NCBI GenBank assembly: GCA_964572145.1
Contig: CAZNES010000005.1
Coordinates: 21,642-85,641 of the forward strand
Length of the DNA stretch: 64,000 nt
Direction: 5' to 3'
DNA from: an uncultured Syntrophobacteraceae bacterium
GTDB taxonomy: Bacteria; Desulfobacterota; Binatia; UBA9968
In this document: piece by piece, positions 1-64,000 of the stretch
Numbering within the stretch: the stretch's first letter is position 1
Layout of the letters: each line of letters opens with the position of its first letter
The notes under the pieces: generated by a model
Told to the model about the DNA's origin: nothing
The model's input: only the letters and a program-made list of their open reading frames with translations
The model's database searches: none
Made by a program: the position numbers and the translations under genes

Positions 1-789
1 GCTGCCGAATTTTTCGCCAAGCGCTGGATCGACGCGGAGATCCGTAAAGGAAAACGGGGCGGCGCTTTTTGCGCGTCGCCTTCGCCGAAACTCCATCCTT
101 ACATCCTCTGCAACTACACCGACAATTTGCGCGACGTGATGACGGTCGCGCACGAGCTCGGCCACGGCCTTCACGGGTGCTTGAGCCGCAGGCAGAGTTT
201 TTTCAACTACGATACGCCGCTCACGACGGCGGAGACCGCATCGGTCTTCGGCGAAATGCTGGTTTTCGATTATCTGGTCGAGCGCCAGACCGATTCTCGG
301 GTCCAGGTCGCGCTCATTGCCGGCAAGCTCGAAGACATCTTCGCCACCGTCTTCCGCCAAAACGTCCTGACGCGTTTCGAAGAAGCGGTGTTCTCGAAGC
401 GCCGCGCGGGAAGACTGACGCCTGAAGCGATCGGCGATCTTTGGATGGGAGCCAATAAGCCCTACTATGGAAACGCAGTCGAGATGCCCGACGGATACCG
501 CTGGGGCTGGTCCTACATCCCACACTTCATCCACAGCCGCTTCTACTGCTACAGCTACGTCTTCGGCCAGCTTTTAGTTTTGGCTCTTTATCGGTTGTAC
601 CGCGAGCAGGGAAAAAGTTTTGTCGCGAAATATCTCGCGCTGCTCGAAGCCGGCGGGTCCGATAGCCCGGAGGCGCTGCTCAAGCCATTAGGCGTCGATA
701 CTCGTGATCCAAAATTTTGGCAGAAGGGATTTGAAGAAATCAGGGGGCTGGTGAAGAGGTTGGAAGGGCTGGTGGAAAAAGGCCGATAG
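1..789 (+). CDS. M3-family oligoendopeptidase F-like metallopeptidase (C-terminal part; 5' end lies outside the window)
   Basis: Frame 1 is open from base 1 (AAEFFAKRWIDAEIRKGKRGGAFC...) into ORF 127..789. Zinc HExxH motif is present in 'VAHELGHGLH'. Confidence 0.85.
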   Translation, partial: AAEFFAKRWIDAEIRKGKRGGAFCASPSPKLHPYILCNYTDNLRDVMTVAHELGHGLHGCLSRRQSFFNYDTPLTTAETASVFGEMLVFDYLVERQTDSRVQVALIAGKLEDIFATVFRQNVLTRFEEAVFSKRRAGRLTPEAIGDLWMGANKPYYGNAVEMPDGYRWGWSYIPHFIHSRFYCYSYVFGQLLVLALYRLYREQGKSFVAKYLALLEAGGSDSPEALLKPLGVDTRDPKFWQKGFEEIRGLVKRLEGLVEKGR

Positions 790-801
790 TCAAACGCTGC
801 G

Positions 802-1617
802 TTAGTCAGGATTCTCTGAAAGCTTGCCTTGTATTCCCAGCCAGTTAGCCAGTGCCCGTTCGGCGACGCTGTCGTGAATGAAATACGCCCCACGGTTGAA
901 TGACCCGCGATCGGAGATCAATCCCTTCCGTGGCATATGGTCGACGCCCCAATAACTCTGTCCCCGCAGTGTGATTACAAGCGCTGAACCAGCCTTTGCT
1001 CTCGTAACGATTTCTGTAGTTACAAATTTGACTACTGCCTGAGCGGATGGCAGAGCGTCAACGACACGCGGAGGAATGCGCCATCTTCGAGAGTGGTATG
1101 GGACAAGCTCGATGACCGCCAAACGCTTCGCCAGATAAGACAATGCAGCTTGGTAAGTTTTTAGGTTTTTTTCCCGCTGAATTGCCTTTACGAAGCGCCA
1201 CAACCTGCTCTCCCAATAACCAAAGCCTCCATGCCATGAAAAAGCTGGATTAAGCCAAGGAAATGGGTAAGGAGTGTCCGCCAGCTGCTGCTTAAGGTTC
1301 CGCATCAGAACGGATCTCACAAGCGGAACCTCACGTTCCCCAAAGTAGTCGTGTGCTCCGAATCCAGGATTAAGCTGCAGCAGGAAGATGTTAGCCCTGG
1401 TGATGTCACCTATATAGGGAAGGGGTAGCAGGTCAGCGAATAACGCATCTTCATCTTCCAACAAATACTTGCTGCGTGTAAACTGGCGGTAAGAACCACA
1501 CATAACGCAGTCCACGTTATGCTCTTTAAGAACCTCGCGGTCTCTCGGGAAAAAGAACGGCGGTTCTCCCGAAGCCACTTTGGTCCATTGTCGGGCCAGA
1601 GATCTTAAGGCATACAT
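802..1617 (-). CDS. Hypothetical protein (271 aa), lower GC than the bulk genome; possible UDG-superfamily-like fold (inference only)
   Basis: Long ORF that starts 11 nt after the stop of the duplicated amidohydrolase fragment. Motifs are 'ANIFLLQLNPGFG' and 'AVIELVPYHS'. No family recognised with certainty. Confidence 0.55.
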   Translation of the reverse strand: MYALRSLARQWTKVASGEPPFFFPRDREVLKEHNVDCVMCGSYRQFTRSKYLLEDEDALFADLLPLPYIGDITRANIFLLQLNPGFGAHDYFGEREVPLVRSVLMRNLKQQLADTPYPFPWLNPAFSWHGGFGYWESRLWRFVKAIQREKNLKTYQAALSYLAKRLAVIELVPYHSRRWRIPPRVVDALPSAQAVVKFVTTEIVTRAKAGSALVITLRGQSYWGVDHMPRKGLISDRGSFNRGAYFIHDSVAERALANWLGIQGKLSENPD

Positions 1618-1628
1618 TTTGATTCGAT

Positions 1629-1762
1629 CTACTTCATCCTAAACGCCGGTGGCATGACTTCATCCACGCTCTTTCCCGTCCAGTGCCATTTAGGAACGCT
1701 GTCCCAGACTGCTCGCCTTTGGCTTGAACTTTTTCCAGCAGCTCGTCTTCGTTGAGACGTAG
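1629..1762 (-). pseudogene. Orphan, frameshifted duplicate of the last ~134 nt of amidohydrolase gene 4455..5897
   Basis: Hand alignment to 4455..4589 gives 13 substitutions and one 1-nt deletion. It encodes ...VWDSVPKWHWTGKSVDEVMPPAFRMK*, versus ...VWDSVSKWHWTGKSVDEVVPPAFRMK* in the intact gene. Confidence 0.85.
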
Positions 1763-1795
1763 AGCGATTATCCCGTACGCAATCGCGGTTTCCAC

Positions 1796-2746
1796 TCAAT
1801 ACGGTCCAAGGAAACGCTTGCCATTGAAGTGAATCATGTGGTCCGGGGCGTTCGCTACCCAGACTTCGGTCTCCCACGCAATTTCCCCGAGGTACTTCAA
1901 GAACCCACGACGATCGAGAAATGCCGTCACGAACACCAGGCCTGCTTTACTACCGGCGAATAGCGCTTTCAATTCAGTGAGACGCTTCGGGTTCACCGGG
2001 CCGTGACTCGTTACTGCTTCAATGAGAACCAGCCAGTTCTTTTCGGTGAAATGCACGACCACATCCGGCATCTTGCCGTGCTCCTCGACGGCAACACCAA
2101 GGTCTCGTAGATAAGCGCCATCGAAGTAGGCCCATTTTTTGTGCGTATCGCCGACGTATATGGGCTTGCCGCAAGGAGTAAAGCGCGGACAAAACTCGTT
2201 GATAATTTTGCGTATGAGAGCGTTCTGACCGCCGGGCGATAACCTGATTGCGACACCTGGCGCGAGATCGAGCGGAATATATTGCATGTCACGCACTTGA
2301 GCATATCGCAGTGCGAGCGTTCCGAGGTCCGCTATGTAATGCCGGAGAGCGGTGTTCCACTTGGGCGTGCCAGATTCTCGAATGACGGCTATCGTCCGGG
2401 GTTCAACCTGGTAACAATATTTCGGGCTGTTTGTCGGGCGATCGGGCTGGTCAGGATTGGCCACAATCAGTCCGGCTTGCTCAAACTGGTGCAGCGTGAA
2501 TCTCCGCACGGTTTCACGCGTGTTCGGCGCCCACTTCTTCTGATAATGCTTAGCTACGAACTCCATAATCGGTGTTACGCCTCGGAGCGGATCGCTTGAT
2601 GCGGTCCAAGGCTTCTGCGGCGGCAGATCAAGGAGGGCGAGAAGGGTCAGGGCCGCTCGTTCGTTTCGTTGCTCCGGTGGAAGGCCAAAAGCAATTAGAA
2701 TTTTCTGTGCCTCGGCGATGCGTCGCTTTCGTTGGTTAGCCATCAA
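1796..2746 (-). CDS. Type II restriction endonuclease, BsuBI/PstI family-like
   Basis: N-terminus 'KILIAFGLPPEQRNERAALTLLALLDL' and C-terminal 'MPDVVVHFTEKNWLVLIEAVTSHGPV' resemble BsuBI/PstI-family enzymes as I recall them. There is a 4-nt ATGA overlap with the upstream methyltransferase gene. Confidence 0.75.
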   Translation of the reverse strand: MMANQRKRRIAEAQKILIAFGLPPEQRNERAALTLLALLDLPPQKPWTASSDPLRGVTPIMEFVAKHYQKKWAPNTRETVRRFTLHQFEQAGLIVANPDQPDRPTNSPKYCYQVEPRTIAVIRESGTPKWNTALRHYIADLGTLALRYAQVRDMQYIPLDLAPGVAIRLSPGGQNALIRKIINEFCPRFTPCGKPIYVGDTHKKWAYFDGAYLRDLGVAVEEHGKMPDVVVHFTEKNWLVLIEAVTSHGPVNPKRLTELKALFAGSKAGLVFVTAFLDRRGFLKYLGEIAWETEVWVANAPDHMIHFNGKRFLGPY

Positions 2747-4356
2747 ATCGCCTGGAGGACTTCTGTCACGAGTGCATCGAGAGCGCCTTGAGCCGGAAAA
2801 GTTCCTTCTAGGCGTCGTCCGAGCGTAACCAGAGTTTCTCTTGTCGGATAGCGCAGTGCCCGAAGGTCAGTAGCATTGACTTGCGTGTGTCCGTTGAACT
2901 GCCGGAAATAGGTGTCGAGTGCAGAGCAATTCAGGAATCCCGAAAGACCGCGTGCTAGAGTTCGCTCTAATGGTGCCCCCCGTTCGTGGAAGTAGTTGAG
3001 ATGGTTCTCGAAACCCACGACTTCACAGGGAACATTGTCAGGATCAAAGACGGCTGCCACGAGCCGGCGACGCTCCTCCTTTGCCGAGAATCGTCTCACA
3101 AGCACATACACTCCCGCAGGTACCATGAGTGATGCGCTGTCGGTATTATGCACGATTGCGTTAGGTTTTTTTGCCCCCAATCTCGGCCAGCAGATAAGAC
3201 CATTACTGAAGTGGGTTGAATAGATCAGAGGAACAGTTCCCGAGGTCGGTTCTGCCCGCAGCCACTGGCGGGCGCGGAAGTCCACAACACGCCCGGTGCT
3301 CACGCACAACCTCAGTTCGTCAAGCGTGCATGGGAGCTTCTCCATAGCCTCAGCAAGCGCATGACCATCGTCGTCTGGAACGAGGTGAATAAATGCTTGT
3401 GAGTCGCCGGGTCGCACGACATGCTCGAAAGGCACATTTCGTTGCGCCCCGGTCGGATGGTCGGGCGTGCGGCTCTGTGAGATACATACGAGGGGTTGCT
3501 GCGGCACACCTTTAAGCGCATGAAGAATCAAATTTTCTTGTAATACTTTGTCGTCTCGAAATGCGTAGTCGCGATCCTCAAAGACGTGAAGGCGCGTGAT
3601 ATTTACGTGTCGCAGTAAATGTTGCCTGAAAGGCCGGAAATATGGGCCATTGCAAAAACTCCTTGGTGTAATGGCGATCAGCTCCCCCTTTTTATCTAAC
3701 AGCAATACTGCGAGTGCCATAAAAGCCGTATAAAGATTGCTTGTCTCGATATTGAGTCGGCGCAGGAGTTGGCGAGTCCGCGACTCAGTTCGGAACTTTT
3801 TGTAGGGCGGATTAAGGATGGCGATATCAAATAGGGGATGTTCGGTCCGAAACAGTCCCGTTTCCAGGACGTCCACAGAGGCTTCGATGAAATCAGTCGC
3901 TCGCACTTCCCATTTGCATGTGATCTCTACCGCTGCGCATGCCTCTTCGCATGCCCTTAACGTTCGCTGTAGAGCGGGTAGCAGGGCTTCGTCCCGTTCA
4001 TAAGCCGTCAGGGTGACTTCCCTAGGGCGGGCTGGTCTTGAACAGATTTCAGCGACCCATGCCGCCGTCAATGCTCCGACTCCCGCGCCGGCATCTAGCA
4101 AGCGGATGCGTTCACGACAAGCTGTGCTCATGGAACCCATGAGTCGCGCAGTTGCAGGGGGAGTGAAGTATTGGCCATACTCGCTACGTCGAGCCGAATC
4201 CAATATGGCGCTCAGTTTCTGTCTGGCTTCCTCTGCTGTCCCTAATGGGTCAGGGATCGTAAGCCGTCGGCTTGGGGGTGAGTCGGGATCAGTAGCACGT
4301 CTTGAGCGGGCCTTCGGTGTAGATATCTGTGATCTATGGGTGTGTTTAGACTCCAC
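2743..4356 (-). CDS. N6-adenine DNA methyltransferase (gamma class, Eco57I/M.PstI-like)
   Basis: SAM-binding motif 'LLDAGAGVGALT' precedes the catalytic motif 'ILNPPYKKF'. Also carries 'YGQYFTPP'. At 537 aa it is paired with the endonuclease gene. Confidence 0.88.
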   Translation of the reverse strand: MESKHTHRSQISTPKARSRRATDPDSPPSRRLTIPDPLGTAEEARQKLSAILDSARRSEYGQYFTPPATARLMGSMSTACRERIRLLDAGAGVGALTAAWVAEICSRPARPREVTLTAYERDEALLPALQRTLRACEEACAAVEITCKWEVRATDFIEASVDVLETGLFRTEHPLFDIAILNPPYKKFRTESRTRQLLRRLNIETSNLYTAFMALAVLLLDKKGELIAITPRSFCNGPYFRPFRQHLLRHVNITRLHVFEDRDYAFRDDKVLQENLILHALKGVPQQPLVCISQSRTPDHPTGAQRNVPFEHVVRPGDSQAFIHLVPDDDGHALAEAMEKLPCTLDELRLCVSTGRVVDFRARQWLRAEPTSGTVPLIYSTHFSNGLICWPRLGAKKPNAIVHNTDSASLMVPAGVYVLVRRFSAKEERRRLVAAVFDPDNVPCEVVGFENHLNYFHERGAPLERTLARGLSGFLNCSALDTYFRQFNGHTQVNATDLRALRYPTRETLVTLGRRLEGTFPAQGALDALVTEVLQAI

Positions 4357-4454
4357 TGAAATTCAGCTTATCTTATAAAAGATGCTGCTTTCAACGCAGA
4401 AATCGTTTCCAAGCTCTTGTCCATGAAGTGCCAAGCAATTTAATGACAGGAAGG

Positions 4455-5897
4455 TTACTTCATCCTAAACGCCGGTGGCACCACTTCGTCAACGCTCTTG
4501 CCCGTCCAGTGCCATTTGGACACGCTGTCCCAGACCTGCTCGCCCTTAGCCTGAACTTTTTCCAGCAGGTCGTCTTCGTTGAGACGCAGATATTTGCCGT
4601 TATCTACCAGCGTCTCGCCGTCCACGATCACAGTGCGCACGTCGCGGCTGACGGCGGTTTCGACCAGCGATCTGATCGGGTCGCGTACGGCGCCGAAGGC
4701 GATGTCTTTAAGATTGATGATCGCGATGTCCGCCTTTGCGCCTTTCTGTAATCGGCCCAAGTCGTCTCTGCCGATGAGTTTCGCGCCGCCGAGCGTCGCT
4801 GCGTTGAAGACGTCGCGCGGGTGGCCGGCAACAAAACTTTTCTCCGCCACTCGCGAAGCAAGCGATGCGTAGCGCATATCCGAAATAATATCCTTGGGAA
4901 AAGTATCGGTGCCGATGCCCATGTTGACGCCGGCCTTCAAATATTTGTCGAACGATTCCATCACGATGCCGAGCTTCAAATATTTGAGCGGGCTATAGGC
5001 AACCGACGCGCCGGAGTCGGCGATGATTTTGAGGTCGTCTCCATAAGGGTAAGACAGCCAGCTATGGCCGCTGATGAAGATGCAGTGAGAGAGAGAAACT
5101 TCTGGATCGAGAAAGCCGATCTTATCCAACAGCTCGATCGGCGTGCAGCGTTCGCGCTGCATCACGGTATGGAATTCGAACAGGTTGATCGTCGCGTGAA
5201 TCTGCGCGCGCGCGCCGATCTCTTTGGCGGCCTTTCGAGTTTCTTTCAAAAGCGCAGGCGTGCACGAGTCCACGTGGCCGGGAAAGAGCATCGTCTTCAT
5301 CCGCCCGTTGCAGCCGCCGTCGAATTTTTTCGCGAACTCGACGGCGTGCTTCAATCCTTCACTTCCACGCTCGTCGTTCCAGTCGTACTCCAACCTTCCT
5401 TCGCGGTCTTGAAAGAAGTTGACGTTTTTATAGCTCGGCCCCGCATAGCAGCGGATTCCGACCTCGTCCACCATCGCGACGTAAGGCTCGGGATTTGCGC
5501 CGGCGCCGCCGATATCCAGTGTCGTGGTGACGCCGCTCTTTAAGACGTGGATCAGCGAAAAGCGCTGGCCGATATCCACGTCCTTCAAGTGGGCGTGTTT
5601 CGCGCCTTCGCGCGTCGGCGCGCCGTGAGCGAGATAGTTGGCCGCGAAGTAGTCCAGCTTGTTCGCGTCATTCAGTAGATAATCGCTCGCGTTGATGCCC
5701 GAATGAAAATGGGTATCGATAAATCCCGGCGAGACGAGGCAGCCTTTGGCATCGATCTTTTTGTCCACCGGCTCGGAATATTGTTTGCCGACGAATGAAA
5801 CCCGATCGTTTTCAAAGACCACAACGCCGTCTTTGATGATTTCGTGCTCTTGTCCATTGAAGCCGACAGCATATCCGCCTTGAATCAAAGTTTTCAA
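4455..5897 (-). CDS. Amidohydrolase-family metallohydrolase (chlorohydrolase/deaminase-like)
   Basis: 480 aa with N-terminal 'SPGFIDTHFHSG' (HxH metal motif) and typical amidohydrolase_1 architecture. Confidence 0.85.
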   Translation of the reverse strand: MKTLIQGGYAVGFNGQEHEIIKDGVVVFENDRVSFVGKQYSEPVDKKIDAKGCLVSPGFIDTHFHSGINASDYLLNDANKLDYFAANYLAHGAPTREGAKHAHLKDVDIGQRFSLIHVLKSGVTTTLDIGGAGANPEPYVAMVDEVGIRCYAGPSYKNVNFFQDREGRLEYDWNDERGSEGLKHAVEFAKKFDGGCNGRMKTMLFPGHVDSCTPALLKETRKAAKEIGARAQIHATINLFEFHTVMQRERCTPIELLDKIGFLDPEVSLSHCIFISGHSWLSYPYGDDLKIIADSGASVAYSPLKYLKLGIVMESFDKYLKAGVNMGIGTDTFPKDIISDMRYASLASRVAEKSFVAGHPRDVFNAATLGGAKLIGRDDLGRLQKGAKADIAIINLKDIAFGAVRDPIRSLVETAVSRDVRTVIVDGETLVDNGKYLRLNEDDLLEKVQAKGEQVWDSVSKWHWTGKSVDEVVPPAFRMK

Positions 5898-6136
5898 GAT
5901 TATGGCCTTTCTTTGAAAATATTTACGAAGCGAGAAGTAGCAAATTGGTCCAGGTAAGACAAGTTACTCCTGCCCTCTCCAGTGCAGGTTCTTTGTCGAT
6001 TCTGACAGATTTTGTACAACAACTGTAATAGGGAACGAGGGAGGAAGCGCAAAGTAAGCATGAAAACTGGCTATTCCCGATAGCATCTTTTTGGGCGTAG
6101 TTTTTGCTTAGGACAAACTCTAGAGGTCACGATTCG

Positions 6137-6649
6137 ATGGCAAAATCGGGTTTCCTTGTTCCGTTTGCAGCCTTTATCTTCTTCGCAGTTACATCCTATG
6201 CTGAGCCGAATCTGCCGGGTCCATATCGTGCTACGGTTATCTCCGTAGTTGACGGCGACACTGTAAAGGTAGAGGTACAAATTTGGCTTGGGCTTTATCA
6301 GAAAGTGAAGGTTAGGATTGCAGGGATTGATGCGCCAGAGATTACTAAGCCAAAGTGCACCAAAGAAAAGGAGCTTGGACTAAAAGCAAAGGAGTTTCTC
6401 GAAAGCGTGATTCCTCAGCAATCGACGATCAACTTAACCCAAATCAGTGAGGATGAATTCGGTGGCCGAGTAGATGCTACTATCCAAACAAAGGATGGCA
6501 AGGACGTCGGCGAGCTACTACGAAGCGAAGGTCATGCCTCTCCTTACAAAAAGCGCGGGATGAAAAAGGACTGGTGCGGCCCAGAGAGCCGCGAGGAACA
6601 AGTGTCTCAGAGTAAGCCTCGTCGGGATGTAGCAGTAGATAGTCAGTAG
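6137..6649 (+). CDS. Secreted thermonuclease (staphylococcal nuclease/SNase homologue)
   Basis: Signal-peptide-like 'MAKSGFLVPFAAFIFFAVTSYA'. SNase motifs 'VVDGDTVKV' and 'RIAGIDAPE' are present. Low-GC segment. An alternative upstream start exists at 6104. Confidence 0.8.
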   Translation: MAKSGFLVPFAAFIFFAVTSYAEPNLPGPYRATVISVVDGDTVKVEVQIWLGLYQKVKVRIAGIDAPEITKPKCTKEKELGLKAKEFLESVIPQQSTINLTQISEDEFGGRVDATIQTKDGKDVGELLRSEGHASPYKKRGMKKDWCGPESREEQVSQSKPRRDVAVDSQ

Positions 6650-6653
6650 ATGC

Positions 6654-7613
6654 CTACCTGTAAATTCCTTGCTTTGCCCAATTGATGTAGTGTTCCACAC
6701 CGCGAAAGGGATCGTAGTCCGGAGTGAAGCCGGTCTCTTCGCTGAGCCGCGAGATATCGACGCAGGCGTTGATGTCCATGGGAGTCTTGGTCGAGATCAA
6801 CGGTCCCGGGCCGTCGCCCAGATGGATCTCGGTTTTCGGCAGCCATTTTTTAATCGCGTCGGCAAACTCGGAGAGGCTGACCAGCCTGCCGAAACCGAGA
6901 TTATAAATTCGATGCCGGAGAGTTTTCGCCCTGAGCAGGAGCATAACTCCGCGCGCGGCATCTTTGGCATAGATGATGTCATGGGCTTCGGCCGGGTCCT
7001 GATTCCCCAGTTCGACAGGGATACCTTTGGCCGCGTTTTCCACCATGTGACCGGCAAGGTTCCGTACTCCCTGATAGAGCGGACCGTACATCCGGGTAGC
7101 CCGTGCCGAAATAACCTCCATGCCGTATTCCTTGCAGTACATGAGACAGAGAATTTCGCCCGCCTTTTTGGTTCCGGGAATAAAGCGGTCGGAGGTGATG
7201 AGGAGCTTCTCCTCTTCTTTGTAAGGCTGAGTAGTCTTCAGTCCCTGATACACCGCTTCAGAACTGATAAAAATCACTCTCTTAATCTCCGCTATCCGAG
7301 CGGCTTCGAGCACATTGATGGTTCCCGTGACGTTCACATCCATCGCTTGATACAGCGACGTGTTTCCTTTCTCCGAGCGCACCGCCGCGTGCACGATGCC
7401 CGTAACGGCGAAGTCCTTGATCGCTTGTGAAACTTTTTCCAGAGACGTGATGTCGAGCGGGATAATCTTGAGCAACCGATCGACAAATGAGGAAAGCAGC
7501 GTAGGGACGACGGTGTTGCGATTGCTCGTTGCCAGCACGGCTTCTCCGGAATCGCAAAGAAGCCGCGCGAGGTTGGCTCCTAAAAACCCCAGCCCGCCGG
7601 TGATTAAGATCAT
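6654..7613 (-). CDS. NAD-dependent epimerase/dehydratase (extended SDR)
   Basis: N-terminal Rossmann motif 'ILITGGLGFLGANL'; 319 aa. Confidence 0.85.
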   Translation of the reverse strand: MILITGGLGFLGANLARLLCDSGEAVLATSNRNTVVPTLLSSFVDRLLKIIPLDITSLEKVSQAIKDFAVTGIVHAAVRSEKGNTSLYQAMDVNVTGTINVLEAARIAEIKRVIFISSEAVYQGLKTTQPYKEEEKLLITSDRFIPGTKKAGEILCLMYCKEYGMEVISARATRMYGPLYQGVRNLAGHMVENAAKGIPVELGNQDPAEAHDIIYAKDAARGVMLLLRAKTLRHRIYNLGFGRLVSLSEFADAIKKWLPKTEIHLGDGPGPLISTKTPMDINACVDISRLSEETGFTPDYDPFRGVEHYINWAKQGIYR

Positions 7614-7803
7614 GGATGGACTTTAACCGACCGTTGAAAAAAGCTCATCTGCTATCCGTCCAACCGGGAGTCTCTCTCCGAGCCGATGCGATATATTTGT
7701 GTTACGCTGAACGAGCAATGCCGAGAGTATCGCCGCGCTACGCTTGATTTTTCTCGTCCCACGCATCGGCTCTCCGAGAAACCCCCAGTTGGACAGTTGC
7801 GGG

Positions 7804-8913
7804 TTACAAACGAATCAGCTCGTCGCCGACGCGGTTCAGCCGCCGGTTTCCTTTTTCCGTCGTGAGATAGGTCTCTCCCCAGAGCAAGGAACTTTCTCCC
7901 AGCAGCGGCCAGGGGTGGACGATGAAGACCATGCCGGGAACGATCTCCGTCTCGTTCTGCGGCGATGGGCGGTCTTCGACCATGTCGAGGCCGACGATGT
8001 GGCCGTAGACCGGCGTGCAGTCGAGACCGGACTGTCGCACGTATTCCTCCATCGCGCTCATCGGCTTGGACACTTTGAATCCGGGCTTCAAGTATTTCAG
8101 CGCTTCTTTGATCGCCCGCACCGAGACCTCGTGGAGCTTGACCAGATCTGGGTCCGGTTTACCGAGAGAAACGGCACGCGCCAACTGTGTCCAGTAGCCG
8201 CCGTACTGGGCCGTGATCTCGACGAAGACCATGCCTTTCTTTCCGATCTTCCTGCCAGACGGCGGATAGGCATCGACCTTGGGACCTTGTGAAATGATGT
8301 TGAAGCTCTTTTCCACGCCGTGACTCTTGAGCAGGAAATCCATATAAGCGACGATCTCCCATTCGGTCTTGCCCGGTTTGATGCGCTTGATTCCTTCGGT
8401 AAAGGCGAGGTCGACGAGGGCGGCGGATTTTTTCACTAGGCGGGTCTCTTCGCCGTCCACCGTCGCCCGCAGTTTTTTTAACGCCGGACCGAATTCGACG
8501 ATTTTCAGTTCGGGAAAAAATTCTTCCATTCTCTGGACCCAGAGAAAGGGGAGCCTGTCCAAGCCGTCGATCCCGACCGATGAACGTACCAGCCCCTTTT
8601 CTTTCAATACTTCCATCAGGCTTTCGAGGAAGCGCGAGCTCAGGCGGATGTCTTCGAGCCATGAATTTTTTTTCGCCCGCATCGCCTGGAAGCGCGATTC
8701 CACAAGCATGAGCGGAGGCTTTTCTTCGTCGCGGAAGAATACAAGGACGAGCGGGATATTGATATTGGGAAAATCGGTGAGAAAGCGAAACGCCGCGCCG
8801 TCGCCGCGGACGGCGCTGGAGCCGCGCGCGATCATCGCGTCGAGGCCCTGCGCGGCCATTCGCTCGCGCACCGCGCGATAGCGCGTTTCTTTTACTTTAT
8901 CGGAAAGAAACAT
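7804..8913 (-). CDS. M24-family Xaa-Pro peptidase/creatinase-like protein
   Basis: 369 aa with a creatinase/prolidase-type N-terminal domain followed by a pita-bread-fold C-terminal region ('YGHIVGLDMVEDRP', 'GMVFIVHP'). Confidence 0.78.
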   Translation of the reverse strand: MFLSDKVKETRYRAVRERMAAQGLDAMIARGSSAVRGDGAAFRFLTDFPNINIPLVLVFFRDEEKPPLMLVESRFQAMRAKKNSWLEDIRLSSRFLESLMEVLKEKGLVRSSVGIDGLDRLPFLWVQRMEEFFPELKIVEFGPALKKLRATVDGEETRLVKKSAALVDLAFTEGIKRIKPGKTEWEIVAYMDFLLKSHGVEKSFNIISQGPKVDAYPPSGRKIGKKGMVFVEITAQYGGYWTQLARAVSLGKPDPDLVKLHEVSVRAIKEALKYLKPGFKVSKPMSAMEEYVRQSGLDCTPVYGHIVGLDMVEDRPSPQNETEIVPGMVFIVHPWPLLGESSLLWGETYLTTEKGNRRLNRVGDELIRL

Positions 8914-8933
8914 TAGCGTGGGCCCTCCGATTT

Positions 8934-9350
8934 CTAGCGGCTCTGCAGCACTTGTCCGGCCAGGTTCGTCACCTTGTCTACTCGGATGACGACGGCGGCG
9001 CCCTTGCGCTCCGGGTCCTTGTCAATCTCCTCCTTGACGGTTCGGGACATGACCTGCTCGCGGATAAGCCCGTCCTGGTGCACTGTCGCCACGCCGTGGA
9101 AGCGGAAGTTGAGCCTGGTTTTCGGATCCCTGAAGAGCACGACGACCTTCGAATTCTCCAGGACGTTTTTCAGATGCTGCCGTCTCGTGCGCTCCCAGTA
9201 GGCGAGAGACTCGTTGTCAAAGACCATCATGCTGCCCTTGTAGCCGATGTCCGGCTCGCCGTCCTTGGAGACAGTGGCGAGGACGCATGGGCAGCCGTTC
9301 GCCAGCGCGTTGTCGATCAATTCGGGGATTTTGTCCGTTAGAGCAATCAT
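8934..9350 (-). CDS. Pyridoxamine 5'-phosphate oxidase-family FMN-binding protein
   Basis: 138 aa. The 'CVLATVSKDGEPDIGYKGSMMVFD' pattern is typical of the PNPOx-like split-barrel family. Confidence 0.7.
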   Translation of the reverse strand: MIALTDKIPELIDNALANGCPCVLATVSKDGEPDIGYKGSMMVFDNESLAYWERTRRQHLKNVLENSKVVVLFRDPKTRLNFRFHGVATVHQDGLIREQVMSRTVKEEIDKDPERKGAAVVIRVDKVTNLAGQVLQSR

Positions 9351-9386
9351 GGTTCCAACCTCCTTGCTATTTTTCTAGCGCTATTT

Positions 9387-10058
9387 TTACACCGGCCATT
9401 TTTCCAGGCGATACGCCTGGTCCCAAAAAAGAAACTCGTAGCGGCTGCTCAGCATAAAATGAGAACGCATAAGCTTTCTCTCTTCGCTTCCCGCGCCCGC
9501 GCCGAGGCGGTCCATCAACCGTATCTGCTCCCGCACCGGTTTCCAATACTCCTCTGACGCGTAAATCTCGATCCACTCGCGGTAGATCGCCGGCTTTCTC
9601 GTCCGCCTGCGATAGAGTCTCCTTCCGACCTCGCCGTAAATCCAGTAGCAGGGTAGCACCGCAGCGACGATTTCCGCCAGGCTCCCTCCTCGGGCGACCG
9701 CCTGAAGATGTTTCGTGTACGCTTCTGTGACCGGCGCTTTGGGCGTCCGGTCGAGCTGCCGCTGCGAGAGGCCGAGACTCTTTCCAAAGCTCGCGTGAAA
9801 ACTTCTTTCCACCTCGACGGCGATCAGAGCATGGCGGGCGAAGATTTCCAGAGTTTTTAGATCCGGCGATTTCGCTCCGCCGAGGCAGAGGACCTGGGCG
9901 AAATCGAGGAGGTAAACGTAGTCTTGCAATATAAAATAGACAAACCGATCCATGGGCAGAGTGCCGGCGCGAAGCTCGTCGAGAAAGGGATGGGCGTGAA
10001 TGGCGCGCCAGATTTTATCCGCCTCGCGTCGCAACTGTCGTGTGAAAAGTCCAGCCAT
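9387..10058 (-). CDS. tenA: TenA/thiaminase II family protein
   Basis: 'HPFLDELRAGTLPMDRFVYFILQDYVYL' is typical of the TenA/PqqC family; 223 aa. Confidence 0.8.
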   Translation of the reverse strand: MAGLFTRQLRREADKIWRAIHAHPFLDELRAGTLPMDRFVYFILQDYVYLLDFAQVLCLGGAKSPDLKTLEIFARHALIAVEVERSFHASFGKSLGLSQRQLDRTPKAPVTEAYTKHLQAVARGGSLAEIVAAVLPCYWIYGEVGRRLYRRRTRKPAIYREWIEIYASEEYWKPVREQIRLMDRLGAGAGSEERKLMRSHFMLSSRYEFLFWDQAYRLEKWPV

Positions 10059-10222
10059 TGGGCGCCGCCGAATTTCCTTTCATTCCCCGGAAAAGCGCGC
10101 GTAAATTTCTCGTCTACCGCTGCTTGCAGTTTGAGCGAATTCTTTCTATAACATAGCCGCATCGGGTTGTCACTTTATCGCCGCGACGAAAAATTTAGCT
10201 CGACGAAACGGAAGGAACGGCA

Positions 10223-10690
10223 ATGAATAAAAAAGTTCGCATGCGCGTCAACGGCAAGAAGATCGAGCAAGAAGTTCCCACGAACCGTCTGATGATCGAT
10301 TTTCTGCGCTACGATCTCGGGCTCACCGGGACCAAGGAGGGTTGCAGTGTCGGCGTCTGCGGCGCGTGCACGGTGCTGATGGACGGGGAGATGATTAGCT
10401 CCTGTCTTGCACCCGCGGTGTTCGCCGACGGCCACGACATCACCACGGTCGAGGGGTTGGCAAAAAACGGCGAGCTCCATCCGGTGCAAAAAAGCTTCAT
10501 CAAGTACGGCGGCTTCCAGTGCGGCATCTGCACGCCGGGCCAGGTCGTTGCGGCCAAGGCGCTGCTCGACAAAGTTCCCAAGCCGAACGAGGAGCAGATC
10601 AAAGACTGGATGATGGGCAATCTCTGCCGCTGCACCGGCTACTACAAAATCATCGAATCGATTCAAAAAGCGCATCAGTTTGCGAGATAA
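10223..10690 (+). CDS. (2Fe-2S)-binding small subunit of a xanthine dehydrogenase/CO dehydrogenase-family molybdoenzyme (CoxS-like)
   Basis: 'GCSVGVCGACTVLMDG' and 'FQCGICTPGQV...CRCTGY' cysteine clusters. Confidence 0.9.
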   Translation: MNKKVRMRVNGKKIEQEVPTNRLMIDFLRYDLGLTGTKEGCSVGVCGACTVLMDGEMISSCLAPAVFADGHDITTVEGLAKNGELHPVQKSFIKYGGFQCGICTPGQVVAAKALLDKVPKPNEEQIKDWMMGNLCRCTGYYKIIESIQKAHQFAR

Positions 10691-10699
10691 GGACCCATC

Positions 10700-11614
10700 A
10701 TGCAGCCCTTTGAATATCGCACTCCAAAGAGTCTTAAAGAAGTTCAACAAGACCTCAAACAGTTCGGCACGGACGCGAAACTCATCGCCGGCGGCACGGC
10801 TCTGGTCATCATGATGAAGCAGCGCCTGGTGAGTCCCACCTGCCTAATTAGCTTGCGTTCGGTGCGCGGCCTGAGCGGCATCGAGGAAAAGAACGGCGAG
10901 CTTCGCATCGGCGGGGCGACGACTCATCGAGAGGTGGAGACCTCCTCGCTGGTGCGCCGGCGCTTGCCGCTCCTGGCCGAGACCTACCGGCACGTGGCCA
11001 CCGTTCGCGTGCGTAACATGGCGACGGTGGGCGGCGGGCTGGCGCACGCCGACCCCAATCAAGATCCTCCTCCGACTCTCATCGCGCTGGGCGCGAGCGT
11101 TAAGGTCGGATCGGCCGACGACGGCCGGACGATTCTGCTGGAAGAATTGTTTACCGACTATTACGAGACCGTGCTCAAGCCGGACGAGGTGATCACGGAA
11201 TTATCCGTTCCGCGCTTGCCGCCGAACAGCGGCGCTGCCTTTCTTAAATTTCTTCCGCGCACGGCGGATGACTATGCGACCGTCTCCGCCGCGGCCGTGG
11301 TGACGTTGGACCGTACCAAGAAGATTTTCTCCGATGTCCGCATTGCTCTCGGCAGCGTCGGCACGACGCCCATTCGCGCGCGCGCCGCCGAAGCGGTGTT
11401 GCGCGGCCAGCCGGTCAAGGCCGAAGCGCTCCGCGAGGCCGCCGAAAAAGCCAAGCAAGCGGTCGATCCGATCGGCGATTTTCGCGGCTCTGCGGCTTAT
11501 AAAAAAGAGATGGCCGGCGTCTTCGTTCGCCGCGCGCTGGAAAAAGCGCTGGAAGGAATCGCGAAAATTGCTAAGGCGGCGCCGAGCCGTCCGGTGAAAC
11601 TGGGGCGGAGATGA
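10700..11614 (+). CDS. FAD-binding medium subunit (CoxM-like)
   Basis: 304 aa with 'AKLIAGGTALVIMMKQR' and a C-terminal CO-dehydrogenase flavoprotein domain pattern ('DPIGDFRGSAAYKKEM'). Confidence 0.85.
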   Translation: MQPFEYRTPKSLKEVQQDLKQFGTDAKLIAGGTALVIMMKQRLVSPTCLISLRSVRGLSGIEEKNGELRIGGATTHREVETSSLVRRRLPLLAETYRHVATVRVRNMATVGGGLAHADPNQDPPPTLIALGASVKVGSADDGRTILLEELFTDYYETVLKPDEVITELSVPRLPPNSGAAFLKFLPRTADDYATVSAAAVVTLDRTKKIFSDVRIALGSVGTTPIRARAAEAVLRGQPVKAEALREAAEKAKQAVDPIGDFRGSAAYKKEMAGVFVRRALEKALEGIAKIAKAAPSRPVKLGRR

Positions 11615-12063
11615 AATTCAATCAGCGCGCCGTCATTCCGGTGGGCCGCGAGCTGCTCTGGGATTTCTTGATGGATGTGCCCAAGGTCGCGCAGTCGCTT
11701 CCCGGCGTGGAATCCGTAAGCCAGCTCGATGATACGACCTACCAAGGCACGCTCAAGGTTCGCGTCGGGCCGATCTCGCTCAATCTCCAGGGCAAAATTA
11801 TTCTGGAGGAGCGCGACCGGGACCGCTGGCGCGCCGCGCTCCGGGCCGAAGCCACCGACCGCAGGGCCGCGGGGGCCGTCAAGGGCAAGACCACCATGGA
11901 GCTGAAAGAAATCAGTCCCAAAGAGACCGAGCTGCTGGTAGAAACCGATGTGAATATATTGGGGAAGATCGGCGAGTTCGGCCAGCCCATCATTCGTAAA
12001 AAAGCCGACCAGATGCTTCAGCAGTTCATCGAAAACATCAAGCGGCAGCTAACTCAGAGTTAG
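11611..12063 (+). CDS. CoxG-like SRPBCC protein
   Basis: 150 aa with 'VPKVAQSLPGVESV'. It overlaps the preceding gene by 4 nt. Confidence 0.72.
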   Translation: MKFNQRAVIPVGRELLWDFLMDVPKVAQSLPGVESVSQLDDTTYQGTLKVRVGPISLNLQGKIILEERDRDRWRAALRAEATDRRAAGAVKGKTTMELKEISPKETELLVETDVNILGKIGEFGQPIIRKKADQMLQQFIENIKRQLTQS

Positions 12064-12864
12064 CGGCGCCCGCAGGTTTTTCCTGTCTTGTTGCAACCCG
12101 CTCGCGATCGCGCTGTAGCACGCCTGGCTCAACTGCTTGCGGCTCACCGAACTATTTTTATACCTCGTCGTGTCGATCGGCGCGTGGAATTTGACCGCGA
12201 CCTCGATGTTCCTCATTGCCAGCAGCTTCCAGAAGTGGGGTATGAAATCCATGTCGCCGTACCAGTAGATCGTGTCCCGGTTCGCATCGGTCACGGGCGC
12301 GCCGTTGATTCTCCGGTACGTGATGGTCAGCGGCACGATCGGCGCGTGCGCGCGGAGCGGCGCGGCAAACGGCGCCGACTGGAACGGCAGCAAGTGGTCG
12401 CCGTTGGTCGAGGTCCCCTCGGGAAAAATTAGAATGTTCGCCTTCTGGTTTAATCGCTCGACGATCTCTTCCACCACCAGCGTGATCTTGCCTTTTCGTT
12501 CCCGATCGATGTAAACGGTTCCGCACAGCGCGGTCCACCAACCGATTATCGGCCAGCCCCGCACCTCACGCTTCGAAACGAAGATTGTCGGAAACAGACT
12601 CCCCAGGACGAATCCGTCCAAATAGCCCAGGTGATTGCTGGCGATAAAAGCGCCCTTGATATCCAGCAAATCGAGATCGCCTTGCAGTGTGATCCCGACG
12701 TTGACGAACATTCGGATCAGAGCGACGAATCTCTGGGTCATGCGGCTCACGATTCTCCAAGGGTTCTTCGGGCGCCACAGATAAATACACAAATGGACCA
12801 GCGCCGCGGCGAGAAAGAGGAGCGTCCAAACGATCAAAAGCACGGCGAGTTTAACGAGCCGCAC
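12049..12864 (-). CDS. Lysolipid O-acyltransferase (PlsC/OlsA-like)
   Basis: HX4D acyltransferase motif 'SNHLGYLDGF' and 'FPEGTS'. It overlaps the upstream N-acyltransferase gene. Confidence 0.75.
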   Translation of the reverse strand: MRLVKLAVLLIVWTLLFLAAALVHLCIYLWRPKNPWRIVSRMTQRFVALIRMFVNVGITLQGDLDLLDIKGAFIASNHLGYLDGFVLGSLFPTIFVSKREVRGWPIIGWWTALCGTVYIDRERKGKITLVVEEIVERLNQKANILIFPEGTSTNGDHLLPFQSAPFAAPLRAHAPIVPLTITYRRINGAPVTDANRDTIYWYGDMDFIPHFWKLLAMRNIEVAVKFHAPIDTTRYKNSSVSRKQLSQACYSAIASGLQQDRKNLRAPLTLS

Positions 12865-13618
12865 GACTCACATCCGAGGCGGAAAGGCCGAAGCGCCGGA
12901 GATATTCACTGCTCGCCCGGTTCACGTCCAACAGCAGAAACAGATCGGTCGTGCCGAACTCAAGGTCCAGAGCGGGCGGGCCGCAAAGCAGCGCGCCGAC
13001 TCGGAGATATCCTTTGATCAGACTCGGCAGCCGGAAGAAAAGTTCCTCGCGGTCCGCGATCTCCACGTCCTCCCGCAAATCTGTAAGCCGCATGCCCGCC
13101 ACGGGCTCGACGCGAAACTTCTCCGGGGCGTAATACTTCTCCTTGATCAGCGTAATCGATGGGCCGACTTCCTCGGGATTCGTCGTGGGGAAGCTGGCGC
13201 ATCCGAACAGATAGTGGACTTGATGATTTTTTACGTACTCCGCTATCGTTTGCCACATGAGATGGATGAGCGCCTTGTCCCGATAGTCCTTGTGCGCGCA
13301 GGAGCGGCCGAGCTCCAACAGCTCGCCGTCGAGCTTTTTGATTTTTTCCAGGTTGAATTCCTGCTCGGAGTAAAAGCCGGAGTGTTTGCGGGCCTCCGAG
13401 CCGAGCAGAAGCCGATAGGTCCCGACCACGCGCCGCTGATTGCGCTCGCGGACGATAAGATGGTCGCATATGGAATCGAACCGGTCGACGTCGAACCCTC
13501 GTTGATACGATTCTTTCAGCCCCTTTTTCATCTCGAGATTAAACACCTCGAAGCGGAGTTTCTGCGCCTCATGAATTTCATCCCGGTCGCGGGTGATCTT
13601 GATTTCGAAATCGCTCAT
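12851..13618 (-). CDS. GNAT-type N-acyl amino acid synthase (OlsB/GlsB-like)
   Basis: 255 aa. An N-acyltransferase immediately upstream of a PlsC-type gene is the arrangement used for ornithine/glycine-lipid synthesis. Confidence 0.65.
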   Translation of the reverse strand: MSDFEIKITRDRDEIHEAQKLRFEVFNLEMKKGLKESYQRGFDVDRFDSICDHLIVRERNQRRVVGTYRLLLGSEARKHSGFYSEQEFNLEKIKKLDGELLELGRSCAHKDYRDKALIHLMWQTIAEYVKNHQVHYLFGCASFPTTNPEEVGPSITLIKEKYYAPEKFRVEPVAGMRLTDLREDVEIADREELFFRLPSLIKGYLRVGALLCGPPALDLEFGTTDLFLLLDVNRASSEYLRRFGLSASDVSRAAR

Positions 13619-13621
13619 CGG

Positions 13622-14395
13622 CTACCGGTGGCTCCATTGAGGCTGCCGCTTCTCTAGGAAAGCTTTCACGCCCTCTTCGACGTCTTCGGTCTTGAGCAAT
13701 TCTTCGAGATAGATCGCTTCGGACTTTTGCAGCGCCTGAGGAAAATCTTTTAGCGAAATCTCTCTCAATCCTTTAAGCACGATTCTGAGCACGGCGCGGC
13801 TTTTTCCCCGAAGCTCGATTGCGAGAGCTTCCACTGCCTGCTCCAGCTCATGGCCCGGCACCACGCGGGTGATGAGTCCCATCGCCAACGCTTCTGCGGC
13901 CGGCACTTTGCGGCCGGTAAGGATCATCTCCGCGGCGCGCCGATAGCCCAGTTGTCCGGGGAAGCGTGCCAGGGCAACGGGCGGGTAGCAGCCGACGTTG
14001 ATCTCCGGGGTGGCGAAGAAGCTGCCCTCCGTGGCGAAAATAAAATCGCAAGAGCTGGCCAGCTCGCAGCCGCCGCCCAGACAAGCCCCGCGCACCGACG
14101 CGACCGTAATCTGCGGCAGCGCGAGCAGCGCGCGGATAACGCCATGCACCGTGTCGAGCATCTCGGGGACTTTTTCCCGCGTGTGGTCCTTAATGTCCAC
14201 TCCGGCGGAAAAAGCGCGCTCGCCGGCGCCGCGGAGCACAAGGATATCGACGGCCGTGTCGCCTTCCACCGATTTTAAAACCGCCTTCAATTCCTGCAAC
14301 ATAGTAAGGTTCAGAACGTTGAGCGGGGCGCGGTCAAGAGTTACCCACGCTACGCGGTCTCTCTTTTGCATTACAACGTTCATCGATATCAGCAA
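13622..14395 (-). CDS. Enoyl-CoA hydratase/isomerase (crotonase) family protein
   Basis: 'FSAGVDIKD' and 'GACLGGGCELA' are crotonase oxyanion-hole motifs. Confidence 0.85.
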   Translation of the reverse strand: MLISMNVVMQKRDRVAWVTLDRAPLNVLNLTMLQELKAVLKSVEGDTAVDILVLRGAGERAFSAGVDIKDHTREKVPEMLDTVHGVIRALLALPQITVASVRGACLGGGCELASSCDFIFATEGSFFATPEINVGCYPPVALARFPGQLGYRRAAEMILTGRKVPAAEALAMGLITRVVPGHELEQAVEALAIELRGKSRAVLRIVLKGLREISLKDFPQALQKSEAIYLEELLKTEDVEEGVKAFLEKRQPQWSHR

Positions 14396-14515
14396 GAGGA
14401 TAGCAGGGTATTTTTGTGAGTGACTATGGCCCTGGATGCCAAATGATACCCCTGGGGGCTTTCTTTTTTGTAAACCAGAGTCCCCATTTTTACAAGCGCG
14501 CGCTTTTCCATGTGT

Positions 14516-14544
14516 TTGACAAGGAGCAAGGGAAAACTTACACT
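14516..14544 (+). promoter_or_regulatory. Sigma-70-like promoter candidate for the OmpA-family gene
   Basis: TTGACA (14516-14521), 17-nt spacer, then TACACT (14539-14544). AAGGAGG RBS lies at 14556-14562 and the ATG at 14569. Confidence 0.5.
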
Positions 14545-14568
14545 AGAACCGTTTTTAAGGAGGATCTT

Positions 14569-15336
14569 ATGAAGACAGCCCGCTTTTTGATTGTCCCGGT
14601 GGCCCTATGGGCGGCCGTGTGCTTCACGCCTTTGAAAGCAACGGCGGCCTGGGATGAATTCGACGACAGCCAATCCAATCCGCTGAGAATTTGGGCTTAC
14701 ACGTCCTATCCGGCGGGCTTTCTTACCGAGTGGCTGTTTTTCCGGCCCTTTCACGTTCTGGTAAGCGCAACGAAACCGCAAGAGGAATTCTTCGGCCACA
14801 GACCCCATCCTGCTCTATTCGCTGACCCGGAGCCGGGCTATGATTTCGGAGTGCCCAAGCGACCTTCGACACCGCCAGCGAGGGCCCCGAGAGCGGCTAT
14901 TCCGCAAGAACCCGTTTCGGAGAAAGTGACGATTCAACAAGTTCCGGTGGAGAAAATCCTTTATAAAGAGGTGCCGAAGATCGTCGAGGTCGAGAAAATC
15001 ATTTTTCCGGATATAGCTTTCCGTTTTGACTCCTCCGAGCTTACCGATCTCGGCAAGGGCAAAATTTATCTGATCGGCCAAAGAATCAAAGAAAAGTCCG
15101 ACGTCCTCGTGTCCATCGAAGGTCACACGGACTATGTCGGCAGCGAGGAATATAACCAGAGGCTCGGCCTCCGGCGCGCGCAAAGAGTCATGAAAGAGTT
15201 GGCCGAGCTCGGGATCGATCCGAGCCGAGTGTCGGTCGCCAGCTTTGGCGAGGCCAAGCCGCTGGTCGACCAACAGACCGAATGGGCCCGCGCGGTCAAT
15301 CGCCGGGTGGAGTTTACGATCACACCGGTCAAATAA
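14569..15336 (+). CDS. OmpA-family outer-membrane/peptidoglycan-associated protein
   Basis: Signal peptide 'MKTARFLIVPVALWAAV'. C-terminal OmpA domain '...IEGHTDYVGSEEYNQRLGLRRAQRV...NRRVEF'. The track ORF extends upstream to 14416, but the RBS supports a start at 14569. Confidence 0.85.
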   Translation: MKTARFLIVPVALWAAVCFTPLKATAAWDEFDDSQSNPLRIWAYTSYPAGFLTEWLFFRPFHVLVSATKPQEEFFGHRPHPALFADPEPGYDFGVPKRPSTPPARAPRAAIPQEPVSEKVTIQQVPVEKILYKEVPKIVEVEKIIFPDIAFRFDSSELTDLGKGKIYLIGQRIKEKSDVLVSIEGHTDYVGSEEYNQRLGLRRAQRVMKELAELGIDPSRVSVASFGEAKPLVDQQTEWARAVNRRVEFTITPVK

Positions 15337-15371
15337 AAATTTTGAATTCTTAATTTTGAGTTTTGAATTAA

Positions 15372-15402
15372 AGGCCCGGCCATAACGGCTGGGCCTTTTT
15401 TT
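15372..15402 (+). terminator. Rho-independent terminator
   Basis: Stem aggcccggcc / ggctgggcct with loop ataac, followed by a T-run (15397-15402). Confidence 0.7.
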
Positions 15403-15448
15403 CGTCTCGTCTCAGTAGTAGGTTTTTAATTCAAAACTCAACATTATT

Positions 15449-16051
15449 GTGAATTATCAGCCAAAAGATGCCTTTTATCGCAAAGCGAAAAAGGAAGGCT
15501 ACCGCTCGCGCGCGGCCTACAAGCTCCTGGAGCTTGGGCGTCGGTTTCAACTCATCCAGCCGGGCGAGCGCGTGGTGGATCTCGGCGCGGCGCCCGGCGG
15601 CTGGCTCCAGGTCGCCGCCGAGCTCGCCGGGCCTAAGGGAAAAGTGGTCGGCATAGATCTCCAGCCCATCGCGCCGTTTCATGAGCCCAACATCGCCCTT
15701 CTTCAGGGCGATGCCGCTTCGGAGGAGTGCGGCAAAAAAATCGAAGAGCTTTTGGGCGGTAAGGCGGACTGCGTTCTATCGGACCTTTCGCCTCGCCTCA
15801 CCGGGATACATGACGCCGATATCGCCCGCTCTGTCGAGCTGATTCGATTGGCGCACGCCCTCGCGCGCCGCCTGCTTCGGCCGGGAGGAAACTTTCTGGT
15901 CAAGAGTTTTGTCGCCCAGGAGCTGCAGGCGTATTTCCTAGAGCTCAAGAAGGATTTTTCTTCGGTTGACCGCACCCGCCCTGAAGCGACGCGCAAAGGG
16001 TCTTCGGAGATTTATTTCTGCGCCAGGGGATATCGGGGCGCCGGCGCATAA
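15449..16051 (+). CDS. rlmE: 23S rRNA (uridine-2'-O)-methyltransferase RlmE/FtsJ
   Basis: 'KEGYRSRAAYKLLEL' and SAM motif 'VVDLGAAPGGWLQV'. GTG start. Confidence 0.9.
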   Translation: MNYQPKDAFYRKAKKEGYRSRAAYKLLELGRRFQLIQPGERVVDLGAAPGGWLQVAAELAGPKGKVVGIDLQPIAPFHEPNIALLQGDAASEECGKKIEELLGGKADCVLSDLSPRLTGIHDADIARSVELIRLAHALARRLLRPGGNFLVKSFVAQELQAYFLELKKDFSSVDRTRPEATRKGSSEIYFCARGYRGAGA

Positions 16052-16060
16052 CTGGCCCTA

Positions 16061-16136
16061 AGAGAGATCCTTCACTTCGTTCAGGATGACATTCTCTTTA
16101 CTGTCATGCTGAGCGAAGCGAAGCGAAGCATCTCTC
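16061..16136. repeat. Palindromic intergenic repeat (arms ~GTCATSCTGAGCGAAGCGAAGSATCTCTC)
   Basis: Inverted arms agagagatccttcacttcgttcaggatgac / gtcatgctgagcgaagcgaagcgaagcatctctc lie between convergent rlmE and glmS. A related copy lies at 57075..57223. Confidence 0.8.
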
Positions 16137-16166
16137 CCTAGAACCAGGCTAGGCTCTGAGAAACCT

Positions 16167-17996
16167 CTATTCGACCGTGACGCTTTTGGCCAAATTCCGC
16201 GGTTGGTCGAGGTCGGTGCCGCGCGCGACGGCGACGTAATAGGCGAGGAGCTGCATCGGGATCGTGAGCACGATGGGCGTGAGAAAATGAGAAGCTTCGG
16301 GAACGACCAGGCTCCGATGAGAGGTCCCTTCGATCGTCTCGCCGTTGCGGTTGGTGACCGCGATGATTTTTGCCCCTCTAGACTCCACCTCTTTGAGGTT
16401 CGACAGCGTCTTTTGAAAATGGCGGTCTCGCGGCAATAGCACCACGACCGGCATCTTTTCATCCACGAGAGCGATCGGCCCATGTTTCATCTCGCCGGCC
16501 GGATATCCCTCGGCGTGGATGTAAGAGATCTCTTTTAGCTTGAGCGCTCCCTCCAGCGCGATCGGATAATTGATGCCTCTCCCCAGATAGAGAAAATCGG
16601 AAACGCCGCTCAACTCGTGCGCCAGACCTTCCAATTCATTGTCCAGCTTCAGCGCTTCTTCTATCCAATGCGGAAGGTGCATGAGATCTTCCAGCAGCCG
16701 CTTGGCTTCGGCGGCCCGCAAGCTTCCGGTCAGCCTTCCCATCCCGATCGCTAGAAGATAGAGCGCCGTCAGTTGGGAAGTGAACGCCTTCGTGCTGGCG
16801 ACGCTGATCTCCGGTCCGGCGTGGGTATAAAAGACGCCGTCCGATTTCCGCGCGATCGTGGAATCCACGACGTTGCAGATCGAAATCACCTTGGTTTTTT
16901 TCTTTCGCGCCATTTCCACCGCGGCCAGGGTGTCGGCGGTCTCGCCGGATTGGCTGATGAGCAGAAGCAGGTCGCCGGATTTAATGAGCGGTACGCGGTA
17001 ACGGAACTCCGATCCGTAATCCACCTCGGCCGGGATGCGGGCGATCTCCTCCAGCATGAATTTGCCCACCAGCGCGGCATGCCAGGCGGTGCCGCAGGCG
17101 ACTATATGGATTCTCTTGACCCTCCGCATCTGGGTCGCGCTCAGCGGAATGCCCTCGAGCGCGACCGCGCCTTCTTTGAGCGATATCCGTCCGCGGAAAG
17201 TGTCGGTGATCGAGCGGGGTTGCTCGTGGATCTCCTTCAACATGAAGTGGCGGTAGCCGCCCTTCTGTGCGGCCACGGCATCCCAGGTGATTTCCTTGAA
17301 CGAGCGGCTGAGGACTTTTCCCTTGCTGTTGAGGATGCGAAACCCGCCGGCCTTGATTTCAGCCACTTCGCCGTCCTCGAGAAATGTGACTTTGCGAGTG
17401 TGATCGAGAAGGGCGGGGATGTCGGAGGCGACGAGAGTTTCGCCCTCGCCCCAGCCAATCACGATGGGGGTCGAATTTTTCGCTACGATCAGACGGCCGG
17501 GATCTTTCAGGTTCAAGAAGACGAGCGCGTACGAGCCGTGGATCTCCCGCAGGCTTTTCTGCACCGCGGTGAGAAAGTCCGCTCCCTCCTGTACCTTCTC
17601 ATTGACCAGGTGGGCGACGATCTCGGTGTCGGTCTCCGACCCGAACTTGGCGCCCCGTTTGAGCAGATGCTCCTTCAGCTCCAGATAATTTTCGATGATG
17701 CCGTTATGAACGACGACGACGCTGCCGGCCTGGTGCGGGTGGGCGTTGACTTCGGAAGGTTTGCCGTGGGTCGCCCAGCGCGTATGACCGATCCCGACGT
17801 TTCCGGGAATCGGCCGCTGCACGAGCAGCGCTTCGAGGTTGTTGAGCTTGCCCTCGCAGCGGCGGATCGCCACCTGGCCGCCGTTCAAGACGGCGATGCC
17901 GGCCGAATCGTAGCCCCGGTATTCGAGCTTTCTCAGACTCTCCAGTATGATCGGCGCCGCTTCGCGCCGGCCGATGTATCCGACGATGCCGCACAT
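16167..17996 (-). CDS. glmS: Glutamine--fructose-6-phosphate aminotransferase
   Basis: Starts 'MCGIVGYIG' (ATG 17996-17994 overlaps the glmU stop in TGATG) and ends '...AKSVTVE'. Confidence 0.97.
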   Translation of the reverse strand: MCGIVGYIGRREAAPIILESLRKLEYRGYDSAGIAVLNGGQVAIRRCEGKLNNLEALLVQRPIPGNVGIGHTRWATHGKPSEVNAHPHQAGSVVVVHNGIIENYLELKEHLLKRGAKFGSETDTEIVAHLVNEKVQEGADFLTAVQKSLREIHGSYALVFLNLKDPGRLIVAKNSTPIVIGWGEGETLVASDIPALLDHTRKVTFLEDGEVAEIKAGGFRILNSKGKVLSRSFKEITWDAVAAQKGGYRHFMLKEIHEQPRSITDTFRGRISLKEGAVALEGIPLSATQMRRVKRIHIVACGTAWHAALVGKFMLEEIARIPAEVDYGSEFRYRVPLIKSGDLLLLISQSGETADTLAAVEMARKKKTKVISICNVVDSTIARKSDGVFYTHAGPEISVASTKAFTSQLTALYLLAIGMGRLTGSLRAAEAKRLLEDLMHLPHWIEEALKLDNELEGLAHELSGVSDFLYLGRGINYPIALEGALKLKEISYIHAEGYPAGEMKHGPIALVDEKMPVVVLLPRDRHFQKTLSNLKEVESRGAKIIAVTNRNGETIEGTSHRSLVVPEASHFLTPIVLTIPMQLLAYYVAVARGTDLDQPRNLAKSVTVE

Positions 17997-19420
17997 CAGG
18001 CTTTTACCTTCTTCATTTTTCTTCGCTTCTCTTCGGTCCAACCCTTTTTTACGTTCTCGACTCTTTCGTTATACACCAGCGCTCCCGCCGGCACGTCACG
18101 GCGGATCGTCGTCGCCGTCGCTACGTACACGTCGTCGCCGAGTGAGACCGGCGCTACCAGGGTGGAGTCGCTGCCGACCTGAACCCGGTCGCCGATGGTC
18201 GTTCGATATTTATTGAATCCATCGTAATTGCACGTGATGGTGCCGGCGCCGATGTTCGTGTCGCGCCCGACGGTCACGTCGCCCAGATAGGAGAGGTGAT
18301 TCGCTTTCGACCCCGCGCCGATCGTCGCTTGCTTGGCCTCGACGAAGTTCCCGAGGTGAACGCGCGGGCCCAAATGAGTTCCCGGCCGGAGATGAGCGAA
18401 CGGGCCGACGATCGCGCCGTCCTCAACTTGGGAATCGGTCATGACCACTGAAAACTTTAGCTGGACGTCATTGGCCAGCCGCATGTTCGTCAAATACGCC
18501 GTGCCGTCGATCCGGCAGCGCTCGCCGATCACGGTGTCGCCCAAGAGGTGGGTGTTCGGACCGATGATCGTGTCCTTGCCGATCTTGACCCCTTCGTCGA
18601 TGTAGGTGGTCTGGGGATCCTTGAGGGTCACGCCTGCTTCCATCCATTTTCGGTTGATCCGCTCCTGGAGGATCTTTTCCATAAGCGCAAGCTCCTCTCT
18701 TGTGTTGATGCCCATAATCTCCCGCACGTCCTTCGCCTCGACGGTTCCGACTCTCTTGCCGGCGTTCAGCGCTGCGGCGACGATGTCGGTCAGATAATAT
18801 TCCTGTTGCCGGTTCGAGTTGGTGACGCCCTGCAAAGCGGAAAAGAGAAAATCGGACGAGACCGCGTAAATGCCGGCGTTGACCTCCGTGATATTCTTTT
18901 CCGCGTCCGTTGCATCTTTTTCCTCGACGATTCCGATCACTTTTCCCTCGGCGTCGCGGAGAATTCGGCCGTAGCCGTAGGGGTCGCTAAGACGCACGGT
19001 CACAAACGTAAGCGTCGCGTTTTCTTCGCCGTGATGGCGCAACAGCCGAAGCAGGCAGTCCCGGGTGATCAATGGCACGTCGCCGCTGAGAATTAAGAGA
19101 TCTCCCCTGAATCCCCCGAAGATTTCTTTGGCGCAGTTGGCCGCGTGCCCCGTGCCGAGTTGTTTTTCCTGCATGACCCAATGGGTTCCCTCGTCGCTGC
19201 AGGCCTGCCGCACCGACTCCGCGCCGTGCCCCACGACGACGGCGATCTTCTTCGGATTCAAGCTGCGCGCGATTTTCACGGGATAGGAAAAGAGCGGTTG
19301 TCCCCCGATGCAGTGAAGGACTTTGGGCAGGCTGGAATTCATTCGTTTTCCAAGGCCTGCCGCGAGGATGATGACGCCGAGATCGGGTATGCCTTCCTTC
19401 ATAGAAAAACGTCGCGACAA
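17996..19420 (-). CDS. glmU: Bifunctional UDP-N-acetylglucosamine pyrophosphorylase / GlcN-1-P acetyltransferase
   Basis: 'ILAAGLGKRM' nucleotidyltransferase motif plus C-terminal hexapeptide repeats. Start may be M1 or M7. Confidence 0.95.
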   Translation of the reverse strand: MSRRFSMKEGIPDLGVIILAAGLGKRMNSSLPKVLHCIGGQPLFSYPVKIARSLNPKKIAVVVGHGAESVRQACSDEGTHWVMQEKQLGTGHAANCAKEIFGGFRGDLLILSGDVPLITRDCLLRLLRHHGEENATLTFVTVRLSDPYGYGRILRDAEGKVIGIVEEKDATDAEKNITEVNAGIYAVSSDFLFSALQGVTNSNRQQEYYLTDIVAAALNAGKRVGTVEAKDVREIMGINTREELALMEKILQERINRKWMEAGVTLKDPQTTYIDEGVKIGKDTIIGPNTHLLGDTVIGERCRIDGTAYLTNMRLANDVQLKFSVVMTDSQVEDGAIVGPFAHLRPGTHLGPRVHLGNFVEAKQATIGAGSKANHLSYLGDVTVGRDTNIGAGTITCNYDGFNKYRTTIGDRVQVGSDSTLVAPVSLGDDVYVATATTIRRDVPAGALVYNERVENVKKGWTEEKRRKMKKVKA

Positions 19421-19507
19421 TGAAGCGGATTATAGCGTAAGAGGCGGGTCATTCAAAGAGAATAGCAGCCGGCCAGACTCTCGGGTGGCGCCTTCGCAAA
19501 GAAGAAT

Positions 19508-19735
19508 TTATTTCGCGGGCGCCGGCGGATCGGGCATCCGCTGGATCGGTAGGCGCGGCTTGCCTTGGTTTTGCGGATAGCGCTCGCCGCAGCTTTTAAT
19601 CATGTACATCAGCAGCGACACGGAGATGACGATCGATGCCAGAGTGATGAGCGGTCTTAGAAAGGCGCTCCAGCGCTCGCGGCGGCGGCGTTCTTTCAGC
19701 TCGGCCAATCTTTCGGCTTTTTCTTCGGGTGTCAT
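19508..19735 (-). CDS. Small predicted membrane protein (75 aa)
   Basis: Charged N-terminus followed by one hydrophobic helix, 'LRPLITLASIVISVSLLMYMI'. It lies directly downstream of the ABC-2 permease. Confidence 0.4.
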   Translation of the reverse strand: MTPEEKAERLAELKERRRRERWSAFLRPLITLASIVISVSLLMYMIKSCGERYPQNQGKPRLPIQRMPDPPAPAK

Positions 19736-19741
19736 CGGACT

Positions 19742-20506
19742 TTACGCCAATTGGCGGCTCAGCACCCTGGCGCCGAGCCATAACATCGCGGCGTCGAAGA
19801 CCAGTAGCACGGCAACCGTCCACAGAAGCCGCGGCGCGTCCCAGCCGGTGAGGATCAGCGAGCGCATCGCGTCGATCGCGTAGGTCATGGGATTGACGCG
19901 CGCGAGAAGCCGCATCCAGGCTGGCAACGTTTCGAGCGGGACAAACGCGCTCGATAGGAAGGTGAGCGGAAGGGCCGTGATTCCCATGATGGCGAAAAAA
20001 TCGCCGTGGTTATGCAGAACGAAAGCGAGCATCAGCGAAATCGCCGTTACGCCGAAACCCAGCAGCAGGCCGGTTCCAAGCAGCGCCGCCACGCCGCCGA
20101 TGCCGGTGGCGATGCGGACGCCGAAGAGGATGCCCAGCACGAGAATGAGCAGGCACTGGAGCATCGTGCTGAGATTGACTGCGAGAAAGCGGCTGACCAG
20201 GATCGAGGAGCGCGAGATCGGCGCGCTCATCAGCCGCAGGAGAAAACCGTTCTCTCTATCGAAGAGAAGAGGAATGCCGCCGCCCATGCTGTTGCCGAAA
20301 GCCGTGAGCGCGAGGATTCCCGGCAACAGATAGCTGCGGTAATCTTCGCCGACCGAGTTTCGCGCCAGGCCTTGAAAAGCGCCGCCCATGAATATCAAAA
20401 GAATGATCGGATTCAATAAATTAAAAGCGAGACTGAACGGCTCGCGCTTGAGATGGATCATCCAGCGTCGGAATTGCGCGTTGGTCTCCTGAATAAACTC
20501 ACGCAC
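19742..20506 (-). CDS. ABC-2 type transporter permease
   Basis: Multi-TM protein. A GTG start at 20506 is preceded by GGAGGA and overlaps the ATPase stop (GTGCGTGA). The longer track ORF (to 20620) overlaps the ATPase gene. Confidence 0.8.
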   Translation of the reverse strand: MREFIQETNAQFRRWMIHLKREPFSLAFNLLNPIILLIFMGGAFQGLARNSVGEDYRSYLLPGILALTAFGNSMGGGIPLLFDRENGFLLRLMSAPISRSSILVSRFLAVNLSTMLQCLLILVLGILFGVRIATGIGGVAALLGTGLLLGFGVTAISLMLAFVLHNHGDFFAIMGITALPLTFLSSAFVPLETLPAWMRLLARVNPMTYAIDAMRSLILTGWDAPRLLWTVAVLLVFDAAMLWLGARVLSRQLA

Positions 20507-21476
20507 CGTTTCGTCCTCCTTCGGAGAACGCGCGGCCGGCGTAATGGAGAAAGACGTCGTCGAGGCCGGGACGGCTGTAGGTGATCGAGTGGACCGAGAT
20601 GCCCGCGGCAGCGGCGGCATCGAGTATCTTCGGCACCGCCGCCTCGTTGCTCTCCACGTAGACCTTGAGACGCGTCCCGTCTTTCACCGACCTCTGGACC
20701 ATCGAGAGCTGCGAGACGGTTTTATCCAAACTGTCCAGGGATGCTCCGTCATGATCGTTCGCGCTCGCAATCTCCACCGAAACGACATCTCCGCCGAGCC
20801 GGCTCCTCAGTGTTGCCGGCGAGCCCAACGCGACGATCTTGCCGCGATCGATGATCGCCACTTCGTCGCAAAGCCGCTCCGCCTCGTCCATGTAATTCGT
20901 GCAGAGAAAAACGGTGGTCCCGTGCTCCTTCAACCGCAGAATATAGTTCCATACGTCGCGGCGCACCTGAACGTCGAGGCCGAGCGACGGCTCGTCGAGC
21001 AGGATCACCGGCGGACGATGGAGCAGCCCGCAGGCGAGATCGAGCTTTTTCTTCGTCCCGCCGGAGAGATCGCGCGCGCGTCGGTCCTCCAGGCCGGCCA
21101 GGCCGACCAGAGCGAGCACCTCCTGCATTCTGCTTTCGCGCACCGCGGACGGCAGATGATAAATATCGGCGTAATAACGTAGGTGCTCTCGCGCCGTAAG
21201 ATAGGGGTCCGTCGTCAGCTCTTGCGGCACGTAGCCGATCAAGCTGCGCGCTTTAGCCGGGTCCTTGCCCACGTCGGTCCCCGCCACTTCGACCCGGCCG
21301 CTATCCGGCCGAACCAGCGTGATGAGGATCTTGACGGTCGTAGTTTTTCCCGCGCCGTTCGGCCCCAAGAGGCCGAAGATTCTGCCGCGCTCGACCTCCA
21401 GGGAAATTCCGTCCAGAGCGACGACGCTGCCGTAAGATTTCTTTAAGTTTTCGATGCGGACGACGGGTGCGGACAT
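20499..21476 (-). CDS. ABC transporter ATP-binding protein (DrrA-like)
   Basis: Walker A 'GPNGAGKTT', signature 'LSGGTKKKL', Walker B 'ILLDEPS'. Confidence 0.9.
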   Translation of the reverse strand: MSAPVVRIENLKKSYGSVVALDGISLEVERGRIFGLLGPNGAGKTTTVKILITLVRPDSGRVEVAGTDVGKDPAKARSLIGYVPQELTTDPYLTAREHLRYYADIYHLPSAVRESRMQEVLALVGLAGLEDRRARDLSGGTKKKLDLACGLLHRPPVILLDEPSLGLDVQVRRDVWNYILRLKEHGTTVFLCTNYMDEAERLCDEVAIIDRGKIVALGSPATLRSRLGGDVVSVEIASANDHDGASLDSLDKTVSQLSMVQRSVKDGTRLKVYVESNEAAVPKILDAAAAAGISVHSITYSRPGLDDVFLHYAGRAFSEGGRNGA

Positions 21477-21550
21477 GTCAGTCGAGAATCATATTACGTG
21501 ATCCGGCCGAAGTCCACTGGACGGCTGTCGGTTCCAACCGAGATTTGTCC

Positions 21551-21586
21551 CGGACATATAAAAAAACACGGACATATAAAAAAACT
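21551..21586. repeat. Perfect tandem duplication of an AT-rich 18-mer (CGGACATATAAAAAAACN x2) in a divergent promoter region
   Basis: cggacatataaaaaaaca / cggacatataaaaaaact, read directly. Confidence 0.9.
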
Positions 21587-21622
21587 TGTCAACGAGGGGG
21601 AATTCGATTACAACGGGAGAAC

Positions 21623-22594
21623 ATGAAAAAAAGCGGCCTCGTCATCGACGTGCACCATCACTGGATGCCCGAAGAGCACTATCGCCGGCCTGAGCTTTAC
21701 GTGCGCCAAGACGAGGAAGTGATTCACGACGCCGACCGCTTCCGCATCCAGCGCGCCGGCATCCAGCTCTTTTCCCCGCCTAAATTGACCTCGCGCATCG
21801 ACGAGCAGATCAAGGCGATGGACCGCGCGGGCGTCGATCGCGCGGCGCTCCACGTCGGCGTCTGGCTCGACTGGGTGGATCTCAAAAGCGCGCGGCTCAT
21901 CAACGACAGAATGGCGGAGATCGCGGCGCAATATCCCGGCCGCATCATCCCGCTCGCTCACGTGCCGCCGCTCGATGCCGAAGGCGTGAAAGAGTTGCGG
22001 CGCGCGGTGGTGGATCTGGGCTGCAAGGGAGTCGCGGTCAACACGCACGTCGGCGGCGTTCTGCTCGACGACGAGCGGATGTATCCTTTCTATCACGCGG
22101 TGTCGGACCTCGACGTTCCGATTTTAGTCCATCCGGCGGCGGAGATCCCACTTGCCCATCCTCACGGCATGGAGCAGTTCAATCTGACGAGAAATCTGGG
22201 CCGCGCCTTCGACACGACGATCAACATCGCGCGGCTGATGCTCGGCGGCACGCTCGACCGCTTTCCCAACCTGCGCTTTGTCTTCTCGCATATGGGCGGC
22301 GCGTTTTTCGCCATCAAGAACCGGCTGAACCCGGCTTACTTCGACAAGCGCGGGAAAGGTTTTTTTGATAAGTATAAGCGGCGGATCTTTGTCGATACGG
22401 CGCCGCCTTTCTGGAGCCCGGAAGAGATCCGCTTCGCGGTGAATATGATGGGCGAGAGCCAGGTGCTGATGGGAAGCGATTTTCCCACGATCGATCTCTT
22501 GAAAGACGCGGTCAGCATCGTGCGCAAGGCGAAGGCGACGGCGCAAGTCAAGAAAAAAGTTCTCGGGGAGAACGCGCGCAAGCTGTTCGGCTGA
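21623..22594 (+). CDS. Amidohydrolase_2 (ACMSD-like) family metal-dependent hydrolase
   Basis: 'MKKSGLVIDVHHHWMPEEHY' with RBS GGGAGA 3 nt upstream, and C-terminal 'GSDFP'. The track ORF start at 21467 is unlikely. Confidence 0.85.
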   Translation: MKKSGLVIDVHHHWMPEEHYRRPELYVRQDEEVIHDADRFRIQRAGIQLFSPPKLTSRIDEQIKAMDRAGVDRAALHVGVWLDWVDLKSARLINDRMAEIAAQYPGRIIPLAHVPPLDAEGVKELRRAVVDLGCKGVAVNTHVGGVLLDDERMYPFYHAVSDLDVPILVHPAAEIPLAHPHGMEQFNLTRNLGRAFDTTINIARLMLGGTLDRFPNLRFVFSHMGGAFFAIKNRLNPAYFDKRGKGFFDKYKRRIFVDTAPPFWSPEEIRFAVNMMGESQVLMGSDFPTIDLLKDAVSIVRKAKATAQVKKKVLGENARKLFG

Positions 22595-22615
22595 GTTTCC
22601 CAAAAAGGAAACGAC

Positions 22616-22768
22616 ATGGACCGATCGGAGCCTCCCGATGCCAAGCAAGAAAACTGGTGGGATATCTGTCCCATCTGCGGCGCCAGGCTCGTCAATCAGA
22701 AGTGCAAGTTTGTCTGCTCCAATCCCAAGTGCCATTACTTTCAAAGCTGCAGCGAGTTCGACACGTGA
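22616..22768 (+). CDS. Small zinc-ribbon protein (50 aa; below the ORF-track cutoff)
   Basis: My own translation: MDRSEPPDAKQENWWDICPICGARLVNQKCKFVCSNPKCHYFQSCSEFDT*. AAGGAA RBS is 5 nt upstream. Third codon positions are strongly G/C-rich, like neighbouring genes. Confidence 0.55.
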   Translation: MDRSEPPDAKQENWWDICPICGARLVNQKCKFVCSNPKCHYFQSCSEFDT

Positions 22769-22778
22769 TGAAGAGATG

Positions 22779-22900
22779 TGGAGTAATGGAGTATTGGAGT
22801 CATGGAGTAATGTGATGGAAACCCAACCAGACTCCACTTCAAGACTTCAACATTCCGATCCCGCAATACTCCAATACTCCAACACTCCAGTACTCCAATA
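22779..22900. repeat. Palindromic element whose arms are 4x 8-nt tandem repeats (GGAGTAAT-type / CAATACTC-type)
   Basis: Left arm is ggagtaat ggagtatt ggagtcat ggagtaat. Right arm is caatactc caatactc caacactc cagtactc. Confidence 0.85.
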
Positions 22901-22908
22901 GTTCCTGT

Positions 22909-23643
22909 ATGGCTAAGACCGCGGGTATCATCATCATCGGTAACGAGGTCCTGTCGGGGAAGACGCAGGACACAAACTCGCACTTCCTTTCCAAGGAGCT
23001 GCGCGCCCTCGGCGTCGAGCTCCGTCGCGTCGTCGTCATTCCGGACGAGATCGAGCTCATCGGCCGCGAGGTCGCCGCCTTCGCGCACGACTTCGATTTT
23101 GTTTTCACCACCGGCGGCGTCGGCCCAACGCACGACGACGTGACGATGGCCGGCATCTCCCGCGGCTTCGGCGTCAACGTCATTCGCCATCCCGACCTCG
23201 AGCGGCGGCTGCGCGAGCGTCACGGCGCGAACATCAACGAGGCCAGGCTGCGCATGGCCGAAGTTCCCGAAGGCGCGGAGCTTGTCGGCGATTGGTCGCT
23301 CTACGGGCCGGTGGTAAAAATGAAAAACGTCTACATTTTTCCCGGCATCCCCAAAGTCCTGCAAGACCGCTTTGAGGCCATCAAGGAAAGTTTCCGCGAG
23401 GCGCCTTACTATCTCAAAATTATTTATTCCAGAGAAGGCGAGGGAGTGATCGCCGCGATTCTCAACGACCTGCTCGCGAGCTTTCCCGATCTTCTCCTCG
23501 GCTCTTATCCCGTGCTCGACAACCCGGACTACCGGGTGAAGTTGACTTTGGAATCCAAAGACCGGGCCTATCTCGATCGCGCCTTCCAGAAACTCCTGAG
23601 CGCGCTGCCTGCGGGATCTGTCCTCCGGACCGAGGGAAGCTGA
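22909..23643 (+). CDS. CinA-N-terminal/MoCF-biosynthesis (MoaB/MogA-like) domain protein
   Basis: 'IIIIGNEVLSGKTQDTNSHFL...FVFTTGGVGPTHDDVT'. Confidence 0.78.
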   Translation: MAKTAGIIIIGNEVLSGKTQDTNSHFLSKELRALGVELRRVVVIPDEIELIGREVAAFAHDFDFVFTTGGVGPTHDDVTMAGISRGFGVNVIRHPDLERRLRERHGANINEARLRMAEVPEGAELVGDWSLYGPVVKMKNVYIFPGIPKVLQDRFEAIKESFREAPYYLKIIYSREGEGVIAAILNDLLASFPDLLLGSYPVLDNPDYRVKLTLESKDRAYLDRAFQKLLSALPAGSVLRTEGS

Positions 23644-23646
23644 GAA

Positions 23647-25095
23647 ATGGAGGAACGGCAGCCTAGCGGATCTTGGGGAACTCTGCTGCCGTTCAAGCAA
23701 GCCGCGCTGCCGCGCTTTCCCGGCATGCTCGCCGCCCTGGGTCCGGGCGTCATCTTCCTCGCCCTGGCGCAGGGCAGCGGCGAACTCATCTGGTGGCCGT
23801 ACATCATCGCGAAATACGGCCTCGCGTTTCTCTTCCTTCTCGTCCCGGCCTGCCTGCTCCAGTTTCCGGTCGTCTACGAAATCGGCCGCTACACGATGCT
23901 CACGGGCGAGAGCATCTTCCAGGGCTTCATACGCCTGAACCGCTCTTTCGCCGTTCTGCTCTGGGTCCTCATGACGATTTCTTTTCTCTGGTTTGGCGCC
24001 TTCGCCGCCGCCGGCGGGACTTCGCTCGCGGCATTGACCGGTTTTCCGTCAGGTTGGAGCGCGCGCGGTCAGACTCTGTTTTGGGCGTATGCCACGATGC
24101 TGGTTTTTTTCTCCGCGATTATTTTGAGCAACGTCGTTTACCGTCTCGTGGAAGCTTTCATGTGGGGCGTCTCGATCGTGACGCTGGTCGGTCTTCTCTG
24201 GGCGAGCGCGCATCCGGACGTGCTGGCGATGCTGCCGGCATTTCTCAAAGGTTTGTTCGTTCCCCAATGGCCCATGCCGCGGCCATGGGATTCGGCGGAC
24301 GCGACGACGCTGTTGACCGCGATCACCTTTGCCGGCCTCGGCGGCTTCTGGACGCTTTTCTATTCCTACTGGACGCGCGACAAAGGCGTCGCGATGGCGC
24401 ATTACATGGGCCGCATCACGGGACCGGTCACGGGAAAGCCCGAGTCGATTCCCGACTCCGGCTTCACGCCCAGCGCGGACGCGGGATTGGCCGAGCTTCC
24501 GAAATGGAAGCGCTTCATGGTTTGGGACATCGGCATCGGCATCGGCGGCAATCTGCTGACGACGTTGATGACCTGCCTCTTGGCCTACGCGCTGCTTTAT
24601 CCCAAAGGACTGTTGCCGCAGGACTACGAGCTGGCGGTGGTGCAGAGCCGTTTTTTCGAGGTGAGCTGGGGCTGGATCGGCAGAGTTCTATTTCTGATCG
24701 TGGCCGCTGCGTTTCTCTCGGACACGTGGCTCGCGACCGTGGACGCCGTCAGCCGCATCCACACCGATTGCGTGTACGCATTTTTTCCCGCGGCGCGAAA
24801 GATTCCCGTCCGCTCGTGGTATCTTATTTTTCTCTTTCTTCTCACCGCGATCACTTCGGTCACGGTTTTAATCAGCGCGCCGGGACCGCTTATTCTTCTC
24901 TCGGCTGTGATCGGTTTTGTCGGTACGGTGATCTATTCGGTCGCGCTCATTGTGCTGAACCACGTCTATTTGCCGCGCCATCTTCCCGCGGGCGCGCGTC
25001 CGGGGAAACTCAACCTAGGGTTTTTGATTGTCTCCTGCGTGGCCTACGGCGCGCTCGCCGTTGCCTATCTGCTCGCCGTCTTTAAACTGATCTAG
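23647..25095 (+). CDS. Nramp-like divalent metal cation transporter (polytopic membrane protein)
   Basis: 482 aa with many TM helices. N-terminal 'GPGVIFLALAQGSGELIWWP' is Nramp-like. Confidence 0.65.
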   Translation: MEERQPSGSWGTLLPFKQAALPRFPGMLAALGPGVIFLALAQGSGELIWWPYIIAKYGLAFLFLLVPACLLQFPVVYEIGRYTMLTGESIFQGFIRLNRSFAVLLWVLMTISFLWFGAFAAAGGTSLAALTGFPSGWSARGQTLFWAYATMLVFFSAIILSNVVYRLVEAFMWGVSIVTLVGLLWASAHPDVLAMLPAFLKGLFVPQWPMPRPWDSADATTLLTAITFAGLGGFWTLFYSYWTRDKGVAMAHYMGRITGPVTGKPESIPDSGFTPSADAGLAELPKWKRFMVWDIGIGIGGNLLTTLMTCLLAYALLYPKGLLPQDYELAVVQSRFFEVSWGWIGRVLFLIVAAAFLSDTWLATVDAVSRIHTDCVYAFFPAARKIPVRSWYLIFLFLLTAITSVTVLISAPGPLILLSAVIGFVGTVIYSVALIVLNHVYLPRHLPAGARPGKLNLGFLIVSCVAYGALAVAYLLAVFKLI

Positions 25096-25164
25096 CAGAT
25101 TATTCACAATAAGAAGCCCGAGAGCAGCTCGCGCTTGAGGGCTGATCGCCGTGAACAATTCGGG

Positions 25165-25875
25165 CTAGAAGAGGCCGTCGTTGAAGCCTATATCCCAGCC
25201 GAGAAACAGCCCGAAAGCCGCGCTCGCCAATCCGGCCACCAAGCGTATCCAGTGGTTGAGAACGGTGAATCTTTGCGCGGTGAGGATAAACGGCAGGCCG
25301 ATTAAGCTGCTCAGCACCAGCATGCTGCCCACCGAGCCGAAGCCGAAAATCACGATGTAGAGCAGCCCGGCCATCGGCGATGGAATCGTCGTCAAGACCA
25401 GCAGCATCAACGCGGCGCTTCCCGCCAGGCCGTGGACCATGCCGACGAAAAACGGCTTGCGCATCGATTGGAACGGATGGGGATGAGCGTGAATTTCTTC
25501 CCGTTCGCCGTGGATATGGAAATGGCTGTGCGTCTCGGGACTGTGGTTGTGCGCGTGAAGATGGATTTTCTCGGAACGGAAAGATCGCCACAGGATGTTG
25601 ACCCCGAGTACGACCAACATCACCGCCACGAGAAACTCCAGGCCCAGCGCAACTCGCGGCGGAATGGTCAGGCGGAGTCCGATGACGAGCACCCCCACGA
25701 CAAAAAGCGTCGTCGTGTGGCCCAAGCCCCAGAAGGCGCCGATGAGAGAAGCCCACTTGAGATTCTTATGCTCGCTGACGATGGTGGAGACCGCGATCAG
25801 ATGGTCGGCGTCCAGGGCGTGCTTGACGCCCAAGATCAAGCCAAGACCGAAGGCAGCATAAAGAGATGGTTCCAT
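25165..25875 (-). CDS. Nickel/cobalt transporter-like membrane protein (NiCoT/UreH-like) with His-rich loop
   Basis: 'GVKHALDADHLIAV' resembles the NiCoT signature. His-rich loop 'HLHAHNHSPETHSHFHIHGEREEIHAHPHP'. Confidence 0.68.
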   Translation of the reverse strand: MEPSLYAAFGLGLILGVKHALDADHLIAVSTIVSEHKNLKWASLIGAFWGLGHTTTLFVVGVLVIGLRLTIPPRVALGLEFLVAVMLVVLGVNILWRSFRSEKIHLHAHNHSPETHSHFHIHGEREEIHAHPHPFQSMRKPFFVGMVHGLAGSAALMLLVLTTIPSPMAGLLYIVIFGFGSVGSMLVLSSLIGLPFILTAQRFTVLNHWIRLVAGLASAAFGLFLGWDIGFNDGLF

Positions 25876-26006
25876 AGCTTTAAACTTCTTGCAGGCCGAT
25901 CAAAACGTCCCAGATGCGAGGCGCGCGAGAACCGACGAGCGGAGGCGTACTTTTTTGAGTACGTCGAGCGAGGCGGATCGAAGCGCAACGAAGCAGGTGG
26001 GCGTTT

Positions 26007-26438
26007 TCAGCGGCCTGCCAAAGGTTGGCCGGATTGCGTGCCAATCCATACCTCTCCTCCCTCGAATACTTCCTTTTTCCAGATCGGCACGGTTTTCTTG
26101 ATTTCCTCGATCGCGAAGCGGCAGGCTTGAAATGCGTCGTCGCGGTGCGCGGCGGAGACGGCGATGATCACGCTCGGTTCTGTGATCTGGACCGGGCCGA
26201 TCCGATGCGTGATCGCCATGCGCTCGATCCGCCATTTTTTCTTGGCGTCCGCTCCGATGCGCGCCAACTCCTTTTCGGCCATTTCAGGATAAGCTTCGTA
26301 GTCGAGCGCGATGACCTTGCGCCCTTCGTTGTTGTTTCTCGTGGTGCCGATGAACGTGGCGATGGCGCCGGCCGACGGGTCGGTCACGCATCGCACCAGC
26401 TCTTGAATATCGATCGGCTCTCGTGTGACGCGAAACAT
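26007..26438 (-). CDS. moaE: Molybdopterin synthase catalytic subunit
   Basis: 143 aa with 'GAIATFIGTTRN...ALDYEAYPEMA'. Adjacent to moaD. Confidence 0.9.
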   Translation of the reverse strand: MFRVTREPIDIQELVRCVTDPSAGAIATFIGTTRNNNEGRKVIALDYEAYPEMAEKELARIGADAKKKWRIERMAITHRIGPVQITEPSVIIAVSAAHRDDAFQACRFAIEEIKKTVPIWKKEVFEGGEVWIGTQSGQPLAGR

Positions 26439-26440
26439 CT

Positions 26441-26686
26441 TTAGCCTCCGCTCACCGGCGGGACGAACACCACTTCATCTCTTTCTTTCAACGCGTAGTC
26501 CGGCTTCACGTAATTTTGGTTCACTGCGTAGAGAAGCCGCGTCGCCACCGGCGCCAGTCCGGGGTAATCTTTTTTCAACGCTTCCCAGAGGTCGGCGACC
26601 GTGCTGCCTTCCTCGATCTCCTTGGTGATCTCGCCGGCGCCTGCGCGCTCGCGCAGAATGGCGAAGAATTTTACTTTGATCGTCAT
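26441..26686 (-). CDS. moaD: Molybdopterin synthase sulfur-carrier subunit
   Basis: 81 aa with a ubiquitin-like fold pattern and a C-terminal '...VSGG'. Confidence 0.85.
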   Translation of the reverse strand: MTIKVKFFAILRERAGAGEITKEIEEGSTVADLWEALKKDYPGLAPVATRLLYAVNQNYVKPDYALKERDEVVFVPPVSGG

Positions 26687-27189
26687 TTCCCCTCGAGCTG
26701 GGATACCATATGTCCCAGCTCGGGCAAGATCAGGCGGCGCATTGCGAGCTCGACCGCTCCGCGGGAGCCGGGAAGCGAGATCAGCACTTTTCCCCTGGCC
26801 GAGCCGGCGACGGCGCGGCTCATGATCGCCGCCGAGCCGATATCCTGATAGCTCAAAAAGCGAAAGATCTCGCCGAAGCCGTCGAGGCGTTTCTCCAAAA
26901 ATCGATCGATCACCTCATACGTTCCGTCGCGCGGCGAGATGCCGGTGCCGCCGTTGACGATCACCGCCTCGATGTCGCCATCGGCCAGTGTCTGGTTGAG
27001 CAGAGATTCGATCTGAAGCGGCTCATCTTTCACAATCCGATATCCGGCCAGCCGGTGGCCATGCTCGTCGAGGAGATTCTTAATTGCTTGACCGCTCTGG
27101 TCGGTGGACTCGTCGCGCGTGTCGCTCACGGTAAGCACGAAACAACCGACGCTTCTCTTGCCTTTTTCCTTGTGTTCCGCGACGGACAC
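26683..27189 (-). CDS. moaB: Molybdenum cofactor biosynthesis protein B (MoaB/MogA family)
   Basis: 168 aa with 'VIVNGGTGISPRDGT'. 4-nt overlap with moaD. Confidence 0.85.
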   Translation of the reverse strand: MSVAEHKEKGKRSVGCFVLTVSDTRDESTDQSGQAIKNLLDEHGHRLAGYRIVKDEPLQIESLLNQTLADGDIEAVIVNGGTGISPRDGTYEVIDRFLEKRLDGFGEIFRFLSYQDIGSAAIMSRAVAGSARGKVLISLPGSRGAVELAMRRLILPELGHMVSQLEGK

Positions 27190-27311
27190 GAAAAAAACCT
27201 CTCTGGAAAAACAAAATCGACTATAACAGCGGGGAGTATCGAATTCAAATCAGCGTCTTTAACCGAAAACGAACGGTTGCAGAGCTTTTTCGAGAGAAAT
27301 AAGATGGTGGT

Positions 27312-28481
27312 ATGGGGTCAGACAAAGAGCCTTTCTCCCTCTACGCGCATATCCCGTACTGCGCGGCCAAGTGCCCGTACTGCGATTTTAACGTTCACGT
27401 AGCGTCCAAAATTCCCGAGGCTGAATATGTTCAGGCATTGGTGCGGGAGTTGCAATTTTATTCGCAGTCGGACGATTGGCGCGGGCGAGAGTTGAAGAGC
27501 GTATTCTTCGGCGGCGGAACGCCTTCGCTGTTCTCGCCGCAATCCATCGGCGGGGTTCTCGACGCAGCGGCGGCGCTTTTTCCGTTGATCGATAACGTTG
27601 AGATCACGCTCGAAGCGAATCCAGGAGCGGAGGACTGGAAGAATTTTTCCGGCTATCGGTCGTGTGGCGTCAATCGGCTGAGCCTCGGCGTGCAGTCGTT
27701 TCAACCCCATCTGCTTAAATTTCTCGGCCGTCTCCATTCGGCCGACGAGACACGCGAGGCTTTGAAAGCGATCGAACAGGTTGGTTTTGAGAACTTCAGT
27801 ATGGATCTGATCTACGCCGTTCCGGGAGAATCGCTCGCGGATTTGAAAACCGATTTGACCGAGTCGCTGGCGTATTATCCGCCGCACTTCTCCGCCTATA
27901 ATCTGACGATCGAAGAGGGAACGCCTTTTTATCAACGGCTCAAGACGGGAAAAATTCGTCCATTGCCCGAAGACGAAGAGGTCTCGATGGCCGAGGTGAT
28001 CGAGGAAACGCTTGCACAAGCGGGTCTGGAACGGTACGAAATCTCGAATTACGCGAAACCCGAACGGCAGTCGAGGCATAACAGCACGTATTGGCAGGGT
28101 GGCGATTACCTGGGAATCGGCGCCGGTGCGCACTCGTTTGCAAGCCGCGAGGGAAACGGCGTACTCGGTCTTCGGTGGCGCGAAGAGAGAAGTCCCGTCC
28201 GGTACATGGAAAAAGTAGCGTGCGATGGAACCGCGGTGGTTGAAAGCGAGAGCTTGAATCGTGAAAGAGCGGCGGCCGAATTCATGTTCATGGGTCTGAG
28301 AATGACGCGAGGCGTTTCCGTCGAAGATTTTTTCCGCCGCTTTGGCCAAAAGCCGGCGGAAATTTATCCGCAGATCGGCTCATGGCTGGAAGAAGGGCTG
28401 ATGGAATCCAAAGACGCCGGGCTTCGACTGACGCGCCGCGGTCTGATGCTGGCCGACGAGATTTTTATCGCGTTCGTTTAA
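27312..28481 (+). CDS. hemW: Radical SAM heme chaperone HemW (oxygen-independent coproporphyrinogen oxidase-like)
   Basis: 'YAHIPYCAAKCPYCDFN' CxxxCxxC motif; 389 aa. Confidence 0.9.
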   Translation: MGSDKEPFSLYAHIPYCAAKCPYCDFNVHVASKIPEAEYVQALVRELQFYSQSDDWRGRELKSVFFGGGTPSLFSPQSIGGVLDAAAALFPLIDNVEITLEANPGAEDWKNFSGYRSCGVNRLSLGVQSFQPHLLKFLGRLHSADETREALKAIEQVGFENFSMDLIYAVPGESLADLKTDLTESLAYYPPHFSAYNLTIEEGTPFYQRLKTGKIRPLPEDEEVSMAEVIEETLAQAGLERYEISNYAKPERQSRHNSTYWQGGDYLGIGAGAHSFASREGNGVLGLRWREERSPVRYMEKVACDGTAVVESESLNRERAAAEFMFMGLRMTRGVSVEDFFRRFGQKPAEIYPQIGSWLEEGLMESKDAGLRLTRRGLMLADEIFIAFV

Positions 28482-28486
28482 ATCCC

Positions 28487-28933
28487 ATGCGAATCCGACG
28501 CCGCGTAAATATTGAAGCGCTTTCCGAGATGGTCTGGGACGTCATCGCCGACCTTGGCCGCGCCGGCGAGTGGGCGCCGGAATTCGGCGATTACCCGTTC
28601 ATTTCCCCGGACTGGCCGAAACTAGGCGCCAAAGCGACGTGGCGCTTGCACGCCGGCGCGCTGAAATTTGATTTCGAGCTTACGATCACGGAGTCCGTTC
28701 GCGGAAGCGCGCTACAGATCTCGAACCGGAGCGTCTTCGGCGAAGGGCTGGAGGTGTACAGCTTGGCGATGTCGGAAAAGACGACCACCGTCTGGTACGA
28801 CGCGAGCGATCAGCCGAATTTTCTCGGCCGCCTGGCGGCCAGGTTTTTCGAGAAAAAAATGATCGCGGCGATGGACCAAGCCATGGCGGGCTTGAAAGTT
28901 TACTGCGAACGTAGGGTCAAAGGCGTTCCGTGA
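28487..28933 (+). CDS. SRPBCC-superfamily protein
   Basis: Start 'MRIRRRVNIEALSEMVWDVIADLGRAGEW'. The track ORF start at 28382 overlaps hemW. Confidence 0.65.
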   Translation: MRIRRRVNIEALSEMVWDVIADLGRAGEWAPEFGDYPFISPDWPKLGAKATWRLHAGALKFDFELTITESVRGSALQISNRSVFGEGLEVYSLAMSEKTTTVWYDASDQPNFLGRLAARFFEKKMIAAMDQAMAGLKVYCERRVKGVP

Positions 28934-29415
28934 AAGATCGCAGCCACGCTCACGTCTATCGCTTCGAAGACCGTTGGCACGTACCGTTTACCGCTGAAAA
29001 AGTTTGGGAAGTGCTGTCGCGGCCGGAAGATTATCCGCGCTGGTGGCGCGGCGTTTACTTGAGCGCGAAGCCGCTGGATCATAGCGGCAAGCGAGTGGCG
29101 GTCGTGGCCAAAGGCCGGCTGCCCTATAAGCTTCGGTTCACGATCGAGACTCTGCGCACGGAAAAACCCAGCCTGATTGAATTTCGCGCCACGGGAGATT
29201 TTGTCACCGACGTTTCCCGCTGGAGACTTGAGCCCGATGGCGAGGGGACAGCGGTGACTCTCGAATGGAATCCGAAAGTCGAAAAGCCGCTGGTAAAATT
29301 TCTCTCTCCGATCTTGAAGCCGCTTTTCCGCTGGAATCACGAGTGGACCATGAAGCGCGGGCAGAGGCAGATCGTGGAGTATCTGAAGAACGGTGGAGGC
29401 GGTCAAATCAAGTAA
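28930..29415 (+). CDS. SRPBCC-superfamily (polyketide cyclase/dehydrase-like) protein
   Basis: 161 aa with a GTG start overlapping the previous stop. 'FTAEKVWEVLSRPEDYPRWW'. Confidence 0.7.
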   Translation: MKDRSHAHVYRFEDRWHVPFTAEKVWEVLSRPEDYPRWWRGVYLSAKPLDHSGKRVAVVAKGRLPYKLRFTIETLRTEKPSLIEFRATGDFVTDVSRWRLEPDGEGTAVTLEWNPKVEKPLVKFLSPILKPLFRWNHEWTMKRGQRQIVEYLKNGGGGQIK

Positions 29416-29448
29416 GGGCCGGCTGGGGCTTACGCTACAGGCGCTTTA

Positions 29449-29760
29449 TTAAAGGCCGTTCCTATGCGACATTGCGCGCCTTGCTTCGTTGAAGGCGAGC
29501 TCTTCCAGTTCTATTCGCTCTTTAATAATTCGCGCTAACCATTCTGCAACATTTTTCTCTCTGTGCAACCTTGCCAGGAATGCAGCACGAGCAGCCAACT
29601 CGGCTGGAAGAGATAACGCGGTCGGATTTGCTCTGCGAACTTTGATCGGTTTTTCCCAAGCTGAATCTTCCTCAGCTTGCGATGCTACAACGTTATCGAT
29701 CTCTTCTTCGGAAAATTGGCGTCTCTTAGATTTCTTTTTTGAATTCATAACGGCCATCAT
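29449..29760 (-). CDS. RHH/CopG-type antitoxin partnered with a DUF497-like toxin
   Basis: 103 aa with C-terminal 'LSLPAELAARAAFLARLHREKNVAEWLARIIKERIE'. ATGA overlap with the upstream toxin gene. Low GC. Confidence 0.65.
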   Translation of the reverse strand: MMAVMNSKKKSKRRQFSEEEIDNVVASQAEEDSAWEKPIKVRRANPTALSLPAELAARAAFLARLHREKNVAEWLARIIKERIELEELAFNEARRAMSHRNGL

Positions 29761-29996
29761 GTGATTATTCGCACAACATTGTTGGTTTTAAGTTGAAAGA
29801 TAATTTTGAGTTTGCGCCCCCCTAGCGTCTCCCCGATGAGCTGGTAGCGATCTTTGTATTTCTTGTTTCGACGAACTTGGAAATCGGAAAAGAAACATTC
29901 GACGGACTCATAGAACGTGACTCGATGCGAAGCAAGTTTGTCATTCTCGAAATCATATTCAAAGTCTGAAGGGGTAAATCGGTCCCATCTAACCAC
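29757..29996 (-). CDS. BrnT-like (DUF497) ribonuclease toxin candidate
   Basis: 79 aa with a GTG start. 'FEYDFENDKLASHRVTFYESVECFF...VVRIIT' resembles the BrnT pattern (FEWDxxK...HGVSFxEA...RIIS). The toxin-first gene order matches BrnTA. Confidence 0.55.
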   Translation of the reverse strand: MVRWDRFTPSDFEYDFENDKLASHRVTFYESVECFFSDFQVRRNKKYKDRYQLIGETLGGRKLKIIFQLKTNNVVRIIT

Positions 29997-30097
29997 CGCT
30001 TTATTCTACCTTGTACGCCTTATCTTTTAAAGGCGTCCGATACCGTGGCTTCAACGCCGGATACTAAGCAATCGCACGGCGGCTCGACAAAAATTCT

Positions 30098-30426
30098 GCA
30101 AGCGGGTGGTGGTCGTGGCCTAGGGCCGGTTGCCATACAAGCTGCGGTTTACGATCGAAACGTTGCGGCTCGAAAAGCCTGGGCTGTTCGAATTTAGGGC
30201 GACGGGCGATTTTGTTACCGACGTGTCGCGTTGGGTGCTGAAACTGGAAGGCGAGGGGACAGCGGTGACTCTCGAATGGAATCCGCGAGTCGAAAAGCCG
30301 CTGGTAAAATTTCTCTCGCCGATCTTGAAGCCGCTTTTCCGCTGGAATCACGAGTGGACCATGAAGCGCGGGCAGAGGCAGATCGTGGAGTATCTGAAGA
30401 ACGGTGGAGGCGGTCAAATTAAATAG
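30098..30426 (+). pseudogene. Duplicated 3' fragment of SRPBCC gene 28930..29415, with an in-frame TAG
   Basis: Aligns with 29087..29415 without gaps. TAG at 30121-30123 replaces an AAA codon. The distal ~175 nt are nearly identical, while the proximal ~155 nt differ at ~39 positions (hand count). Confidence 0.85.
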
Positions 30427-30488
30427 CTCAATCGCCAAATACAGAGGTCGATTTTTTTCGTAATTTGCCGCTTCGACTCTTTCTACAG

Positions 30489-30624
30489 GCTTAACGGGGC
30501 GCGGGATGAGCCGCCGGACCCGAAGCGCGCTTGCGCGCGTGGGGCCGGTCGGTTCTATCCCGCTGATAGGCGGCGCGCGAGCGACGCCGCTCAGCGGGAT
30601 ATCTCATCCCGCGCCCCGATAAGC
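30489..30624. other. GC-rich ~135-nt imperfect palindrome with attC-like outer boxes (hypothesis)
   Basis: gcttaac + ggggcgcgggatgag (30489-30510) pairs with ctcatcccgcgcccc + gataagc (30603-30624). There is an inner hairpin atcccgctga/tcagcgggat. Confidence 0.3.
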
Positions 30625-30886
30625 GGATCGGCGAAGCCGAAGCGAGCGACCACTTCACGGAACCAAACTGTTTCAATTTCACTGCGTTCGCTTCACTCAT
30701 CTCCATCGTTTCAATTCTAGGCGTCGCGAGCGGTCCGCTTATCTATGAATATGCCGGTCGGCATAACACGGGTCGTTAAGTTTTTTTTGACGGCAGTGAT
30801 TTTCTTGTCTTTCCAAAGGCTTGTCGAACATCTTAACCCTCCGCCGGCGATTGCAAAAGGCCGACCGCTTGGTCGGCATATTACCA

Positions 30887-31063
30887 TTATGGCCGTCCAG
30901 ATCCCAATTCGTCTGCGGGGCTGCGAACTCCCTTGCCGCCGTGATTCAAGACATGGGTATAGATCATCGTCGTACTGACATCTTTGTGCCCCAAAAGATC
31001 CTGCACGATTCCGACGGCGAGACGGGTCAAGCGCCGTCTCTCCGCAAATTCCGCGGGTGTTGT
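30887..31063 (-). pseudogene. C-terminal relic of an integron-integrase-type tyrosine recombinase
   Basis: My own translation of the minus strand: ...[44 protein letters not shown]. An upstream in-frame stop lies at 31064-31066. The catalytic-Tyr region and a 'GGxGVRSPxD' tail are as in IntI proteins. Confidence 0.6.
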
Positions 31064-31124
31064 TCAACGTCAAATCGGAGGGACTGACTCAGCCGCTAAG
31101 CCAAGAAATTATCCAAGTCAGATT

Positions 31125-32000
31125 CTAAGAGCCGAACGGAATTAGCCCGTCTCGTCCCCTACGGTAGTTTTGCTGCGTCTGTTCTGGATTACGGTTGACG
31201 AACGGGCGGTGGTAGAGCGGATGGCGCAGGCTGCGGACTTCGTGCTCTAGCTCGTGTAGCTTCTCGCCGCTTTTGGGATCGACGATTTCTTTGAAGCGGA
31301 ACTGATGGTTGCGGACATCTTCGGTGATCAGGCCGTGGCTGTTCAAGAAATTGTACGGGCCCGAGAAGTTGGCCACGTAGATTGCAATGTGATGGCCGTC
31401 GTAGGGAAGAAGTGCTTGATCCGTCTCGCGGAATAAAAGCCACTGATTGCGGCCGATCGCGACGCGGGCGGTCGAGAGACTTTCTGTCGGTTCGATGACA
31501 GATGTCGCGCGTATGACTTCTTGATAAAAGCGCGCGATCCCTCCGGCCGCGCCGGGTTTTACTAGGAATTCAATATAAGGAACTCCCAGCGCCATGTCGC
31601 CATACTTATCCTGCGGCGCGTAGCAGCGAAAATGATTGCCCCAGGGGCAGGTGACGGCGAGGTGGTCGCTCTCGCGCGACCATGCAAACAAAGTTCCTTT
31701 GAGACGCTCATCCAGGGATTTCAGTCGCTGCGCCAAGCTCTCAAGCTCCGGCACGACCAAGCCGACGTGGCCGGAAAAACGCTGCGCCGCGCGCGTTGGC
31801 AAATGAAACTGCTGTTCGCCCGCGTTGACCCACATGTTTTCCAAGCCGATGGTGAGATAAGGATCGCGCGTAAGTCCCAGGCCGATGATGTAGAAGAGCA
31901 TCGCCTGCGCCTGGTCGACTACCTGGACGTTGAGGTGTTCGAGCAAAACGATATTGCCGACATCCTCATGGGTAGGGTCCATAAGTCTTAGTATTCCCAT
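31125..32000 (-). CDS. Hypothetical protein, possibly VOC (glyoxalase/dioxygenase)-fold
   Basis: 291-aa ORF with G/C-rich third codon positions. Fold assignment is a weak impression only. Confidence 0.5.
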   Translation of the reverse strand: MGILRLMDPTHEDVGNIVLLEHLNVQVVDQAQAMLFYIIGLGLTRDPYLTIGLENMWVNAGEQQFHLPTRAAQRFSGHVGLVVPELESLAQRLKSLDERLKGTLFAWSRESDHLAVTCPWGNHFRCYAPQDKYGDMALGVPYIEFLVKPGAAGGIARFYQEVIRATSVIEPTESLSTARVAIGRNQWLLFRETDQALLPYDGHHIAIYVANFSGPYNFLNSHGLITEDVRNHQFRFKEIVDPKSGEKLHELEHEVRSLRHPLYHRPFVNRNPEQTQQNYRRGRDGLIPFGS

Positions 32001-32098
32001 CGATGGGGTCGCGTCAAGGCGCGCCCACGGCGGCGGATTGACGTTTACCCGTTGAACGAATACATTCCCCCGAACGACTCTATAAGAGACGTCAAAAT

Positions 32099-33535
32099 GT
32101 GTCGATGACCTCTACTTTCGACGGCAAACGGTTTATTAACCTCCTTTCGCTTCTGGTTTTCTGCGTTGTGATCTCAAGCGCCGGTTTCGCGCGACCGTCC
32201 GGCGACTTTCCTTTCGACCATACCTCGGAAGCCGGTTTGCCCGCGTATGCGCGCTTCCGCGCCGAAGGCATGCCGTTCGGCGAAGCTTTTTGGCATGGCT
32301 TTAAATATTTTGCCAAATACAGGAATAAAAAATTTTCAGCTCCTACGGAAGAGGTTCGTTATTTCGACGCGCAGAGAAAACTGCTCCGATTTCTGGCGGC
32401 TGAGCCGCTCAGTCCCGCCCATAACCTTCGCGCAAAGCTCGCCATGGTCGGCGACCTCATGTGGATTCGAAACGATTGGGACACGTTCGTCACGAAAGAG
32501 ATTTTGGATTCGATAAATCGGTTCGACGTCGTGCTCGGAAACCTGGAAACGATTATCTCGCCCAATTTCAAGGTGCCGTCGTTCTTGCCGGATTATATGA
32601 AATTTAATTCCCACCCCGCGCTGCTGCAATCGTTTAGAAGATATACCGGCGGAAATATTTTCACCGCCCTATCGATTGCCAACAATCACACGATGGACTA
32701 CTCGGACAAGGGGATTTTAGACACGATCGAATTTCTCGATCACAATCGCATCCTCCACAGCGGCGCCGGCAAGGACAAGCCCGGCAAGCGTTACACGACT
32801 TTCGTCAGGAACGGCATCAAATTTGGATTTTACGCCGCGACGTTCGGCCTGAACGACCAAACTGAAGGGGAGCGGACGAAGCTCACTCTCAATATCCTGC
32901 CCGGCCTCGCGCCGGAAACCGAAACAGCCGTAGATATTTCCCAGGTCAGAGCGGTTCTGGCGGCAATGGACGAGGAAGGGGTAGACTTCAAGATCGTCTC
33001 CTTGCATTGGGGGTTTGAATACGAATTTTATCCTTCTCCCAAAACGATGCAGGTGGGAAGAGAGATTGTCGCGGCGGGCGCCGACGTGATTATGGGCAGC
33101 CACCCGCACGTGCAGCAGCCGAGCGAGATTTGCTACGTCAACGGCTACGAAAAGCGCCACGGGCGCCTCAAAGACCAGTTTCCGTCGATGGTCGATTCAA
33201 CGGGTTGTGTGCTGAAGGATGCCAGGGGCGGCGCAAGAAAAGCTCTGATCCTTTATTCGCTCGGGAATTTTACCACCGCCATGTACACGTTTCTCTGCGA
33301 GGCGGGAGTCATTCAGCATATCCAGGTTACGAAGAATGAAGCCTCAGGAGAAGTGGACTGGGGGCTGCCGGGATATGATCTCGTGTACAATTTGCGGAGT
33401 GATCCTGTTACGCAAAAACGGTCGATATTGCTGATGGATAGTTACCTGCGCGAAAATTGCCGCCAGGGTCAATGTCCGGAAAACATCGTCGAGTCGGTTT
33501 CGTTTCTCCACCGCCATTTAAAAGGGCCAGAATGA
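32099..33535 (+). CDS. CapA-family (PGA_cap metallophosphatase-like) protein
   Basis: 'MVGDLMW', 'GNLETIIS', 'SIANNHTMDYS', 'VSLHWGFEY', 'VIMGSHPHVQQP'. An alternative ATG start lies at 32105. Confidence 0.8.
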   Translation: MSMTSTFDGKRFINLLSLLVFCVVISSAGFARPSGDFPFDHTSEAGLPAYARFRAEGMPFGEAFWHGFKYFAKYRNKKFSAPTEEVRYFDAQRKLLRFLAAEPLSPAHNLRAKLAMVGDLMWIRNDWDTFVTKEILDSINRFDVVLGNLETIISPNFKVPSFLPDYMKFNSHPALLQSFRRYTGGNIFTALSIANNHTMDYSDKGILDTIEFLDHNRILHSGAGKDKPGKRYTTFVRNGIKFGFYAATFGLNDQTEGERTKLTLNILPGLAPETETAVDISQVRAVLAAMDEEGVDFKIVSLHWGFEYEFYPSPKTMQVGREIVAAGADVIMGSHPHVQQPSEICYVNGYEKRHGRLKDQFPSMVDSTGCVLKDARGGARKALILYSLGNFTTAMYTFLCEAGVIQHIQVTKNEASGEVDWGLPGYDLVYNLRSDPVTQKRSILLMDSYLRENCRQGQCPENIVESVSFLHRHLKGPE

Positions 33536-33570
33536 GGCGGTCTTCCTAAAGCCGCTTTGCTGCCCACTAC

Positions 33571-34818
33571 CTATAGAGCAGCGCCGGCTTTCACTCTTTC
33601 GACAACTCTTTGCTCGTTCAGTTCGACGACGGCGATTTCGTCCGTGCTCTCGCACCCGACAAACGCGCACTCTCCATCCGGATCGAACGCCAGGTGAGCA
33701 GGCGCGTCTCCCACCTCCAACCGAGCCGACATTTCGTGGCTGACGGAATCGATCACGCAAACGCTCGACTCGCCCGTGTTCGACACGACGAGCCAGCGGC
33801 CGTCAGGGCTTATGGCAAAGAAGTGCGGATAAATGCCCACGGGTATGCGCGCAACAACCTGGTGTTTCTCAGTTTCCCAAACCGTGAGATCGTCCGAGGC
33901 GAAGTTGGCGACATAACCGAAACGGCCGTCGTGGCTCAAAGTGGGAAGGTGCGCGGCCGCGCCCGCGGGAATCGTCGCCGTCACCTCGTGATTGGCCGTG
34001 TCGATGACGGAAACGTCATCCGATAATGTGTTCGCGACGTACGCGTGCCGGCCGTCCGGGCTGAACGCGATGTGGCCCGGTCCCAATCCAACCGCAATCT
34101 CGCCGATCACGGCTTTTCTCCGGGCGTCGATGACGCTTACCGTGTGCGCGCCGGAGTTTGGCTGGTAAACCCAGCGAGAGTCCGGCGAAGCAGCCACGTC
34201 GTGAGACGCTTCGCCCACAGAAAGCGTGGCGGTTCGCTTGCCGTTCTCCAAGATCGTCAACGTCTTGTCCGGTCCGCTGGGCAGATACACCACGTCGCCT
34301 TCCGGCGCAACGCACGGCAGCAGGGGACGTTTGCCGGCCGGAGCCGTGTCTACAACAGTATCGGTGAAAGTATCGATAATGGTCACGTCGTTCGAGCCAC
34401 TGTTGGCGACGTAAAGACGGCGATGATCGTACGACAGCTCAAGATGCGAAGGCTCTTCGCCGACGGCGATGTGCCGCGCGACTTTGCGAGTCGACCCGTC
34501 GAGGACGGCGACCCGGTTTTTCGTCGTGTTCGTGTAGATGCGACCGTCGCGGTGCGCCACGACGGAATGCGCGCCACCGCGGACGAGTCTCGGCGTCGAA
34601 CCGTCGGGCAGAAGATTCAAGAACGTCGCGCCGTCTTTTTTCTCCAGTGACACACGATAGCCGCTCTCGATCAGAGAAATAAACAGTCGCGCCGGCCTCT
34701 CCTCGACCCGGGCGTGCACGAGGGCGTTCCGTCCTCTGAGCGCAACATAGTGTTCGCGCAGCGCGGCCGATTGCCGCTCTGGCGAAATATTTCTTAGATC
34801 CAGCTCAACTCGTTCCAT
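33571..34818 (-). CDS. YVTN/YncE-like beta-propeller repeat protein with an extra N-terminal domain
   Basis: Repeated '...YVANSGSNDVTIID...', 'YVANTLSDDVSVID', 'YVANFASDDLTVWE' blades. The N-terminal ~75 aa look DUF2249-like (weak). Confidence 0.72.
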   Translation of the reverse strand: MERVELDLRNISPERQSAALREHYVALRGRNALVHARVEERPARLFISLIESGYRVSLEKKDGATFLNLLPDGSTPRLVRGGAHSVVAHRDGRIYTNTTKNRVAVLDGSTRKVARHIAVGEEPSHLELSYDHRRLYVANSGSNDVTIIDTFTDTVVDTAPAGKRPLLPCVAPEGDVVYLPSGPDKTLTILENGKRTATLSVGEASHDVAASPDSRWVYQPNSGAHTVSVIDARRKAVIGEIAVGLGPGHIAFSPDGRHAYVANTLSDDVSVIDTANHEVTATIPAGAAAHLPTLSHDGRFGYVANFASDDLTVWETEKHQVVARIPVGIYPHFFAISPDGRWLVVSNTGESSVCVIDSVSHEMSARLEVGDAPAHLAFDPDGECAFVGCESTDEIAVVELNEQRVVERVKAGAAL

Positions 34819-34847
34819 GGAGTGCCCTCGATACGAAGCCCTGACGT

Positions 34848-35438
34848 TTACCCGATGGTATATGGAATCTGGATCGGGCCGTAGCCCTGCCAGTATTTTT
34901 TATTCACCGGATCGTATCTTCCCTGAAGAAAACCGCCGGCCTTCTCTGCCCGCACGATGATCGCAACGGTGCGCTCCTCGCCGCTCGCCTCCGCGTGAAT
35001 CTCCCACGGGCGGACCAGATCCACTTCTCCCGGACCGGCGCGGAGTTTGCTCACGCCGCGGATCTCGGCGTAATCCGGTTTCGATCCGTCGTCCATGCGC
35101 TGATAGCGCTGGATCGTCTCCGTGCCGTCGAGAACTCCGTAAAGGGTCCAGTTGTGGGCGTGGTCGTGGATCTGCGTGCGTGTGTGCGGCGCCTTGGTAA
35201 GGCCGTTGACGACGAAGCCGAAGTCGGGATCTTCGTAGAAGAGAAGATTTTCCGCCCGTTCTTTATGCGCGCACTTCGGCCAGCTCCTGGAAGATTCTTT
35301 TATCTCATCGTCGGCCAAAAGCTCGCGCAAGAGCGGCGCAAGCCTCTCCCAACGCAGGGCTAAATCTTTTTCTTCAGTAAATAATTTTCGCGTAGATGCG
35401 ATGAAACGATTGAAAGCGGAGTCGGCTTGCGCAGTCAT
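34848..35438 (-). CDS. Cupin-fold protein (cysteine-dioxygenase-like metal site)
   Basis: 'TQIHDHAHNWTLYGVLDG...WEIHAE'. The start at 35438 is preceded by AAGGAGG. Confidence 0.6.
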   Translation of the reverse strand: MTAQADSAFNRFIASTRKLFTEEKDLALRWERLAPLLRELLADDEIKESSRSWPKCAHKERAENLLFYEDPDFGFVVNGLTKAPHTRTQIHDHAHNWTLYGVLDGTETIQRYQRMDDGSKPDYAEIRGVSKLRAGPGEVDLVRPWEIHAEASGEERTVAIIVRAEKAGGFLQGRYDPVNKKYWQGYGPIQIPYTIG

Positions 35439-35526
35439 AACGACCTCCTTGCGGTAGGGGAACACTTCGAGCTAACTATTTTTAGCCCGGTCGGCGTGCT
35501 AACGTCAAGGTCAAGGGGCGCTTACA

Positions 35527-35589
35527 ATTTTGGATTTTAGATTTTGGATTTTGGATTGAATCGAGAATCGGCAATCGAAAATCTAAAAT
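35527..35589. repeat. Palindromic element with 7-nt tandem-repeat arms (ATTTTGG-type / GAATCGA-type)
   Basis: attttgg attttag attttgg attttgg ... gaatcga gaatcgg caatcga aaatcta. It lies downstream of ahcY. Confidence 0.8.
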
Positions 35590-35619
35590 AACTGATGGGG
35601 GTTCCTGGATGGGCAGGGT

Positions 35620-38098
<2,479 letters not shown>

Positions 38099-38145
38099 TG
38101 AGCGCACCTCCGGGGGGCATTGCCGGAACAAAATTGAATTTAACT

Positions 38146-38174
38146 CGTATATCGGAGAAGCGGATGGGAATCAA
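38146..38174 (-). promoter_or_regulatory. Sigma-70-like promoter candidate upstream of metK
   Basis: On the minus strand: TTGATT, 17 nt, TATACG. Confidence 0.3.
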
Positions 38175-38203
38175 CCCTGATGCTTACGCTTGGCGATCGC
38201 GCC

Positions 38204-38479
38204 TCACTCGCTCTCGAAAAATTTCTTGGCGACGAGTTTTTCGACGGCGCGGATCGCTTCTTCGGCCTGCTTTCCTTTAGCCTCGACTTGGATCTCGCTT
38301 CCCCGCGTGGCCGCCAGAGTGAGCACGCCCATGATGCTCCGCCCGTCCACGCTCTGACCGTCTTTGGAGATCGTGACCTCCGCGTCGAAACGATTGACCG
38401 TCTGGACCAAAAGGGCGGCGGCCCGCGCGTGCAGCCCGAGCTTGTTCTTGATCGCGAGTTTTTTCGCTAGCTTGTCCAT
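38204..38479 (-). CDS. ptsH: HPr-family phosphocarrier protein (NPr-like, PTS-Ntr context)
   Basis: 'NKLGLHARAAALLV' active-site His region; 91 aa. Confidence 0.9.
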   Translation of the reverse strand: MDKLAKKLAIKNKLGLHARAAALLVQTVNRFDAEVTISKDGQSVDGRSIMGVLTLAATRGSEIQVEAKGKQAEEAIRAVEKLVAKKFFESE

Positions 38480-38483
38480 CGTC

Positions 38484-39350
38484 TCATTTGTCGATGTCGC
38501 GGTGCTTTACGTGGATGCGAAAGTTCTCTCCGTCGAGCCTCTTTTTCAACTCCTCCACGAGAACGACGGAGCGGTGTTTTCCGCCGGTGCAGCCGAGCGC
38601 CAGCGTCAGGCTGCTCTTTCCCTCACGCACGTAATGCGGCAGCGTAAATTCCAGCAATGCATAAAGCCGGTCGAGAAACGCGTGCGTTTCGCCGAGCTTG
38701 AGAACAAACGCTTCGACATCGGGATCCAGCCCCTTCTTGTCCCTCAGCTCATGGACGAAAAACGGGTTGGGAAGAAAGCGGCAGTCGAAGATGATGTCGG
38801 CGTCGGGCGGAATACCGTACTTGTAGCCGAAGGAGGTGAGGAACAAGTTCATTTTGCGGGGAAAGGCGGTTTGGCTGAATTGCTCTTCGATCTCTTTTTT
38901 TAGCTCGTGCACGTTGAATTGACTCGTGTCGATCACCTTGTCGGCCAGGGCGCGCATCCCTTCCAGCGCCTTGCGCTCCCGCGCGATGCCCTCCTGAACC
39001 GAACCGTCTCCGGCCAGCGGATGGGGGCGGCGGGTTTCGCTGAAGCGATGCAGCAGCACGTCGTCGGCGGCATCCAGAAATATGACCTCCACGTAATGTC
39101 CAACGCTCCTCAAGGCGGTGAGCATTTCGGGCCAGGATTGAAGGAATTGCCCGGCTCTTAGGTCCACGCCCAAGGCGATCCGCCGGATTCCCTCGCCGTA
39201 TCCCAGACACAGCTCGATAAACTTGGGGATCAAGGCGACGGGAAGGTTATCGATGCAGAAGAAGCCCCGGTCTTCGAGCGCGCGGATCGCAACGCTCTTT
39301 CCCGAACCCGAGAGTCCCGTGACAACGACGATATCCAAACTGTCAAGCAT
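38484..39350 (-). CDS. rapZ: RNase adapter protein RapZ (YhbJ)
   Basis: P-loop 'VTGLSGSGKS' and C-terminal 'ALGCTGGKHRSV'. Confidence 0.92.
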   Translation of the reverse strand: MLDSLDIVVVTGLSGSGKSVAIRALEDRGFFCIDNLPVALIPKFIELCLGYGEGIRRIALGVDLRAGQFLQSWPEMLTALRSVGHYVEVIFLDAADDVLLHRFSETRRPHPLAGDGSVQEGIARERKALEGMRALADKVIDTSQFNVHELKKEIEEQFSQTAFPRKMNLFLTSFGYKYGIPPDADIIFDCRFLPNPFFVHELRDKKGLDPDVEAFVLKLGETHAFLDRLYALLEFTLPHYVREGKSSLTLALGCTGGKHRSVVLVEELKKRLDGENFRIHVKHRDIDK

Positions 39351-39409
39351 AAACGAAACGACTGAGTATCAACTCGAACCCATTTGCACGTCTGCGAAAG
39401 TCGTGTCGT

Positions 39410-39513
39410 CTTCCTTCGAGACCTTCGTGGTTAAAATCCTCTCACCACGTCAGCCACCAAACTTTGGCTGATCCGTCCTTTGGCGGAAAGAGCACGAAGC
39501 GCACGAAGTTCGG
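39410..39513 (+). repeat. Mosaic intergenic repeat, copy A (modules m1+m3+m4+m5)
   Basis: cttccttcgagaccttcg|tggttaaaatcctctcaccacg|tcagccaccaaactttggctgatccgtcctttggcggaa|agagcacgaagcgcacgaagtt. See copies at 46236, 60544 and 63452. Confidence 0.85.
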
Positions 39514-39540
39514 TCCTCAGCACTCGGTACTCAGTCCTGT

Positions 39541-40002
39541 TTAAAATTTCTGATCTTCCTCTACGATCACGGCAAAGATCTCTTCCTGCGTTTTTCCCTC
39601 CATGAGGCGCGCGCGAAAAGAGCCGTCTTTGAGCAAACGCGAGATCCGCGCCAGTGCCTTCAAATGGTCCGCCGCCGAATCTTCCGGCGCGATCAGGACG
39701 AAAAATAGATACGTCGGGCCTCCGTCGAGAGAATCGAAATCGACGCCGTGGACGCTCCGGGCAAAAACTCCCAAGACTTTTGGGATACCGGCGGCCTTCC
39801 CATGAGGGATCGCCACGCCTTCGCCGATGGCCGTGCTGCTGATCGTCTCTCTTTCGAGCAGAGTGTCGAACAATTTCCGGGCGTCCAGAGAATGCTCATG
39901 GTCGGCCAGCCGGCCGGCCATTTCCTGGAGCACGCTTTTCTTGTCCTTTCCCTTGAGGTCGGGAATGATCCTCGCGGCAGCCAAAAAGTCGGTGATCTTC
40001 AA
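39541..40002 (-). CDS. ptsN: PTS IIA-Ntr
   Basis: 153 aa with 'GEGVAIPHGK' phosphorylatable-His motif. Confidence 0.9.
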   Translation of the reverse strand: MKITDFLAAARIIPDLKGKDKKSVLQEMAGRLADHEHSLDARKLFDTLLERETISSTAIGEGVAIPHGKAAGIPKVLGVFARSVHGVDFDSLDGGPTYLFFVLIAPEDSAADHLKALARISRLLKDGSFRARLMEGKTQEEIFAVIVEEDQKF

Positions 40003-40316
40003 GATTTTACCCTTCTTCTTTTGAGTTTCGTTTTGGTTTTGTATTTTCGGATCTGTTGCTCGACCTTATCCATCAAGAGGTCGATTGCAGCATAAAGATC
40101 GTCGGTTTCTTCCCGTCCGTGGATCGTCATGGCGCGGCTTTGTAGCGTAACCTCGGCCAGTTGCCGCGCGTGCGATTCCACCGACAGAACCACGTGGGCT
40201 TCCAGGGGGCGGTTAAAATATTTGCCGATCTTGTGGAGCTTATCCTCCGCGTAGCGCTTCAAAGCGTCGGTCGGCTGCGTGTGACGGAAGGTCACGGAAA
40301 CTTTTACGTCCGTCAT
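39999..40316 (-). CDS. hpf: Ribosome hibernation promoting factor (sigma-54 modulation protein family)
   Basis: 105 aa with a short HPF/YhbH pattern. Immediately downstream of rpoN. Confidence 0.9.
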   Translation of the reverse strand: MTDVKVSVTFRHTQPTDALKRYAEDKLHKIGKYFNRPLEAHVVLSVESHARQLAEVTLQSRAMTIHGREETDDLYAAIDLLMDKVEQQIRKYKTKTKLKRRRVKS

Positions 40317-40329
40317 AGGCTGGTTCAGT

Positions 40330-41796
40330 CTATTTTCTGAGATAGGGCTGCCGCCGTCTGGAAGAGGGGAGAATGCCCATGGCTTCCCGATACTTGGCTA
40401 CTGTCCGCCGGGCGATGCCGATCAAATCGTCGCTCAGAAGCTTGGCGATGTGCTGATCGCTGAATGGTTTTTTCCGGTCTTCGGCGGAGACGATGCCGCG
40501 GATTTTGTCTTTGACGCTCTCGGAAGCGACGTCTTCCCCGTTGCCCGATCTGAGACCGCTTTGGAAAAAATATTTTAGCTCGAAGAGTCCGTTCGGCGTG
40601 TGCACATACTTGTTAGCCGTGGCGCGGCTCACAGTGGACTCGTGCATGCCGATGTCCTCGGCTACGTCCTTCAGCACCATCGGTCTTAGCTGGCTCACGC
40701 CCGTCTCCAAAAACTCCCGCTGGAATTTGAAAATGCTCTGGGTCACGCGATAGAGCGTCTGCTGCCGCTGGTGGATGCTCTTGATGAGCCAGGTGGCCGC
40801 GCGCACTTTTTCTTGCAAGTACTGCCGGGCCTTTTCCTCTTCCTCGCCTTGCTGGCTCGCGAGACGCCGGTAAAAAGAGCTGACCCGAAGCCGCGGCAGG
40901 CCCTCGTCGTTTAAAAATATCACCCACTCGTCGCCGATTTTTTCCACCGAGACGTCCGGGATGATCGTGCGGATCTCTTCTTCGTCGTAGCCGCGCGCCG
41001 GCCGCGGCTCCAGCGAAGCGATCACCTGAGACGCCTCGACGATCTCATCCACGGTGATGCCGAGCTCGCGCGCGAGTTTCTCGAACCTTCTATTTTCGAG
41101 CTGCGCCAGGTGGTCCGAGACTATGCGCGCGGCCAGGCTGTCGGCCAGGCCGAGGTTTTGGAGCTGTATCAACAAGCATTCGCGCAAGTCCCGCGCCGCC
41201 ACGCCCGGTGGATCGAAGAACTGGATTTTCTTGAGCACGGCCTCCGTCGTTTCCGGCGCGCCGCCGGTGGCCTCGCAGACCTCGTCGAGGGAAAGCGCAA
41301 GGTAGCCGTTCTCAGCCAGGTTCCCGATGATGTAAAGGCCGATTTTCTCTTCGTATTCGCTCAGCCGGGAGAGGCGCAATTGCCAGACCAGATGATCTTC
41401 GAGCGAGGTCTTTTTCGTGAGAGTATTCTCCCACGAAGGCGGCCCTTCGTCCTCGTCTCCGCCGGACTCCGCGGTGAGCGAGCCGTGAAGAGAGTTGGAA
41501 TGGGTATCGAGATAATCTTGCCAGTCGAGCGTGCCGATCTTGTCCGCCGCCGAAAGCTCGCGCACGGGCTCGGGCGCTACGATTCTCTCGGGGAGATCTT
41601 CCTCGGGTTTCAGCGGCTGGTTTTCCGGCTCCCCGGCGGGGCTCTCCTCCAGCGTCGGATTTTCTTGCAGTTCCTGAGAGATCATCTCCTCGAGCTCCAA
41701 GCGCGAAAGTTGCAGGAGCTTGATCGCCTGCTGCAACTGGGGAGTCATCACCAGTTGCTGCGAGAGTCTCTGAATCTGTCTGATCTCGAGCGCCAT
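40330..41796 (-). CDS. rpoN: RNA polymerase sigma-54 factor
   Basis: N-terminal 'QQLVMTPQLQQAIKLLQLS' and RpoN box 'ARRTVAKYRE'. Confidence 0.97.
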   Translation of the reverse strand: MALEIRQIQRLSQQLVMTPQLQQAIKLLQLSRLELEEMISQELQENPTLEESPAGEPENQPLKPEEDLPERIVAPEPVRELSAADKIGTLDWQDYLDTHSNSLHGSLTAESGGDEDEGPPSWENTLTKKTSLEDHLVWQLRLSRLSEYEEKIGLYIIGNLAENGYLALSLDEVCEATGGAPETTEAVLKKIQFFDPPGVAARDLRECLLIQLQNLGLADSLAARIVSDHLAQLENRRFEKLARELGITVDEIVEASQVIASLEPRPARGYDEEEIRTIIPDVSVEKIGDEWVIFLNDEGLPRLRVSSFYRRLASQQGEEEEKARQYLQEKVRAATWLIKSIHQRQQTLYRVTQSIFKFQREFLETGVSQLRPMVLKDVAEDIGMHESTVSRATANKYVHTPNGLFELKYFFQSGLRSGNGEDVASESVKDKIRGIVSAEDRKKPFSDQHIAKLLSDDLIGIARRTVAKYREAMGILPSSRRRQPYLRK

Positions 41797-41798
41797 GA

Positions 41799-42521
41799 TC
41801 AGAGCCTGAATCCTTCACCGAGATAAACCTGGCGCGCCCTGGCGCTGGTGGCAATCGTCTCGGGACTGCCTTCTTCCAAAACCCGCCCTTCGTTGATGAT
41901 GTAGGCGCGATCGCAAATGCCCAGGGTCTCGCGCACGTTGTGGTCGGTGATCAGCACGCCGATGCCGCTCGTGGTGAGCTTGCGGATGATATTTTGGATC
42001 TCCGCGACCGCGATCGGATCGATGCCGGTAAAAGGCTCGTCCAGCAGGATGAAGAACGGCGAGAGGACCAGCGCGCGGGCGATCTCCACTCTGCGCCGTT
42101 CTCCGCCGGAGAGCGTAACGGCCTTCTGCTTGGCCAGCTCGAAGACGCCGAGCATCCGCATGAGCTGCGCGGCGCGGTCTTTTTGCTCCTCCTCGCTCAA
42201 GTCGAGGGTTTCGAGAATCGCGAGAAGATTTTCCTCCACGGTGAGACGGCGAAAGACGGAGGATTCCTGAGGCAAATAACTGAGACCCGCGCGCGCGCGC
42301 TGGTAGATCGGCAGGGCCGTCAGGTCGTCCCCGTTCAACAGGACCTTTCCCTCGTCGGGATGAACCAACCCGACCATCATGTGAAAGGTCGTGGTCTTTC
42401 CGGCGCCGTTCGGCCCCAAAAGTCCGACGACCTCGCCCCCGTTCACCGCCAGGTTTACCTGGTCGACCACCCGCCGGCCGGTGTAGGATTTCGTTACGCT
42501 CTCGGCTTGAAGCTGGTTCAT
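41799..42521 (-). CDS. lptB: LPS export ABC transporter ATP-binding protein
   Basis: Walker A 'GPNGAGKTT', signature '[13 protein letters not shown]', Walker B 'ILLDEPF'. Confidence 0.95.
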
Positions 42522-43126
42522 TTTGCTTTTGTCGGCTCGGTATCGTCTTTTTTCTGCTGCAGCTCTTCCGGGAAAATCGTCCCTTCGACGCGCCGGTCTT
42601 TCCCGCTTTCAACGATCATCCGGTCCTCGGTCATAAAGTAAATGATTTTCTCACCCGAGACCTGGCTGTTCCCCTGGCGCATTATCGGATTGCCGGTCAT
42701 CGTCACTGTCTGTATCACGCCGTCGAAAACCGCCTTGGTGCCGGTCGCCACCCGGTCCCCTTGGATTACCTGGACCAGTTTTCCTTCGGCGATGGCCTCC
42801 TTGATCTGCTGCAGATCGGGATCGAAGTAGGCGGTGAGCTTATCGCTCCTCATCGTCATGTCCCCCTGGACCGTCACCACCCGGCCCAGGTAGATGAGAA
42901 TATTTTTCTGCCGGTCCACTTCCATCCGGTCGGAAGTAATCAAGATGGGGTCTTGTTTATTGCCGGGCCCGGCCGTCTGAGATTTTTTTTTGGTTTCGGT
43001 CTTTGTTTGTCCGGCGGCCTCTCCGGCGCGCGCCGGAGAATAGGCGCAGGCAAAAAGCAGACAGGCCGCCAGCACCGCTCCGCTGGTCCGCAGGCGCCGG
43101 GCGCGGTCAGCCATCCTTCTTTTCAT
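42518..43126 (-). CDS. lptA: LPS transport periplasmic protein LptA (OstA-like)
   Basis: Signal peptide plus OstA-fold repeats. Position is between lptC and lptB. Confidence 0.8.
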
Positions 43127-43737
43127 TTGGTTTTCCCTTCGTTTTTTTTGAGCTTGTCGGGCTCGATCTTGGTCTTCACGCCCTGGTTCAGCCGCATTTT
43201 ATCGTCATTCAAGCTGATCTCCATGTGCGAGCCGTCGAGCTCCATGCCTGCGCCCTTGACGCTTACCCGGCCCGGCAAGACCATCTGATTCTTGCTCTTG
43301 AAATATAGAATCTCACCCGTCTTCAGGACGTATCCGCGGAAGTTGACTTCCACGTCGCCGAGCAGTTGGGCCTTTTGCATATCTCCCTGGCCGTCCTCGA
43401 GCCACAGGATTCCCTGGTCTCCGGTGGCCTCCACGGCGGTATTATCCTTCTGATAAAAAAAGATGCGCGGTTTTTTCAGCACGAGCTGTCCTTCCGCCTT
43501 GTGGTAGCGCGCTTCCTCGCCGAACACCTCCCAAACCTTCCTTTCTCCGTCGACTTGAGCGCGATGGAAGTCCTTGATCTGCAGCGCCGCTTCCGGGACA
43601 TAATCCAGGGCTTTCACCGCGGCCTTCCGGAGCGACCTATTTCCCTGCCAGATGCTCTCCCCGACTTTGTAAACCACTCCCCCTAGTGAAGCGGAAATCA
43701 GGATAAGTAGAATTATTCTCAGCCTGCGTCGATTCAT
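43123..43737 (-). CDS. lptC: LPS export system protein LptC
   Basis: A single N-terminal TM helix ('RIILLILISASLGGVV') followed by a beta-jellyroll-like region. Conserved position. Confidence 0.7.
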   Translation of the reverse strand: MNRRRLRIILLILISASLGGVVYKVGESIWQGNRSLRKAAVKALDYVPEAALQIKDFHRAQVDGERKVWEVFGEEARYHKAEGQLVLKKPRIFFYQKDNTAVEATGDQGILWLEDGQGDMQKAQLLGDVEVNFRGYVLKTGEILYFKSKNQMVLPGRVSVKGAGMELDGSHMEISLNDDKMRLNQGVKTKIEPDKLKKNEGKTK

Positions 43738-43820
43738 AACTGTCTCAGCAGGTGAAAATACCATCTTTGAAATGAGCTGTAAAGGCGATGGGCACGAAAC
43801 TTGCTAGACTCGAATGAGAT

Positions 43821-44360
43821 TCAATGGCGGTGATACTGCCGAGTGGCGTTGTGCCACTTACGTTGCGCCCGCAGGAGCAGGTCAGCAACTTCTCTTACCG
43901 CGCCTCTCCCTCCTGAGGCTGTGGTCACATGATCGCTCAATCGCTTGAGTCCGGCCCAACAGTCGTTGACCGTTATCGCCAAGCCAACGCGCCCGAGAAG
44001 CGGCAGGTCCACCAGATCGTCACCGGCGTAGGCGACCTCTAGGTCCGACAATCCCGTGGCGCGCTTGATTTTTTCATAAGCGACAAGTTTGTCATCGGCG
44101 CCCTGGTAAACCAGTTTGATTCCAAGCTCTTTGGCGCGATGGTTGACTGCGGCCGAGGAGCGCCCGGAAACGATGCCGACCTGGATTCCCGCGCGCTGGA
44201 GCAGGCGAATCCCTTGTCCATCGCGCACGTCGAAGGATTTGATCTCTCTCCCGCGGTGATCCACCACGATCCTGCCGTCGGTCAAGACTCCGTCCACGTC
44301 GAGCAAGAGGAGTTTAATTCTCCCGGCTTTTTTGCGGACGGCGGCCGTGATGCGCTGCAC
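43821..44360 (-). CDS. kdsC: 3-deoxy-D-manno-octulosonate 8-phosphate phosphatase
   Basis: HAD motif 'LLLLDVDGVLTDG' and 'GDDLVDLP'. A GTG start at 44360 lies just after the kdsD stop. The 358-aa track ORF extension overlaps kdsD out of frame. Confidence 0.85.
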   Translation of the reverse strand: MQRITAAVRKKAGRIKLLLLDVDGVLTDGRIVVDHRGREIKSFDVRDGQGIRLLQRAGIQVGIVSGRSSAAVNHRAKELGIKLVYQGADDKLVAYEKIKRATGLSDLEVAYAGDDLVDLPLLGRVGLAITVNDCWAGLKRLSDHVTTASGGRGAVREVADLLLRAQRKWHNATRQYHRH

Positions 44361-44365
44361 GGAGA

Positions 44366-45337
44366 TTAGATACCGGCCTTGAGAAGGTCGTGAAGGTGGA
44401 CGATGCCGATGGGCTGTTTCGTGCCCTCGTCCAGGACGAATAAGGAGGTAATCGAATGCTCTTCCATGAGCGCCATGGCCCGCGCCGCCAGCGCGTCGGC
44501 AGGTACGGTCTTGGGGTTGCGGCTCATGAGATCTTTTGCCTTGAAGCGGAAGATGTCTCCTTTGCTTTCCAATCCGCGTCGGAGATCTCCGTCGGTGATG
44601 ATGCCGACGAGATGACCTTGACCGTTCAGCACTCCGGTCACTCCCAGGCGTTTGGAGGTGATGGTTAGGATGGCGTCTTTCATCGGAGTCTCTTCGCCGA
44701 CCAGCGGCAACTCCGGGCCCCGATGCATCAATTCTTCGACGCAGAGCAGGAGTTTGCGCCCGAGCGTTCCGCCGGGATGGCGCAGAGCGAAGTCTTCTTC
44801 CTTGAAACCCTTCTTTTCGAGAAGGACGACCGCCAGGGCATCGCCCAACGCCAGGGCCGCGGTGGTGCTGGCGGTGGGCGAGAGTCCCATCGGGCAAGCC
44901 TCTTCTTTGACGCCGACGTTGAGCACGACGTCGGCGATGCGCGACAGAGTAGAAGCATGATTGCCGGTCATGGCGATCAGCTTGATGCCGAGCCGTTTGA
45001 TGGCCGGCGCGAATTTGAGAATTTCTTCGGTCTCGCCGCTGTTCGAAACCGCGAGCACGACATCTCCCTTGTTGATCATCCCCATGTCGCCGTGATTGGC
45101 GTCGCCGGCATGGAGAAAAAGCGAAGGCGTGCCGGTGCTCGAAAGCGTGGCGGAGATCTTGCGGCAGATAAGGCCCGACTTTCCGAGTCCCGTGACGACG
45201 ACTTTTCCCTTGCAGTGATGGAGGAGATCCACCGCGCGGAGGAAATTTTGGTCGAGCCGGTCCACGAGAGACAAAATTCCCCGCGCCTCGATCTCCAGCA
45301 CGTCGCGCGCGCGCTTCAATGTTTTGCCGGTATCCAT
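44366..45337 (-). CDS. kdsD: Arabinose-5-phosphate isomerase (SIS + tandem CBS)
   Basis: 'VVVTGLGKSGLICRK' SIS motif plus C-terminal CBS pair. Confidence 0.92.
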   Translation of the reverse strand: MDTGKTLKRARDVLEIEARGILSLVDRLDQNFLRAVDLLHHCKGKVVVTGLGKSGLICRKISATLSSTGTPSLFLHAGDANHGDMGMINKGDVVLAVSNSGETEEILKFAPAIKRLGIKLIAMTGNHASTLSRIADVVLNVGVKEEACPMGLSPTASTTAALALGDALAVVLLEKKGFKEEDFALRHPGGTLGRKLLLCVEELMHRGPELPLVGEETPMKDAILTITSKRLGVTGVLNGQGHLVGIITDGDLRRGLESKGDIFRFKAKDLMSRNPKTVPADALAARAMALMEEHSITSLFVLDEGTKQPIGIVHLHDLLKAGI

Positions 45338-46164
45338 TAATTTTGCTTGGCCAGTTGATCGATCTCTTTCACTCGCTTAAGCAGCTCTTCGAGCTCTCCC
45401 AGCGGCAACGAATTGGGCCCGTCGCTCGGCGCGTGGTCCGGATTTTCATGCACTTCCATAAACAGCGCGTCGATGCCGACGGCGACGGCGGCCCTGGCAA
45501 GCGCCGGGATGTAGCGGCGTTCTCCGCCCGACGCCTTGCCGAGCCCGCCGGGAAGCTGCAGGCTATGGGTTGCGTCAAAGACGACAGGATAGCCGAGTTC
45601 GCCCAATACCACGAGCGAGCGCATATCCGAAACCAGATTGTTATAACCGAACGATGCGCCGCGCTCGGTGACCATGACCTGCTCGTTTCCGGTCGAGACG
45701 ATTTTCTCGACGATGTTGCGCACGTCCCACGGCGCCAGGAATTGCCCTTTCTTTACATTGACGACTTTTCCCGAGCGCGCCACGGCGAGGACGAAATCGG
45801 TCTGGCGGCAGAGAAAGGCGGGAATCTGCAACACGTCCGCGGAATCCTTCACGAGGGCCGCTTGCTCTTTTTCGTGCACGTCGGTCAACACCGGCACGCC
45901 GATCTCCCGCCGGACCTTCGCAAGAATTCGAAGTCCGTCCTCCAGCCCCGGTCCGCGGAACGACGAGAGCGAGGTGCGGTTGGCTTTGTCGTAGGAAGAC
46001 TTGAAAATGACGGGCATGCCGACTCGATCGGCGACGCTTTTGATGAAGGCCGCATGCCTCATCGCCGAATCGGCGCTCTCGATGACGCACGGTCCGGCGA
46101 TCAAAGCCAACGGCCGTCCACCGCCGATTTCAAAGCCGCCGATTTTAATTTTTTTGGAAGCCAT
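45337..46164 (-). CDS. kdsA: 2-dehydro-3-deoxyphosphooctonate aldolase
   Basis: 275 aa with 'LIAGPCVIES', 'FKSSYDKANRTS' and 'DATHSLQLPGG'. Confidence 0.95.
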   Translation of the reverse strand: MASKKIKIGGFEIGGGRPLALIAGPCVIESADSAMRHAAFIKSVADRVGMPVIFKSSYDKANRTSLSSFRGPGLEDGLRILAKVRREIGVPVLTDVHEKEQAALVKDSADVLQIPAFLCRQTDFVLAVARSGKVVNVKKGQFLAPWDVRNIVEKIVSTGNEQVMVTERGASFGYNNLVSDMRSLVVLGELGYPVVFDATHSLQLPGGLGKASGGERRYIPALARAAVAVGIDALFMEVHENPDHAPSDGPNSLPLGELEELLKRVKEIDQLAKQN

Positions 46165-46235
46165 GATGCGTCGCTAAGTAGAACACTGCGAGCCGCGGAA
46201 TGCAAATTTCCACCGCTTTACGGGAGATCGTGTTG

Positions 46236-46393
46236 CCTTCCTTCGAGACCTTCCTGTCCGCCAGAGGACGGATCAGCCACAGTTTTTAAGGCTGATCCTT
46301 CGTGGTTAAAATCTTCTCACCACGTCAGCCACCAAACTTTAGCTGATCCGTCCTTTGGCGGAAAGAGCACGAAGCACACGAAGTTTGGATCAT
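46236..46393 (+). repeat. Mosaic intergenic repeat, copy B (most complete: m1+m2+m3+m4+m5)
   Basis: It contains m2 (gtccgccagaggacggatcagccacagttt...) and its inverted relative m4 (...aaactttagctgatccgtcctttggcggaa) flanking hairpin m3. Confidence 0.85.
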
Positions 46394-46453
46394 TAGTCGC
46401 GCCAAGAGCGCAAAGCGTACTTTGGCCTCTCTTGGGCCTTTTTCACCGGTCGG

Positions 46454-48118
<1,665 letters not shown>

Positions 48119-48874
48119 TTATTGTTGCGCGCCGCGCAGGTATGCTTCCGCCTTATGCAAATCGTCCGGCGTGTCGATCTCGACCGAAGGCTCCTCCACG
48201 TCGGCGACGCGAATGCGATAGCCGTTCGACAAGGCCCGAAGCTGCTCCAATTTTTCCGACTGCTCGAGCGCCGTGGGGCGCATGGCCGCGAACTTCAACA
48301 GAAAGTCGCGGCGGTAAACATAAATGCCGACGTGACGATAGCCGAGAACTTTGCCGGTCCCGTTGCCGGCCGGAATGCCGTTGTCCCGCGCGTACGGAAT
48401 CGGCGCGCGGGAAAAATACAGCGCAAATCCCTGTCGATCGGTCACGACCTTGACGACGTTCGGGTTGAGCCATTCGTCGCGCTCGACGATTGGCGTCCGC
48501 GCCGTACCCATGGGGATCGAACGATTGCGCTTGAGAGGACTAAGCGTTCGAAGAATCGTTTGCGGCCGGATGAACGGGAGATCTCCCTGGACGTTGATCA
48601 TCCACTCGGCGCGGATTTTTCGCGCGACTTCGGCGAGACGATCTGTGCCGCTTAAGTGTTTTGCCGAAGTCATTATCGCCTCGGCGCCGAAATTTTTCGC
48701 CGCCGCGAAAATCCGGCGGTCGTCGGTGGCGACGATGACGCGATCCAAACCTGGAGTGCGGGAAGCGTTCTCATAGACGTGCTGAATCATCGGTTTGCCG
48801 CCGAGCAGGGCCAGGGGCTTTCCGGGGAAGCGAGTCGAAGCGTAACGGGCCGGGATGATCGCGACGACGGCCAT
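48119..48874 (-). CDS. kdsB: 3-deoxy-manno-octulosonate cytidylyltransferase
   Basis: 'IIPARYASTRFPGKPL'; 251 aa. Confidence 0.93.
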   Translation of the reverse strand: MAVVAIIPARYASTRFPGKPLALLGGKPMIQHVYENASRTPGLDRVIVATDDRRIFAAAKNFGAEAIMTSAKHLSGTDRLAEVARKIRAEWMINVQGDLPFIRPQTILRTLSPLKRNRSIPMGTARTPIVERDEWLNPNVVKVVTDRQGFALYFSRAPIPYARDNGIPAGNGTGKVLGYRHVGIYVYRRDFLLKFAAMRPTALEQSEKLEQLRALSNGYRIRVADVEEPSVEIDTPDDLHKAEAYLRGAQQ

Positions 48875-49190
48875 GAATCAAACTCCAGACGCCGGCCGGC
48901 AGGCCGAAAGGCCGGAGCGCAAAGTTTTGATTTCGCCGCCAGAAATAAAAAGCCGCGATGGCCTTCTCGGAAAGCGCATCACGGAATTTGACTATATCCC
49001 TCGCGCCGAATCCTGTCAATGAGATTTTGGATTTTGAGACTTCTCAGATGTTGCAGCAAAGTGAAAGAGAACGTGACGCTGACGACTAAGGAGCAGAATC
49101 GATTAGAAGTTTTCAAGTATGAGAGATTGTCAAAAATCGAAAGCCAGGCCCAAAGTCCTCCGGTGTCTTATCCCAAATCGGCCAGCAATG

Positions 49191-49430
49191 TTAGGCATCG
49201 CCCCCAGGCTCACGAAGAAGTGGCTGGTTGTCTTTCGTGATCCTAATTAGAAACCGTAGCGCTTCGTTCACTGACTCTGCACTGGGGAACGCTTCCGCTA
49301 CATCGGGCTCTAAGCGGACGACAGAGTCGCCGAAACTTTTGCGACCAGGGCCGAGCCTGCGCACCTGTAAACTTTTAAGGTCGTATTCTGGTCGCAGTTC
49401 ATCTTTCATCTTTGGGTTAACCTTCTTCAT
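49191..49430 (-). CDS. BrnA-family (DUF4415-like) antitoxin
   Basis: 'PEYDLKSL...VVRLEPDVAEAFPSAESVNEALRFLIRI'. Its start overlaps the 3' end of the brnT-like reading frame by 14 nt. Confidence 0.7.
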   Translation of the reverse strand: MKKVNPKMKDELRPEYDLKSLQVRRLGPGRKSFGDSVVRLEPDVAEAFPSAESVNEALRFLIRITKDNQPLLREPGGDA

Positions 49431-49689
49431 ATGCCTTTCTTTCCGCCAGGGTGACTTCCCTGGCGCTAATCAAGCGCACAGCATCCCCTCGTTCTGTGTA
49501 CGACACAATCAGCAAACGACCTTGCCGCGACTCGCCAACGATAAGATAGCGATGCTCATCATGGGAGTGGTCGGGGTCGTAGAAGTCCACATAGAGTGGA
49601 TCATCGAAAACTGTTTTTGCTTCGTCAAATGAAACTCCATGATCCGCCAGATTCGCTGCTGCTTTCTTCTCATCCTACTTGAATTCCAT
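49417..49689 (-). pseudogene. BrnT (DUF497) toxin gene interrupted by an amber codon at codon 5
   Basis: My own translation: MEFK*DEKKAAANLADHGVSFDEAKTVFDDPLYVDFYDPDHSHDEHRYLIVGESRQGRLLIVSYTERGDAVRLISAREVTLAERKAYEEG*. TAG lies at 49677-49675, where family members have Trp (MEFEWDE...). Confidence 0.72.
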
Positions 49690-50234
49690 GCCTATGATAT
49701 CACAGCAGACATCGAGACTTGTAGCAACACTTTCTACGGCGATAGATGCCTAGTGAGTATACTGATCAGCATAGCACGGTAAGTGAATTTCGTAGATATC
49801 CGTGCCCCCACGGCCTTTGCCCCTACAGCCTCAACGCCCGGCGTCAGGCGCGCCTGGAAGCCGCAGCGAGGTACGAGCGGAGGCTGGAAGCAGTCGGCTG
49901 CAGCGCTTTGTTCGGCGCGGACCTCCACACGGGCCGCGCCTACCGCCCCCTCTCCACGATACGGTGTGCGGCTGGAGCGCTGATCCCAGAGAGGCCCCTC
50001 ACAAGGGTCATGGATAACCAGTAGAGCACATGCTGGCCCTCTCACGGGAAGCATGCCCTTTCGTGCGTCAAGGCCCAAGACATGACGTCACCCGTTTCTG
50101 GGGACCGCCTCCGGGTCCGATGAGCCACGTACACGCTCCGCACGAGAGGCTCCATGGAGGTTCAGACCGCTTCCTCCACTACCACCACCGCGCTCTCTGG
50201 TGGCGTCATACCCGACCAGCAGGTCTCCTCCCGC

Positions 50235-50636
50235 TCACTCCAGCGTGATCGCCGCGAGTCCGAGGGTGGTAGCGTGCCTGCGGAGCAGTGCGGCGTGGAG
50301 TCGGTTCATCCGGTGCAGGTACGCGTCGGGGTCGCCCTCCAACATGCGGAGCCGCGCGCGGCGCCAGCGTCCGCGCAGGAAGATGCGCAGTTGACCCTCG
50401 TGCGCGAGTGCATTTTGGACCCATTGCGCCCGGAGGCCGTGCTCAACGACGACGATCAACTCGCCACGCTCCTCCAGGTAGGCGACGGGCACTTGCCGGC
50501 GCTTGCCGGAGCGGCGGCCAACCGTTTCGACAATGAGCGCGTTCTCCCGCGTGTATGGGGGCCGCGGAATGCCGACGCGGATTGCCCAAACCGTGAGTCT
50601 GTTTGCCGCGTTGTAGAGTAACTGGCGAGGGCGCAT
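50235..50636 (-). CDS. Deazaflavin (F420)-dependent nitroreductase/quinone reductase family (Ddn-like) protein
   Basis: 133 aa with 'LIVETVGRRSGKRRQVPVAYLEERGELIVVVEHG...QWVQNALA'. It lies in a markedly GC-rich segment. Confidence 0.6.
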   Translation of the reverse strand: MRPRQLLYNAANRLTVWAIRVGIPRPPYTRENALIVETVGRRSGKRRQVPVAYLEERGELIVVVEHGLRAQWVQNALAHEGQLRIFLRGRWRRARLRMLEGDPDAYLHRMNRLHAALLRRHATTLGLAAITLE

Positions 50637-50722
50637 GCGTCACTGTAATCCTAGAGTGATGTCACGCTCCTCTCGGAGGTTAGCGTGATAAGCCAAGCAC
50701 CTGCGTGCAGCCGAACGTATAG

Positions 50723-50795
50723 CGTTTTATCCCCAAAGCCTGGAAGCAATCAAGCTTCGGATAGGTCGGCGAAGTGGCGACGGGGGGATAAAACG
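50723..50795. other. 12-bp perfect inverted repeat (cgttttatcccc / ggggataaaacg) with a 49-nt loop, abutting the IS left end
   Basis: Read directly. The right arm ends 1 nt before the left terminal inverted repeat. Confidence 0.6.
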
Positions 50796-51047
50796 TGTTG
50801 GACTAAACCGCGAAGCAGCGCGTACGTCTCGGCTATGCGGATTGTAAAGTGACGCAGCGGCGCAGAGTGGAGTGCTGTGTTGGCAATCGAACGGCGTGTG
50901 GGTGAAGGTCGAGTTCGACGCTGATAGATTTTCCGTGATTACCACGGTGCCATGGGGTTTGGCAGCCACTTCTTGGTGTCGGCAGACACACCTGTGCGAA
51001 GAGGGCAAGTTGAGAGTTAAAGAAGCACAAGAGCGGTTGAGCTTTTC

Positions 51048-52217
51048 TCATGAGGAATCCCATTGGGGAGAGTACGGCAGCGCTGGCAGCTCAGCGACGA
51101 CGATCATGGTTCCCTTCTGGCAACGAGGGCAGCGACTAAGATCGATGCCGGTAAGTTCCCGAAGCAGATCGTGGGCTGATCGTTTGGGAATTTCAGGTAA
51201 GGCGGGATTAAGTCCCAACAGTTTGCGGCATTGAGGGAGAGCTTGCTTCTTGGAGCGATTAGCGAGAAAGCCGAAGTGACGGACGCGCATGAAGCCATCG
51301 GGCAAGACGTGGAGCAAGAAGCGGCGGATAAATTCTTGGGCATCGAGGGTGAGGGTCTTTTTTTGGTCCCCGTCTTTGCGATCTCTGTAGCTCAAAATGA
51401 CTTCTCCGTTTTCGACTGTAACGATGCGGTAATTGGAGAGAGCCACGCGGTGGGTGTAGCGGCCGAGGTAGTCAAGCACAGTCTGGGGAGAACCGAACGG
51501 CTTTTTGGCGTAGACAACCCAGCTCTTTTGGCGTGATGCTTTGATCTCGTTGTTGGCCGGTGGGATTTTCCCTTTTTCATAGGCCTGTTCTAACAGATCG
51601 AGAAACTTTCCACGAAAGACCCGGCTCAAAGCCGTGACGGGGAACAGAAAGTTTTTGCGCGCCGATCTCCAGCGCCCGTGATCGAAGGACAAGGCGCCGG
51701 CAGGGATCAGACAGTGTAGATGAAAATGATCTTTGAGCGTTTGATCCCAGGTATGGAGCACGGCGGTAATCCCCAAAGTTCCGCCCAAACGTCTTTGGCC
51801 AAACTGAAGGAGCGTTTCGCTGACGGCTTTAAAGAGAAGAGCTAACAGAATCTTTTTGTGGGCGAGAATCAGACGGTTAAATTCGTGCGGTAAGGTAAAC
51901 ACCAGATGGAAGTAGCCCGCCGGCAGAAGCTCAGAGCTTTGCCTCTCCAGCCACTTGGCCTTGGCCAAGGATTGGCATTTGGGGCAGTGGCGGTTACGGC
52001 AGGAGTTATAGGTCGGGTGCTCAAAACCGCAAGTGTCGCACTGCTTGAGATGCCCTCCCAGCTCTTGGGTGCGGCAGACTGAAACGGCCCGCATCACCTT
52101 ACGCTGAGAAGCAGGTAAGAAATGCGTCTTGCGGTAGCTCTCCCCGTACCTACGAAAGATATCGGCCAGCTCGGGGCGCGCTTCTCCTGCTGCCCGCCGA
52201 TGATCGCGAGGCAGCAT
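51048..52217 (-). CDS. IS91-family HUH/Y2 rolling-circle transposase
   Basis: N-terminal zinc-binding Cys cluster ('CDTCGFEHPTYNSCRNRHCPKC'), HUH 'HFHLHCLIP' and Y2 'YLGRYTHRVALSNYRI'. Confidence 0.9.
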   Translation of the reverse strand: MLPRDHRRAAGEARPELADIFRRYGESYRKTHFLPASQRKVMRAVSVCRTQELGGHLKQCDTCGFEHPTYNSCRNRHCPKCQSLAKAKWLERQSSELLPAGYFHLVFTLPHEFNRLILAHKKILLALLFKAVSETLLQFGQRRLGGTLGITAVLHTWDQTLKDHFHLHCLIPAGALSFDHGRWRSARKNFLFPVTALSRVFRGKFLDLLEQAYEKGKIPPANNEIKASRQKSWVVYAKKPFGSPQTVLDYLGRYTHRVALSNYRIVTVENGEVILSYRDRKDGDQKKTLTLDAQEFIRRFLLHVLPDGFMRVRHFGFLANRSKKQALPQCRKLLGLNPALPEIPKRSAHDLLRELTGIDLSRCPRCQKGTMIVVAELPALPYSPQWDSS

Positions 52218-52231
52218 GCCGAAGACGCCTT

Positions 52232-53068
52232 TCAGTCAGGGAATCTCAAAAGGTCCAGCGGACTCCCCGTAGAGACAAGCTTGGGCTGTCGAATCTGCAA
52301 GTAACGCTGGGTGCTCTGAAGCGAGTTATGACCCAACAGCGTCTTAATGGTCACCAGGTCCACCCCGGCCTCTAACAGATGCGTGGCAAAACAATGGCGC
52401 AAGGTATGGATGCCTTTGCCTTTGTGGATTTGAGCTTTGAGTTTGGCCCAGTTGTAAATCCTCTGGGCGTAGTCAATGGAAATCGCATTGCCCTTGGCAT
52501 TGGGAAAAAGCCAAGTTGGGGAGCGATGCTCCTTCCAATACATGCGCAGCTCTGAGAGCAGCCGCCCTGACAGAATCGTGTAGCGGTCTTTTTTCCCCTT
52601 GCCCTGCTCCACCTTAACCATCATCCGTTCACTGTCGATGTCGCTCACTTTGAGCCTGACCAGCTCGCTCACACGAACTCCCGTGGCATAGGCGGTCATC
52701 AAAAGACAGCGGTCTCGAAGCTTGCCGTTGGCACAAAGCAGGCGCTCGACTTCCTTGGGGCTTAACACCTCCGGCAATCGCCAGCTCCCTTTTCGCGGTG
52801 GCAAAAACAGCTTCTGTTCGTCCCAGTCCAGAATCTGATGGTAAAAGAACTTCATCCCCGAGATCGCCACGTTGCGCGAACTCGGTGAGAGGCCTCGCTC
52901 TTTGAGGTGTAACAGATAAGTGCGGATCTGCTCTTGAGTCAACTGATCCGGCGACTGACGGTAGTGCTTTACCAATCCCACCATCGCTGAAACGTAGGAC
53001 TGCTCGGTCCTCGGCGAGAAGTTTCTCAGCTTCATCTCCTCGATCATCTTGGTCCGTAGTGCTCCCAT
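52232..53068 (-). CDS. Tyrosine recombinase (phage-integrase family) associated with the IS91 transposase
   Basis: 'ATGVRVSEL' (Arg), 'IHTLRHCFATHLLEAGVDLVTIKTLLGHNSLQSTQRYLQ' (HxxR ... H ... Y). Confidence 0.9.
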   Translation of the reverse strand: MGALRTKMIEEMKLRNFSPRTEQSYVSAMVGLVKHYRQSPDQLTQEQIRTYLLHLKERGLSPSSRNVAISGMKFFYHQILDWDEQKLFLPPRKGSWRLPEVLSPKEVERLLCANGKLRDRCLLMTAYATGVRVSELVRLKVSDIDSERMMVKVEQGKGKKDRYTILSGRLLSELRMYWKEHRSPTWLFPNAKGNAISIDYAQRIYNWAKLKAQIHKGKGIHTLRHCFATHLLEAGVDLVTIKTLLGHNSLQSTQRYLQIRQPKLVSTGSPLDLLRFPD

Positions 53069-53553
53069 AACAAACCCTCCTTGGATTTAAATTTGGGAGC
53101 GAGGGTATCACAGAGGAGCAAAACGGCTACGGACCGATGCGATGAGGAAGAAAGTTGAATGGAAAACGAGAAGGTCAGTGAGAAGAACTGGCCCTACACA
53201 AGCAGAGCCACCGCGAAGCGGTTTAGTTCAACTATTAAGTGACCCGCTTTAGGAGGTGGCAAATGCCGATCGGCCTATCTCCGAACACGGTTCCAATAAT
53301 CAAATCCGAATCGATTGCAATATCGGCCAACTACTCCAACTTGTCAACAATCTGCTGGCCGTAAAATACTGCCGGAGTCAGCGGCCTATCTCCCTAACAC
53401 CCAGCCGCCTATCTCGGCCGGCGCTCACAGGAGTCACCCCGCAACCATTCACTCAGCTCTTCGACAGAGCACAGCAGCGATACGCAGCGCATAGAATAGG
53501 TTGCAAAGACGATCCCTGCGGAGGTAAAACCAAGCGTCATCGGAGGCGTTGAA

Positions 53554-54651
53554 ATGAAAATCACCCGGGTTCGCGCGGTCTCGCATAAAGTTCAAAACAC
53601 GATGACCGGATGGAAGACTTCTCTCGGCGGTCACGACACGCATGAGCTGATCTTCGTGCGCATTGACACCGACGAGAAAATCTTCGGCATCGGCATCGCG
53701 AGTCCGGGCGCGCTCTTCATCGCGGGCGATACCGGCGCCAACGTTCTCGAGCTGCTGAATAACCGCTTCGCTCCAGCCATAACCGGCGCCGACCCTTTCG
53801 ACATCGAAGCAATCATGCACAAGCTCGATTCCATCGTGCGCGGCGCTGAGCGGGCCAAGTCAGGCATCGACTTGGCGCTGCACGATCTGACGGGAAAAAT
53901 TCTCGGTGTGCCGGCGAACCGGCTCTTCGGCGGCGTCATCCACCCGCGCGTGCGCGTCACGCGGCTGATGGGAATGTTCGCTCCGAAAGAGATGGCGGAG
54001 AGATCGACGGAGCTGGTAAAGCGCGGCTACACGGCGCTGAAGCTCAAAGTCGGAAACAACGTCAGAGACGACGTCGAGCGCGTGAAGCGCGTGCGCGACG
54101 CGGTCGGCCCCGAGGTCACGATCACGATCGACTTCAATCAGGCCTGCTCTCCCAAAGAGGCGATCGGGAGCATCAACCGGATGGCGCCGTATGATGTCAT
54201 GCTGGTCGAGCAGCCGGTCAAGGCGACGGATTTGAAAGGCATGGCTTTGGTCAGGCAATCGGTCGCGCCGCTGGTCATGGCGGACGAGGCGGTCAACTCG
54301 GCGACCGACGCGCTCAGAATCATCGAAGCCGGCGCGGCGGACGTGATCAGCTTAAAAATTCCCAAGATGGGGGGCATCTTTAAGGCGCGGAAGGCCGCCG
54401 CGGTGTGCGAAGCCGCCGGCATCGATTATCTTGTCGGCACTGCGCCCGGCAGCCGGCTGCTCGACGCCGCCAACGTACATCTGGCGGCGAGTCTCAAAGA
54501 TTTGAAGCTGCCGTGCGAGATCGGCGAGTTCGAACGCATGGCTAACGATCCCGCGAGCGGATTGGAAATCACCGGCGGATTCTCTTCGCCGCCGGAAAAA
54601 CCCGGGTTAGGCGTGGAAGTGGATCTCGTCAAAATCGGCTTGGCGGAATGA
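53554..54651 (+). CDS. Enolase-superfamily enzyme (mandelate racemase/muconate lactonizing/dipeptide epimerase-like)
   Basis: 365 aa with 'GYTALKLKVG', 'TIDFNQAC', 'VEQPV' and 'VMADEAV', a pattern of metal ligands. Confidence 0.85.
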   Translation: MKITRVRAVSHKVQNTMTGWKTSLGGHDTHELIFVRIDTDEKIFGIGIASPGALFIAGDTGANVLELLNNRFAPAITGADPFDIEAIMHKLDSIVRGAERAKSGIDLALHDLTGKILGVPANRLFGGVIHPRVRVTRLMGMFAPKEMAERSTELVKRGYTALKLKVGNNVRDDVERVKRVRDAVGPEVTITIDFNQACSPKEAIGSINRMAPYDVMLVEQPVKATDLKGMALVRQSVAPLVMADEAVNSATDALRIIEAGAADVISLKIPKMGGIFKARKAAAVCEAAGIDYLVGTAPGSRLLDAANVHLAASLKDLKLPCEIGEFERMANDPASGLEITGGFSSPPEKPGLGVEVDLVKIGLAE

Positions 54652-54691
54652 GCCAGCACTAAACCTTTGGCTTCACTTTCGCGTCTGAAGA

Positions 54692-54737
54692 CCCTCACCC
54701 CTTCCCTCTCCCTCTGGGAGAGGGCGAGAGTGAGGGA
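54692..54737. repeat. Short palindromic intergenic element (ccctcaccccttccctctccctc / gagagggcgagagtgaggg)
   Basis: Inverted arms read directly. Confidence 0.75.
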
Positions 54738-54813
54738 ATGTGAGCGACTTGAAGGCTGACTGGCTTGGTGCTGACATCCATTTCCGAAGAATTCGGAAAA
54801 CAGAGGTAAAACG

Positions 54814-55908
54814 ATGATCATTGACGCCGATGGACATCTTTTCGAGACCGAGGAGGTCTTCGAAAAATATATGGAGCCGCCGCTGCGCAACTATCGCCCG
54901 CGGCTCGTGGGCGACGAAGAGGGCCATAATTTCTGGGTCGTGGACGGATCGACGCGCTACAAACGGCCGAGTATTCCCGGCGCCGGCAATCCCGGCGCGG
55001 CGGCGCCGCCGGGGAAAAAGCTCCGGGAGGCGCGGCGCGCGTCGGTCGCCAGCCAAACTTTATCGAGCGTCAAAGAACGGCTGGAAGATTTAGACAAAGA
55101 AGGAATCGACGTTCAGTATCTCTATCCGAGTTTTCTCCTGCACATCAATTCGTGGAAAGACGGCGTGCTCGGAAACGCAGTCTGCCGCGCCTACAACACC
55201 TGGCTCGCTAAAGTATGCGCGGAAGCGCCGGATCGTCTGAAAGGCGTTGGACTGGTTTGCCTCAATGATCCCGCAGGCGCCGCCGCGGAAGTCGCGCGGA
55301 TCAAAGAGCGCGGTCTCGCCGCCGTGATGGTAAGCGGCACGATCGGCGCCAATCGTCTCGATCATTCCGATCACGAGCCTTTCTTCGCCGAGGCGAACCG
55401 TCTTATTCTGCCGATCGCCGTCCATTTCAGTCTGGAATTTCCCGCGGTGAGCGAGCTGTTTCCCCATTTTTTCCCCAATCGCGTGCTGGCTGGAATTTTT
55501 CCCATCATGGCCGGATTCACCAGCGTGATGTGCTCGGGATTGATGGAGCGCTACGCGAACCTGCGCTTTGCGTTTCTCGAAGGCGGCTGCAATTGGGTCG
55601 CCGCCTACGTCGAGCGCATGGACGATCACTTCGACAACCCGCGCTACAACGCGCACCAGTTGATCGACCGTCCGCCGCGCGAGTATTTTAACTCCGGTAG
55701 AATCTTTTTTGGCTGCGAAGGCAACGAAGGCGCGCTGGCTCGTATCGTGGAAGAACTTGGCGAAGACAAGCTGCTGTATTCTTCAGACTATCCCCACGCC
55801 GACCGCACCGAAGGAACGGCGCGCTTTCTCAGACAGCGCGACGATCTCGCCATTTCGGCGCGAAAAAAAATCCTGGAAGAAAACGCCCGGCGCTTCTACG
55901 GTTCTTAG
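54814..55908 (+). CDS. Amidohydrolase_2 family metal-dependent hydrolase
   Basis: 'MIIDADGHLFE' and C-terminal 'YSSDYPHAD'; 364 aa. Confidence 0.85.
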   Translation: MIIDADGHLFETEEVFEKYMEPPLRNYRPRLVGDEEGHNFWVVDGSTRYKRPSIPGAGNPGAAAPPGKKLREARRASVASQTLSSVKERLEDLDKEGIDVQYLYPSFLLHINSWKDGVLGNAVCRAYNTWLAKVCAEAPDRLKGVGLVCLNDPAGAAAEVARIKERGLAAVMVSGTIGANRLDHSDHEPFFAEANRLILPIAVHFSLEFPAVSELFPHFFPNRVLAGIFPIMAGFTSVMCSGLMERYANLRFAFLEGGCNWVAAYVERMDDHFDNPRYNAHQLIDRPPREYFNSGRIFFGCEGNEGALARIVEELGEDKLLYSSDYPHADRTEGTARFLRQRDDLAISARKKILEENARRFYGS

Positions 55909-56128
55909 GGATGCCGCGCGCCGGAGAAGAAGGAAGACAAACGCCGCGACACGAAGATGTAGTCTCCATTCCTACCCATCGGAGAACCCCCTCCTCAACT
56001 CCGGCCGACGCGCGAAGGCTCTGCGATAAAATGTGCGGTCGGCTTGCTTGATTTGACCGTTTCCGTTCTATAAACTTTTGACAGCGTGTGGTTCCGAACT
56101 GTTTGATGAGCCCAAAGGAGGTGCGGAG

Positions 56129-56311
56129 ATGGAACTGCCGAAATGCCAGAAGTGCAGCAACGGGTTGCTGATCCCATTATCGGACTACGGCCAGGAAGGC
56201 GCTTCGGTGATATTCAAGGCGTGGGCCTGCACAAACCCGGATTGCGGATTTTCTCTCAGAGTCGATAAAGGCGAGATCACCTACGGAAAGAGAATAGAGC
56301 CGAAGCACTGA
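56129..56311 (+). CDS. Small zinc-ribbon protein (60 aa)
   Basis: AAGGAGG RBS 7 nt upstream of the ATG at 56129. 'MELPKCQKCSNG...WACTNPDCGF'. The track ORF start at 56078 is unlikely. Confidence 0.6.
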   Translation: MELPKCQKCSNGLLIPLSDYGQEGASVIFKAWACTNPDCGFSLRVDKGEITYGKRIEPKH

Positions 56312-56353
56312 CGGCGGGAAAGAAAAACTCGCTGTTTTCGATGGGCCCGCCGT

Positions 56354-57010
56354 TCAAGTAGAATTGCCCCGGTTGAAGCTTTGAATCGCGCGGGCGAAGA
56401 GATCGCAGCCGCGCTCCAGCGCCTTCAGACATTTCTCTTGTGTTTCGCCGTCCAGGGCGTAGCGCTTGAGCGCCTCGGGCGCCAGCCACTCGTGTCCTTC
56501 TTCATCTCCCAACAGAGTATCGCGATAGATCGAAGCGGTTTTCGGGTCGATCGGCTCGACGCGCTCGATGAAAGATTTCGACGTGCGCGGGAAAAATTCT
56601 TCGTGGCCGTACTGCACGCTCGCCAACAGCTCGCAAAAAGATCCCAGCGAAGCGTGATAGTCCCACAATTCCTTCAGCCCGGGGAGCGGCGCGCTCCAGA
56701 GCGCGTCGGGATCTCCGTCGAGCTCCTTGATCCTCTCGCGCAGGATGCTGGCGTGCTTGAGTTCGTTGGCGACATAGTCCGAGAGCGGCCGCTGGATGTC
56801 CAGGTCGGGCACGTGGGCGACCCATCGCGCAGTGACCTCGCCGGCGCGCCGCTCCATGACGACGCCGAATTGCAGCCGGCGCAGGATGACCGCGCGCGTC
56901 AGCGGCTTTTCCGCGCCGTAACTTTTCCGGTCGGCGGTCATCCTCGTCCACGCGGCCTCTCGCCGCTCGTCCAGTGCTTTGAGAAAAGTTTCCGGTTTTA
57001 GCGCGTTCAT
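56354..57010 (-). CDS. Ferritin-like/di-iron-carboxylate superfamily protein (tentative)
   Basis: 218 aa with two ExxH motifs ('ANELKHAS', 'GDEEGHEW'). Confidence 0.5.
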   Translation of the reverse strand: MNALKPETFLKALDERREAAWTRMTADRKSYGAEKPLTRAVILRRLQFGVVMERRAGEVTARWVAHVPDLDIQRPLSDYVANELKHASILRERIKELDGDPDALWSAPLPGLKELWDYHASLGSFCELLASVQYGHEEFFPRTSKSFIERVEPIDPKTASIYRDTLLGDEEGHEWLAPEALKRYALDGETQEKCLKALERGCDLFARAIQSFNRGNST

Positions 57011-57074
57011 ATGTGCGTCTCCTCTAAAACTTCGCAGAATCGATATTCTTCGCGGAGCCTGCCCTGAGCGGAAA

Positions 57075-57223
57075 AGAGAGATGCTTCGCTTCTCTCAGCA
57101 TGACAGAAAGCGAAGCGCTCAGAAAGACATAAGAAAGTCCGTCATCCTGAACCCTTCATCCGTCATCCTGAGCGAAGCGAAGGATCTCTCTCTGTTCAGG
57201 GTAAACTCCGTGAAGGATCTCTC
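57075..57223. repeat. Compound copy of the GTCATCCTGAGCGAAGCGAAGGATCTCTC palindromic repeat family
   Basis: gagagatgcttcgcttctctcagcatgac ... gtcatcctgaaccc... gtcatcctgagcgaagcgaaggatctctc ... gaaggatctctc. Confidence 0.8.
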
Positions 57224-57294
57224 CGAAAAAAGCAAACTTTGAATAAAATCAGGTCTTAAACAAAACAGAAAATTACTTTATTGTAAAGCCAGCC

Positions 57295-58230
57295 GTGAGA
57301 CCAGCAAACCTTTTCGCACTTTGTCTGCTCGCTTCGGCGGTGTTGGCTTTTCCCGCCGCGGCTTCCGCCCAACAAGGTAAGTGGGCGACGAAAGCGCCTA
57401 CGCCTTCGGCGCGAACCGAGGTTGCCGCCGCCGCGCTCGGCGGCAAGATCTACGTGATGGGCGGCTTCGGAAAAAATGGAGATCTGGTCGAAGAGTATGA
57501 CCCGTCTACGGATCGCTGGCGCCGTCGCGCGCCTCTGCTGCGTCCGCTCCACCACGTCGGAGCGGCCGCCGTGTCCGGAAAAATATACGTCCTAGGCGGG
57601 TACGCCTCCGGCGCATCGCTAAACACGGTTTATGAATACGATCCGGTTTCAGATCGCTGGCGCGCCGTAGCGCCGATGCCGACCGCGCGCGGCGCATTGG
57701 CGGTTGGGGTAATCGGCGAGAAGATCTATGCCGTCGGCGGCGTCGGAACCAATGGGCGCAACACTTCCGCCAACGAAGAATACGATCCCGCGCAGAATCG
57801 CTGGACCCAACGCGCCGCCATGCCGTCTCCGAGAGACCATCATGCCGTCGGCGTCCTAACTGGCAAGCTCTACGCCATCGGCGGAAGGCTCGACGGCAAC
57901 CACGGACGCAACATTACCGTAAACGAGGAATACGACCCCGCAACCGACAAGTGGCGCGCGCTCGCGCCGATGCCGACTGCGCGCAGCGGTATCGCCGCCG
58001 GTGCGCTGGGCGGGCGGATTTTCGTCTTCGGTGGCGAAACGCTTTCCCGTACCTTCAACGAGAACGAAGCCTACGATCCCGCGAAGAACACCTGGACGAC
58101 GATGAGTCCGATGCCCACCGCGCGCCACGGCCTGGGAGCGTCGGTGGCAGGAGAGACGATCTACGTGATTTCCGGCGGCCCGCAGCCGGGCGCGACCTAT
58201 TCCTCGGTGAACGAAGCGTTCACTCCGTGA
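57295..58230 (+). CDS. Secreted Kelch-repeat beta-propeller protein
   Basis: Signal peptide 'LFALCLLASAVLAFPAAASA'. Six 'G(K/R)IY(V/A)xGG...YDPxxxxW' repeats. Confidence 0.8.
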   Translation: MRPANLFALCLLASAVLAFPAAASAQQGKWATKAPTPSARTEVAAAALGGKIYVMGGFGKNGDLVEEYDPSTDRWRRRAPLLRPLHHVGAAAVSGKIYVLGGYASGASLNTVYEYDPVSDRWRAVAPMPTARGALAVGVIGEKIYAVGGVGTNGRNTSANEEYDPAQNRWTQRAAMPSPRDHHAVGVLTGKLYAIGGRLDGNHGRNITVNEEYDPATDKWRALAPMPTARSGIAAGALGGRIFVFGGETLSRTFNENEAYDPAKNTWTTMSPMPTARHGLGASVAGETIYVISGGPQPGATYSSVNEAFTP

Positions 58231-58233
58231 GGA

Positions 58234-59016
58234 TCAACGCAGCTTAAATTTTTCGCGCAGGCTCTCCCACGAATCATACGCGCAAAGGTTCTGCAGCATC
58301 GTCGTCGTTGGCGGGAGGAGCGGCAGACTTCGATTGGCTTCTTTCAGTGCGAGCTGCGGGGTGGTCCAAAGACTATCGGCGACTTCTTCGGAGCGGGAGA
58401 GCGCTGTTTGACCGGTGGGAAGTGAAGCAAGATAAAAACGTGTATCGAAGCGCATCGGATAGAATTCCGGCGTGACGCGGTGAGAAAAGTAAACCGCGCG
58501 AGCGAGATCGCAGAATAGATTTTCCGCGTCAAGGAATGAGCCGAAGTCCAAAGTTCCCGCAACGAGTGCTTGGCGTTTTTTTTCCAACCGCTCGCCGTCC
58601 TTCACATCCGGCGCCGCGCCGCTCTCCGTGACGCAGAGGAGAATTCCGACTTCCTCGAACAACTCCCGGATGACCGCGACCCAGTGCGCCAAAGAAAGCT
58701 CCGGGCTCAGATCGTCTCCGAGAATTTTTCGCGCCTCTGGTGCCGAAAGCCCGCGGCAGCGCCGCAAGGTTTTCTCCGACCGATCTTCCGGTCCGACGCT
58801 GCCTCCCGGAAAGACGTAAAATCCTCCCAGAAATTTCATTTCATTCGGACGGCGGGTCAGCAGGATCTCAAATTTCCCGTCCGGATCGGGGCGAATCAGC
58901 AGCACCGTGGATGCATGTTTGGGGTTTCTGAGCGCCATCGAAATCCATCCTATTACGTTCTTCCATCGGATTCGAGTTCGAAGCTGTCCGGCTTGATCCG
59001 AAAATCGAATTCCCAT
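58234..59016 (-). CDS. NUDIX hydrolase
   Basis: Nudix box 'GGSVGPEDRSEKTLRRC...VIRELFEEVGILL'. The start is uncertain (59016 or 58938). Confidence 0.75.
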   Translation of the reverse strand: MGIRFSDQAGQLRTRIRWKNVIGWISMALRNPKHASTVLLIRPDPDGKFEILLTRRPNEMKFLGGFYVFPGGSVGPEDRSEKTLRRCRGLSAPEARKILGDDLSPELSLAHWVAVIRELFEEVGILLCVTESGAAPDVKDGERLEKKRQALVAGTLDFGSFLDAENLFCDLARAVYFSHRVTPEFYPMRFDTRFYLASLPTGQTALSRSEEVADSLWTTPQLALKEANRSLPLLPPTTTMLQNLCAYDSWESLREKFKLR

Positions 59017-59023
59017 AGCTTAG

Positions 59024-59683
59024 TTGACCGTGGCGCCTGAGCTGAGCGATATCTCCGTAGCCGGAATGCATCACGACGGCCGTCTGCTTTGGCTCGCCGT
59101 GCCGGAGCATCGTCTGGTGGCGACGCACGATCCGGCAAGCGGAAGAACCGAGACAAAGCTCACTTACGACCACGAAGTCTGGGACGTCTCGCCGACCGAG
59201 ACGGGCCTGTGGTTGTTGACCGGCGGGGGAAAGCTCGACCGGCAAATCGTCTTCTGGTCGTTTGCAGAGGACAAGGCGACACGCACCTTTGGCTGCCCCG
59301 AGGGCGCGGCGGCGGGCGCGACGCTCGTCGACGGCAAGCTCTGGATCACGCACCGCAACAACCGCAAGCTCTACTGCCTGGACCCGGAGACCGGCAAGAC
59401 GAATTGGATCATTAAGACGGAGAATGAAACGTTCAGCCCGGCAACGCACAGGCATGATTTGTGGCTGATCGAATTGGAACCTGGGCCGTTGGCGCACTGG
59501 GGCGAGAAGCGCCACGGAAAATATTTTTTTTCCCGCTACGATCCGGCGCGCGAGCTGGTGGTCGAGCGTCTTCCGGTCGATTTCATCCCGCAGTGCATGG
59601 CGTTCGACGGCGAGCGCTTCTGGTACGCGGAAGCCGAAAAGAACGGAATCGCTTCAACGGAAAAGGACCTGCGCCAGATCTGA
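59024..59683 (+). CDS. Hypothetical protein (beta-rich; no family recognised)
   Basis: 219-aa ORF with G/C-rich third codon positions. Divergent from the NUDIX gene. Confidence 0.5.
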
Positions 59684-60508
59684 GCGGAACTTTCTTGTCG
59701 ATTCATCATCGTCGCCGAGCACTTCAAAGATCTTGAGCATCGCTTTGCGCGCGCCGTCGTCGCGGAAGCTCCGGTCTTTTTTGATGACGGACAGAAACTC
59801 CGCCAGCGCTTCTTCGTAGCGCTCGTGCGCGGCCAGTGCTTGAGCCAGCTCGAACCGTTTCTCCAGATTGTCGGGGTCCGAAGCCAGGGCCGCGCGTAGT
59901 GCCGCCTCGTCTTGACCGGTCGCCGTTTTGAGCGTCAGGCGGGCGATGAGCCGGTCGGCCTGTTTGCGCGCGGGATCGGTGACCGGCACTTTTTCGAGCG
60001 CTTCGAGCGCTTTTTTTTCTTCGCCCGCGGCGGTGAGAATGCGCGCCAAGCCGATAAGCGCCCTGGAATGATTCGGCGCCGATTGTAGGATCATCTCATA
60101 GAGCGCCTTGGCCTCGTCCGTTTGCCCGGCTTTTTCCAACTGCTCCGCCTCCACGGCGTCGCGGTCCGACTCCGTCGGCAAAAAGCGGGACAACAATTCG
60201 CGCACGGTGCCCTCGGGTAACGCGCCGGTAAATTCCCCCGCCATCCTGCCATCCTTAAAAACTTTGACCGCGGGGATTCCCTGAATATGAAAGAGCGCCG
60301 CCAGCTCGGGATTTTCGTCCACGTTTATCTTCGCGAGGATGAAATCTCCTTGGTGCTCTTCTGCGAGACGCTCCAGTACCGGGCCGAGCACTTTGCAGGG
60401 GCCGCACCACGGCGCCCAAAAATCGACGACCACCGGGGCCTGTTGAGAGCGCTCCAGAACTTCCGTCTCAAAGTCCTCTTCGCCGACTTCGACCGTCCAC
60501 GGGTTCAT
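59654..60508 (-). CDS. Thioredoxin-domain protein with C-terminal TPR region (YbbN/CnoX-like)
   Basis: '[18 protein letters not shown]' plus an Ala/Leu-rich TPR-like C-terminus. Confidence 0.88.
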
Positions 60509-60543
60509 GAGATTTCTAGCCCGGATGATTCACGGCCAAACAT

Positions 60544-60656
60544 GTGGTTAAAAAGTTTATCACCACGTCAGCCACCAAACTTTGGCTGATCCGTCTGCGC
60601 CAATGGACGCATCCGTCCGAGGCCCTGTGGCGGACTTTGGCGGAAAGAGCACGAAG
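60544..60656 (+). repeat. Mosaic intergenic repeat, copy C (m3+m4 with a ~40-nt internal insertion + truncated m5)
   Basis: gtggttaaaaagtttatcaccacg|tcagccaccaaactttggctgatccgtc[...]tttggcggaa|agagcacgaag. Confidence 0.8.
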
Positions 60657-60670
60657 ATCAATAATTCCGG

Positions 60671-60946
60671 CTATCGAGCCCCGCCGTACTTCGGGTCGTT
60701 GCTGATTATTTTCTTGGCGAAATTTTTTATCTGGGCGGCCACGGGTCGGATCGAGTAGAAGGTGGTCTCCCAGATTTCGTCTTCGGTTGCGCCGAGCTTG
60801 CGCGCTCTGTCGAGATGAAGCTTGGCGCCGTACTCGTGTCCGATGGCGAGGTTTACTGCAAGACGGATGAGCTGCGCCACCTTGGGTTCCAGAGCGCCTT
60901 CTTTGTACTCGATGCCGAAAAATTCCATTGGTTTAACCATGGTCAT
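60671..60946 (-). CDS. Carboxymuconolactone decarboxylase (AhpD-like) family protein
   Basis: 91 aa with 'LEPKVAQLIRLAVNLAIGHEYGAKLHLDRARKLGATEDEIWE'. Confidence 0.75.
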   Translation of the reverse strand: MTMVKPMEFFGIEYKEGALEPKVAQLIRLAVNLAIGHEYGAKLHLDRARKLGATEDEIWETTFYSIRPVAAQIKNFAKKIISNDPKYGGAR

Positions 60947-61126
60947 TCTCCTCCTCTATTCGCTGGGATTGCTTTTCTAGTTTCAATATAGTGACCTTCG
61001 CCGGCATTTTCCACCGCACAGCTTCTCCGGTTGACAGGTGAGGAGCTTGGCTTTAGGCTTTATACTGATGGTGATGGTCCGCAAATCTTTGTCTGGATGG
61101 CGCCGCCGGCAGCTTGAGGAGATCCT

Positions 61127-62218
61127 TTGAGAGCGAATCTGGCTCGAAAGGTGCTCAGCGTCGCTCTGATGCTGATCTTTGTTCTGGCGGTGTTCGGTTA
61201 TTTGTTTTACCGGGTGTCTCCAGGGCGGAAAGAGACGATGGCCTGGGAGGCCATCGTTTTTGAGGGGCTCTTCTTCCTGTTTGTTTTTCTCTGGAATCTC
61301 GCGGTCCTGCCTCATTGGAAATCGGCCAAGACATTGTCCTTGGGTTCTCTCCTTTTGCTCGTCGGGAGCTTCGCCGACGCTTACGATAATTTTTTCATTC
61401 AACCGCGCTGGGAAGATTGGTTCATTGAAAACCTTTTCCTGACATTGGGCGCAGGGCTGTTTGGATTAGGAATCTGGTTCTGGGTTCAGGACAAGGAGCG
61501 CCTCTTGGGCGAGCTCGAAAGGCAGCGCGACTTCGAGGCTTCGTTGATCCCCAAGCTCTCTCACGATCTCAGGGTGCCGGTCAGCAACTTGATCGGCATG
61601 ACCGGGGTGGTGGAGGAGAATCCAAAAATCTTGGATGATTTCACCGGACGCCGCGAATACTTCGAGCTCGTTTTGCGGGCGGCAAGCGAAATGACGTTTC
61701 TAATCGACAATGTTCTCGAAACCTACCGCATCAAATCGGATACTCTGAGACTGAGTCCAAGCGCGACCTTTCTCATCGAGATGCTCGATGAATCACTGAA
61801 GGATTTTTACTACCAGGCAAAAAAGAAGCAACTCGTCATGGTCAAGGACTTTCCGGACCAAGACGTGCCGCTGGTGGCGGACCGGGTCAAAATTGTCCGG
61901 GTGATGCAAAATCTATTGGCCAACGCGGTCAAGTTTTCTCCGCGCGGCGGAAAGATCACGATACGGGCGCGGCCCCAGGACGGCCGGATAACGATCCGGG
62001 TCGTGGACGAGGGGCCGGGCGTTCCGAAGGAGCTACTCTCGCCGCTTTTCGATAAAGGCGTTGCGTCTCTACGGAGGGAATCCGACGCCGGAGACGGATT
62101 CGGTCTCGGGCTCAAAGTGGTGCGGGAATTCGTGCGCCTTCACGGCGGCCGCTTCTGGATCGAGGCCAACTCGCCCCAAGGCGCGCAGTTTTGCTTCTCG
62201 TTGCCGCAACGGCAATAA
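61127..62218 (+). CDS. Membrane sensor histidine kinase
   Basis: N-terminal TM helices, H-box 'LSHDLRVPVSNLIGM', then HATPase 'NLLANAVKF', 'VVDEGPGVP' and 'GFGLGLKVV'. Confidence 0.85.
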   Translation: MRANLARKVLSVALMLIFVLAVFGYLFYRVSPGRKETMAWEAIVFEGLFFLFVFLWNLAVLPHWKSAKTLSLGSLLLLVGSFADAYDNFFIQPRWEDWFIENLFLTLGAGLFGLGIWFWVQDKERLLGELERQRDFEASLIPKLSHDLRVPVSNLIGMTGVVEENPKILDDFTGRREYFELVLRAASEMTFLIDNVLETYRIKSDTLRLSPSATFLIEMLDESLKDFYYQAKKKQLVMVKDFPDQDVPLVADRVKIVRVMQNLLANAVKFSPRGGKITIRARPQDGRITIRVVDEGPGVPKELLSPLFDKGVASLRRESDAGDGFGLGLKVVREFVRLHGGRFWIEANSPQGAQFCFSLPQRQ

Positions 62219-62229
62219 AAAATCAGACA

Positions 62230-62249
62230 ACAGGCATTAGGCAGTAGGC
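62230..62249 (+). repeat. 20-nt direct repeat ACAGGCATTAGGCAGTAGGC (7-nt periodic), left copy
   Basis: Identical 20-mer at 63335..63354. The two copies bracket the SBP gene. Confidence 0.9.
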
Positions 62250-62268
62250 CATAGTAAGAAAGAAAACC

Positions 62269-63252
62269 ATGAAGAAAAAAATCTTTTGCATCGCTCTATG
62301 CACCATGCTCTTTGCGCTTAGCGTTTCCACCGAGGCGCAGCAGCCGACAAAAATCCCCCGGATAGGATTCCTAAGTGCAACTTCGCTTTCCATTATCTCG
62401 GCCCGCATCGAGGCTCTCCGCCAAGGTCTGCGCGAGCTTGGATACGTGGAGGGGAAAAACATTGTCATTGAGTGGCGATCTGCGGAGGGAAAGGCTGATC
62501 TCCTCCCCGCGCTCGCGGCCGAGCTAGTGCGCCTCAAGGTAGACATCATCGTCGCGGCTGGTACCACAGACACGCGTGCTGCCAAGGAAGCGACGAATAC
62601 CATTCCCATTGTCATGACCCAGGATACCGATCCCATTGGAACCGGATTCGTCGCCAGCCTAGCGCGGCCGGGAGGAAACATTACCGGGTTGTCCACCCTT
62701 GCTCCGGAGCTAAGCGGAAAACGACTGGAGATTCTGAAGGAGATCATTCCTAAGCTTTCCCGCGTGGCCGTCCTGGGCAATTCGACACGACTGGGCAACG
62801 CACAATCGTTAAAAGAAGTGGAACTCGCCGCCGGAGCATTCAAGGTGCAGGTTCAATATCTAGACGTACTCGATGTTAAGGATATTGAGACGGCATTCCG
62901 AGCCGCAACGAAGGGGCGTGCAGAGGCAGTCCTCGTGCTGCAGAGCCCCATCTTCTTTTCTCAGCGAGCACAGATTGCAGAACTCGCGGTAACGAGCCGG
63001 CTCCCGGCGATATACCCACAAACGGAATATACGGAAGCCGGTGGCCTCATGTACTATGGCGCGAATACTCCCGACTTGTTCCGGCGCGCCGCTACGTACG
63101 TGGACAAGATACTGAAAGGCAGAAAGCCCGCCGATCTCCCGGTGGAACAGCCGATGAAGTTCGAGTTCATCATCAATCTGAAAGCGGCGAAGCAGATCGG
63201 CTTGACGATTCCGCCAAACGTGCTGGTGCGGGCGGATAAGGTGATTAAGTGA
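62269..63252 (+). CDS. ABC transporter substrate-binding protein (ABC_sub_bind family)
   Basis: Signal peptide, 'IPRIGFLS', 'VDIIVAAGT' and 'LPVEQPMKFEFIINLKAAKQIGLTIPPNVLVRADKVI'. Confidence 0.85.
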   Translation: MKKKIFCIALCTMLFALSVSTEAQQPTKIPRIGFLSATSLSIISARIEALRQGLRELGYVEGKNIVIEWRSAEGKADLLPALAAELVRLKVDIIVAAGTTDTRAAKEATNTIPIVMTQDTDPIGTGFVASLARPGGNITGLSTLAPELSGKRLEILKEIIPKLSRVAVLGNSTRLGNAQSLKEVELAAGAFKVQVQYLDVLDVKDIETAFRAATKGRAEAVLVLQSPIFFSQRAQIAELAVTSRLPAIYPQTEYTEAGGLMYYGANTPDLFRRAATYVDKILKGRKPADLPVEQPMKFEFIINLKAAKQIGLTIPPNVLVRADKVIK

Positions 63253-63334
63253 ACAGAAGGCTCAGCCACAAAGAAAGGCTGATCCGCCCCCGCCACAATG
63301 CACGGCGGGTCCGCCTCAGGAGGATCTGGCGGAA

Positions 63335-63366
63335 ACAGGCATTAGGCAGTAGGCAACAGGCAATAG
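63335..63366 (+). repeat. Right copy of the 20-nt direct repeat, extended by further 7-nt units (aacaggc aatagg)
   Basis: acaggcattaggcagtaggcaacaggcaatagg, read directly. Confidence 0.9.
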
Positions 63367-63451
63367 GAAGAGAAGCCAAGGATCAGGCCGCAAACGCGCG
63401 TGAAGTTCGAAGAGATAGCGAGATATTTTTTCTTTGCACTCTTTGTGCCTG

Positions 63452-63569
63452 ATGATCCAAACTTCGTGTGCTTCGTGCTCTTCGTGGTGAGGAGATTTTA
63501 ACCACGAAGGATCAGCCTTAAAAACTGTGGCTGATCCGTCCTCTGGCGGACACGAAGGTCTCGAAGGAA
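63452..63569 (-). repeat. Mosaic intergenic repeat, copy D (inverted orientation; m1+m2+m3+m5, lacks m4)
   Basis: The reverse complement reads ctttccttcgagaccttcgtgtccgccagaggacggatcagccacagtttttaaggctgatccttcgtggttaaaatctcctcaccacgaagagcacgaagcacacgaagtttggatcat. Confidence 0.85.
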
Positions 63570-63585
63570 AGTCAAAAATAGGACG

Positions 63586-64000
63586 ATGGCCAGCAAGATT
63601 CTCATCGTGGACGACGAGCCGTTCAACCTGGATCTTCTCGAACAGGAATTGACCGATCGCGGATATTCCATCGAAAGAGCCGGCAGCGGCGCCGAGGCGC
63701 TCGGCAAATTCGAATCGTTCCATCCCGATCTCGTTCTCCTCGACTATCAGATGCCTGACATGAACGGGATCGACGTCTTGAAGGAGCTGCGCAGCAGGGG
63801 CCACGAAACGCCGATTGTTCTGGTCACAGCCTATGGAAGCATCGAGCGGGCCGTGCAGGCGATGAGGGAAGGGGCCTACGATTTTATTCCCAAGCCTTTC
63901 GAGCCGGATCATCTGGCCCTGGTTGTCGAGAAGGCTTTGGACCGGGAAAAGCTCAGGAGAGAGGTCGAAATTCTCTCGGAGGAAGTCAGCGAGCGGCACC
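63586..64000 (+). CDS. Response regulator receiver domain, probably NtrC-family (3' end outside the window)
   Basis: My own translation: MASKILIVDDEPFNLDLLEQELTDRGYSIERAGSGAEALGKFESFHPDLVLLDYQMPDMNGIDVLKELRSRGHETPIVLVTAYGSIERAVQAMREGAYDFIPKPFEPDHL... It is absent from the ORF track because it has no stop codon. The antisense track ORF 63316..63999 is spurious. Confidence 0.85.
   Translation, partial: MASKILIVDDEPFNLDLLEQELTDRGYSIERAGSGAEALGKFESFHPDLVLLDYQMPDMNGIDVLKELRSRGHETPIVLVTAYGSIERAVQAMREGAYDFIPKPFEPDHLALVVEKALDREKLRREVEILSEEVSERH

Follow-up and report, generated by a model that had tools for sequence, protein, structure and literature searches.

What is the role of a 271-aa gene of no recognizable family that lies beside an R-M gene pair in the genome of an uncultured Syntrophobacteraceae bacterium of the Binatia? 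The gene is situated near the left end of the window, by which we mean the whole 64,000-nucleotide stretch of contig CAZNES010000005.1 that was analyzed. The original prediction had recognized motifs resembling those of the UDG superfamily in its product, here called P0001, and had tentatively proposed an undescribed defense component that acts with the adjacent R-M system or as a backup to it. Base-excision defense was discovered in 2024, and its discoverers predicted a larger enzyme family (PMC11078745). We consider here whether P0001 is a defense glycosylase of this kind, a partner of the R-M pair, a repair enzyme or a UDG-fold protein with some other activity.

The gene and its insertion slot

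The following features, all on the minus strand, make up this part of the window:

802..1617, minus strand: gene for P0001, a 271-aa UDG-fold, Brig1-like putative DNA glycosylase (ORF and translation, AF2 model, UDG-superfamily structural matches, Brig1 HMM match)
1630..1763, minus strand: orphan amidohydrolase 3' fragment between the P0001 gene and the R-M pair, about 90% identical to 4456-4590
1767..1794, minus strand: sigma-70-like promoter match just downstream of the REase stop and upstream of the P0001 gene (consensus scan, 9/12 matches)
1796..4356, minus strand: BsuBI/PstI-type REase (1796-2746) and Eco57I-like m6A MTase (2743-4356) (Pfam PF06616/PF17728 and PF07669)

The ORF for P0001 is intact and runs over 271 codons on the minus strand, from an ATG at 1617 to a stop at 802. 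The original prediction was right about this ORF and about where both of its motifs lie, and gave no strand for it; read on the plus strand, the interval 802-1617 is rich in stops. The remaining features that had been noted from the sequence were also borne out. The gene is low in GC (0.511, versus 0.571 for the window), has the same orientation as the MTase (2743-4356) and the REase (1796-2746), and starts 11 nt past the stop of the orphan amidohydrolase fragment. At its other end, the stop of a convergent M3 oligoendopeptidase gene lies 12 nt away. The orphan fragment comprises 135 nt with a 1-nt indel, and the two copies of this sequence are about equally close to the genes of congeners.

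While the amidohydrolase gene and pepF are kept in congeners, the DNA between them differs, marking a variable slot (789-4590 of the window). Here it is occupied by the MTase and REase genes, the amidohydrolase fragment and the P0001 gene. The slot of congener G006 contains a dienelactone hydrolase gene and a DUF4431 gene, and that of G009 contains about 5 kb of other genes, with a dienelactone hydrolase gene beside pepF; congeners G007 and G010 have no pepF within 8 kb. Since GC3 is 0.52 in the P0001 gene, 0.52 in the MTase and 0.60 in the REase, compared with 0.67-0.73 in the flanking host genes, we conclude that all three genes are foreign.

A further low-GC stretch (0.44-0.50) of about 750 nt is found on the other side of the amidohydrolase gene (5897-6653). 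G006 has no counterpart of this stretch, and 17 nt separate the two flanking genes there. The product of its plus-strand ORF at 6104-6649 resembles staphylococcal nucleases, bears a signal peptide and contains DGDT and RIAGIDAPE motifs; its PDB matches are weak (E = 2e-3) and span the entire SNase domain. Foreign genes for predicted DNA-acting proteins therefore lie on either side of the amidohydrolase gene.

The arrangement within the slot raises the possibility that P0001 serves the PstI-type R-M system as a dedicated partner, perhaps a backup against restriction escapees that is co-transcribed and co-transferred with it. The genes share a strand, 178 nt separate the REase stop from the P0001 gene with no terminator predicted in between, and the GC3 of the P0001 gene and that of the MTase are similarly foreign. 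The sigma-70-like match in this interval is weak evidence, since such matches were no commoner than in shuffled sequence. Against a partnership, neither a PstI-type MTase nor a PstI-type REase was found in 60 other homologue loci (935 kb), and clustering of ORFs within 10 kb of 56 homologues revealed no recurrent neighbor, the largest family being present at 5 loci in scattered positions. Moreover, the duplication that brackets the R-M pair does not include the P0001 gene, as had been pointed out originally, the pseudogene fragment at 1630-1763 intervenes, and Brig1, to which we return below, acts as a single gene (PMC11078745). Given the lack of co-occurrence at the 60 other loci, we rejected the partnership with the R-M system, including the backup role that had been envisaged, as highly improbable.

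Fold, motifs and relationship to Brig1

The AF2 model of P0001 (pLDDT 90.4, pTM 0.90) shows three helices before strand beta1, followed by core strands at residues 77-81, 166-170, 213-216 and 233-235. Brig1 and Brig3 have three N-terminal helices each (bioRxiv 10.64898/2026.02.25.707755). Structural comparison revealed an alpha/beta fold with a central four-stranded parallel sheet that matches solved UDGs. The UDG fold that had been proposed from the motifs is therefore supported by the structural matches of P0001, which belong to the UDG superfamily. Foldseek searches of PDB and viral libraries gave weak matches, mostly to UDGs, with none at E<=0.001; a UDG-fold domain of a phage family A polymerase ranked 12th among the structural matches, and no Brig-type structure was among them.

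At the level of sequence, PDB-chain searches with P0001 alone and with two profiles yielded no match. The comparison with PF03167 that the original prediction had suggested gave no match to P0001 at E<=1, and the six-frame genome scan with this profile found two other genes and not that of P0001. Using hhalign, both shallow and deep profiles of the P0001 family aligned with 15 family 4/UdgX-like UDGs from the host genome and its relatives at a probability of 0.1%; the UDG assignment is therefore structural only, and the absence of a profile-profile match to family 4 UDGs argues against the reading of P0001 as a defense glycosylase.

A link to characterized enzymes was nevertheless provided by the NCBIfam profile for Brig1 (NF047634), which matched P0001 with E = 5.8e-6 and 25.9 bits, aligning residues 57-180 with profile positions 41-153. 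This score falls short of the curated cut-off, 230 bits, by a factor of about ten, and scans of P0001 with Pfam, PADLOC and PHROGs gave nothing meaningful; the low score and the empty PADLOC and PHROGs results count against the defense reading as well. The same profile matched all 19 of the first homologues, each scanned alone, and 115 of 148 family representatives (best E = 2.2e-10), with no other family recurring, and did not match any of 15 canonical family 4/UdgX-like UDGs at E<=10. In a six-frame scan of the 4.5-Mb host genome the P0001 gene was its sole match. Among 401 sampled Pseudomonadota genomes it gave one weak match, in a broken frame, and no true Brig1 orthologue was found in these or in 5 homologue-bearing genomes. 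Judged from sequence, the match is specific, relating the P0001 family to Brig1 in particular and not just to UDGs as a whole. The original prediction had mentioned defense glycosylases that act on modified phage bases, and the nearest characterized relative of P0001 is such an enzyme: Brig1 is an anti-phage alpha-glucosyl-5hmC DNA glycosylase (Hossain et al., Nature 2024, PMC11078745).

The motifs of P0001 that bear on this relationship are, in the order of the protein:

1402..1431, minus strand: segment before strand beta1, residues 63-72, LPLPYIGDI, resembling Brig1 PDPWVGDL (L63, P65, P67 and G70 kept in 144-147 of 148 representatives)
1336..1380, minus strand: motif A (LNPG), residues 80-94 (LQLNPGFGAHDYFGE), with putative catalytic Asn83 and conserved D90, Y91 and E94, after strand 77-81
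1213..1218, minus strand: Y134-W135, counterpart by motif comparison of Brig1 Y121-W122 (base-stacking aromatics)
1090..1110, minus strand: ELVPYHS, residues 170-176, at the end of strand beta2 (166-170), counterpart of Brig1 ELYPWHS (E147)
892..894, minus strand: R242, candidate wedge residue for insertion into DNA, in the flexible loop that follows the last core strand (Arg in 127/145)

Residues were paired by comparing short motifs by eye with the published Brig1 sequence, a further point against the defense reading. The segment before beta1 reads PDPWVGDL in Brig1 and LPYIGDI in P0001, motif A reads LGLNPGIG and LQLNPGFG (N83), the stacking aromatics lie in AYWV (Y121, W122) and GYWE (Y134, W135), and the end of beta2 reads FELYPWHS (E147) and IELVPYHS (E170-S176). 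From the Asn to the Y-W pair there are 49 residues in Brig1 and 51 in P0001 (+2), and from the Trp to the Glu 25 versus 35 (+10), differences that roughly explain why 124 residues align to 113 HMM positions.

Conservation was counted in an alignment of the 148 family representatives at 50% identity. In motif A, N83 is present in 147, P84 in 143 and G85 in 140 of them, and in the columns that follow D90 is present in 126, Y91 in 131 and E94 in 133. Position 134 is Tyr or Trp in 146/148, W135 is kept in 143/148, and after beta2 the counts are 145 for P173, 147 for Y174, 134 for H175 and 145 for S176. R218 is found in 145/146 sequences. Given this near-invariance across diverse relatives, the motifs of P0001 are not due to chance. 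Their columns overlap positions whose mutation kills Brig1 or Brig3 immunity and are 87-99% conserved in the family. In Brig1, the changes Y121A, E147A and E147Q each abolish immunity (PMC11078745). W122 of Brig1 and W100 of Brig3 line the base pocket; in Brig3, for which a crystal structure exists, N50 (in an N-P-S loop), W100 and D127 are required, N50 being needed for defense (bioRxiv 10.64898/2026.02.25.707755).

Position 170 is Glu in 98 and Gln in 49 of the 148 representatives. That a third of the family carries Gln here, a change that inactivates Brig1, argues against the defense reading. Trp at position 134 is nearly confined to the Glu-170 class (39/41), and the Glu/Gln choice covaries modestly with other pocket columns in counts made without phylogenetic correction. 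This split and the Trp134 pattern may mark specificity subclasses.

Of the two motifs in the original prediction, the first stands as motif A: LNPG directly follows beta1, shares the NPG core that is common to MUG/SMUG and Brig1, and includes the near-invariant N83. The second, LVPYHSRRW (171-179), had been likened to motif B. This segment comes after the second core strand, with two of the four strands still to come, and matches Brig1 ELYPWHS; LVPYHS is therefore a Brig-type motif of the beta2 end and not the UDG motif B. After the last core strand of P0001 we did not find a canonical H/N-P-S motif B; a conserved R242-G/A-A is present there instead. The loop formed by residues 236-250, which has a low pLDDT of 64-65, is with its R242 probably the structural counterpart of motif B, and by likeness to Brig3 N225 and hUNG L272 R242 would act as the wedge. 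In Brig3, N225 of the C-terminal loop takes the place of the flipped base (bioRxiv 10.64898/2026.02.25.707755).

The absence of a canonical His-Pro-Ser motif B after the last strand, together with the remoteness of the Brig1 link, would also fit a UDG-fold protein that is not a DNA glycosylase, that is, a binder of DNA or nucleotides or an enzyme acting on N-glycosidic bonds of RNA, nucleotides or ADP-ribose. UDG-fold domains of this sort exist, for example in phage family A polymerases. We consider this quite improbable for P0001, since near-invariance extends to the putative catalytic Asn, to the stacking aromatics and to the position that would read the base, and these positions match residues that Brig1 and Brig3 need for activity. 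The UDG fold of P0001, its homology to Brig1 and its conserved pocket are well supported.

Distribution and gene neighborhoods of the family

An exhaustive homologue search of metagenomes yielded 1,263 clusters at 50% identity with E<=1e-3, and 649 with E<=1e-10, and none of the listed homologues had a Pfam domain or an informative name. Homologues were found in 58 species-representative genomes of bacterial and archaeal phyla, among them Nitrospira (53% identity), Alphaproteobacteria, Chloroflexi, CPR, Acidobacteriota and Planctomycetota, with further hosts in Bacillota, Vibrio, Methanoperedens and Hodarchaeota. The gene was absent from all 40 relatives of the host, and 1 of 400 other Pseudomonadota species had a homologue, as a partial match. 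The P0001 gene is accessory and phyletically very patchy. Copies reside on plasmids pRphaN671a of Rhizobium phaseoli (1-11460) and plasmid 2 of Variovorax sp. WDL1, where the homologues that we checked are labeled "hypothetical protein" in RefSeq; no homologue was found in phage records. The plasmid homologues are embedded in extended series of small hypothetical genes, and genes for NYN-domain, nucleotidyltransferase, RtcR and SLATT-domain proteins are close by.

The immediate neighbors of homologues are mostly housekeeping genes, as far as crudely called ORFs reveal. The original prediction had proposed looking for an enrichment of homologues near defense genes, and this signal proved to be weak. 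PADLOC matches (Type I and III MTases, Type IV REase, HKD+Snf2) occurred near a minority of homologues and were about as frequent among distal genes of the same loci as among immediate neighbors. The mostly housekeeping neighborhoods and the weakness of a classic defense-island signal speak against the defense reading; the defense contexts at some loci, namely, the R-M pair here, the helicases in Microvirga, and the MTases, Type IV REase and HKD+Snf2 elsewhere, speak for it.

In the two Microvirga species, M. lupini (1321-10759) and M. arabica (1333-10762), the gene for a 2,133-aa DEAD/DEAH helicase overlaps that for a 728-aa UvrD-like helicase by 4 nt. The larger helicase is related to PDB 9tu7_Y (E = 1e-41) and to YprA/MrfA. 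In both species the Brig-like gene directly follows the helicase pair on the same strand, and the three genes may form a defense cluster.

The housekeeping surroundings also bear on another explanation, namely, that P0001 is an accessory repair glycosylase, spread by horizontal transfer and with no anti-phage role, which removes a damaged (deaminated, oxidized or alkylated) base from the cell's own DNA. The UDG superfamily consists mainly of repair enzymes, Brig1 and Brig3 both retain residual uracil activity, and ImpB, CinA or UvrD-like genes lie near a few homologues. All of these ImpB/CinA/UvrD pairs, however, come from closely related, syntenic sister genomes and are not independent, so that we rejected an enrichment of repair genes. 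The sporadic distribution described above is unlike that of core repair enzymes, the host genome already has two canonical UDG genes, and the closest characterized relatives of P0001 are defense enzymes. We regard the repair explanation as unlikely, if still a serious contender; were it correct, P0001 would define a new UDG family.

Proposed mechanism and comparison with known systems

Our preferred reading, to which we give a little better than an even chance, is that P0001 is a DNA glycosylase of the Brig type, stand-alone and monofunctional, which cuts a modified base out of DNA that invades the cell. We infer its catalytic activity, its substrate and its part in defense by analogy with the Brig enzymes, and a defense role is plausible. 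P0001 would scan DNA and, on meeting a non-canonical nucleotide (most likely a modified pyrimidine), flip it into a pocket whose lining is formed by Y134/W135 and whose readers are E170 and Y174/H175. The attacking water would be positioned by Asn83, which lies in the LNPG loop, leading to hydrolysis of the N-glycosidic bond, and the space left in the duplex would be filled by a loop residue, probably R242. With abasic sites arising repeatedly in modified phage DNA, phage replication would then be blocked, and unmodified host DNA would be spared, so that no immunity partner should be needed.

Our best guess for the target is a cytosine-derived modification. A cytosine-type target is suggested by Glu170, which occupies the position of Brig1 E147 and is like both that residue and Brig3 D127. 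This guess also takes into account that human UNG becomes a cytosine glycosylase on N204D substitution. Going further, we would tentatively suggest, in a proposal that has more chance of being wrong than right, that the P0001 family is among the largest Brig-type clades and has a new substrate range, with the Glu and Gln classes (98/49) acting on cytosine- and on thymine/uracil-derived bases, respectively, and with P0001 itself acting on a modified cytosine of soil phages. If these classes are real, they would allow the resistance of a host to particular modified-base phages to be predicted by a rule based on sequence.

The family is large, unnamed and scattered, is unrecognized by Pfam, PADLOC 2.0 and PHROGs, and keeps the key residues of Brig1 and Brig3. 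If its members are active, Brig-type immunity would reach soil Binatia, Nitrospira, Chloroflexi, CPR bacteria and archaea, and new specificities might become available for detecting or mapping modified DNA bases.

Among known systems, the family 4/5 UDGs (1vk2, 4zby, 2d3y) and UdgX have no sequence-level similarity to P0001, which lacks their Fe-S cysteines and HP[SA] motif B, has Asn in place of their motif A Glu, and carries extra helices both as an extension at the N terminus and as an insertion between beta1 and beta2. In MUG/TDG (family 2) and SMUG1 (family 3), as in P0001, motif A is of the G-[IM]-N-P-G type and contains a catalytic Asn, putative in P0001. Brig2 is a UDG-like glycosylase directed against thymidine-modified Pseudomonas phages (bioRxiv 10.1101/2025.10.29.685425). 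As described, it resembles P0001 as a sequence-divergent UDG-fold enzyme, for Brig2 one of defense, with homologues across phyla (hundreds for Brig2), an association with mobile DNA and a lower GC content. The P0001 motifs LNPG and PYHS were absent from the part of the Brig2 supplement that was searched.

Brig3 is a 5hmC DNA glycosylase that is found with BapA, an ASCH-like deglucosylase and operon partner (bioRxiv 10.64898/2026.02.25.707755), whereas the P0001 family has no BapA-like or other conserved partner. Judged from the published description of Brig3, it and P0001 agree in having three helices at the N terminus, a loop of the N-P-[S/G] type that follows the first strand and holds the catalytic Asn (putative in P0001), a pocket that is lined with aromatic residues and includes a key Trp, an acidic residue that comes after beta2 and reads the base, and an insertion loop in the C-terminal part.

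Brig1 differs from P0001 in several respects. P0001 has about 10 extra residues between the W and E motifs, and pocket residue Q81 of Brig1 corresponds to a variable aromatic, F92 in P0001. In the P0001 family, Gln replaces the E147 equivalent in a third of the members, and the association with defense islands is weaker. The two RefSeq plasmid members and the genera that we looked for are absent from the 42 homologues of the Brig1 paper (PMC11078745). Brig-type glycosylases as such are published, and "undescribed" in the original proposal of an undescribed defense component therefore holds for the family of P0001, which has no name, and not for the type of enzyme. Both Brig1 and P0001 have a UDG-superfamily fold with the S. 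tokodaii UDG among the best structural matches, both are single-gene modules of about 260-270 aa, and both carry the PxP[YW][IV]GD, LNPG[FI]G, Y-W and EL.P[YW]HS motifs. In our view the P0001 family, which has no name, is sister to the anti-phage enzymes Brig1 and Brig3.

Follow-up and report, generated by a model that had tools for sequence, protein, structure and literature searches.

A restriction-modification pair between diverged copies of an amidohydrolase gene end in Candidatus Binatia: probable homology arms for cassette exchange

Background

Variable chromosomal regions flanked by core genes are said to act as integration and defence hotspots, and Oliveira, Touchon and Rocha reportedly attributed their turnover, in 2017, to homologous recombination in the flanks. 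Foreign DNA can reportedly also be added to a bacterial chromosome with one homologous anchor and without a recombinase, a process that de Vries and Wackernagel are said to have treated in 2002 as homology-facilitated illegitimate recombination.

The closest described systems are restriction-modification (R-M) insertions with long target duplication (Nobusato et al. 2000, as cited as reference 37 of Furuta, Abe and Kobayashi 2010, PMC2853133). By that account, R-M systems with long target duplications and no mobility gene have been catalogued since 2000. The 2010 survey defines them by R and M homologues, an insert below 20 kb, a direct target repeat of more than 30 bp, an empty site and no other mobile-element genes; it offers the mechanism as a hypothesis only, and the repeats of its tabulated cases barely differ from one another or from the target, e.g. 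44/46 and 47/47 (PMC2853133). A comparable architecture occurs in fungal mitochondria, where mobile endonuclease ORFs make hybrid genes with a carboxy-terminal duplication, as in Glomus atp6, atp9, cox2 and nad3 (PMC3630166) and in the Allomyces atp6 hybrid gene (Paquin et al. 1994, as cited in PMC3630166). The endonuclease is stated to drive their mobility, and the divergence of the two C-termini from one another is taken as evidence of horizontal origin (PMC3630166).

Here a PstI/BsuBI-type R-M pair bracketed by two diverged copies of an amidohydrolase gene end is described from a 64-kb window, i.e. the whole stretch of DNA analysed. The host is an uncultured soil bacterium of Candidatus Binatia. 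We consider it probable that the pair occupies a recombinase-free cargo slot and that the duplicated gene end provides homology arms for cassette exchange. Comparison with related genomes suggests that homologous recombination of the ordinary kind, with no recombinase gene, carries such cassettes from lineage to lineage, and recombination in the arms is what we infer to be the mode of spread.

Architecture of the locus

The following features are referred to throughout (coordinates of the window, strand in brackets):

1..789 (+), M3 oligoendopeptidase gene, 3' part (Pfam Peptidase_M3, E 3e-31)
802..1617 (-), 271-aa cargo gene, candidate Brig1-like / UDG-fold DNA glycosylase (weak NCBIfam Brig1 match)
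1629..1763 (-), LEFT copy, displaced amidohydrolase 3' end (last 44 codons and TAG stop)
1764..1795 (-), probable remnant, now decayed, of the amidohydrolase gene from about -206 to -135, directly after the R stop codon (assigned by three-way comparison)
1796..2746 (-), restriction endonuclease gene (R), BsuBI/PstI/SdaI family, 315-316 aa (Pfam PF17728, PF06616)
2743..4356 (-), gamma-class N6-adenine DNA methyltransferase gene (M), 537-aa ORF (motifs, Pfam Eco57I)
3254..3639 (-), tract in M with near-identity to the L054 cassette (386 nt with 2 mismatches; divergence elsewhere about 11%)
4357..4454 (-), cassette-specific 98-nt spacer from the amidohydrolase stop codon to M (GC 0.39)
4455..4590 (-), RIGHT copy, 3' end of the intact amidohydrolase gene
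4455..5897 (-), amidohydrolase gene, intact, 480 aa, chlorohydrolase family, PRK06151-like (Pfam Amidohydro_1; NCBIfam NF004801, E 3e-129)

The R product contains PF17728 (BsuBI_PstI_RE_N, HTH; E about 1e-48 to 1e-47) and PF06616 (BsuBI_PstI_RE; E 2e-60), and has full-length matches to the PADLOC REase_II model and to SdaI (2ixs, E 7.5e-71). The M product possesses the motifs DAGAGVG and, further on, NPPY, and matches PADLOC MTase_II PDLC03227 over residues 37-534; its true start may lie slightly downstream of the ORF start. The PstI/BsuBI-type identity given in the original prediction is borne out by both Pfam domains, SdaI and the two motifs. To judge from its sequence, the cognate adenine methyltransferase, which adjoins R, appears intact. 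The M/R junction, earlier described as an ATGA overlap, actually reads TTGATG, with either TGA and ATG sharing 1 nt or a TTG start sharing 4 nt. Against L054 and L051, the two related loci with the same cassette, R has a dN/dS of 0.10-0.14; the value for M is 0.15-0.18. Of the visibly lower GC content once attributed to the pair, the contrast at third codon positions is clear (0.52-0.60 in the R-M region vs 0.67-0.73 in core genes), but total GC is only slightly low (0.546 vs a window mean of 0.572, sd 0.021). If active, the enzyme would be predicted to recognise CTGCAG or, if SdaI-like, CCTGCAGG. CTGCAG occurs 12 times in the window vs 17.8 expected, which is uninformative as a footprint of activity.

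The amidohydrolase gene forms the left-hand flank and the homology anchor, with orthologues (78-95% aa identity) in 125 Binatia-type loci. On the right the hotspot is bounded by the conserved M3 peptidase gene, which is convergent with the amidohydrolase gene. Between the LEFT copy and the peptidase gene lies the Brig1-like gene, 12 nt from the former at its start and 12 nt from the latter at its end. Its match to the Brig1 NCBIfam model (E 6e-6) is far under the model cutoff; the AlphaFold2 model (mean pLDDT 90.5) has uracil-DNA glycosylases as best PDB folds, weakly (E 0.1-1, TM 0.27-0.38). GC3 of the gene is 0.52. Its 21 protein homologues are all at most 63% identical except for the window's own, and the gene is absent from 125 of 125 related loci. 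The 98-nt spacer on the other side of the pair is colinear with L054 and L051, where it follows an amidohydrolase end too, and R-M homologues in unrelated loci do not possess it.

No tRNA gene was found in the 64-kb window, no Pfam match to an integrase or transposase among the genes neighbouring the R-M pair, and no inverted repeat flanking the pair, in agreement with the earlier statement that no integrase, transposase or tRNA lies beside the repeats. A scan of 700-6100 for promoters and terminators remained at chance level. All five features by which the 2010 survey defines its class are found at this locus: R and M lie between long direct target repeats in an insert of a few kb, without transposase or integrase, and a related empty site aligns once with the repeat.

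The two copies of the gene end

The direct repeat reported to bracket the R-M pair is real: LEFT and RIGHT are 89.6% identical over 135 nt (blastn, E 2e-47). A repeat search recovers it as D1 (80 nt, 90%) and D2 (55 nt, 91%), with a shift of 1 nt between them. In a local alignment 1630-1763 matches 4456-4590, and base 1629 carries the match through the stop codon (TAG vs TAA). The starts of the copies are 2,826-2,827 nt apart, and the repeat is clearly 134-135 nt long. The 13 substitutions and the 1-nt deletion of the original hand alignment were recovered, the 13 all in sense codons; a further substitution in the stop codon raises the total to 14. The deletion, the only lesion of LEFT, shifts its frame, which argues against a translated small ORF in the amidohydrolase frame.

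Third codon positions hold 12 of the 14 substitutions, and just three change the amino acid in the amidohydrolase frame, the D/E, S/P and V/M listed in the original prediction. With sd 10 and nd 3, dS is 0.52, dN 0.030 and dN/dS 0.057, a pattern that departs from neutrality at P about 2e-5, carried by 134 nt only. In the computed alignment the repeat is significant. Every base state of LEFT is present in at least one of 116 functional orthologues and none is private to it. Among its differing residues E (105/116) and P (75/116) are the commonest states, and M occurs in 6. LEFT should be a recently silenced allele and not an old pseudogene, because all its base states occur in functional orthologues. 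Its dS of 0.52 to RIGHT equals the value for the whole gene when this genome is compared with other lineages at species level (0.41-0.53). Both copies end in the same 25 nt (1630-1654 and 4456-4480).

Each copy is about 89-91% identical to the nearest alleles (L006, L054, L055), neither clearly closer; as donor or recipient allele, no sampled sequence exceeds about 91% identity to LEFT or RIGHT, and exact-protein look-ups matched the same genome only. The proposal that the copies are different alleles, each evolved as coding sequence, and not the product of a fresh in-situ duplication, holds on the codon pattern.

An assembly artefact is ruled out: wherever Logan contigs of three samples overlap the window, their identity to it is 100%, and two of the three independent assemblies, from different samples, span both repeat copies. 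The species is present in samples SRR6155503, SRR6155509 and SRR12685303. A decayed full-length paralogue as source of LEFT is likewise ruled out because all extra fragments among 113 related loci are confined to the last 207-210 nt of the gene.

Related loci

Most relatives have an empty site, in which the amidohydrolase gene abuts the convergent M3 peptidase gene, 17-130 nt from the amidohydrolase stop codon (among others L055, L022, L023, L033, L042 and L045). The peptidase gene of L055 has a dS of 0.12 to the window. Scans of GTDB and JGI yielded no empty site from the same species; the top amidohydrolase match is 95% aa identical. Of the two things that the original prediction had pointed to in relatives, empty sites are thus plentiful, and the donor allele was not found among the sampled alleles.

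The M-R cassette occurs at the same locus in two other Binatia lineages, L051 and L054, i.e. in only 2 of about 125 related loci. Window positions 5896..1630 are colinear with L054 2789..7079 (88%), and 4543..1781 with L051 8198..10966 (87%). The junction directly after the R stop codon is common to the three. In L051, recognisable amidohydrolase sequence begins directly after this stop codon; L054 has a decayed, intermediate version of it, and the 32 nt of the window (1764-1795) align with the start of the L054 version, with about 40 nt deleted. Unrecognisable in the window sequence by itself, the 32 nt would then be the old part of the displaced fragment and the duplication would originally have measured about 206 nt. 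For the boundary at 1763/1764, a homologous crossover of later date is a better interpretation than the insertion point. The earlier view that the pair arrived on foreign homologous DNA keeps its support from the differing alleles and the empty sites; a single recent arrival does not fit the cassette and junction shared with L051 and L054. R-M is missing from nearly all relatives.

Extra amidohydrolase-end fragments are present at 13 of 113 related loci, where the cargo that they surround includes an HNH module and a toxin-antitoxin pair. Fragments measure 34, 46, 82-87, 134, 168 or 202-207 nt. Against their own gene these fragments have pN/pS values of 0.08-0.25, where about 0.5 is expected for in-place decay. 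A p81-HNH module occupies this position in L031, L051, L054, L094, L120 and L121. The R-M family itself gives no support for a long duplication as one of its properties: homologues of about 80% aa identity lie in unrelated loci, where homology of the R-M unit stops exactly at the R stop codon, and L053, the only such locus covered by the repeat scan, has no repeats. The repeat architecture therefore appears, on these sequence comparisons, to belong to the amidohydrolase-peptidase locus and not to the R-M family.

Several traces of exchange are preserved. The tract 3254..3639 marks recent recombination between cassettes of different lineages; its longest exact run shared with L054 is 277 nt vs about 51 nt expected. 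Identity between L054 and L051 is 85.6-86.7% in the backbone, 91.6% in the R-M cassette and 95.9% in the HNH cassette including arms. The R-M and HNH cassettes of these two loci are nested in opposite order, as is expected if each new arrival inserts beside the intact gene. Within L054, the central parts of the functional and the displaced end agree at 117 of 118 positions. Across the locus, dS is mosaic and varies from 0.07 to 1.2; between window and L054 it is 0.07-0.13 in the distal flanks and 0.5-0.9 in the genes adjoining the hotspot. This mosaic ancestry blurs dS dating of cassette against backbone, so that cassette transfer is not cleanly separable from vertical inheritance with repeated allele replacement. 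No clear left-hand crossover breakpoint was found inside the amidohydrolase gene.

With its variable, defence-rich content between two core genes, mosaic ancestry and raised diversity in flanking genes, the locus resembles the known chromosomal defence hotspots. Unlike in these, the flank itself is internally duplicated to give one of the arms, so that both crossovers can fall in one target gene, and successive arrivals leave nested gene-end scars.

Proposed mechanism and alternatives

In the reading that we consider probable, the slot would be a hotspot between the convergent core genes amidohydrolase and M3 peptidase of Candidatus Binatia. In an ancestral event M-R would have entered the amidohydrolase gene about 206 nt before its end, so that the gene end was kept intact upstream and a second, displaced copy of it came to lie directly after the R stop codon. 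The cassette would thereafter carry homology to gene body and end on the left and to the displaced end on the right, and with this two-sided homology, ordinary homologous recombination could carry it into naive alleles of related lineages. At each transfer, the displaced end beyond the crossover would be swapped for the recipient's own, hitherto functional, sequence. In this genome the right-hand crossover would lie at about -135 (window 1763/1764); 1764-1795 would consequently be old and decayed and 1629-1763 a functional allele that was silenced recently and is still joined to the Brig1-like gene, its own neighbour downstream. A mirror-image event, in which the Brig1-like gene and its gene end were imported into an R-M-bearing genome with the crossover placed in the old fragment, would give the same structure. 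Homology-facilitated illegitimate recombination could account for the first event, the illegitimate joint then lying within the gene end of the recipient, but differs in that the later spread at this locus appears to use two-sided homology. Classical target duplication may also describe this first, ancestral event.

The arm model leaves one regularity unexplained: the junctions of three cargo types, HNH, R-M and toxin-antitoxin, cluster in a stretch of about 8 nt (-202 to -210), a hint of some site-specific process or of one ancestral duplication. These junctions are in favour of endonuclease-driven homing, in which p81-HNH would cut a naive amidohydrolase gene about 200 nt from its end and repair would copy cargo and foreign gene end, R-M having hitch-hiked and HNH having been lost here later. 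An HNH cassette adjoins R-M at both other R-M-bearing loci, L051 and L054, and that cassette, taken together with its arms, has 96% identity between lineages that share only 86% in the backbone. The order of gene body, inserted foreign C-terminus, endonuclease cargo and displaced native C-terminus, too, matches that of the fungal mitochondrial mobile ORFs (PMC3630166). Still, we regard homing as unlikely. No HNH or p81 homologue is present in the 64-kb window, the same two-gene HNH module, where it occurs in other taxa and settings, has no convincing duplication at its flanks and so gives no support for long duplication as a property of the module, and fragment breakpoints at -34, -48 and -82 misfit a single cut site. 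The resemblance to the fungal genes has limits as well: the present locus is on a bacterial chromosome, its cargo in the window is a Type II R-M system and not a homing endonuclease, and sampled relatives show no detectably greater similarity to the displaced end than to the in-gene one. Unlike homing-endonuclease hybrid genes, the window contains no endonuclease ORF of homing type between the C-termini, where six relatives have p81-HNH.

Slightly less credible as an account of its own is vertical inheritance with allele replacement, in which cassette and identical repeats came from an ancestor shared with L054 and either the RIGHT gene was overwritten by a diverged allele or LEFT was converted from an imported one. 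The very close distal flanks of window and L054, next to much more diverged genes adjoining the hotspot, agree with it, and L054 demonstrates that two copies can be homogenised within a genome. LEFT, however, must still have been functional, or been copied from a functional allele, very recently, so that foreign homologous import through the repeat would still be required; this account is less a rival of the best explanation than one of its variants.

A classical insertion with long target duplication in this very lineage, with initially identical copies that diverged in place as gene and pseudogene, fits the published definition in its direct repeats of more than 30 bp around R and M, its empty site and its lack of a mobility gene, and is nonetheless very improbable. 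In-place decay predicts about 19 nonsynonymous changes, assuming a neutral pseudogene branch that carries half of the synonymous divergence, and 3 are seen (P about 6e-6); LEFT has no private base state, and the adjacent 32 nt show what real decay at this locus looks like. Published long target duplications differ further in their repeats, which here diverge by 10% with a coding-type pattern (near-identity being typical there and no formal criterion), in that one repeat here is bipartite, with an old decayed and a fresh part, in that the junction is common to three lineages, and in that cargo other than R-M, too, is surrounded by duplicates of this gene end.

Least probable of all is the remnant of a site-specific integrative island, whose attachment site restored the gene end on 3'-end integration and whose integrase was later deleted: direct repeats and insertion at a gene 3' end are typical of integrase-mediated islands and the final 25 nt are identical in both copies, but this identity is expected anyway because the block encodes a highly conserved peptide end, no integrase is found in the window neighbourhood, the L051 gene calls or the ORFs examined at other fragment-bearing loci, the repeats vary from 34 to about 206 nt with no fixed length, and cassettes are nested in either order.

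Conclusions

The locus offers a natural series, with empty sites, one cassette in three lineages, at least two cassette types nested either way and displaced gene ends from near-identical to decayed. It adds a defence-rich hotspot in the little-studied Binatia, comprising R-M, a candidate Brig1-like glycosylase, PDC-S11, toxin-antitoxin pairs and HNH, and it links a bacterial defence hotspot to the architecture of foreign and displaced native C-termini in mitochondrial mobile endonuclease genes. If the duplicated gene end acts as homology arms, a repeat-flanked cassette, once formed, would recombine between lineages as a unit and refresh its own arm. Only tentatively do we extend this to a general scheme, in which the duplicated gene end would form self-renewing arms by which R-M, toxin-antitoxin and HNH cargo cross species by plain homologous recombination, arrivals beside the intact gene would leave nested scars, and the HNH endonuclease may seed the process. 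If true, self-renewing arms would provide a mechanism for the unexplained class of insertions with long target duplication.

Organisation of the restriction-modification locus

The restriction-modification (R-M) pair of the window lies between an intact amidohydrolase gene and a displaced copy of that gene's 3' end. Outward from the amidohydrolase gene, the features are:

4455-5897, minus strand: intact amidohydrolase gene of the chlorohydrolase family, 480 aa (NF004801, E 3e-129; Pfam Amidohydro_1), its end being the right copy of the repeat
4357-4454, minus strand: AT-rich spacer, 98 nt
2743-4356, minus strand: gamma-class N6-adenine methyltransferase gene (M), with DAGAGVG followed by NPPY and PADLOC MTase_II over residues 37-534
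1796-2746, minus strand: BsuBI/PstI/SdaI-family restriction endonuclease gene (R), with both Pfam domains, full-length PADLOC REase_II and a match to SdaI 2ixs (E 7.5e-71)
1629-1763, minus strand: left copy, i.e. the last 44 codons and stop codon of the amidohydrolase
802-1617, minus strand: 271-aa gene, 12 nt beyond the left copy
ending at 789, plus strand: convergent M3 peptidase gene, 12 nt beyond the 271-aa gene

The domain content supports a predicted BsuBI/PstI/SdaI type for the pair. The junction of M and R, given as ATGA in the original prediction, actually reads TTGATG. The lower GC content ascribed to the pair resides mainly at third codon positions (M 0.52, R 0.60 vs core 0.67-0.73) rather than in total GC (0.546 vs 0.572 +/- 0.021). 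CTGCAG occurs 12 times in the window against 17.8 expected, a mildly low and uninformative count. Other palindromes are far below Markov expectation in the whole window, namely CAGCTG (1 vs 13.7), GGATCC (4 vs 14.7), CTCGAG (11 vs 33.4) and GTCGAC (10 vs 29.6), and may be traces left by further restriction systems of the lineage.

As had been claimed, no integrase or transposase is found by Pfam among the called neighbour genes of the pair, and no tRNA gene in the 64-kb window; nor do inverted repeats flank the pair. An assembly artefact is ruled out for the repeat structure, because contigs assembled independently for each of three sequencing runs match the window at 100% wherever they overlap it, and two of them, from different samples, cover both copies.

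The 271-aa gene belongs to a rare family (21 homologues found), has a GC3 of 0.52 and was found in none of the related loci. Its product weakly matches the NCBIfam model of Brig1, an anti-phage DNA glycosylase (E 6e-6, short of the cutoff), and the best PDB fold matches of its confident AlphaFold2 model (pLDDT 90.5), though weak, are uracil-DNA glycosylases; it may be a candidate new Brig1-like defence glycosylase. A staphylococcal-nuclease-like gene (181 aa, 6104-6649, plus strand) just upstream of the amidohydrolase gene has the region's lowest GC3 (0.47). It is present in the window and at the related loci L005 and L008, was not detected in L006, L051 and L054, and is another small indel beside the hotspot, the variable slot between the amidohydrolase and M3 peptidase genes. 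Between the epimerase and M24 peptidase genes lies an inverted repeat of 33 nt (7658-7690 / 7762-7794), its arms 82% complementary and 71 nt apart.

Divergence of the two copies

The predicted gene-end repeat is borne out: blastn aligns the copies at 89.6% identity over 135 nt (E 2e-47), in a local alignment 1630-1763 matches 4456-4590, and a repeat search returns two halves of 90% and 91% identity with a one-base offset. In the amidohydrolase frame the copies differ by 13 sense-codon substitutions and one in the stop codon (TAA vs TAG), 12 of these 14 at third codon positions. The three amino-acid changes noted earlier (D/E, S/P, V/M) and the frameshifting 1-nt deletion of the left copy are both recovered. 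Nei-Gojobori counts are sd = 10 and nd = 3, with dS = 0.52, dN = 0.030 and dN/dS = 0.057. Three or fewer nonsynonymous changes among 13 have P = 2e-5 under neutrality; a left copy that was identical to the right one at insertion and drifted thereafter should have gathered about 19 nonsynonymous changes along its branch (P = 6e-6).

Every base state of the left copy recurs among the ends of 116 functional orthologues; at the three differing residues these ends carry E in 105 and P in 75 (each the commonest state there) and M in 6. About 89 first- and second-position sites are without a novel state, and the left copy has therefore been non-coding for a small fraction of the time separating the alleles. 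The separation of the copies resembles whole-gene dS to species-level lineages (L055 0.41, L005 0.42-0.44, L006 0.53). Codon pattern, lack of private states and lineage-like dS together uphold the earlier view of two alleles, each shaped as coding sequence.

Related loci and empty sites

Scans with the amidohydrolase protein yielded 46 loci in species-representative genomes and 80 in metagenomes, with 78-95% amino acid identity; most of the named genome records bear the label Candidatus Binatia or one of the older 'Deltaproteobacteria' MAG labels. The anticipated empty site exists in many relatives (e.g. L022, L023, L033, L042, L045), where the convergent M3 peptidase gene follows the amidohydrolase gene after 17-130 nt, and also in L055, where the peptidase gene shares 95% identity with that of the window (dS 0.12). 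The slot of other relatives holds 1.5-7 kb of variable DNA, including a dienelactone-hydrolase gene, an epimerase-like gene, membrane proteins, toxin-antitoxin genes (Phd/YefM antitoxin, HTH protein), the PDC-S11 candidate defence gene and the two-gene p81-HNH module.

When window 6654-9350 and flanks are compared with L005, L006, L051, L054 and L055, dS between genomes climbs towards the hotspot. Against L054, distal genes (TENA and PNPOx) have dS of 0.07-0.13 and the three hotspot-side genes 0.5-0.9 (M24 peptidase 0.53, epimerase 0.94, amidohydrolase 0.75). This climb indicates a mosaic ancestry of the locus, shaped by recombination, and diverged flank alleles seem to travel with hotspot content.

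The same cassette in two relatives

The closest homologue of the R protein (93% aa) sits at the same locus of a related genome (127-kb contig L051), and the metagenome contig L054 also carries the M-R pair. The window is colinear with L054 at 88% (5896..1630 / 2789..7079) and with L051 at 87% (4543..1781 / 8198..10966), so all three share one cassette make-up of amidohydrolase end, spacer, M and R. The interpretation first proposed is right in its core, the reading of two coding alleles, but its single arrival is incomplete as a history, given the same cassette at the same locus in both relatives.

Amidohydrolase-derived sequence directly follows the R stop codon in all three, from about -206 to -210 relative to the gene end. 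In L051 it is clearly recognisable, 77% identical to its own gene with indels, and other cargo truncates it at -132; the L054 piece reaches the stop codon, with the first ~60 nt heavily decayed; in the window 32 nt of the first part are left (1764-1795), aligning with the start of the L054 version. From this three-way comparison, 1764-1795, which looks like a spacer separating R from the left copy, is probably an old remnant of an original duplication of ~206 nt. At 1763/1764 decayed sequence switches sharply to allele-quality sequence. Unrelated loci have R-M homologues at about 72-77% nt identity, which align with the window between about 4177-4255 and 1796-1800, so that the unit able to transfer stops exactly at the R stop codon. 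L053, the single unrelated R-M locus scanned for repeats, has no long flanking repeats.

Recurrent gene-end fragments

Extra same-strand fragments of the locus's own amidohydrolase end occur in 13 of the 113 related loci with enough downstream sequence, all within the last 207 nt. Fragments at other loci show pN/pS of 0.08-0.25 to their own gene, with one exception that has few changes; ~0.5 is expected if one copy decayed in place. At L097 (3561-4393) and L098 (8443-9275), a BrnT-like toxin gene followed by a small ORF, both recognised by eye, separates the amidohydrolase gene from a 168-nt fragment 95-98% identical to the functional end, seemingly a recent event of this type in which a toxin-antitoxin pair was the cargo. 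L010 and L048 have short fragments, 34 and 46 nt long, between other cargo. In L010 the 34-nt piece parts two diverged paralogues (4436-7269) that stand in tandem and encode a membrane protein of 450 aa, single-copy in L046 and L063, the latter looking like the same sequence as L046.

The p81-HNH module, genes for an 81-aa protein and a 148-aa HNH endonuclease, is conserved directly after the amidohydrolase gene in many Binatia loci (L051 7491-8166, L054 7197-7869; further L020, L031, L037, L082, L094, L116, L120, L121 and L124), often trailed by a displaced gene-end fragment. The fragment starts at -202 in L020, L031, L094, L120 and L121, and at -82 to -87 in L051 and L054. Homologues of the HNH protein number >2,700; in three other contexts examined, a comparable pair of small ORF and HNH gene has no obvious flanking duplication.

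Both cassettes are nested in L054 (gene / M-R / fragment / p81-HNH / fragment) and L051 (gene / p81-HNH / fragment / M-R / fragment), and the fragment behind the inner cassette bears the upstream arm and the spacer that belong to the outer one. Such nesting would be expected if each newcomer inserts at the intact gene, so that earlier cassettes are displaced outward. For L054 versus L051, backbone identity is 85.6-86.7%, that of the R-M cassette 91.6% and that of the HNH cassette with arms 95.9%; the cassettes, being closer than the backbone, therefore moved between lineages after the lineage split. Recombination within cassettes is directly visible, to judge from a 386-nt tract of M with 2 mismatches between window and L054 (~11% divergence elsewhere) and from the functional and displaced ends of L054, 117/118 identical in the centre.

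Origin of the repeat

Arm-mediated homologous recombination is the most likely mechanism. A cassette between a gene and a displaced gene end would match a naive allele at either end, ordinary homologous recombination would install this two-arm cassette into a related genome, and the displaced end past the right-hand crossover would be the recipient's own former coding end. Such a transfer would explain why the left fragment is bipartite, why the copies show coding-type divergence and why the left copy is continuous with the gene downstream of it. A mirror event, import of the 271-aa gene and its gene end into an R-M-bearing genome with a crossover in the old fragment, would leave the same product. 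It is indistinguishable from R-M import, because each copy is ~90% identical to all sampled alleles and no left-hand breakpoint is visible.

HNH-driven homing is a live rival. Against it, neither an HNH nor a p81 gene is present in the 64-kb window, and the module as it occurs in other taxa is without convincing flanking duplication. Hybrid genes that mobile endonuclease ORFs create in fungal mitochondria consist of an inserted foreign C-terminus, the mobile ORF and the displaced native C-terminus, an order matching that of the window (PMC3630166, citing Paquin et al. 1994). There, however, a homing endonuclease does the work. The junctions of three cargo types, within about 8 nt of each other (-202 to -210), suggest one ancestral duplication followed by cargo swapping, or else a preferred break site. 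An integrase island is rejected, with no recombinase seen among the called neighbours of the window, in the L051 gene calls or in ORFs examined at other fragment-bearing loci, and with varying repeat lengths and cassettes nested in either order.

Relation to known R-M insertions

'R-M insertion with long target duplication' is defined by R and M, an insert <20 kb, a repeat >30 bp, an empty site and the absence of mobility genes; no mechanism is established for this class, in which the repeats tabulated so far are near-identical to each other (Furuta et al. 2010, PMC2853133). The window structure has all five features, but its repeats are diverged alleles. The locus is thus a real and well-supported example of a known, mechanistically unexplained class. 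A general recombinase-free cassette system, possibly endonuclease-seeded, is a tentative and rather doubtful extension. For this locus, the comparative evidence shows the repeat as what appear to be reusable homology arms in a multi-cargo slot.

Follow-up and report, generated by a model that had tools for sequence, protein, structure and literature searches.

Campbell-type (ends-in) integration of a circular DNA that carries a fragment of a target gene gives rise to a hybrid gene, the insert and a truncated hybrid copy of the gene. Some integrative elements target the 3' ends of genes and bring a replacement, or surrogate, gene end with them, and integrase-less derivatives of such elements are left by tandem accretion. 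For restriction-modification (R-M) systems, insertion with long target duplication was reportedly described by Nobusato et al. in 2000 (Gene 259:99). In this class, R-M systems without a mobility gene of their own lie between direct repeats some tens to hundreds of bp long, which align to a single-copy target in a relative with an empty site and often span the stop codon, and the target gene is thereby kept intact (Furuta, Abe & Kobayashi, 2010; PMC2853133). The class was defined by repeats of >30 bp, an insert of <20 kb, the absence of any other mobile element and the presence of R and M homologues, and a step of 'release and reinfection' was put forward as yet without evidence (Furuta et al., 2010; PMC2853133).

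We analysed a stretch of 64,000 nucleotides, called the window here, in which one module fits this class directly. Genes for a BsuBI/PstI-type restriction enzyme and an Eco57I-like methylase (1796..4356, minus strand) follow an intact amidohydrolase gene (4455..5897, minus strand) and are flanked by gene-end repeats. The last 135 nt of the intact gene (4456-4590) form one copy, and a displaced, frameshifted copy of the last ~135 nt lies on the opposite side of the R-M genes (1630..1763, minus strand); the two copies are about 90% identical, with one 1-nt indel. A preliminary description of the window had set this module, at 1.6-4.6 kb, beside a second one of like architecture, and the likeness is real.

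The second module lies behind an intact SRPBCC gene (Polyketide_cyc2, Pfam E 1.3e-13; 28930..29415, plus strand), which encodes 161 aa. The gene is the second of a tandem SRPBCC pair downstream of a HemN-family radical SAM gene (27312-28481), and relatives carry an SRPBCC gene of equal length in equal synteny; an exact-protein look-up returned no record for its product. Its last 329 nt (29087..29415, plus strand) recur as a 5'-truncated gene-end fragment, a pseudogene with an in-frame TAG (30098..30426, plus strand). Both a repeat finder and alignment gave a direct repeat in ungapped register, with an offset of 1011. The 682 nt between the copies (29416-30097) hold a predicted toxin-antitoxin pair, and begin with a left junction spacer (29416..29448) that opens with GGGCCGGCT; the antitoxin stop codon is 33 nt from that of the SRPBCC gene. 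No mobility gene and no integrase were found between the repeats in the ORF list or with Pfam, and Pfam gave no homologues of R and M genes there, these being confined to the separate module at 1796-4356. Both modules have repeats longer than 30 bp: 329 nt around the toxin-antitoxin cassette, and about 135 nt around the R-M genes. The fragment is followed by a constant flank (flank D, 30427..30496) that ends at GGCTTAAC. Rfam scans of the region and of the whole window, as well as a tRNA scan, returned nothing.

The two repeat copies differ at 45 sites, and the differences are distributed unevenly: 39 lie at 29094-29238 and 6 at 29275-29415, which corresponds to 39 in the proximal 152 nt versus 6 in the distal 177. 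A maximum chi-square test on the two copies placed a breakpoint after 29238 (permutation p<=2e-4), so that the abrupt step in identity previously reported near 29239/30250 survives a proper alignment. The ungapped repeat, the split of 39 proximal and 6 distal differences and the TAG at 30121-30123, which stands against the AAA codon at 29110 of the gene, were likewise borne out, and so was the claim that most differences fall at third codon positions (30/45). Between the copies, 24 codon differences are synonymous and 11 non-synonymous. Substitution rates were high in the proximal part (dS 1.35, dN 0.116; dN/dS ~0.09) and low in the distal part (dS 0.10, dN 0.011). The foreign-allele part of the fragment (30098..30222, plus strand) differs from each sampled allele at 24-29 of 126 sites (~20% divergence from all of them, mostly synonymous), and had no close match among the sampled alleles. 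Since the proximal differences are mostly synonymous, they support the earlier proposal that this part of the fragment descends from another functional allele and did not arise by decay of a local copy.

A short foreign patch is also present in the intact gene (29213..29240, plus strand), where RLEPD is encoded in place of the VLKPE of close relatives. The patch differs from close relatives at 10-12 of its 28 sites and from L107 at only 3/28. This natural allele (P0003/L107), which matches the patch of the gene at 25/28 nt, combines in its product the TLRLEKP of the fragment with the SRWRLEPDGEGT of the gene. L107 was considered as a donor of the foreign proximal segment; it fits the 28-nt patch, not the 126-nt segment. 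When the two copies were compared with eight close relatives, the odd copy was the fragment at 22 of 27 differing sites within 29094-29205, and the intact gene at 11 of 12 sites within 29214-29238 (Fisher p 2.6e-5 for the switch from fragment to gene). Both copies are thus native/foreign chimeras, with opposite polarity, and in each of them the foreign part has the look of a functional allele. There are two junctions, a reciprocal switch at 29206-29213 followed by the identity step at 29238/29239; the preliminary description had read the step as a recombination or conversion junction, and had counted it as the only one. The pattern fits a reciprocal mosaic, such as a single crossover would leave between the chromosome and a circle bearing the cassette and a foreign gene end. 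Among the sampled relatives, no donor genome was found with the cassette behind a foreign-type SRPBCC allele.

All of the relatives compared are metagenome contigs, and the window is probably a metagenome assembly as well. Among them, a hypervariable hotspot stretches from the SRPBCC gene to the next core gene. In L082 (93% nt identity), one SRPBCC gene runs directly into the sequence of 30427-30496 and marks an empty site of the kind described for R-M insertions, while in relatives at ~79% identity a single SRPBCC gene abuts the next core gene. These single-copy sites rule out a decayed tandem paralogue as the origin of the fragment; two tandem full-length genes, which the preliminary description had named as the alternative, are found neither in L082 nor in the distant relatives. 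Flank D follows the single-copy gene in L082, but follows fragments in the window and in L109.

The architecture recurs at this gene with other cargo. L109 and L008 carry a MazEF-type cargo at the same spot, together with a gene-end fragment from about 29260; the cargo is complete in L109, and L008 retains the antitoxin gene only. In L002 and L084 the cargo consists of two small membrane ORFs with a gene-end fragment of their own, and here the intact gene has acquired a foreign tail of ~50% divergence and the fragment retains the native tail and flank. Lengths of the duplications vary by event (329, about 156 and roughly 100-170 nt), and they have no common left boundary. The GGGCCGGCT motif also lies directly 3' of the stop codon in relatives with other cargo, and three different cargo blocks, two of which are toxin-antitoxin modules, start directly after the same GCCGGCT, a hint of site preference for which plain homologous recombination gives no reason. 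The short 'fragment' proteins P0039 and P0077 from metagenomes are 5' deletions of the sole copy and not duplications.

Cassettes of this family were also found at a different gene. Its conserved core, consisting of the predicted promoter, toxin and antitoxin (29449..30037, minus strand), has copies elsewhere that are 86-87% identical at the nt level, and its GC content is 0.447 compared to 0.571 for the window. Homology of the core ends at the antitoxin stop codon. At the other end, a promoter-like site (TTTAAA-17-TAGAAT; 30003..30031, minus strand) is located upstream of the toxin gene, with its -10 end within sequence common to L111 and L112. In L111, a cassette of 87% nt identity adjoins a 52-aa HRDC fragment, and a 13-kb contig (JGI 3300056388) shows the order intact RecQ, cassette, HRDC fragment, with an antitoxin that is 89% identical to that of the window. 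Toxin and antitoxin remain paired in L111, L112 and the RecQ contig. Where the cassette family occurs in a TPP-enzyme context, no flanking repeats were found.

A degenerate integron-like variable region has the locus at its far end. A C-terminal remnant of an integron integrase, of 58 aa (30887..31063, minus strand), matches NCBIfam TIGR02249 with an E of 1e-13 and 51 bits, against a cut-off of 265; Xer models gave 1e-7 or weaker. A 136-nt attC-like hairpin (GCTTATC ... GTTAAGC; 30489..30624, minus strand) has a DNA fold of -65 kcal/mol (z -8.9), and similarity to L082 stops exactly at its GTTAAGC end. The attC-like sites and the integrase remnant lie 60-460 bp past the fragment, the first site at 63 nt. 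In L082, where the strict pattern is present, and in L109, flank D is joined by canonical attC-like sites. Sensitivity of the attC pattern scans was low, with 2 control hits in 61 kb, and a relaxed scan picked up background and did not resolve the array.

As in chromosomal integrons, the region combines an integrase remnant and attC-like sites with small, mostly same-strand cargo that varies between close relatives and includes toxin-antitoxin modules. Unlike integron cassettes, the cassette of the window carries no attC and is found beyond the part that attC sites delimit, with copies of a host gene end on either side. An R-box pair and a stable hairpin were looked for at its junctions and not found (fold z-scores 0.2 and -0.7), and a recombinase gene, an inverted repeat and an attC-like structure were all absent there. 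With no attC at its ends, the unit was rejected as an integron cassette. The integron-like region probably makes the neighbourhood tolerant of cargo, and does not explain the cassette junctions. The preliminary description had spoken of a recombinase-free route; it had overlooked the integrase remnant and the attC-like sites nearby. Because the cassette junctions have no attC features, a RecA-type route would still be the best reading of how the cassette entered.

We favour, with a probability of about 0.55, a model in which a circle carrying the cassette and a foreign SRPBCC gene end entered by one host crossover. The 0.6-kb promoter-toxin-antitoxin unit would have come on circular or circularised DNA that also bore the last ~330 nt of the SRPBCC gene from another lineage. 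Host homologous recombination, presumably dependent on RecA, would then have joined this DNA to the resident gene through one reciprocal crossover near 29206-29213 (Campbell-type, 'ends-in'). The products, in this order, would be an intact gene with its native 5' part joined to an incoming 3' part, the cassette, and a displaced fragment that starts with incoming proximal sequence and continues into the native 3' end and native flank downstream. One crossover does not on its own account for the near-identity of the last ~175 nt, so that an additional event has to be assumed: either a later gene conversion, or an incoming piece that was already mosaic from prior rounds. In favour of the crossover model we counted, besides the empty site and the reciprocal polarity, that different cargo recurs at this gene with duplications of differing length, the cassette family at the RecQ gene end with its HRDC fragment, the GC content of the cassette below that of the window and the R-M pair of like layout. 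The nearby integrase remnant and attC-like sites were counted against it, as were the GCCGGCT start common to three cargo blocks and the TPP-enzyme context with its lack of flanking repeats.

The chimeric repeat could also have arisen without a circle, if the layout was pre-existing or came from one-sided, homology-facilitated illegitimate recombination, and allelic recombination then shuffled segments, both copies being simply independently mosaic alleles. Relatives show clear mosaicism in their SRPBCC alleles and in the region downstream, and the fragment's distal part and flank are L082-like at the diagnostic sites 29307, 29409, 29412 and 29415. In the distal 175 nt the copies differ from each other at 6 sites, yet each is 6-10% from relatives, and this near-identity demands an extra event whatever the model. 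We nevertheless regard such an origin as unlikely, since the odd state changes over inside one 8-nt interval that both copies share, which independent mosaics would produce only by coincidence and one reciprocal exchange predicts directly, and since the first origin of the duplication is left unexplained. A doubling in place, in which cassette insertion at staggered breaks or at a replication fork duplicated 329 native nt and the fragment's proximal half, along with a patch of the gene, was overwritten afterwards by imported DNA, would suit the nearly identical distal 175 nt, as for a local duplicate, and the original R-M literature suggested a role for double-strand breaks and left the mechanism open. 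At least three events would be called for: a non-functional fragment must be overwritten by a segment with the divergence typical of a functional allele, and a complementary patch ending at the same coordinate is needed in the gene. We consider a doubling in place very doubtful.

A site-specific reaction would account for other features of the locus. The enzyme would be a tyrosine recombinase, be it one acting in trans or the integron integrase that left its remnant 460 bp off, and would have inserted small units that brought a surrogate gene end. The remnant is common to the window, L008 and L002, the attC-like sites are joined to the constant flank at the same G|TT point in three relatives, and cargo varies between relatives at one spot, with three blocks beginning after GCCGGCT. 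Such a reaction is still quite unlikely, as neither cassette end has an attC-like hairpin or R-box pair, the duplications are of unequal length with no common left boundary, and the integrase is a 58-aa stump. In addition, homology to the gene extends to either side of the exchange point on the element, unlike in the usual attP, and the cassette recurs beside an HRDC fragment at the end of a RecQ gene. The metagenomic origin of the assemblies, which is probable, and the tendency of repeats to attract chimeric joins raise the further concern that two strain variants were joined artificially. We find this highly improbable. The junction between cassette and fragment is spanned by an independent Logan contig, L001 from SRR6155503, with 100% identity across 29379-30419, contigs of two other runs break where the copies start sharing 31-mers, as expected if both copies are present, and analogous structures occur in unrelated samples. 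L001 was also considered as a circular form, as its 1041 nt comprise 1011 nt and a 30-nt terminal overlap; the overlap is uninformative, because the chromosomal repeat gives the same cycle in a de Bruijn assembly graph. The gene-side path was unassembled in this run.

The preferred crossover model places the locus close to Campbell-type integration, with which it has in common an intact hybrid gene, an insert and a truncated hybrid copy, and the same exchange point in both copies. It departs from the textbook case in that the exchange would have occurred in nature, between alleles that diverge by about 20%, and in having an added identity step and a circle that is postulated from its products. 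As with 3'-end integrative elements, incoming sequence rebuilds the gene and the native end is displaced past the insert, most clearly in L002/L084, but there is no integrase and no short identical core, and duplication lengths vary. In kind, the architecture is known already: it matches the insertion with long target duplication published for R-M systems (PMC2853133). Unlike that class, the module here is a toxin-antitoxin pair with repeats that are reciprocal native/foreign chimeras, several different modules are found at one gene, and an integron remnant adjoins a locus type that by definition excludes other mobile elements.

In this lineage, which the closest records label Binatia, at least three different cargo units may have made repeated use of a single gene end. 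More tentatively, and at somewhat below even odds, toxin-antitoxin cassettes may, like R-M systems, be mobile units that have no recombinase, loop out via gene-end repeats and re-enter the same gene elsewhere by one host-mediated crossover, in which case the chimerism would be a natural footprint of 'release and reinfection'. If this is true, the piece of gene that travels is the end of the host gene behind which the cassette sits. Reciprocal chimerism would then bear on a step that was hypothesised for R-M systems and never evidenced. Toxin-antitoxin and R-M modules are widespread and mostly without mobility genes, and a route for which host recombination and a captured part of the target gene suffice would explain how they move between related genomes, why they are placed precisely at gene ends and why their targets are intact. 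The chimeric repeat, the other modules at the SRPBCC gene and the cassette at the RecQ end are concrete cases in which this can be tested, and gene-end fragments beside such modules can record the donor allele.

The cassette resembles BrnT/BrnA systems in that a small toxin with a BrnT match lies upstream of a small partner and overlaps it, a pairing conserved in homologues. It differs in that the toxin falls below the Pfam cut-off and the partner matches no BrnA, ribbon-helix-helix or other family and no solved structure. The candidate antitoxin (103 aa; 29449..29760, minus strand) overlaps the toxin gene by 4 nt (29757-29760). It belongs to a family that is abundant but unannotated: 531 homologues were found, with a BrnT-type gene adjacent in every context that was read. 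Profile searches of Pfam, NCBIfam and PDB gave no match for it, and neither these nor the fold comparison placed it with BrnA or the ribbon-helix-helix proteins. Its AlphaFold model (pLDDT 72), which is confident only in two C-terminal helices, had no match in PDB with Foldseek, and plasmid and phage collections gave no match either. The BrnT-like toxin (79 aa; 29757..29996, minus strand) had no sequence match in PDB and matched Pfam BrnT_toxin PF04365 with an E of 1.4e-6 and 28.9 bits, below the cut-off of 34.5 bits, and its homologue in L111 scored above the cut-off at 35.9 bits. The toxin of the window is 4 aa shorter than its homologues, because a TGA replaces their GGA.

The gene at which the cassette lies (28930-29415) encodes an SRPBCC protein with a Pfam match to Polyketide_cyc2. 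Behind it, on the minus strand, are an antitoxin-side gene without a family match (29449-29760) and a toxin gene with a weak BrnT domain match (29757-29996), which overlap by 4 nt and have a GC content of 0.447, compared to 0.571 for the window. The toxin ends at a TGA (29757-29762) where homologues in two other contigs, L111 and L112, have GGA and run 4 residues longer (83 versus 79 aa); judged from the sequence, the window toxin may be attenuated. The target gene itself overlaps by 4 nt an upstream gene (28487-28933), a distinct SRPBCC paralogue kept in all relatives, and both lie directly downstream of a HemN-family radical SAM gene (27312-28481). Since the radical SAM and two-SRPBCC arrangement is kept down to relatives of ~72% nucleotide identity, the target belongs to the core genes rather than to the cargo.

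A repeat finder reported a direct repeat of 300 nt at 29087 and 30098, which in ungapped register (offset 1011) grew to 29087-29415 versus 30098-30426. Both copies end with the stop codon, and ungapped comparison of the two revealed no similarity past either repeat end. Of the 45 mismatches, 39 fall within 29094-29238 and the other 6 within 29275-29415; by a maximum chi-square scan, the breakpoint follows position 29238 (chi-square 34.3, permutation p<=2e-4). The gapless alignment, the difference counts and the abrupt identity step of the preliminary description were thus reproduced, as was the in-frame TAG of the fragment (30121-30123), which stands opposite AAA in the gene. Third codon positions hold 30 of the 45 differences, and dS and dN were 1.35 and 0.116 in the proximal part and 0.10 and 0.011 in the distal part. 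The predominance of third-position changes and the proximal values support, for the proximal part of the fragment, the proposal that it came from a different functional allele. An independent Logan contig (L001, run SRR6155503) is 100% identical to 29379-30419, and contigs from two other runs end exactly where the copies start sharing 31-mers; the gene-cassette-fragment structure is therefore real. At 1041 nt, L001 is as long as a single repeat period (1011 nt) and a terminal overlap of 30 nt together, a length explained by the structure of the assembly graph. A gene-side contig from the same run (L135) ends at 29088, 1-2 nt into the duplication from its left edge, and this may reflect chance or low coverage.

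Differing sites were polarised against eight close relatives. The unusual state was on the fragment at 22 of 27 sites in 29094-29205, and on the intact gene at 11 of 12 sites in 29214-29238 (Fisher p 2.6e-5 for the switch). Across 29087-29212 (fragment 30098-30223), the fragment differed from every relative at 24-29 of 126 sites, and the intact gene from close relatives at 3-9. Across 29213-29240, the fragment differed from close relatives at 1-4 of 28 sites and the intact gene at 10-12, with only 3 differences from L107, a lineage of ~80% identity. The SRPBCC protein of L107 (P0003) carries the fragment-like TLRLEKP and the gene-like SRWRLEPDGEGT together. Because of this polarity and the co-occurrence of both motifs, the foreign material appears to be one contiguous stretch of ~154 nt from a diverged but functional allele, divided between the copies at 29206-29213. 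The reading of the identity step as a recombination junction is thereby supported and refined, with a reciprocal switch at 29206-29213 besides the step after 29238. From 29241 on, the copies differ at 6 sites, yet each is 6-10% off the relatives.

The duplication could also have been a decayed tandem paralogue. Related contigs were drawn from one genome scan and one metagenome scan, and the comparisons rest on metagenome contigs throughout. The uninterrupted locus that the preliminary description proposed to look for was found in L082 (93% nucleotide identity), where a single SRPBCC gene is joined straight to the counterpart of 30427-30496; in L085 and L086 (~79% identity), 12 nt separate the SRPBCC stop from the following core gene, which encodes 291 aa (31125-32000 in the window). 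As these relatives are single-copy, and no relative retrieved has two full-length copies of the target gene, a decayed paralogue is ruled out. Integron activity is another candidate, since 30887-31063 on the minus strand codes for the final 58 aa, at the C-terminus, of an integron integrase (TIGR02249 E 1e-13, versus 1e-7 or weaker for Xer models), a remnant common to the window, L008 and L002. Similarity between the window and L082 stops exactly at GGCTTAAC (30489-30496), which on the minus strand reads as a G|TTAAGC recombination point. Past the flank, attC-like sites of canonical form follow in L082 and L109 (the L109 site, GCCTAAC ... GTTGAGC, carries two extrahelical bases), and in the window a hairpin of 136 nt (-65 kcal/mol, z -8.9). 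Given the integrase remnant and the attC-like sites, the interval between the SRPBCC and 291-aa genes resembles the variable region of a degenerate integron, its cargo lying on the minus strand. The cassette, however, lies beyond the array end, within the gene-end flank, and attC-like structure is absent at both its junctions; its insertion cannot be attributed to the remnant. The earlier claim of recombinase-free entry agrees with these junctions, but it had been inferred with the integrase remnant overlooked.

We consider the most likely mechanism, with a probability slightly above one half, to be single-crossover homologous integration of a circle, within a known conceptual class. A circle carrying the cassette and a foreign SRPBCC gene end would meet the resident gene, and one reciprocal crossover between them would give exactly the observed native/foreign split. 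The distal near-identity of the copies is not covered by one crossover and needs later gene conversion between them or an already mosaic donor.

[quoted passage not shown] The repeats often span the stop codon, so that the target gene survives. For R-M systems, a virus-like cycle was proposed in which modules insert, amplify and are released; its authors stated that release and reinfection were without evidence (PMC2853133). Unlike that class, the cassette is another module type and its copies show reciprocal allele chimerism; the case would widen the class in both respects. A shallow literature search found no description of this for toxin-antitoxin modules. The R-M pair at 1796-4356 does share the gene-end duplication, as had been described, with flanking repeats at 1630-1763 and 4456-4590, and as far as compared its sequence fits the class. 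Its repeats have 12 evenly spread mismatches, with a 1-nt deletion in the fragment, and in contrast to the toxin-antitoxin repeats lack an identity step.

In relatives, this gene end has taken up other insertions, and a separate gene-end fragment accompanies each of them (L109, L008, L002, L084). The order in L109 is gene, 64-aa ORF, MazF, MazE, fragment from ~29260 and constant flank; L008 keeps a remnant of this MazEF unit. In L002 and L084, an intact gene with a new, ~50% divergent tail from ~29354 is followed by two small membrane ORFs and a fragment with native tail and flank. MazEF lies immediately behind the SRPBCC gene in L107, and L108 (388-4713) has a patatin-like protein, an S8 peptidase and a 421-aa protein at the same hotspot, a block that may be defence-type. 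The BrnT-like cassette core (29449 to ~30037), including a promoter-like site TTTAAA-17-TAGAAT, is 86-87% identical to copies in other contexts, and homology ends with the antitoxin stop codon. In one such context, intact RecQ flanks the cassette at the antitoxin end and a 52-aa fragment of HRDC, the RecQ C-terminal domain, at the promoter end, which is how gene, cassette and fragment are arranged in the window; in a TPP-enzyme context the cassette lacks flanking repeats.

Three different cargo blocks begin right behind one GCCGGCT motif after the SRPBCC stop codon (window 29416-29424; L008 10487-10497; L081 604-612; L107 1229-1242). A similar sequence occurs where the 291-aa gene, which is convergent, reaches its stop (CTAAGAGCCGAACGG; 31128-31138, within 31125-31138). 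The motif may be native flank travelling with each gene end, like a leftover of the junction where the two genes originally met, and a site preference for cargo is possible.

Small minus-strand ORFs share parts between contigs, the N-terminal part being common to the window (30491-30706) and L002 (5560-5760), and the C-terminal part to L002 and L081 (616-807). The window ORF is broken by the 136-nt hairpin element, and an upstream 41-aa ORF in L081 (782-907) has no family match. L008 contains a frameshifted IS200-like Y1 transposase gene (11079-11944; Pfam Y1_Tnp), and the end of such an element (…TGTCAGACTTGCCTAACTCTACTAACTCGCCAG) truncates the SRPBCC fragment in L008 (11045-11100) and a small antitoxin-like ORF in L084 (2640-2720). 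Elsewhere in the window, a ~92-nt repeat family with short internal hairpins is found at 39422-39513 and 46297-46388, two copies that are 96% identical, with a partial third copy at 60551-60595 (and 60635-60685). Neither Rfam nor a tRNA scan gave a match to the repeats; one of the copies has a good fold (z -4.4), and the family could be either a small dispersed repeat or a miniature mobile element.
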